Virus record (IMG/VR): IMGVR_UViG_3300022758_000234 | Location: 1 to 6,387 of that record | Length of the DNA: 6,387 nucleotides | Direction: 5' to 3' (one strand) | Origin: a virus | Shown here: piece by piece, positions 1 through 6,387 of the stretch | How positions within the stretch are numbered: position 1 is the stretch's first letter | Layout: every line of letters begins with the position of its first letter | Position numbers and translations under genes: made by a program | The notes under the pieces: generated by a model | What the model saw: only the letters and a program-made list of their open reading frames with translations | What the model was told of the DNA's origin: nothing | Databases searched by the model: none

Positions 1-127
1 TATTTCCGCTTCAATTCGAGACGTTTGTATAGCCGCTTAACACGTGGCACCAGGCGGTCGGAAAAATATCGAGGCAATAAAAGTTGTATAAGCTTCCCAC
101 GTTTATTTATGAACCGATAAAAAAAAA
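1..127. repeat. Terminal direct repeat (copy 1). It is identical to 6261-6387 and marks the circular junction / assembly over-run of a 6,260-nt circle.
   Basis: Positions 1-127 and 6261-6387 are identical base for base (tatttccgcttcaattcgag ... gaaccgataaaaaaaaa). The repeat lies inside the rep coding frame. Confidence 0.95.
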
Positions 128-980
128 TTTTGTCGTACAGAACTTTAAATTCTTCAAAATCCTGAACGTTCTCTATCTGCTGGCGCAGGTCGGGGTGAAG
201 CTTCATGAGCTTCTCAAAATACGCATTACCAACCCCTTTTGACACTACACGCGGAGGCTTCTGAACATAGCCAGCTTGAACATAGGGCGTTTGTTCATCA
301 AGATGTTTACAAACATACTTTGCCACATATTCAATCGTAGTGTCAGTACTTGCACGGTCGGACAAATCAATCTCTTTTATGTCAATCGCAGCGTCTTTAC
401 AATTGACGTCAGAAAAATGCGAAAGCCAATCGTTATATATTAAATCCTTGACCTGAGCAAAATCCTCATTTAAAAATATCAAACCGTGCCAGTGCGGCCT
501 GAACGTCAAAGGGCCATACTCGCCCTGAATAAAATATTTAATATCAAGCGTTTTATTAAAATGATACTGATATTGACGACGAACACGCTTTATATGCGCT
601 GAAATATCCGACTTCGAAAAAATGGGAACAAAAACGCCAGTATCAACATATTTTTCGGGGTTTAAATACCTATTAAATACATTTTCATGCGAAAGATTAT
701 ACTGCAAAGACTTCGAGGGATGCTCGTAAAAGTACTTTTTTAAAATATTGAAGAAGTCGCAATCATTGTTTACGAACTTCACATGTTTATACGAAAGAAA
801 TGTATTTGGATACTTATATGTAACAAAGAGCATATATCTATGCTGCTTAGATTCTTCCCTCAGGCGAACGAACCAAGAATTTGTTTGCTGGCGAGAACAT
901 TCGACGCAATCACCGCAAGGCCGATATATCAACCGACCTTGCGTATCACGCCTATTTGTGGGTACAGGATGCAAACACAT
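1..980 (-). CDS. Replication initiation protein (Microviridae VP4/Rep, HUH rolling-circle endonuclease). This is the N-terminal 327 codons. The gene starts at ATG 978-980 and continues past position 1 across the circular junction, with its C-terminal part at 5867..6260.
   Basis: Hand translation of the minus strand in the frame of ORF 5867..6337 is open from 1001 down to 1. The upstream stop is TAA (plus tta, 1002-1004) and the first ATG is at 978-980. The product begins MCLHPVPTNRRDTQGRLIYRPCGDCVECSRQQTNSWFVRL. It contains FVTYKY (810-827, RCR motif I-like), RPHWHGLIF (474-500, HUH motif), YVAKYVCK (306-329, YxxKY catalytic tyrosines) and SKGVGNAYF. The ORF track misses it because it crosses the window edge. 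Confidence 0.93.
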   Translation of the reverse strand, partial: MCLHPVPTNRRDTQGRLIYRPCGDCVECSRQQTNSWFVRLREESKQHRYMLFVTYKYPNTFLSYKHVKFVNNDCDFFNILKKYFYEHPSKSLQYNLSHENVFNRYLNPEKYVDTGVFVPIFSKSDISAHIKRVRRQYQYHFNKTLDIKYFIQGEYGPLTFRPHWHGLIFLNEDFAQVKDLIYNDWLSHFSDVNCKDAAIDIKEIDLSDRASTDTTIEYVAKYVCKHLDEQTPYVQAGYVQKPPRVVSKGVGNAYFEKLMKLHPDLRQQIENVQDFEEFKVLYDKIFFYRFINKRGKLIQLLLPRYFSDRLVPRVKRLYKRLELKRK

Positions 981-981
981 A

Positions 982-1536
982 TCAAAAAACCTTTGAAAAT
1001 TTTAGAATATTAAGAATAATACTCCTCATTGTATAATAAGTAGTCATAATCAACTCAGCAATATCTGATGTTAAGACTGCCGTATCTTTAAAAATTTTAA
1101 CATAGTCCAACAAATTATCGCAATCAGCAGAATAATCATCTTTGAAATCATCATCGACATTAATGTTCAATTCCGTAAGGGAAAGAGAGTGTCCGAACAG
1201 AATCCGAAAATCAGTATTAACAAAAAACTCTTGCAAAGCATCAAAATAAATCTTCGGCTCCAAAAAAACTTTCATAAACAAGGAAGTAAAAAACCCAGAG
1301 GACATAGCATCATATTTCGACATTGTTTGGTAATAAAGACGCTTATCTTCAACGTCAAAGTAAACAACGCAAACCGCGTTATCCGAGGAAGGACAACAAT
1401 CATAAGGATTATTGACCACAAAAAAACGCAAGGGACGAACAAAATCACGTTGTTTATCATTGGTTGACAAACGAAATTGATTTTTAATGGTATCAGTAAA
1501 ATCAACGGTACTTTTAAAATCGACTAATTGTTTCAT
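982..1536 (-). CDS. Hypothetical protein, 184 aa. It lies between VP2 and Rep, where several gokushoviruses carry the internal scaffolding protein VP3, so a tentative VP3-like assignment by position only.
   Basis: Complete ORF on the same strand as all other genes. Its stop (TGA at 982-984) lies 1 nt from the Rep start codon. It fills the gap between VP2 and Rep. It contains acidic stretches (NINVDDDFKDDYSADCDNLLDY) compatible with a scaffolding role. No motif is recognised by eye. Confidence 0.75.
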   Translation of the reverse strand: MKQLVDFKSTVDFTDTIKNQFRLSTNDKQRDFVRPLRFFVVNNPYDCCPSSDNAVCVVYFDVEDKRLYYQTMSKYDAMSSGFFTSLFMKVFLEPKIYFDALQEFFVNTDFRILFGHSLSLTELNINVDDDFKDDYSADCDNLLDYVKIFKDTAVLTSDIAELIMTTYYTMRSIILNILKFSKVF

Positions 1537-1634
1537 AATGTTAATTTTTGTTAATGGATAAAAGTGTTTTTTTTTCTATGTGTCAAAGATAAGAATTAAT
1601 GTGTACACAAACAAATTAAAAGTGTAAAAAAATC

Positions 1635-1650
1635 AAAAAAAATTTTTTTT
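1635..1650. repeat. A8T8 perfect palindrome in the VP2 / 184-aa intergenic region. Nearby are a T9 run (1567-1575) and an A7 run (1626-1632).
   Basis: aaaaaaaatttttttt is read directly. It lies in a 137-nt homopolymer-rich non-coding region, 1537-1673. Confidence 0.6.
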
Positions 1651-1673
1651 CCACTTCGCGGAAATTAAAATAC

Positions 1674-3008
1674 TCATTTCGCCAAAGGCGTTTGTGTTAC
1701 AGTTGTTGTACTACCACCAGTCATAACACCTTGTGAATCAAAATTTGTTGTCGTCGTTGTACCTGTATAACCCCCTGAGCGACCAATATTAGAATACGGA
1801 AACACAATGCCCGTAACAGCGTTGGCCACATTAACAAGATTTCCAAAAATACAATCAACAATCGAAAGTTTACGATGTGTCTCCATTGAGCGCACCTGCT
1901 GTTTAAGATTATTAACCTGCTCATTAGGTCCTCCTGCATCGAGCCACGCGTCAACTTGCGCCTCCATTGCCTTGAAATAATCGGAAGAGGAACTATAATG
2001 CTGGGCTTGGGTGTCCATAAGACGCTTTTGAAAATCAAGCGTTTCTCGAAGTGTTTCAGCCTGCCAATTCGTAAGAGTGGTTTGGGCAATAGACTGAGCA
2101 ATCTGAAAGTCTTTCTGCTCAATATCTTTCTTAATCCAAGAAATTTTCTTATTATTTACAGAAATTACAGAATCATTTACCTGCATACGAGACAGAGACT
2201 CATCAATAGCCTGACGACGTTCCTCTATCCATGTACCATCTTTGGCCAAACCCATTTGATTTTGAGCAGCACGATAATCGGCGTCAATAGAAGCGATACG
2301 CGCTTGTGCTTCTTTCAACTGAGAATCTACACGCGTATTTTCTTTGAGTTCGTCATAATAATGCTCTTGCGAACGCTTCAAATGAGCATCGCGATACTCA
2401 TCATAAATACGAGAAACAGAACCTATACCGTCCGTAAACATACCAAGCATCTCCAACAACATTTGACCGCCGGGAAGATTGGAAATACCAGCGCCCATAT
2501 CACCAACAGAAGCAGAAGCAGCAGAAGCGGCGCCAGAGGTAGCACCAGAACCAGCAGAAGCGGCAGCACCATTCATTGAAGTAGGACCTTGTGCACCGCC
2601 AGTCATAGCCAAAGCGGGATTCAAGCCAGCTTCCGAATATTGCCGCACCATTGCCTCAGGTGATTGATATTCGTTATACATTTCTTCTTGCCAAAAACGT
2701 TGTTTCTCGGCCTCAGCAGCATTAAACGCTTGCGAATTAGCTTGCATTTCTGCATTAAAAGCTTGCGCGTCCTCCTGCATAGCCCTATTAAACTCCATTT
2801 GTTCAAGCATTGTTTTGTAATTATACTGGGCTTGAAAAGCATCGGCAGCCGAAATACCTGCACCTGATTCGTACTCGTCATAAGAACGAGCCAAAGAACC
2901 GTTAATCAAATCCGTAAGCCAGCCAGAAGAAGACGAAAGGTTTCGCGTTATACGATGTGTTGCGTTAGCATAGGCGTTATTACGCCTTTTCCGTGATAAT
3001 ATTCCCAT
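1674..3008 (-). CDS. VP2-like DNA pilot / minor capsid protein, 444 aa.
   Basis: Large ORF immediately downstream of the capsid-proximal small genes. It has a basic N-terminus (MGILSRKRRNN), long Q/E/A-rich predicted coiled-coil segments, a Gly/Ala/Ser low-complexity tract and a Thr/Gly-rich C-terminus (GYTGTTTTTNFDSQGVMTGGSTTT). This composition and position are typical of Microviridae VP2 / H-type pilot proteins. Confidence 0.8.
   Translation of the reverse strand: MGILSRKRRNNAYANATHRITRNLSSSSGWLTDLINGSLARSYDEYESGAGISAADAFQAQYNYKTMLEQMEFNRAMQEDAQAFNAEMQANSQAFNAAEAEKQRFWQEEMYNEYQSPEAMVRQYSEAGLNPALAMTGGAQGPTSMNGAAASAGSGATSGAASAASASVGDMGAGISNLPGGQMLLEMLGMFTDGIGSVSRIYDEYRDAHLKRSQEHYYDELKENTRVDSQLKEAQARIASIDADYRAAQNQMGLAKDGTWIEERRQAIDESLSRMQVNDSVISVNNKKISWIKKDIEQKDFQIAQSIAQTTLTNWQAETLRETLDFQKRLMDTQAQHYSSSSDYFKAMEAQVDAWLDAGGPNEQVNNLKQQVRSMETHRKLSIVDCIFGNLVNVANAVTGIVFPYSNIGRSGGYTGTTTTTNFDSQGVMTGGSTTTVTQTPLAK
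2505..2570 (-). repeat. Imperfect tandem repeat (gcagaagc / cagcagaagcggc units) inside VP2, encoding a Gly/Ala/Ser low-complexity linker (GAAASAGSGATSGAASAASAS).
   Basis: gcagaagc occurs at 2512-2519, 2521-2528 and 2554-2561. cagcagaagcggc occurs at 2519-2531 and 2552-2564. Confidence 0.6.
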
Positions 3009-3010
3009 AA

Positions 3011-3289
3011 CTACCTACGTCTTACAGGTTCATCTTCACCAAACAAAAAATCGAAGAAAGAGAGTACGGTAGAAGCAATAGCGGAAATTGGACTTGAAGC
3101 AGAAGCGAGATTAATCATTTGCTGCATCATATTCTTACTTTGTTCGTCCTCATTAGAGGCCAACTCCTCGGCATTGGACATAACAGACTGAGAGGTTAAT
3201 TGCTGCATAGCCTGCATATTTTGCTGAACGTAAGAAGAAGACATTTTAAAGAACGAAGAAACACCATTTGTCATAAATTGAGATGCCAT
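3011..3289 (-). CDS. Hypothetical small protein, 92 aa, Q/M/S-rich and acidic, with a C-terminal hydrophobic helix ISAIASTVLSFFDFLF. It is translationally coupled to VP2.
   Basis: Complete ORF on the coding strand. Its stop at 3011-3013 lies 2 nt upstream of the VP2 ATG (3006-3008). It fills otherwise non-coding space. No family is recognised. Confidence 0.6.
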   Translation of the reverse strand: MASQFMTNGVSSFFKMSSSYVQQNMQAMQQLTSQSVMSNAEELASNEDEQSKNMMQQMINLASASSPISAIASTVLSFFDFLFGEDEPVRRR

Positions 3290-3332
3290 ATTTTCATATT
3301 TTAAGGATTGAACATTTTTATTTGTGTGTCAA

Positions 3333-3410
3333 TCCGCCGTACCATAGCGAGATACGGCGGAGTGATTGACGGTTGACCGTCAATCACCACCCGGCGACGA
3401 CGTCGCCGTA
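3333..3410. promoter_or_regulatory. GC-rich cluster of three adjacent perfect hairpins. It is a candidate complementary-strand origin (primase / RNA polymerase recognition structure) or another cis-acting structure.
   Basis: Hairpin 1: stem 3333-3341 (tccgccgta) pairs with 3353-3361 (tacggcgga), with an 11-nt loop. Hairpin 2: 3362-3373 (gtgattgacggt) pairs with 3376-3387 (accgtcaatcac), a 12-bp arm with a 2-nt centre. Hairpin 3: 3392-3399 (cggcgacg) pairs with 3401-3408 (cgtcgccg), centred on 3400. GC content is far above the rest of the genome. GGTTGAC-like words recur at 3371, 3411 and 3436. Confidence 0.5.
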
Positions 3411-3742
3411 GGTTGACTTGCGAGACCAGAACCAGGTTGATTGGAAGCGGCTGTACCGACATTTGATTGTAAACCGATATTAAGAGATTTAAAGCCCTTA
3501 GCAATCATCATCAAATCAAAATCGTTATTCACGCGAAAACCAACTTGTGAGATTTCCTTCAAATCATTATAAACAACATCGGTAACATCGTTAGGTATTG
3601 TTTGCGTTTTAATAATTTGGCCAATATCTACACCAAGACCTGGCAAAGTAACACCAAGCGTACACGGAGGAATTGTATTACGACCATAAAAAGTACGAGA
3701 AGCACGTTTTTTTATAATTTTTAGCTCTTTATCTGTTTTCAT
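3380..3742 (-). CDS. Hypothetical protein, 120 aa. Its C-terminal ~25 aa (AASNQPGSGLASQPTATSSPGGD) are encoded by the GC-rich hairpin cluster.
   Basis: Complete ORF on the coding strand between VP1 and the 92-aa gene, with ATG at 3740-3742. No His residues and no recognisable motif. The low-complexity tail suggests the 3' end is shaped by DNA structure rather than by protein constraint. Confidence 0.55.
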   Translation of the reverse strand: MKTDKELKIIKKRASRTFYGRNTIPPCTLGVTLPGLGVDIGQIIKTQTIPNDVTDVVYNDLKEISQVGFRVNNDFDLMMIAKGFKSLNIGLQSNVGTAASNQPGSGLASQPTATSSPGGD

Positions 3743-3882
3743 AACAAACTATTTAATGGATTGATTACTTGAATTATCGTTCTCTCGTTTTTCTTGACGT
3801 TTCTTTCTCAACCAGCGGACAGAATCCACAATCCAAGAGATAAAGAAGAATACGCCCTTTAAAATCTTTTTTGTTTGCTCTT

Positions 3883-5682
3883 TCATAACTGACGACCTCT
3901 ATATGGAACATTTTCTTTATGCGTATTTTTCAAATCACCAAGTGTAGGTATTACGTACTCAGCAAGAGGTGTAACTTTCTTGAATGAGAAGAAGAAGTCA
4001 GCCCAAGTAATAGCTCCCAAAGCATATTCGGCAGCTGTAACATAATCCAGCTCGTCAGGAGCTATTTCAACAAAAGACTTGCCGAGTTGAACGGACGAGA
4101 AATAACGTTGAAGAGTAAAAGCACTCAAATCCTCGGTAATCTGCAATCTACCGTGTACTTCATCATCATGGTATTTATATTCTGCATACTGCTGCTGATA
4201 GCCAAAAATGTCAGTACCAAAATATGAAACAGGATTTGTAACAGTAGAACCAGTTATGGCCAACTGAGGGTCAAGTATGAGCTCGGCATTATAAATAGGT
4301 TGTTCACCTAAGCCTTGCAACAGAGGATTTGCAAAATCGGAAATTTCAGAGCGAGAAAGATAACGACGAATACCAGTGCCATAATAAGCATGAGGGACAA
4401 CAGAAGCAATAACCATAAGGAAGCCATGCTCGGTTGACGTAAATGTATCAAACAAACTATCTTTCCCATAGCCATGCGTAGAACCCGCACGAGAACCGAC
4501 AGCACCATTAAAAGGATTTCGATTGTATGTTTCACTTTCGGCGGAATATGTAGAGTTAGAAACACCTTTCGTATAAAGACCAAATTTTGAAGAACCTAAG
4601 AAAAGAGGTCTATCCAACAAAGCGTCAGAAGGTAAAATGCCCCACGTAGCTTTTATCTGATCAGAATAACGCATACCAGCTATATTATTACGCTCCAACC
4701 AACGCTGCAAAACGTTCGCAGAACGTATTTGCGGTATGGTCAAATTACTTGCTCCGTCAGGTATTGCAATAGAAGCAGGAGACATAGCCGCCTGGGGATA
4801 AAACGCGGCCGTAGTATAATAATCTTTTTCCCAACAACGTTGGTGCAAAGAAAAAATCGAGGGAGTTTCGGTGTTAATACTTGATGTTGGCGCATTCCCG
4901 TGAAAAACAAGCGTAGAAGTCTGCCGCATTTGGAAATACTGCTCAGGAGTATTTTGGTTCTCCCAATAATGAGGGCCAGTGATACCTATAATGTTGTAGG
5001 TATTAACAACAGAATCCGTTTCCTGCCGAGAGGTATAAGGCAAAAACGAAACAGAATAATTTTCAGTAGATGTAGGCCGTACAAAAAGCGGTGTAATAAT
5101 ATTCGGATTTCGATACCAATCATCGTAAATTTTGTGATAGGCCATAAACGGCAAAATGTTGGGAACAAGTAAAAAACCGTCCGAAACTTGCTCAGCATTT
5201 TGCGTCGTCTTAAATCCGACATAATCCGCAAGAGAAGAAGCACCCCACATTGGCGAACCTGAATCCTTTTTAACAGAAGAACCAGCCAACTCATACTGAG
5301 CAATCGCAGCATCATAATTCTCGGACTTAAAGGTACGAACAACAGAGGGCAAATGAGTAGGCCTATAAACCTCAGGCGAAAATGGATTATAAACAGGCAT
5401 TGTCATGAAATCCTGCCAACCAGACCAGAGAATGCGATTCGGAACAAAAAACGCCTCCAAACGCATATCGATACGGCCATAAAACTCAGTAGCCATAGGT
5501 GGCAGTTGAGCTTCACACATGTAGCCAAGTGAATATGTTTCATTCGGCAGAACCTCTTCTACAAGAACGGGTATCAATGTTCCCGTCGTCATAGACAAAA
5601 CATTTTCAAATGACAAATCCATACCCGAACGATTGGGAATATCGACGGGTTGCTGCTTAAAAATTTTTGATAAATGTGCCAT
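3883..5682 (-). CDS. Major capsid protein VP1 (Microviridae F-type jelly-roll capsid), 599 aa.
   Basis: The N-terminal region matches the gokushovirus VP1 signature: DLSFENVLSMTTGTLIPVLVEEVLPNETYSL ... RLEAFFVPNRILWSGWQDF (compare S.F..S....G.LIP...EVLPGDT.SL ... FFVP.R..W). The size is typical of microviral VP1. ATG at 5680-5682 and TGA at 3883-3885. Confidence 0.95.
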   Translation of the reverse strand: MAHLSKIFKQQPVDIPNRSGMDLSFENVLSMTTGTLIPVLVEEVLPNETYSLGYMCEAQLPPMATEFYGRIDMRLEAFFVPNRILWSGWQDFMTMPVYNPFSPEVYRPTHLPSVVRTFKSENYDAAIAQYELAGSSVKKDSGSPMWGASSLADYVGFKTTQNAEQVSDGFLLVPNILPFMAYHKIYDDWYRNPNIITPLFVRPTSTENYSVSFLPYTSRQETDSVVNTYNIIGITGPHYWENQNTPEQYFQMRQTSTLVFHGNAPTSSINTETPSIFSLHQRCWEKDYYTTAAFYPQAAMSPASIAIPDGASNLTIPQIRSANVLQRWLERNNIAGMRYSDQIKATWGILPSDALLDRPLFLGSSKFGLYTKGVSNSTYSAESETYNRNPFNGAVGSRAGSTHGYGKDSLFDTFTSTEHGFLMVIASVVPHAYYGTGIRRYLSRSEISDFANPLLQGLGEQPIYNAELILDPQLAITGSTVTNPVSYFGTDIFGYQQQYAEYKYHDDEVHGRLQITEDLSAFTLQRYFSSVQLGKSFVEIAPDELDYVTAAEYALGAITWADFFFSFKKVTPLAEYVIPTLGDLKNTHKENVPYRGRQL

Positions 5683-5750
5683 AATATTTTTATTGGTTAA
5701 ACATTGAATATCGCAAAAGAAGAACTCATATTCGTTAATCCCAAATGGAT

Positions 5751-5799
5751 ATTATCAAATAATGTTAAAATAAAGCGTGATTTAACATTATTTAATAAT
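5751..5799. promoter_or_regulatory. AT-rich stem-loop in the Rep-VP1 intergenic region: a 13-bp perfect stem extending to 19 bp with one mismatch, and an 11-nt loop ataaagcgtga.
   Basis: 5757-5769 (aaataatgttaaa) is the exact reverse complement of 5781-5793 (tttaacattattt). The flanking 5751-5755 pairs with 5795-5799. An outer 11-bp inverted repeat, 5691-5701 (tattggttaaa) / 5812-5822 (tttaaccaata), brackets it. Confidence 0.5.
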
Positions 5800-5866
5800 C
5801 CTACATTTGTTTTTAACCAATATTAGATTCTATAAAGGCGATACAATGACAAACCAAAAAAAAACA

Positions 5867-6387
5867 TTAATAGGCTAGAAGTGAGGAAACCGTACACTCG
5901 TCGAAAACAGCTCGGGTAACAGAATAGTAGGTGTTCGGCTTGGCTCGTCGTAAACGTACGCGAGCAGACGCTTCATAAAATTTCTTGTAAAGCGAATCCA
6001 CCTCACACGGCGACGCATCAACCAATTCTGAGGCCGACTTTCCAAGTAACTCAGAAAATTTTTCCTCAAAAAGTATTCGTAAGTAACAATCCTTAAATCG
6101 AACAAATTTTGCCGCAGTATCGCGGATATAAGAAGAACAATTAACCGATCGAAAACGGGCAAAGTCTTTAACTTCGTGTCCATATTTTAAAACTTTATTA
6201 TTGAAAGATGAAATGCGAGAGGATATAATATTCACAACATATTCGGCGCCGTCATACACATATTTCCGCTTCAATTCGAGACGTTTGTATAGCCGCTTAA
6301 CACGTGGCACCAGGCGGTCGGAAAAATATCGAGGCAATAAAAGTTGTATAAGCTTCCCACGTTTATTTATGAACCGATAAAAAAAAA
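5867..6387 (-). CDS. Replication initiation protein VP4/Rep, C-terminal part of the same gene as 1..980. Positions 6261-6387 duplicate 1-127. The stop is TAA at 5867-5869. The full protein is 457 aa over 1,374 nt of the 6,260-nt circle.
   Basis: ORF 5867..6337 in the track starts at a TTG only because the frame is open to the window end. The same frame continues uninterrupted into 127->1 of the first repeat copy. The C-terminal 170 aa are basic (RLVPRVKRLYKRLELKRKY, ARVRLRRAKP) and contain no Met. Confidence 0.9.
   Translation of the reverse strand, partial: FFYRFINKRGKLIQLLLPRYFSDRLVPRVKRLYKRLELKRKYVYDGAEYVVNIISSRISSFNNKVLKYGHEVKDFARFRSVNCSSYIRDTAAKFVRFKDCYLRILFEEKFSELLGKSASELVDASPCEVDSLYKKFYEASARVRLRRAKPNTYYSVTRAVFDECTVSSLLAY
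6261..6387. repeat. Terminal direct repeat (copy 2), identical to 1-127.
   Basis: Same as above. Confidence 0.95.

Follow-up and report, generated by a model that had tools for sequence, protein, structure and literature searches.

The window, the whole 6,387-nt stretch of viral DNA analysed here, is very probably a single contig closed by the assembler, containing the complete circular genome (6,260 nt) of a microvirus from a human-gut clade of Family 11 of Kirchberger, Martinez & Ochman (2022, mBio 13:e00588-22). Its size and gene content are ordinary for that clade, and it is a further member of an abundant human-gut microvirus species or genus, in a family-level group delineated in 2022. 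The most unusual feature of the window is a run of nine T residues in the gene for the replication protein (Rep), at a point where most relatives switch reading frame.

Genome unit and family placement

Bases 1-127 of the window are repeated directly at 6261-6387 with 100% identity and a spacing of 6260, which gives a unit of 6,260 nt. The contigs of relatives also carry terminal overlaps (121, 119, 99, 55 or 51 nt), at different break points, and these resemble assembler k-mer overlaps, arguing that the 127 nt of the window are likewise the overlap with which an assembler closes a circle. The Rep frame is uninterrupted only when read through the window junction, and Rep residues 284-457, which span that junction, are unbroken in every relative, their contigs being cut elsewhere. 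The closed circle that the earlier note read from the exact repeat is supported by the perfect identity and by the contiguity of Rep in relatives; we infer that the 6,260-nt genome is circular, and it would be single-stranded, a property that an assembly does not show. All large ORFs lie on the minus strand of the window when it is read as a circle; if phiX174 and the gokushoviruses are a guide, this strand would have the sense of the packaged one.

The same repeat could in principle reflect a tandem array or an integrated prophage instead of a free circle. Integration does occur in more distant relatives, and the contig of one close relative is a concatemer of 1.5 units. However, a circular template would itself be expected to give concatemers, neither end of the window carries bacterial sequence, and no contig of the clade runs past unit length into host DNA. 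The repeat length of exactly 127 nt is a common maximum assembler k-mer, with other k-mer-sized overlaps at different break points in relatives. The tandem or prophage explanation is therefore extremely unlikely.

Microviruses, formerly the family Microviridae, form the class Microviricetes in the 2026 NCBI taxonomy. The VP1 gene (3883-5682, minus strand) encodes a major capsid protein of 599 aa, and its membership in the phiX174 F / VP1 family is confirmed by a match to Pfam PF02305 (Phage_F) at 2.2e-48, with 165.7 bits against a cut-off of 25; it also matches phrog_514 at 1e-82. A VP1 search matched 3,605 phage records and, among the matches listed, all were microviruses. The lengths that the earlier note gave for the unit, VP1 (599 aa), VP2 (444 aa) and Rep (457 aa) are correct; VP1, VP2 and the HUH Rep match microvirus profiles and, as it stated, share a strand.

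Placement within the class was based on pairwise VP1 identity and the published table of Kirchberger et al. 2022 (PMC9239249), which sets the family criterion at a VP1 amino acid identity of at least 30% over at least 80% coverage. The window VP1 is 31-50% identical, with 97-100% coverage, to more than 15 genomes. Relatives at 32-50% include MG945578, MG945522, MG945460, MG945414, MG945133, MG945606, MG945264, MG945281 and MG945345, among others, and in supplementary file 2 of that paper each of those checked carries the label Family11_. The first three are examples of the family; MT135367 and Sigmofec virus OM869567 lie outside the table rows checked. The window and its relatives also fit the VP1-VP2-VP4 gene order given for Suborder III in the same paper. 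By VP1 identity and table label, the window clade falls within Family 11, which neighbours the Alpavirinae and not the Gokushovirinae. From genus names one might guess that Family 11 corresponds to a new ICTV/NCBI order Alpavirales (perhaps family Pikkuviridae); a literature search did not find the name "Alpavirales".

Besides full-length VP1 similarity, the likeness to Family 11 extends to genomes of mammalian gut source and 5.2-6.2 kb in size, the order Rep-VP1-small ORFs-VP2, an orf120 homologue downstream of VP1, and the fact that only VP1, VP2 and VP4 are recognizable by profile. The window clade differs in its longer VP1 (599 versus about 516-549 aa), at most 50% identical to the others, and in four additions (orf92, orf45, orf102 and the orf184 cassette) that tblastn did not detect in more distant relatives.

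The earlier note had called the genome gokushovirus-like. The Gokushovirinae (Chp2, phiMH2K, SpV4), which are held in Family 3 of Kirchberger, do have homologous VP1, VP2 and VP4 genes, which share a strand and are arranged VP1-VP2-(gene)-VP4, and orf184 occupies the VP3 position of Chp2 and phiMH2K. However, the window VP1 is only 25.8% identical to that of phiMH2K and 25.3% to that of Chp2, and 25% identical to that of SpV4 over just 205 aa, values below the 30% family threshold; because the nearest named genomes also belong to Family 11, the window is not a gokushovirus. Its VP2 is more than twice as long and its genome 1.7 kb larger. No homologues of VP3 (Pfam PF09675), VP5 or ORF8 were detected by Pfam (small ORFs, E<=0.1) or BLASTP, and hhalign against a gokushovirus VP3 alignment of only 2 sequences gave probabilities of 0.7% for the orf184 family and 0.2% for the orf120 family. 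A short LPxxVRxxF-like resemblance to VP3 in some orf184 alleles was set aside as lacking statistical support.

The gokushovirus-type reading, in which the window is an unusually large genome with non-canonical extra genes from an undescribed or little-described lineage, is largely refuted, and we consider it very unlikely. The type members are indeed smaller, at 4.4-4.6 kb, and INPHARED holds no VP1 closer than 50% identity. Against this, about 30 public circular contigs of 6.23-6.45 kb, several of them labelled human gut, encode VP1 proteins 72-96% identical to that of the window, so that the size described as large is the norm for the clade; it is also below that of Family 12 genomes (6.4-6.95 kb) and the microvirus maximum of 8.3 kb. 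It sits at the top of an older "usual" range of 4.3-6.3 kb (PMC9865509). Nor does "undescribed" suit a lineage that has been sampled repeatedly: same-genus and same-species contigs are plentiful in public data, the latter with 97.6% nucleotide identity across 98% of the window, and an NCBI TPA record has a VP1 76% identical.

The Alpavirinae reportedly go back to Krupovic and Forterre in 2011 and Roux and co-workers in 2012. This group, which is Kirchberger Family 5, resembles the window clade in being human-gut and Bacteroidales-linked, in having temperate relatives, in having VP1, VP2 and VP4 alone recognizable, and in carrying unassigned ORFs downstream of VP1. The two are set apart by table labels, the nearest named relatives of the window being filed under Family 11 and not 5; in addition, integration has been seen for relatives at 44-55% VP1 identity and not within the window clade.

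Gene content

The gene map consists of eight genes: VP1, orf45, orf120, orf92, VP2, orf184, Rep and orf102. The genome adds little as such and is of value as a well-resolved clade reference, through this map, the hairpin upstream of VP1, the orf184 cassette and the Rep polymorphism. Small genes other than orf184 are judged real because their dN/dS values are 0.05-0.24 and their codon-phase profiles are concordant. None of the small ORFs had a match above noise to Pfam, PHROGs, NCBIfam or PDB sequences; by analogy, orf45, orf120, orf92, orf184 and the overprinted orf102 might supply scaffolding, DNA-binding and lysis functions. An Rfam search gave no match, and the Bacteroides -7 promoter motif TAnnTTTG is not enriched (4 copies versus 8 expected). 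One of these copies lies 48 nt upstream of orf184.

VP1, with a dN/dS of 0.23, contains hypervariable stretches at approximately 5158-5383, 4858-5083 and 4033-4333, where the pairwise difference is 0.28-0.41 versus 0.21 for the whole gene. By analogy with phiX174 and the gokushoviruses, it would assemble into a T=1 capsid whose surface loops are hypervariable. VP2 (1674-3008, minus strand; 444 aa) matches ten PHROG pilot or minor-tail families, the best at 2.2e-11, is 41% identical over 75 aa to phiMH2K Vp2, and has a dN/dS of 0.20; it presumably pilots DNA into the cell, again by analogy.

Between VP1 and VP2, the earlier note had placed two small genes. Both (120 and 92 aa) are present, but there are three ORFs in this interval, the third with 45 codons. 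These genes had also been described as absent from the canonical arrangement, which does not stand: the orf120 family is family-wide, and these relatives ordinarily carry small ORFs in the VP1-VP2 interval.

The 45-codon ORF, orf45 (3749-3886, minus strand), is probably a small gene, and its start overlaps the stop of VP1. The protein is basic (pI 10.4) and has a hydrophobic core (MKEQTKKILKGVFFFISWIVDSVRWLRKKRQ...). Gene calls in relatives include this ORF, and the sister lineage (L072) keeps it; its dN/dS is 0.24 and its third-position bias weak (0.158 versus 0.09). A role in lysis or DNA binding is a guess. The next gene, orf120 (3380-3742, minus strand), has a dN/dS of 0.15 and lies downstream of VP1 in every relative that was looked at, even where identity falls to 36%; L001-L003, L008-L010, L016, L019 and L031 have homologues (36-45% identity) at this position. 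It had no match in Pfam, NCBIfam or PDB, and a scaffolding role is guessed at from its position. The third, orf92 (3011-3289, minus strand), is clade-specific, and its stop overlaps the VP2 start. It encodes an acidic, Q/M/S-rich protein that is 95-99% identical in relatives, with a dN/dS of 0.054 and a third-position bias of 0.140 versus 0.02; no family match was found in Pfam, PHROGs or a further family search.

The gene between VP2 and Rep, orf184 (982-1536, minus strand; 184 aa), is a variable cassette with four allele types that are 82-96% identical within and 23-39% between types, and their distribution does not track VP1. The window carries type D. The product is an acidic orphan: a word-index search returned only one 90% cluster, and matches were confined to 4 representative clusters in 1.84 billion. 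Exact look-ups of the window's VP1 and orf184 in the contig index gave no match, but a cluster member identical to orf184 is recorded on a JGI/IMG contig of 6,387 nt. AlphaFold2 (AF2) models of orf184 (pLDDT 37, from 2 sequences) and Rep (pLDDT 52, from a 6-sequence alignment) were both too poor for fold searches. In its behaviour the cassette resembles a hot spot of recombination or of an arms race.

Reading frames in the Rep gene

Rep (VP4) is encoded on the minus strand, residues 1-327 at 1-980 and residues 327-457 at 5867-6260, where the frame continues over the junction, as it does contiguously in all relatives. It matches phrog_942 at 1.2e-27 and Pfam PF23343 (REP_ORF2-G2P) at 4.1e-9, with 37 bits against a cut-off of 27.8. 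The protein contains a CGDCVEC cysteine motif (897-917), the HUH motif HWHGLIF (474-494, residues 163-169) and a two-tyrosine YxxKY motif, YVAKYVCK (306-329, residues 218-225). By analogy, this HUH nuclease would nick the replicative form and drive rolling-circle replication.

A slippery run lies at Rep codons 284-288 (119-131, minus strand), with AAAA at 131-128 followed by T9 at 127-119 (also 6379-6387), and in the window it is in frame. Of the 16 other junctions, 15 have AAG-T9 and with it a split frame, and these stem from a variety of studies and assemblers. The AAAA-T9 allele is common to L130-L132, AAA-T10 occurs in L128 and L129, and in-frame T10 variants coexist with split T9 forms. 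The Rep cluster of 420 members is dominated by a 290-aa form, which accounts for 9 of the 15 members listed, against 2 of 15 for the 457-aa form.

In the split relatives, T9 contains a U_UUU_UUU heptamer within an overlap of about 10 codons between the two frames. The -1 frame becomes open 3-4 codons ahead of the T-run; the stop of the 0 frame comes 7 codons after AAG, at the fourth codon past the run. Over the first 10 codons past the run, in split genomes only, 8 of 10 variable sites are third positions of the -1 frame (dN 0.033, dS 0.42); dN/dS is 0.056 for the N-terminal part of Rep and about 0.10 for the non-overlapped C-terminal part. Because the downstream frame is under purifying selection in the split relatives, the T-run is a candidate recoding site.

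We put it at close to an even chance that the T-run is a recoding or contingency site yielding two Rep proteins, with the window sub-lineage locked in frame, and that together with orf102 it forms a previously unreported expression layer in microviruses other than phiX. Standard decoding of the common T9 genotype would give a 290-aa HUH nuclease core, and the 457-aa Rep would arise by -1 ribosomal frameshifting, RNA-polymerase slippage or switching of DNA length between T9 and T10. The in-frame lock may have arisen by a single T>A substitution converting AAA-T10 to AAAA-T9, in a sub-lineage that would also have the type-D orf184 cassette.

Recoding at homopolymers is familiar from dnaX and IS-element transposases, which use -1 frameshifting or transcriptional slippage. 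The T9 heptamer of the relatives resembles these cases in lying within a short two-frame overlap with a downstream frame under purifying selection. It differs from them in that a stimulatory structure was looked for and not found, and in that the window reads through the run in frame. The 60 nt downstream fold weakly (-2.4 to -6.8 kcal/mol) and differently between genomes, with no conserved structure; transcriptional slippage needs no stimulatory element. The searchable literature contained no report of frameshifting or slippage in microviruses.

Alternatively, the split Rep may involve no recoding and reflect homopolymer errors in sequencing or assembly, or a spreading loss of function with a C-terminal part that is either not needed or translated from a start of its own; we give this a substantial chance, somewhat short of even. 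Homopolymers of 9-10 nt are prone to error, and Kirchberger et al. (PMC9239249) regarded genes that were split in metagenome-assembled genomes (MAGs) as frameshifts from assembly and patched them. The lack of conserved RNA structure past the run and the coexistence of in-frame T10 variants fit this alternative, a T-run is unsurprising where TTT makes up 75% of Phe codons, and in about half of the split genomes a GTG or ATG lies three codons past the run. Against it stand the T9 at 15 of 16 junctions across varied studies and assemblers, the lead of the 290-aa form in its cluster, the -1-frame third-position pattern and the low dN/dS of the non-overlapped C-terminal part, as well as the closure of the -1 frame 3-4 codons upstream and five split genomes (L005, L006, L007, L028, L030) with no start codon before +14. 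The in-frame versus frame-split polymorphism of Rep suggests that some patched "frameshift errors" in microvirus MAGs may be biology.

A further reading frame, orf102 (5875-6183, minus strand), occupies 102 codons in the +1 frame within the 3' part of Rep and encodes a basic protein (pI 10.9). The frame is open in 10 of 10 genomes, and variation in the overlap peaks at its third codon position, with dN/dS of 0.21 in the orf102 frame versus 1.04 in the Rep frame. L072 has kept it in the same frame at 48% amino acid identity. These codon-position statistics support orf102 as an overprinted gene missed by gene callers. In phiMH2K, the annotated orfN is also inside the 3' half of Vp4, and no sequence similarity between it and orf102 was found.

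In phiX174, genes B and K are overprinted inside A, and E inside D. The likeness to orf102 is that of a small gene in another frame within the 3' part of the replication gene; the difference is that orf102 has no sequence similarity to the phiX174 overprinted genes. The second product of gene A, A*, arises by internal initiation and not by a change of frame, so that if recoding of Rep is true, it would provide a two-isoform replication protein analogous to A/A* by other means.

Host and the hairpin upstream of VP1

The host is probably a gut Bacteroidales bacterium, because VP1 relatives at 44-55% identity occur as prophages within contigs of 27-202 kb, and a Bacteroidales genome carries one of these. 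That prophage (L019) is an insertion of about 6.3 kb with a flanking direct repeat of 25-26 nt; its host was located via the host-flank pattern, and the empty site is present in a Bacteroidales MAG that is 97.5% identical. The window lacks the L019 att motif, and scanning GTDB genomes with a VP1 alignment confirmed no prophage locus. For the window's own clade no prophage, CRISPR or other host link was found; each of its contigs is either a free circle of unit length or a concatemer.

The Rep-VP1 intergenic region (5683-5866) is strongly conserved, with a pairwise difference of 0.062, and contains a long inverted repeat (5742-5809, minus strand). As single-stranded DNA, this hairpin folds with -14.3 kcal/mol (z = -5.4). 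Its arm ATAATGTTAAAT presumably resembles the XerD arm of E. coli dif, a reading that was dropped since the spacing is wrong. Three of the 26 pairs show compensatory double changes across 11 distinct sequences. The conserved hairpin may act in single-stranded DNA and is a candidate element of that kind, for example a complementary-strand origin; it could thus mark an origin of replication. The hairpin, orf45, orf102, the four-allele orf184 cassette and the T9/T10 run had all been overlooked in the earlier note.

Circularity, family placement and prior sampling

Self-comparison of the window shows an exact 127-nt repeat at its two ends, the copies lying 6,260 nt apart. When the window is read as a circle, all non-nested ORFs of more than 110 codons lie on the minus strand, and the ORF coordinates and lengths listed in an earlier note on this DNA proved to be right. 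VP1 (599 aa) runs from 5682 to 3883 and VP2 (444 aa) from 3008 to 1674, and the full 457-aa Rep exists only when the two ends are joined (980..1 joined to 6260..5867; all minus strand). Rep residues 284-457, which span the junction, align unbroken in nine relatives whose contigs are cut elsewhere. The terminal overlaps on relatives' contigs are 121, 119, 99, 55 or 51 nt, and this variety fits circle closure because assemblers closing at different k-mer sizes leave such overlaps. The 9,668-nt contig L123 (VP1 94% identical) contains 1.5 genome units joined head to tail, a concatemer that fits a circular template or rolling-circle amplification but not integration. Based on the exact repeat, the contiguity of Rep in relatives and the k-mer-like overlaps, the proposal that the window is a complete circular microvirus genome is confirmed by assembly comparison.

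Profile searches match VP1 to Pfam Phage_F (2e-48) and phrog_514 (1e-82), VP2 to PHROG pilot-protein families (2e-11), and Rep to PF23343 (4e-9) and phrog_942 (1e-27). Rep also contains the motifs HWHGLIF (HUH) and YVAKYVCK (two-tyrosine) and an N-terminal CGDCVEC. Judged by these profile matches and motifs, the window is a microvirus, and the assignment to Microviridae in the earlier note stands. The accompanying description as gokushovirus-like does not. The window VP1 is only about 25% identical to those of the gokushoviruses Chp2, phiMH2K and SpV4, VP2 and Rep align with theirs only across short cores, and a search among the window genes for counterparts of gokushovirus VP3, VP5 and ORF8 found nothing similar. 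The top GenBank-phage VP1 matches are instead full-length at 42-50% identity, come from faeces of pig, cattle, macaque, chimpanzee and rodent, and belong to genomes of 5.4-6.1 kb that share the order Rep-VP1-small ORFs-VP2 with the window. Kirchberger et al. 2022 (PMC9239249, supplementary table) label all six of the VP1 matches searched as "Family 11", along with about ten further VP1 matches in adjoining rows; Gokushovirinae and Alpavirinae are Family 3 and Family 5 in that scheme. At the identity (at least 30%) and coverage (at least 80%) that define a family link there, the window is joined to Family 11 and not to the gokushoviruses. In the 2026 NCBI taxonomy the old family is divided into orders, among them Alpavirales. 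One Alpavirales family, Pikkuviridae, has genera apparently named for pig, macaque, yak and elk, and from these names it is probably the counterpart of Family 11; a literature search found no paper on the link between Pikkuviridae/Alpavirales and Family 11.

The lineage had also been considered probably undescribed or little described, a view that the databases contradict. A large protein collection contains VP1 sequences at 92-96% identity to that of the window, plus some thirty at 71-77%, and the NCBI TPA record DAE94503.1 ("Microviridae sp.") is among the related VP1 sequences. IMG/VR and a metagenome collection agree with the protein collection, and several records are labeled human gut. 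Three contigs reached through their orf184 allele (L130-L132) are 97.4-97.7% identical to the window at the nucleotide level, with L130 covering 98% of it, and so the same species has already been assembled from other samples. The window is thus a repeatedly sampled human-gut microvirus species in Family 11 of Kirchberger et al., without a formal name.

The genome had further been called large, which holds against the older "usual" microvirus range of 4.3-6.3 kb given in PMC9865509. It does not hold against the window's own clade, since nearly all contigs bearing VP1 at 71-96% identity are 6.23-6.45 kb, nor against Family 12 (6.4-6.95 kb) or the largest microvirus genome of 8.3 kb (median 5,078 nt; Kirchberger et al. 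2022, PMC9239249). A size of 6.26 kb is therefore high by the classical family description, normal within the clade and no record, and both size and layout are ordinary for the clade.

Small, overprinted and variable genes

Three small ORFs lie between VP1 and VP2 on the minus strand: orf45 (45 codons, 3749-3886), which overlaps the VP1 stop codon, orf120 (120 codons, 3742..3380) and orf92 (92 codons, 3289..3011). In a gene-content comparison of ten genomes, third codon positions hold most of the variation in all three, and dN/dS is 0.15 for orf120, 0.054 for orf92 and 0.24 for orf45; by these measures all three evolve as coding sequence. The earlier note had counted two genes in this region as absent from the canonical arrangement. 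However, orf120 homologues are found 3' of VP1 in all relatives examined, down to 36% identity and with prophages included, and orf120 is canonical for the family rather than extra. Searches by tblastn outside the window's clade did not find orf92 or orf45. In the sister lineage L072, gene callers place ORFs of similar size at both positions, and the orf45 counterpart there is clearly conserved. Profile and sequence searches with the three proteins detected no family and no solved relative. The orf45 protein is basic at its N-terminus and in its tail, and its core (GVFFFISWIV) is hydrophobic; possible roles are those of a DNA-binding protein or of a small protein acting in the membrane or in lysis.

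A further gene is overprinted on Rep. Synonymous divergence in the last 100 Rep codons is 0.05, versus 0.32 immediately upstream, and this region contains a 102-codon ORF (orf102, 6183..5875, minus strand) in the +1 frame within the 3' part of Rep. Gene callers make no call for it, but 10 of 10 genomes have this frame open at the corresponding position. Within the overlap, variation is highest at the third codon position of orf102, and dN/dS is about 1.0 in the Rep frame but 0.21 in that of orf102. In L072, with a Rep of 57% identity, orf102 is retained in the same frame at 48% amino acid identity. From the variation pattern in its own frame, its dN/dS and its retention in L072, we conclude that orf102, which would encode a basic protein (pI 10.9), is a real gene. 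The classic analogy is with the B and K genes inside gene A of phiX174. Phage phiMH2K has an annotated ORF at the same position within its replication gene, but it is unrelated to orf102.

The 184-codon orf184 (1536..982, minus strand), between VP2 and Rep, behaves as a variable cassette. Genomes that share 90-99% identity with the window in their other proteins have an orf184 of only 23-33% identity. Among 18 genomes there are four allele types (191, 197, 195 and 184/178 aa), with identities of 82-96% within types and 23-39% between types, and type is unrelated to VP1 similarity. The window's type D is also found in L072 (59% identical) and in the same-species contigs. The family is an orphan: searched exhaustively with HMMER, 1.84 billion representatives included only four clusters related to orf184. 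The allele pattern points to diversifying selection or to swapping by recombination. Other variable zones are the VP1 loops and the N-terminal part of VP2; in one relative (L025), VP2 is only 57% identical to that of the window, compared with 88-98% for Rep, orf92 and orf120, which argues that mosaicism is general. Recombination among co-circulating genomes appears to be frequent. Across the clade, VP1 identity (72-96%) is uncoupled from VP2 and Rep identity.

The T-run in Rep

Codons 283-288 of the window Rep read GAC AAA ATT TTT TTT TAT, with a T9 run at 127..119 on the minus strand (also 6379-6387). The sequence is GAC AAG T9 ACC in 15 of the 16 other junctions first examined (L004-L007, L022-L030, L041, L066 and L073). 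In these split relatives a stop at the fourth codon past the run (seven past AAG) yields a 290-aa protein, and the remaining 170 Rep codons are in the -1 frame. In-frame alleles are AAAA-T9 in the window and L130-L132, AAA-T10 in L128 and L129, and T10 in L029, P0155 and P0161.

A protein cluster of 420 members has the 290-aa form as its representative. The 15 members listed include nine of that length, two 167-aa downstream pieces, and two in-frame proteins of 457 aa with the sequence DKFFFYRF, which corresponds to T10. Within the split genomes, 8 of 10 variable sites in the ten codons past the run are third codon positions when read in the -1 frame, with dN of 0.033 and dS of 0.42 over the same codons. 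The -1 frame is closed 3-4 codons upstream of the run, and five split genomes have no start before codon +14. The dominance of the 290-aa form in the cluster, the third-position bias and the closed -1 frame are sequence-level evidence that the split form is genuine and that it is still being expressed. With the upstream frame closed, no early start, and purifying selection from the first codon past the run, the -1 frame would have to be entered at the run itself.

The T-run is therefore a candidate site for recoding or contingency. Slippage by -1 on U_UUU_UUU would give exactly the T10-type protein, as would the addition of one extra U in transcription; switching between T9 and T10 in the DNA would be a third route. 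No stimulatory RNA structure is evident at the run, and so transcriptional or unaided slippage would fit better than classical programmed frameshifting. The in-frame Rep is ancestral: the run in L072 is an in-frame T8, and Rep is a single ORF, 424-456 aa long, in every distant relative. The AAAA-T9 allele, one T>A substitution from T10, is common to L130-L132, and L128 and L129 carry T10; the window allele is therefore real, inherited and in frame.

The 127-nt terminal overlap stops precisely at the last base of the T-run (position 127, also 6387), and the next base, 128, is the site at which the window differs from the split relatives. An overlap would end at the edge of the run by chance about once in 6,260, and the coincidence suggests that variants co-occurring in a mixed population in the sample created a branch in the de Bruijn graph. 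A search of the accessible literature for recoding in a microvirus Rep gave no report; split genes in MAGs have been patched as assembly errors (Kirchberger et al. 2022, PMC9239249).

Prophage relatives and the Rep-VP1 spacer

VP1 relatives at 44-55% identity are embedded in contigs of 27-202 kb with bacterial genes (Omp85, LptF/G, TGT and HU-HIG). The closest prophage, L019 (VP1 55%), is an insertion of about 6.3 kb with the direct repeat TATTTGAC(C)ATAATACCGATTATCGG at both edges (L019 7540-7700 and 13800-13960), flanked by a tsaB-like gene on one side and lptF/G on the other. It encodes no integrase gene and is opened between VP2 and Rep, the position of orf184 in the window. When GTDB genomes were scanned with a wobble-tolerant pattern from the flanking tgt gene, 49 of 49 matches were Bacteroidales, and one of them, an uncultured Bacteroidales MAG, matches the L019 flanks at 97.5% identity with the phage absent (empty site, L096 6359-6388). 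The insertion and the empty site show that these relatives are temperate phages of Bacteroidales. Within the window's own clade, only free unit-length contigs were found, apart from the L123 concatemer, and a search for the L019 att motif found no copy. By extension from the prophage relatives, we infer the lifestyle of the window's clade and its host, probably a Bacteroidales bacterium.

The 184-nt spacer between Rep and VP1 has a pairwise difference of 0.062, a conservation equal to that of coding sequence. It contains a 26-bp hairpin (5742-5809, minus strand) with an ssDNA fold of -14.3 kcal/mol (z = -5.4), and three of its base pairs are kept through double changes among 11 distinct sequences, L072 included. 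By analogy with other ssDNA phages, the hairpin is most likely a complementary-strand origin; roles as plus-strand origin or in regulation are less likely. Along with the T-run, the overprinted orf102 and the orf184 cassette, this covarying hairpin is a clade-level feature worth specialist follow-up. The hairpin core TGTTAAA...TTTAACA is also found in the more distant L011 and L012. The spacer between VP2 and orf184 (1537-1673) contains long runs (A8, T8, T7 and A9), and a T9 run directly follows the Rep stop (5855-5863), ranging from T7 to T9 among relatives.

Follow-up and report, generated by a model that had tools for sequence, protein, structure and literature searches.

A conserved hairpin island in a gut microvirus genome and its probable role as a replication-origin module

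Why should an otherwise AT-rich microvirus genome carry a compact, GC-rich island of three consecutive hairpins, and is this island, as the initial annotation proposed, a complementary-strand origin of the kind found in G4 and M13? The window (the whole stretch of 6,387 nucleotides that was analysed) holds a circular microvirus genome of 6260 nt, followed by 127 nt of assembly overlap, positions 6261-6387 duplicating positions 1-127. The source virus is a gut (Bacteroidales-associated) microvirus, whose relatives are temperate and integrated in Bacteroidales chromosomes; INPHARED contains no near-identical phage, and the top GenBank capsid match has 50% identity. All of the genes are on the window's minus strand, and the virion/mRNA sense is therefore the reverse complement of the window. 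The analysis below suggests that the island is probably a replication-origin module, in which the hairpin H1 together with the adjoining TTGACACA box would be the viral-strand origin.

Structure and conservation of the island

The island and its neighbouring genes have the following layout:

3380..3742, minus strand: 120-aa ORF, whose 3' end overlaps H2 and H3
3411..3417, minus strand: GTCAACC, 5' strand of the closing stem
3392..3408, minus strand: hairpin H3, arms 3392-3399/3401-3408, 8 bp with 1 nt between, inside the last codons of the 120-aa ORF
3362..3387, minus strand: hairpin H2, arms 3362-3373/3376-3387, 12 bp with 2 nt between, perfect palindrome GTGATTGACGGT CA ACCGTCAATCAC
3333..3361, minus strand: hairpin H1, arms 3333-3341/3353-3361, 9 bp with an 11-nt loop, virion sense TCCGCCGTA / TCTCGCTATGG / TACGGCGGA
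3325..3332, minus strand: TTGACACA box, abutting H1, 3' strand of the closing stem
3011..3289, minus strand: 92-aa ORF, starting 36 nt downstream of the box and 43 nt after H1
1674-3008, minus strand: pilot protein gene, next after the 92-aa ORF

The three perfect inverted repeats described initially (9, 12 and 8 bp for H1, H2 and H3) were all recovered by a repeat search, with H2 lying directly 5' of H1 in the virion sense and H3 forming in practice a 7-bp stem with a 3-nt loop (CGGCGAC GTC GTCGCCG). Perfect hairpins of 8 bp or more number seven in the genome, where dinucleotide shuffles give 1.7 +/- 1.4, and none of 300 shuffles had at least three of them within 100 nt. The GC-richness of the island also holds (0.60-0.63 as against 0.39 for the genome, of which it is the GC maximum), and in silico folding, which had been suggested as a check, gave -32.8 kcal/mol for the DNA (z = -5.8, with none of 200 shuffles as good) and z = -5.6 for the RNA. 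This is the strongest 90-nt fold of the genome (z = -6.2 relative to the other 90-nt windows; the runner-up has -2.8). A comparison of the two strands, meant to tell a structure confined to the virion strand from one formed on both, showed no asymmetry (mean difference -0.3 kcal/mol). As to the GGTTGAC-like words initially noted, exact GGTTGAC stands at 3371 and 3411, and AGGTTGA at 3410 and 3434.

In the minimum-free-energy fold, a closing stem between GTCAA (3417-3413) and TTGAC (3332-3328) gathers the hairpins into a four-way junction, which was independently recovered by RNAalifold. Within GTCAACC, both the minimum-free-energy and the RNAalifold consensus folds pair GTCA (3417-3414) with TGAC (3331-3328) and ACC (3413-3411) with GGT (3391-3389) at the foot of H3. 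The overlap with the 120-aa ORF is limited to H3 and half of H2, some 10 last codons and not the ~25 first given, the stop codon TGA (3380-3382) being within the 5' arm of H2. The product of this ORF matches none of the PHROG or Pfam profiles and has homologues of 85-93% identity in the relatives.

In a comparison with nine distinct close relatives, all but one of the stem changes are double and pair-preserving, the compensatory pattern that the initial annotation had said to look for; 98.8% of the cells are paired, four pairs have double compensatory changes, one-sided changes are absent and the covariation score was reached by none of 500 shuffles. In H2, pair 37/54 appears as AU, GC and UA and pair 39/52 as GC and AU, while 4 of the 9 sequences have an A.G mismatch at pair 40/51 and the central bases and symmetry of the palindrome are not kept. 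H3 has two pairs with double compensatory changes, and its pairing stays while the encoded tail of the 120-aa ORF goes from TATSSPGGD to TTAAPSGGE, as expected from the initial view that a replication-linked DNA structure, and not the protein tail, is what is selected. The covarying positions are Watson-Crick only, with no G-U intermediates, and this, together with the equal energies of the two strands, points to a DNA element more than to an RNA one. The structure of the island is real and under selection.

H1 itself is invariant in 12 clade sequences, as are its loop with CTCG and the box, at the family's exact spacing. Since H1 and the closing stem are invariant in the close clade, their covariation support comes from distant, hand-aligned lineages only. 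Stem lengths are too unlike between lineages to give common pair columns, and the cross-lineage comparison was therefore made by explicit hairpin and spacing counts in place of a covariance model. The closing-stem pattern (GT)GTCA(A)...(T)TGAC(AC) is kept across lineages, and the box covaries with its upstream partner (GTCAGG/CCTGAC in L047 and L048, GTGA/TCAC in L049 and L050). At the place of H2, other lineages have a hairpin of different sequence; H3 is clade-specific, and Sigmofec virus OM869567 has a third hairpin of unrelated sequence. The relatives possess from one to three hairpins, so the three-hairpin arrangement is not conserved. H2 and H3 are lineage-variable accessory hairpins just upstream of the candidate nick.

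H1 and its box as a candidate viral-strand origin

Hairpins homologous to H1 are present in about 15 lineages, with capsid identities down to ~25-30%, and in the Spiroplasma phage SpV4. Their stems differ yet are fully paired, and the loop has CTTG, which exactly 16 nt separate from a TGAC(AC) box. There are at least 14 different perfect Watson-Crick stems around the CTTG loop (for example ATACTTGATA, ACTTGAATA, AACTTGAATA, ACCTTGTAC, TCCTTGCGAAATAT and CTCTTGTCCTATA), and several homologues have the window's own stem base, TCCGCC.../...GGCGGA. Three gut lineages have a spacing of 17-18 nt, and Chp2 and phiMH2K carry looser variants in which the spacing or the box differs. In three cultured gokushoviruses the CTTG-loop hairpin is the strongest or near-strongest: that of Chp2 has 14 bp and the loop TCTACTTGAT, the sole CTTGAT of the Chp2 genome; that of SpV4 has 10 bp and the loop ATTACTTGTTATA, followed by TTGAC; and that of phiMH2K has 11 bp and a loop containing TACTTGTT.

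In an ungapped alignment of the 15 lineages CT(T/C)G and TGACA are invariant, and the box is present in almost all lineages. The combination CTTG-N16-TGACAC occurs once per genome and on the coding strand only. The window reads CTCG-N16-TGACACA, with the spacing of this alignment. A scan of IMG/VR for TCCGC-N(8-34)-GCGGATTGACACA returned, beyond the window's known relatives, chance matches in unrelated contigs only. The loop of the window's clade departs from the strict core of the family, with CTCG in place of CTTG (CTCG^C at the aligned position, as against CTTG^A in ~14 related lineages, Chp2, SpV4 and phiMH2K).

The origins of phiX174 and G4 read CAACTTG^ATATTAATAACACTAT-AGACCAC, that is CTTG-N16-AGAC, and in both the RefSeq rep_origin is the A after the G of CTTG. 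Saturation mutagenesis in a preprint found lethal synonymous changes across exactly this origin span, Q107-D115 of protein A (10.64898/2026.07.25.740675). The homology of H1 and its box to the phiX174 origin, which itself lies in gene A and in no hairpin, is one of a short motif and its spacing. A suitable enzyme is encoded in the window:

1..980, minus strand: N-terminal part of Rep (HUH endonuclease), with HWH and the two-tyrosine motif EYVAKYVCK
5867..6260, minus strand: C-terminal part of Rep, the Rep ORF crossing the circle junction

The circular Rep ORF has 457 aa and carries HWHGLIF and EYVAKYVCK (YxxxY); it matches PF23343 at 4e-9 and, weakly and over the same region, PF05840 (Phage_GPA). 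By these motifs and profiles, the genome encodes a two-tyrosine HUH Rep of the phiX174 type. The origin-like motif is common to phages of Chlamydia, Spiroplasma, Bdellovibrio, Enterobacteria and Bacteroidales, which would argue that a conserved phage Rep, and not the priming enzymes of the hosts, recognises it. H1 with the TTGACACA box is best read as the putative nick site of Rep, ori(+).

We envisage that Rep would bind H1 and the box on the virion-sense strand and cut the loop of H1 directly 3' of the G in CTCG (minus-strand positions 3348/3347). The nick would start rolling-circle synthesis on the replicative form, and the same cut-and-rejoin reaction on the displaced single strand would close each round. 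The inverted repeat of H1 may serve to present the cleavage motif unpaired, both when a cruciform is extruded from the supercoiled duplex and when the displaced strand folds into a hairpin. H2 and H3, kept with H1 inside the junction closed by GTCAA/TTGAC, would most likely either aid the loading of Rep or provide a start site for complementary-strand synthesis; lying immediately 5' of the nick, they would be the last sequence to turn single-stranded, and from this position a role for them as complementary-strand origin is plausible.

Alternative explanations

This last role is also the core of a weaker form of the initial proposal, namely that only H2 and H3 constitute the minus-strand origin, beside an ori(+) in H1. 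It is compatible with the viral-strand origin favoured here and we hold it as a tentative possibility. The broader version, in which the whole island is a complementary-strand origin and the hairpins of SSB-coated virion DNA are recognised by primase, PriA or RNA polymerase, seems to us unlikely. Three stable GC-rich hairpins downstream of the capsid gene do recall the F-G region of G4, but the hairpin count among the relatives varies from one to three, there is no similarity to G4 oriC (G4 3884-4020) and no CTG 3' of any hairpin. As to the CTG primase start, there is none within or 3' of the island and only two in all, both 5' of it, although this is a G4-type criterion and in a Bacteroidales host the start triplet may differ. 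H2 and H3 conserve their structure while the sequence changes freely, as a structure-specific host factor would select, and they lie just 5' of the presumed nick, as do the minus-strand sites of Ff and of rolling-circle plasmids; on the other side, both strands fold equally stably, the H1 loop motif and the fixed spacing of its box match the phiX174 plus-strand origin, and the occurrence of this motif in phages of unrelated host phyla is hard to square with host primases. A minus-strand role, acknowledged there as uncertified, is proposed in PMC9865509 for the conserved, covarying hairpins of other small microviruses. Of the initial proposal there thus remains a replication-linked DNA structure, with a plausible minus-strand role for H2 and H3; the G4/M13-type claim gives way to the ori(+) signature CT(T/C)G-N16-TGACAC of H1. 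Cumulative GC skew, also put forward as a check, falls steadily with no island-specific inflection and is uninformative for a rolling-circle genome coded on one strand.

A second site in the genome competes with H1 for the role of nick site:

535..549, minus strand: nick-like motif GCTTGATATTAAATA within Rep, codons T-L-D-I-K-Y

Here the nick site of the clade would have been relocated to GCTTG^ATATTAAATA (549-535, minus strand) inside Rep, and H1 would be either a relic or re-used for minus-strand priming or packaging; we consider this rather improbable. Eleven bases of the motif match exactly those of the phiX174 origin core CTTGATATTAA (the phiX-like word being CTTGATATTAAATA) and are in the same codon frame (L-D-I), and the phiX174 origin is likewise inside gene A. 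The motif is invariant in 16 clade members though nearby synonymous sites vary, but the coding of T-L-D-I-K-Y beside the conserved block YFIQGEYG can account for such conservation; the one change seen, G to A in L024, gives ACTTGATA. It is absent from other clades, being confined to the one in which CTTG has disappeared from the H1 loop, and the sister lineage L026 has the intermediate form CTTGAAATGAAATA. Against this, the match was made post hoc, the motif has no TGAC box 16 nt downstream, the AT-only 7-bp stem that surrounds it is not kept in the relatives, and H1, its loop and its box are all invariant at the family's exact spacing.

Two other candidates were rejected. L002-type relatives have ACTTGATA at the beginning of the 120-aa ORF, where it codes for K-E-L-D-K-I, and neither the window nor L013 or L019 has it; a hairpin with the loop TTACTTGGAAAG in the 3' region of Rep (6026-6056) has a stem that is broken in the relatives without compensation.

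That the hairpins act as RNA, whether as terminator, attenuator or 3'-end stabiliser between the capsid-proximal and pilot-protein genes, is very improbable. They do stand, in the mRNA sense, between one gene and the next, and their RNA folds well, and a preprint describes the intergenic hairpins of phiX174 as terminators, one of them overlapping the minus-strand origin (10.64898/2026.07.25.740675). Nevertheless, no T/U run follows any of the hairpins (H1 is followed by TTGACACACAAATAAAAATG), which tells against the terminator or attenuator first suggested as an alternative; a terminator consensus scan of 3000-3800 gave no terminator-like site, the covarying positions have no G-U pairs, and a conserved loop sequence kept at constant spacing to a conserved box is foreign to terminators. 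A sigma-70 promoter consensus scan of the same region detected nothing at the island, where TTGACA lacks a usable -10 element, ARAGORN predicted no tRNA or tmRNA genes, and the matches to Rfam were sub-threshold chance ones only.

The module is whole and internal in the prophages L060, L095, L096 and L097; in L060 the flanking bacterial genes adjoin at points other than the island, and the prophage ends fall after the last small ORF and before the small ORFs ahead of Rep. Finally, an operator for a dimeric DNA-binding protein at H2, or a XerCD-type attachment site at the island, is largely refuted: H2 is a perfect 12-2-12 palindrome in the window genome and the relatives are integrating temperate phages, but among relatives an arm position of H2 swaps between T-A, A-T and G-C, an A.G mismatch occurs and the central bases vary, and a module that is unsplit and internal in prophages with ends elsewhere is no attP/XerCD-dif site.

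Wider scenario and comparison with known origins

A more general scenario, which is speculative though not far-fetched, would have one ancestral origin module common to the non-Bullavirinae microviruses (the Chlamydia, Spiroplasma and Bdellovibrio phages and the Bacteroidales-associated gut lineages), with a covarying CTTG-loop hairpin and TGAC(AC) 16 nt downstream, and in the gut lineages also with a closing stem around one or two more hairpins. The 30-nt origin of phiX174 would then be a derivative without the hairpin that came to lie in gene A; the accessory hairpins would form the minus-strand origin, so that one folded domain would hold both origins, as in Ff; and the window's clade would represent either a natural variant in specificity (CTCG) or an origin that relocated into Rep. 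In the literature searched we found no mapped replication origin for microviruses outside the phiX174 group, which make up most of the family and count among the commonest ssDNA phages of the gut. The signature, CTTG-N16-TGAC in a hairpin loop, is searchable, and could provide a natural zero coordinate for circular genomes as well as a direct substrate for Rep nicking assays and HUH-tag engineering. An origin module would also explain assemblies breaking at the island, and the signature would connect the hairpin origins known from other rolling-circle replicons with the classical origin of phiX174. The CTCG variant, along with the phiX-like motif inside Rep, offers a natural test case for the evolution of Rep specificity and origin position.

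Conserved hairpins were found reported in PMC9865509 only, for the reekeekee- and roodoodoo-microviruses, between the capsid and Rep-side genes. These show, as here, compensatory stem changes, identical loops and stop codons inside, and their function is left open with a leaning to minus-strand initiation and with no link to the phiX174 nick motif reported. The literature searched yielded no account of hairpins carrying a nick site in gokusho- or alpa-like microviruses.

The closest parallel is the ori(+) of phiX174, G4 and the other Bullavirinae, the 30-nt CAACTTG^ATATTAATAACACTATAGACCAC cut by protein A, which belongs to the same virus family and to the same two-tyrosine HUH type of Rep. In both cases the motif is on the virion/coding strand, with CTTG (CTCG, instead, in the window's clade) and then (A/T)GAC after 16 nt, and the TTGACACA box is the positional counterpart of AGACCAC, the right end of the 30-nt origin. 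The differences are that the site in the window is intergenic whereas the phiX174 origin is inside the Rep gene (gene A), that the spacer in the window is the GC-rich 3' arm of a hairpin and that of phiX174 is AT-rich, and that the window's motif is in a hairpin loop within a closed multi-way junction while the phiX174 origin is not in a hairpin.

Stem-loops with an HUH-Rep nick site are known from the CRESS-DNA viruses, from the geminiviruses, with their nonanucleotide in the loop, and from the double-strand origins of the plasmids pT181 and pMV158; the nick sequence of the pC194/pUB110 plasmid family is CTTGATA. As proposed here, these have a conserved cleavage motif in the loop of a covarying stem, in one copy per genome, and the CTTGATA core of the window's relatives is identical to that of both the pC194 family and phiX174. 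In contrast to the CRESS viruses, the Rep is of a different lineage, without a helicase domain, and the window adds to the simple stem-loop a box at fixed distance and a closing stem that encloses further hairpins.

Among single-strand origins, the ssoA type has a hairpin upstream of the nick, on the displaced strand, with CS-6 (TAGCGT/A) in the terminal loop. In the window the upstream position fits, but TAGCGA is confined to the H1 loop as read on the complementary strand. L037, L041 and L044 have GTAGCG in the loop of an H2-like hairpin on the virion strand, the TAG being the stop codon of the ORF. The complementary-strand origin of G4 is read directly by DnaG, and the F-G intergenic region folds into three hairpins; like the island, these are GC-rich, on the virion strand and downstream of the major capsid gene, but here there is no sequence similarity and no CTG 3' of a hairpin, the hairpin number varies and the conserved hairpin is the one with the plus-origin signature. 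In the Ff phages (M13/f1), hairpins B and C are the minus-strand origin and lie immediately upstream of hairpin D with the gpII nick. Their Rep and sequences are unrelated to those of the window, which gives no sign of RNA-polymerase priming and in which no packaging hairpin was identified; what the two have in common is the arrangement, with adjacent hairpins on the virion strand, the nick (in the window, the candidate one) in the last of them and the accessory ones just 5'.

Genome setting and hairpin island

The microvirus genome is circular and 6260 nt long; the 6387 bases of the window include a 127-nt assembly overlap: positions 1-127 and 6261-6387 are an identical direct repeat, which is the k-mer overlap of the assembler. 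The minus strand carries every gene, in the order Rep, capsid, 45-aa ORF, 120-aa ORF, island, 92-aa ORF, pilot protein and 184-aa ORF; since virion sense is mRNA sense in the Microviridae, this is also the virion strand.

Principal features of the window
3333-3341/3353-3361: H1, perfect inverted repeat of 9 bp
3362-3373/3376-3387: H2, perfect inverted repeat of 12 bp
3392-3399/3401-3408: H3, perfect inverted repeat of 8 bp
Minus strand: major capsid protein, 599 aa (PHROG 514, 1e-82)
Minus strand: DNA pilot protein, 444 aa
Minus strand, across the circle junction: HUH Rep, 457 aa (PF23343, 4e-9; motifs HWHGLIF and EYVAKYVCK)

The three perfect hairpins that the initial annotation described in an AT-rich genome are real. 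Nowhere in the genome is GC content higher (0.60-0.63 in the island versus 0.39 overall) or the fold better (against shuffles, z = -5.8 for DNA and -5.6 for RNA), and when the genome was dinucleotide-shuffled 300 times, three perfect hairpins of 8 bp or more never came to lie inside 100 nt. A closing stem, GTCAA/TTGAC, is also part of the fold and joins the three hairpins into a four-way junction. One copy of GATTGAC (virion sense) is part of the H2 5' arm and another directly follows H1 (window 3328-3334, 3364-3370, 3379-3385), so the 3' arm of H2 could pair with either copy, and H1 can be extended to 13 bp with one mismatch; by sequence, these could be alternative junction conformations. L021 (ends) and L053 (end), which are independent metagenome contigs, are interrupted within the H2 palindrome or at its midpoint, presumably an assembly artefact of the perfect palindrome. 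Elsewhere, between Rep and the capsid gene, an AT-rich inverted repeat makes a perfect hairpin of 13 bp, AAATAATGTTAAA-TCACGCTTTAT-TTTAACATTATTT (5757-5793, minus strand), which recurs with small loop differences in the related genomes L002, L003 and L013; its candidate roles are terminator, promoter region or a further origin element. An A8T8 palindrome, AAAAAAAATTTTTTTT (1626-1650), occupies part of the AT-rich 137 nt that separate the pilot gene from the 184-aa ORF, in surroundings of 25-27% GC.

GenBank phage records hold no close relative of this virus (capsid identity at most 50%). A dozen genomes of the same clade were found in human-gut metagenomes and IMG/VR, together with numerous more distant ones, and Bacteroidales and Muribaculaceae assemblies contain related prophages. 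The long contigs L028 (365-2526, 6664-7736) and L029 (1848-7719, 8236-9728) carry tandem, non-identical prophage copies (~85% identical). On contig L060 a single prophage is bordered by genes for a Na/Pi cotransporter and a flavoprotein; its ends map to the interval that separates the last small ORF from the small ORFs preceding Rep. Among genomes otherwise 90-98% identical, discrete patches (~4100-4400, 4800-5350, 3600-3790, 2850-3040, 1000-1650) have 37-65% nucleotide identity; they are capsid surface regions, the N-termini of the 120-aa ORF and pilot protein, and the entire 184-aa ORF, which suggests module swapping or diversifying selection.

Conserved pairing within the clade

Nine distinct island sequences, from genomes 90-98% identical outside a few hypervariable patches, were compared for covariation. 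Four pairs have changed on both sides with pairing kept and none on one side only; 98.8% of cells are paired, one H2 pair being broken (A.G) in four of the nine. No shuffle reached the covariation score, and RNAalifold predicted the same structure unaided. A single H2 position appears as T-A, A-T and G-C, and the H3 stem is either CGGCGAC/GTCGCCG or CGACGGC/GCCGTCG. No variation at all was seen across the clade in H1 and its 11-nt loop, in the closing stem or in the 40 nt that follow. The tail of the overlapping ORF changes from TATSSPGGD to TTAAPSGGE, and because it varies while pairing holds, it is the nucleic-acid structure and not the peptide that is kept, as initially supposed. The two strands fold with equal energy and the island pairs are exclusively Watson-Crick, a pattern more in keeping with hairpins or cruciforms of DNA than with an RNA element; no known RNA family matched the island.

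The last hairpin and the phiX174 viral-strand origin

Lineages whose capsids are as little as ~25-30% identical carry a module of common plan at the same genomic position, downstream of the small ORF following the capsid gene and ahead of the gene that comes next. It runs from (GT)GTCA(A) through one or two sequence-unrelated hairpins, the last hairpin, a TTGACACA box and ~20 nt to the ATG of the next gene; in two lineages the closing stem covaries (as GTCAGG/CCTGAC and GTGA/TCAC). At least 14 different stems, all perfectly paired, occur in the last hairpin, several with the stem base of the window (TCCGCC/GGCGGA), and every wider-lineage loop contains CTTG (for example ATACTTGATA, ACTTGAATA, AACTTGAATA, ACCTTGTAC, TCCTTGCGAAATAT, CTCTTGTCCTATA). 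Over 32 loci (31 microvirus genomes or contigs and the window; stems of at least 7 bp), CTTG-containing loops number 39 on the coding strand versus 9 on the other, counts that are non-independent, the genomes being related. The module is present in GenBank MT135367, OM869567 and MG945133, and annotated in none of them. Three cultured gokushoviruses have an element of the last-hairpin type; this (T)ACTTG-loop hairpin is the strongest or near-strongest of each and is annotated in none of their records.

Last-hairpin-type elements of cultured gokushoviruses
Chp2 (genome L090), 2904-2941, coding strand: 14 bp, loop TCTACTTGAT; the only CTTGAT of the genome
SpV4 (genome L091), 512-544, coding strand: 10 bp, loop ATTACTTGTTATA, then TTGAC
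phiMH2K (genome L089), 3296-3335, coding strand: 11 bp, loop with TACTTGTT

The RefSeq record of phiX174 places the viral-strand origin at the A following CAACTTG, and the origin 30-mer (CAACTTG, 16 nt, AGACCAC) is identical in G4. In an ungapped alignment of last hairpin and box from 15 lineages, CT(T/C)G and TGACA are both invariant; the distance between them is thus fixed regardless of stem or loop length. CTTG-N16-TGACAC is single-copy in these genomes and lies on the coding strand. The spacing is kept in the window (TATCTCG-CTATGGTACGGCGGAT-TGACACA) and in SpV4 (16 nt, box TGACGAC), approximately so in phiMH2K (TCACAG) and Chp2, and is 17-18 nt instead in three gut lineages (L047, L048, L066). 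In phiX174 saturation mutagenesis, a preprint (10.64898/2026.07.25.740675) reports lethal synonymous changes in protein A covering codons Q107-D115, that is CAA CTT GAT ... GAC, the origin span. We accordingly read H1 and its box as a putative homologue of the phiX174 ori(+), with a hairpin 3' arm in the place where phiX174 has an AT-rich spacer. The nick would then fall on the minus strand between 3348 and 3347. The motif is common to phages of five unrelated host groups, a distribution that would favour a conserved phage Rep over host priming enzymes as the recogniser. On balance, the island is probably an origin module with H1 as ori(+).

The clade loop is CTCG and not CTTG, which weakens this reading for the window itself. 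The nick site might instead lie at the phiX-like GCTTGATATTAAATA inside Rep (549-535, minus strand, encoding T-L-D-I-K-Y), which shares eleven identical bases and the L-D-I codon frame with the phiX174 origin core, is absent from other clades, and is invariant in 16 clade members despite variation at neighbouring synonymous sites. However, it has neither a TGAC box at the right distance nor a conserved hairpin, and its conservation could stem from coding constraint; it may be another nick site or match through a coincidence of coding, and we consider its use in place of H1 improbable. Two further CTTG sites were rejected as origin candidates. The alternative readings of the initial annotation fared poorly: no T-run follows any hairpin and a scan gave no terminator-like site, against a terminator or attenuator, while free covariation and an unconserved centre of symmetry contradict a dimeric operator at H2. 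Nor is the module an attachment site: in prophages bordered by bacterial genes it is found whole and in the interior.

H2, H3 and known origins

The initial annotation had proposed a complementary-strand origin, and with H1 read as ori(+) this idea stays alive for H2 and H3. Across lineages their structure is conserved, their sequence free and their number variable. They adjoin the nick hairpin on its 5' side and so would be the last sequence displaced in each rolling-circle round; the minus-strand origins of phage Ff and rolling-circle plasmids occupy the same position, 5' of the nick, and a similar role here is plausible. The suggested likeness to the G4 complementary-strand origin fails on its defining details: no CTG start was found 3' of any island hairpin, the island has no sequence similarity to that origin, and hairpin number is not conserved among the relatives. 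In the related lineages L037, L041, L044, L008 and L042 the hairpin adjoining the nick hairpin has in its loop the TAG stop of the small ORF that follows the capsid gene. H2-like loops of three of these lineages (L037, L041, L044) contain GTAGCG, similar to CS-6 (TAGCGT/A), a motif of ssoA origins in plasmids.

Nick-site hairpins of rolling-circle replicons, with accessory hairpins beside them, are a well-known kind of element. In the searchable literature (older subscription literature on SpV4 and Chp2 lying outside this scope) we found no description of such a hairpin in microviruses outside the phiX174 group, nor of the fixed CTTG-N16-TGAC geometry, the closing junction or the CTCG variant. 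It is this geometry that ties the microvirus hairpin to the phiX174 origin.

Follow-up and report, generated by a model that had tools for sequence, protein, structure and literature searches.

The region downstream of the T9 homopolymer in the Rep gene of this microvirus is probably the normal C-terminal third of a 457-aa HUH Rep, and the run itself a recoding site conserved in its clade. Comparison of related genomes suggests that short and long forms of Rep would most likely arise in this family by polymerase or ribosome slippage at the run. The stretch of DNA analyzed here (6,387 nt, hereafter the window) carries a rare variant, which we interpret as a frame-restored allele of a slippage-dependent junction, with both halves of Rep fused in a single reading frame.

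Genome organization and the Rep gene

The window ends in a 127-nt terminal redundancy (1-127 = 6261-6387) derived from assembler overlap, and it is a circular microvirus genome with a unit length of 6260 nt. The small circular genome and an F-type major capsid protein (599 aa; PF02305 Phage_F, E = 2.2e-48) place it in the Microviridae, and a 444-aa DNA pilot protein matches PHROG pilot families. All of the large ORFs are on the minus strand, together with several small ones. The closest GenBank microviruses are gut or faecal genomes, with capsid identities of no more than 50% and Rep identities of no more than 32%. Inverted repeats are present at 3362-3387 (12-nt perfect arms, 2-nt loop) and 3329-3365 (13-nt arms, 92% complementarity); this pair spans the 3' end of a 120-aa ORF and the gap before a 92-aa ORF, and is a candidate origin, terminator, or packaging hairpin. 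The Rep-capsid intergenic region has a further inverted repeat at 5751-5799 (19-nt arms, 95% complementary, 11-nt spacer).

Rep is a VP4-like HUH replication initiator of 457 aa in the window translation, and its gene crosses the circular junction. Its features are as follows.

1-980, minus strand: Rep coding sequence nt 1-980, codons 1-327, with the ATG at 980-978; contains the T9 run
5867-6260, minus strand: Rep coding sequence continued over the circular junction, nt 981-1374, codons 328-457 and the stop codon (5869-5867)
474-494, minus strand: HUH motif HWHGLIF, residues 163-169, inside the PF23343 match and aligning with distant Reps
306-329, minus strand: catalytic tyrosine motif YVAKYVCK, residues 218-225, aligning with YVAKY/YVSKY of distant Reps
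119-127 (duplicate 6379-6387), minus strand: T9 homopolymer (A9 on the plus strand), coding sequence nt 854-862, codons I285-F-F-Y288
107-109, minus strand: TAA stop if the run is read as 8 U (...IFFIGS*), giving 290 aa
103-105, minus strand: TAA stop if the run is read as 10 U (...IFFLSVHK*), giving 292 aa
66-77, minus strand: LPRY motif, residues 302-305, downstream of T9 and so missing from a 290-aa product

The score of Rep against PF23343 (REP_ORF2-G2P) is 37 bits, above the curated cutoff of 27.8, and it matches phrog_942 over residues 1-326 (E = 1.2e-27); the profile match and the HUH and YxxKY motifs identify it as a Microviridae VP4-type HUH initiator.

The run has the context AAA ATT TTT TTT TAT (K284-I-F-F-Y288). 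The original prediction was exact as to its position, its in-frame reading, and the products of about 290 aa expected from loss or gain of one T (290 and 292 aa), and it was also correct that the part beyond the run is basic and Met-free, with a pI of 9.9, a net charge of +17, and no Met in 169 residues. For the window alone, the absence of Met, the off-frame stops, and the T9 run itself are within chance. Met is rare throughout Rep (3 in 288), giving a probability of ∼0.17 that 169 residues have none, and 37% (+1) and 65% (−1) of all possible shifts in the Rep gene reach a stop within eight codons; we therefore set both aside as signals. The window has four T9/A9 runs where 1.2 are expected, a number matched by 15 of 200 shuffles. 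A role for T9 as an intrinsic terminator was rejected, as there is no terminator-like hairpin upstream of it.

We note that the 127-nt overlap stops exactly at the last base of the A9 run. Circular contigs usually break at a graph branch, and the reads of the window's sample may therefore be heterogeneous in run length.

The C-terminal third of Rep

Sequence comparison identifies the C-terminal 170 aa as genuine, ancestral Rep sequence and not an add-on, because the region is continuous in 456-aa relatives and can be aligned as far as residue 392 in a 434-aa Rep. The 456-aa Reps (P0002 and P0003) are uninterrupted and match at 57% identity with 100% coverage, and the alignment to the 434-aa Rep (32% identity) runs continuously through the junction. 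A comparison of Rep lengths and C termini among relatives had been proposed as a check, and at both of these distances the relatives have an uninterrupted long Rep; the uninterrupted lengths observed are 423, 431, 434, and 456 aa.

Two parts of the original prediction fail on this evidence. First, the region is not a 170-aa extension that begins after the run, since the phrog_942 match covers residues 1-326, tblastn alignments against 408 phage records mostly end near residue 310-312 among the best matches listed, and the LPRY motif is conserved: P303, R304, and Y305 hardly vary across 18 aligned sequences, among them Reps of only 20-30% identity, and do not vary at all in a further alignment. 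Second, about 290 aa is not the canonical length, as Reps of the wider lineage are 423-457 aa.

The suggestion that the region is a fused basic DNA-binding domain is right insofar as it is real Rep sequence, but nothing supports the J- or VP5-like packaging role proposed for it. Neither Pfam nor PHROG has a match to the C-terminal 170 aa, and HMMER, run exhaustively against 1.84 billion representatives, recovers the domain only in Rep C termini of this clade and its sister clade; we thus rejected a J-, VP5-, or ORF8-type packaging protein. In the AlphaFold2 model of Rep, pLDDT is 70-94 for the HUH domain and mostly <55 for the C terminus, and a Foldseek search of the model, with its low-confidence C terminus, against the PDB gave only weak, nonsignificant HUH-nuclease matches.

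The run and the Rep reading frame in related genomes

We retrieved 24 related contigs from Logan, IMG/VR, ENA, and NCBI, giving 25 with the window. The most common allele is AAG-T9-A(C/T)C, one base shorter than in the window, and it is present in 21 of the 25 (L001 to L008, L010 to L014, L023 to L025, and L040 to L044); ∼15 or more sequencing projects contributed them, and their assemblies are of the SPAdes, MEGAHIT, and Logan types. In these genomes Rep is split: the first ORF (ORF1, 290 aa) ends three codons past the run with the tail I/T-D/G/V-L/S-stop, which leaves the other 167 codons in the −1 frame. Insertion of one T restores exactly 457 aa in all 13 split cases that are full length. 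Three contigs from two projects have AAG-T10 and are fused, and the window has the fused allele AAAA-T9, one base longer than AAG-T9; T8 or T11 never occurs among the 24 AAG-type contigs. Apart from the break in Rep, the split genomes show no damage: their capsid, pilot, and small ORFs all have normal lengths.

The same division is seen among protein records. The best database match to Rep is a 290-aa protein (94% identity) that heads a 420-member cluster, in which most of the members listed are 290 aa and a few are 457 or 167 aa. A search with the C-terminal 172 aa gives ∼50 clusters with ∼363 distinct sequences that range from 95 to 167 aa and are mostly 122-167 aa, these being C-terminal ORFs annotated as genes of their own. 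Because of these ∼363 C-terminal-only ORFs and of a cluster whose listed members are mainly 290-aa proteins, the split form predominates in public data. The exact 457-aa Rep of the window is absent from a 15-billion-protein collection. A search for the AAAA-T9 pattern elsewhere found a single microvirus-sized match (L029), which is unrelated, and ten others on larger contigs. Searching IMG/VR for further relatives returned the same five contigs again, and no host or prophage copies were found in isolate genomes.

In a neighbor-joining tree rooted with the sister clade at 57% identity, the split genomes form a star-like radiation with the fused genomes nested inside. The sister clade is itself fused and has not kept the run, having T8 in L020 and TAT TTT TTC TAT in L037. 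The lineage of L023 and L024, represented by two independent assemblies at 80% nucleotide identity (dS > 2), retains the AAG-T9 split. The run has thus been kept over dS > 2 and has decayed in the sister clade, and conservation of TTT-TTT-TTT is only modestly above chance (P about 0.04-0.1). Intergenic homopolymers vary freely in length among the relatives, unlike the run in Rep, and the one just 3' of the Rep stop is 7-9 long. The window also has intergenic stretches rich in A/T homopolymers (1565-1656 and 5856-5864), including T9 at 1567-1575, A8T8 at 1635-1650, and, immediately beyond the Rep stop on its 3' side, A9 at 5856-5864.

The −1 frame in the split genomes

Beginning with the first codon past the run, the −1 frame evolves as coding sequence and is subject to purifying selection. 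For codons 290-352 in the split genomes only, variable sites number 12, 6, and 29 at codon positions 1, 2, and 3 (diversity 0.056, 0.019, and 0.163), the same pattern as in ORF1 (47, 16, and 153). dN/dS for codons 290-310, again in split genomes only, is 0.06, and it is also about 0.06 for the −1 frame of L023 and L024. The three codons after the run are invariant as Y-R-F and change only at third positions (TAT/TAC, CGA/CGG/CGT, and TTT/TTC), and every one of these synonymous changes alters an amino acid in the 0-frame tail.

The two frames meet closely at the run. In 15 of 16 tabulated contigs a −1-frame stop (TAA/TGA) precedes the run by one or two codons, and the 0-frame stop is three codons downstream in 16 of 16; the −1 frame is closed upstream and the 0 frame downstream, and therefore the overlap is only ∼20 nt, centered on the run. 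The −1-frame codon lying over the 0-frame stop (orthologous to window 108-110) is GTA, GTG, ATG, or ATA, and the stop alternates between TAA and TGA in step with it. Taken together, the features of the split genomes cannot be accounted for by assembly error or recent decay. Slippage-type junctions are recognized by at least nine A or T, and these are present in the window, in all 21 split contigs, and in the three T10 contigs. A downstream frame that is coding, homology that is contiguous across the junction, and the lack of a conserved start are seen in the relatives only, the window being fused.

Possible routes to short and long Rep

In the split genomes, full-length Rep would arise from a ten-U reading of the run. 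The likeliest route is transcriptional slippage, with the host RNA polymerase adding one U as it copies the nine Ts; less likely would be a −1 slip of the ribosome, without a stimulator, on U_UUU_UUU, which is in register in the split relatives (AAG UUU UUU UUU ACC). By either route the product would read ...KFFFYRF..., identical to that of the T10 allele. In many bacteria, slippage starts to be noticeable once a tract has nine A or T (PMC1088944). We favor transcriptional slippage because tracts of this length are slippage prone and because neither a stimulatory structure nor a Shine-Dalgarno (SD)-like element accompanies the run. The 120 nt downstream have a minimum free energy of −12.1 kcal/mol, weaker than 198 of 200 shuffles (z = +2.0), and a downstream frameshift-stimulating structure was rejected because the region folds worse than its shuffles; the alifold consensus computed from 11 sequences reaches only −7.9 kcal/mol and places no helix close to the run. 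No SD-like element is conserved upstream of the run, where AAGG varies with AAAG.

The expected outcome in the split genomes would be two forms in fixed proportion: an abundant N-terminal one of 290 aa, which keeps the HUH and tyrosine motifs and lacks LPRY, and a scarcer one of 457 aa. In the window, the AAAA-T9 allele appears to be derived, restoring the frame with the run retained, and standard decoding would yield the 457-aa Rep; slippage at T9 would add minor 290- and 292-aa forms with the HUH and tyrosine motifs and without LPRY. A role for such minor truncated products is conjecture. The proposal that slippage at T9 yields two Rep isoforms is thus supported to the extent that in 21 of 25 contigs the run is the junction of two overlapping frames that only slippage could join, but in the window itself the allele is in frame and the short forms would be minor.

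Alternative explanations

The explanation that fares best beside recoding concerns the window alone, and we regard it as doubtful. It holds that the T9 of the window is an inert relic, that only the 457-aa Rep is made, and that any slipped products are functionless noise. This is consistent with the frame being open through T9, with the unremarkable statistics within the window, and with the fused alleles without a long run in the sister clade. However, a 9-T tract is slippage prone in many bacteria regardless of intent (PMC1088944), the frame was restored by a change outside the run with T9 kept, and the relatives indicate that a short form is tolerated or used.

The most serious rival for the split genomes, although an improbable one in our estimation, is separate initiation of the C-terminal part, with Rep truly divided into a 290-aa nuclease and a protein of ∼147-167 aa that act together, the latter begun by termination-reinitiation or at TTG or ATG codons farther downstream, and nothing recoded. 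Gene callers do report ORFs of 167, 156, and 147 aa, and in 14 of the 21 split contigs the codon over the 0-frame stop is ATG or GTG, forming an ATGA or GTGA stop-start overlap at which termination-reinitiation could give a separate 167-aa polypeptide. This start is not conserved, however: seven contigs, spread over several branches, have the nonstart GTA at this codon, the fused alleles have ATA, and a TTG farther downstream is lost in L023. Moreover, the Y-R-F codons lie upstream of the candidate start and are nonetheless under purifying selection in the −1 frame, and FFYRF...LPRY is one continuous conserved block in the fused relatives.

A very unlikely alternative is that the variation operates at the DNA level only, with replication slippage interconverting T9 (short) and T10 (long) genomes in a form of phase variation, such that the population would be mixed and T9 phages would depend on T10 siblings for full-length Rep. 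Both alleles are indeed found in nature, the T10 contigs L017 and L019 group with the T9 contig L010 on the neighbor-joining tree (70% bootstrap), and the break of the window contig at the run hints at heterogeneity, if we infer correctly. Nonetheless, 21 samples have a T9 consensus against 3 with T10, and T9 genomes complemented in trans would not be expected to keep purifying selection on the C-terminal region over dS > 2. The A protein of phiX174, moreover, acts preferentially in cis. Phase variation and transcript slippage are compatible and not mutually exclusive.

Least probable of all, with a very slim chance in our judgment, is homopolymer error, in which all genomes are truly T10 and in frame but under-called as T9: long homopolymers are error prone, the three T10 contigs attest that run length varies, some ENA contigs of relatives have coverage of only 2.5-6x, the window overlap ends at the run (a hint of read heterogeneity), and the main microvirus taxonomy paper treated frameshift-split genes in metagenome-assembled genomes (MAGs) as artefacts and corrected them with Ns (PMC9239249), but against this, across many projects and no fewer than three types of assembler, 21 of the 24 AAG-type contigs have T9 and T8 or T11 is never seen, T10 assembles correctly where it is present, a systematic one-base under-call would break the frame of the window's own T9, there are hundreds of distinct split protein records, and >50% of reads would have to be erroneous in every sample. 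The related idea that a sequencing error had fused Rep to an unrelated frame is contradicted by the conservation of the fused protein, and such an error cannot explain the split relatives.

An ORF overlapping the 3' part of Rep

The 3' part of Rep contains a second open frame.

5875-6183, minus strand: embedded ORF of 102 codons with an ATG start, in the +1 frame of Rep codons 353-455; candidate overprinted gene

This ORF is probably an overprinted gene, as are B and K in phiX174 gene A. It is intact and exactly 102 codons long in 17 of 17 clade genomes, in L023 and L025, and in L020 and L037 of the sister clade. Of the three Rep codon positions in this stretch, the first is the most variable, and it coincides with the third codon position of the embedded ORF; dS in the Rep frame declines from 0.51 to approximately 0.13-0.2. 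The embedded ORF has no Pfam or PHROG match. Two rare variants in proteins of relatives that correspond approximately to window 5867-6183 indicate that indels occur in the overlap region: P0078 is an 89-aa protein joining the N terminus of the embedded ORF to the C terminus of Rep, and P0040, a C-terminal ORF of 161 aa, carries an internal deletion.

Implications

With somewhat more reserve than for the recoding site itself, we lean toward a broader reading of these genomes, in which the essential Rep gene would have stayed permanently out of frame at a U9 tract over saturating synonymous divergence, programmed slippage would set the ratio of a 290-aa, HUH-only protein to the 457-aa Rep, the window and T10 alleles would be "locked-fused" forms, and the same region would also encode the overprinted 102-aa gene. 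If this is true, recoding joins overprinting and internal initiation as a means of information compression in the smallest DNA phages, and microviruses would have another way of making two Rep isoforms, by a mechanism unlike that of phiX174 A/A*. At least some of the frameshift-split genes of microvirus MAGs would then be conserved biology and not assembly error, and regulated expression may be masked where Rep length, gene number, and taxonomy have been taken from "corrected" genomes. Three alleles occur naturally (split T9, fused T10, and fused AAAA-T9), and the two fused ones would serve as a ready-made genetic control for the recoding idea. We found no report of recoding in the Microviridae in the literature that could be searched, and a comprehensive review of frameshifting from 2016, in the portion available, says nothing about the family.

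Comparison with known systems

One comparison is with the VP4/Rep proteins of the gut microviruses MG945133 (423 aa) and MT135433 (431 aa), which share the HUH, YxxKY, and LPRY motifs, the long C terminus, and a genome context with a Phage_F capsid and a pilot protein. Their Reps are uninterrupted, and their C termini are not detectably similar to that of the window past residue ∼313-392.

Gene A of phiX174 is also a microvirus Rep gene with two protein sizes (predicted ones in our case) and with overprinted ORFs in its 3' part (B and K in phiX174). We found no sequence similarity between the Rep region and phiX174 B, K, or A*. The original analogy to A/A* in outcome is apt in that two isoforms are predicted, but the parts of the protein differ: A* is made from an internal in-frame start and is a C-terminal part with the active site, whereas the short Rep would be the N-terminal residues 1-290, ending at a frame break.

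In IS transposases and Escherichia coli dnaX, −1 programmed ribosomal frameshifting occurs at an X_XXY_YYZ heptamer, and the U_UUU_UUU of the split Rep would similarly allow perfect re-pairing of tRNA-Phe; a short ORF1 and a fused ORF1-2 product are a further likeness, the fused product being a predicted one for Rep. Unlike those systems, Rep lacks a downstream stem-loop or pseudoknot and a conserved SD-like stimulator.

Slippage systems offer further parallels to the run itself. In Thermus thermophilus dnaX, the in-frame product of an A9 run is tau, and slipped transcripts give the shorter gamma (PMC1088944). This resembles the AAAA-T9 allele of the window, a nine-base run in an open frame with nearby stops in both other frames; about half of the dnaX product is short and both of its forms have known roles, whereas the short form of Rep is predicted. 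In Shigella flexneri mxiE, transcriptional slippage at a T/U run joins mxiEa and mxiEb, and the longer fused protein is functional (PMC1088944). Although mxiE is a cellular regulator gene in which slippage was shown experimentally, and Rep is a viral rolling-circle initiator interpreted from comparative sequence, its arrangement is like that of the AAG-T9 relatives: overlapping ORFs meet at a T run, and one nontemplated U restores the frame.
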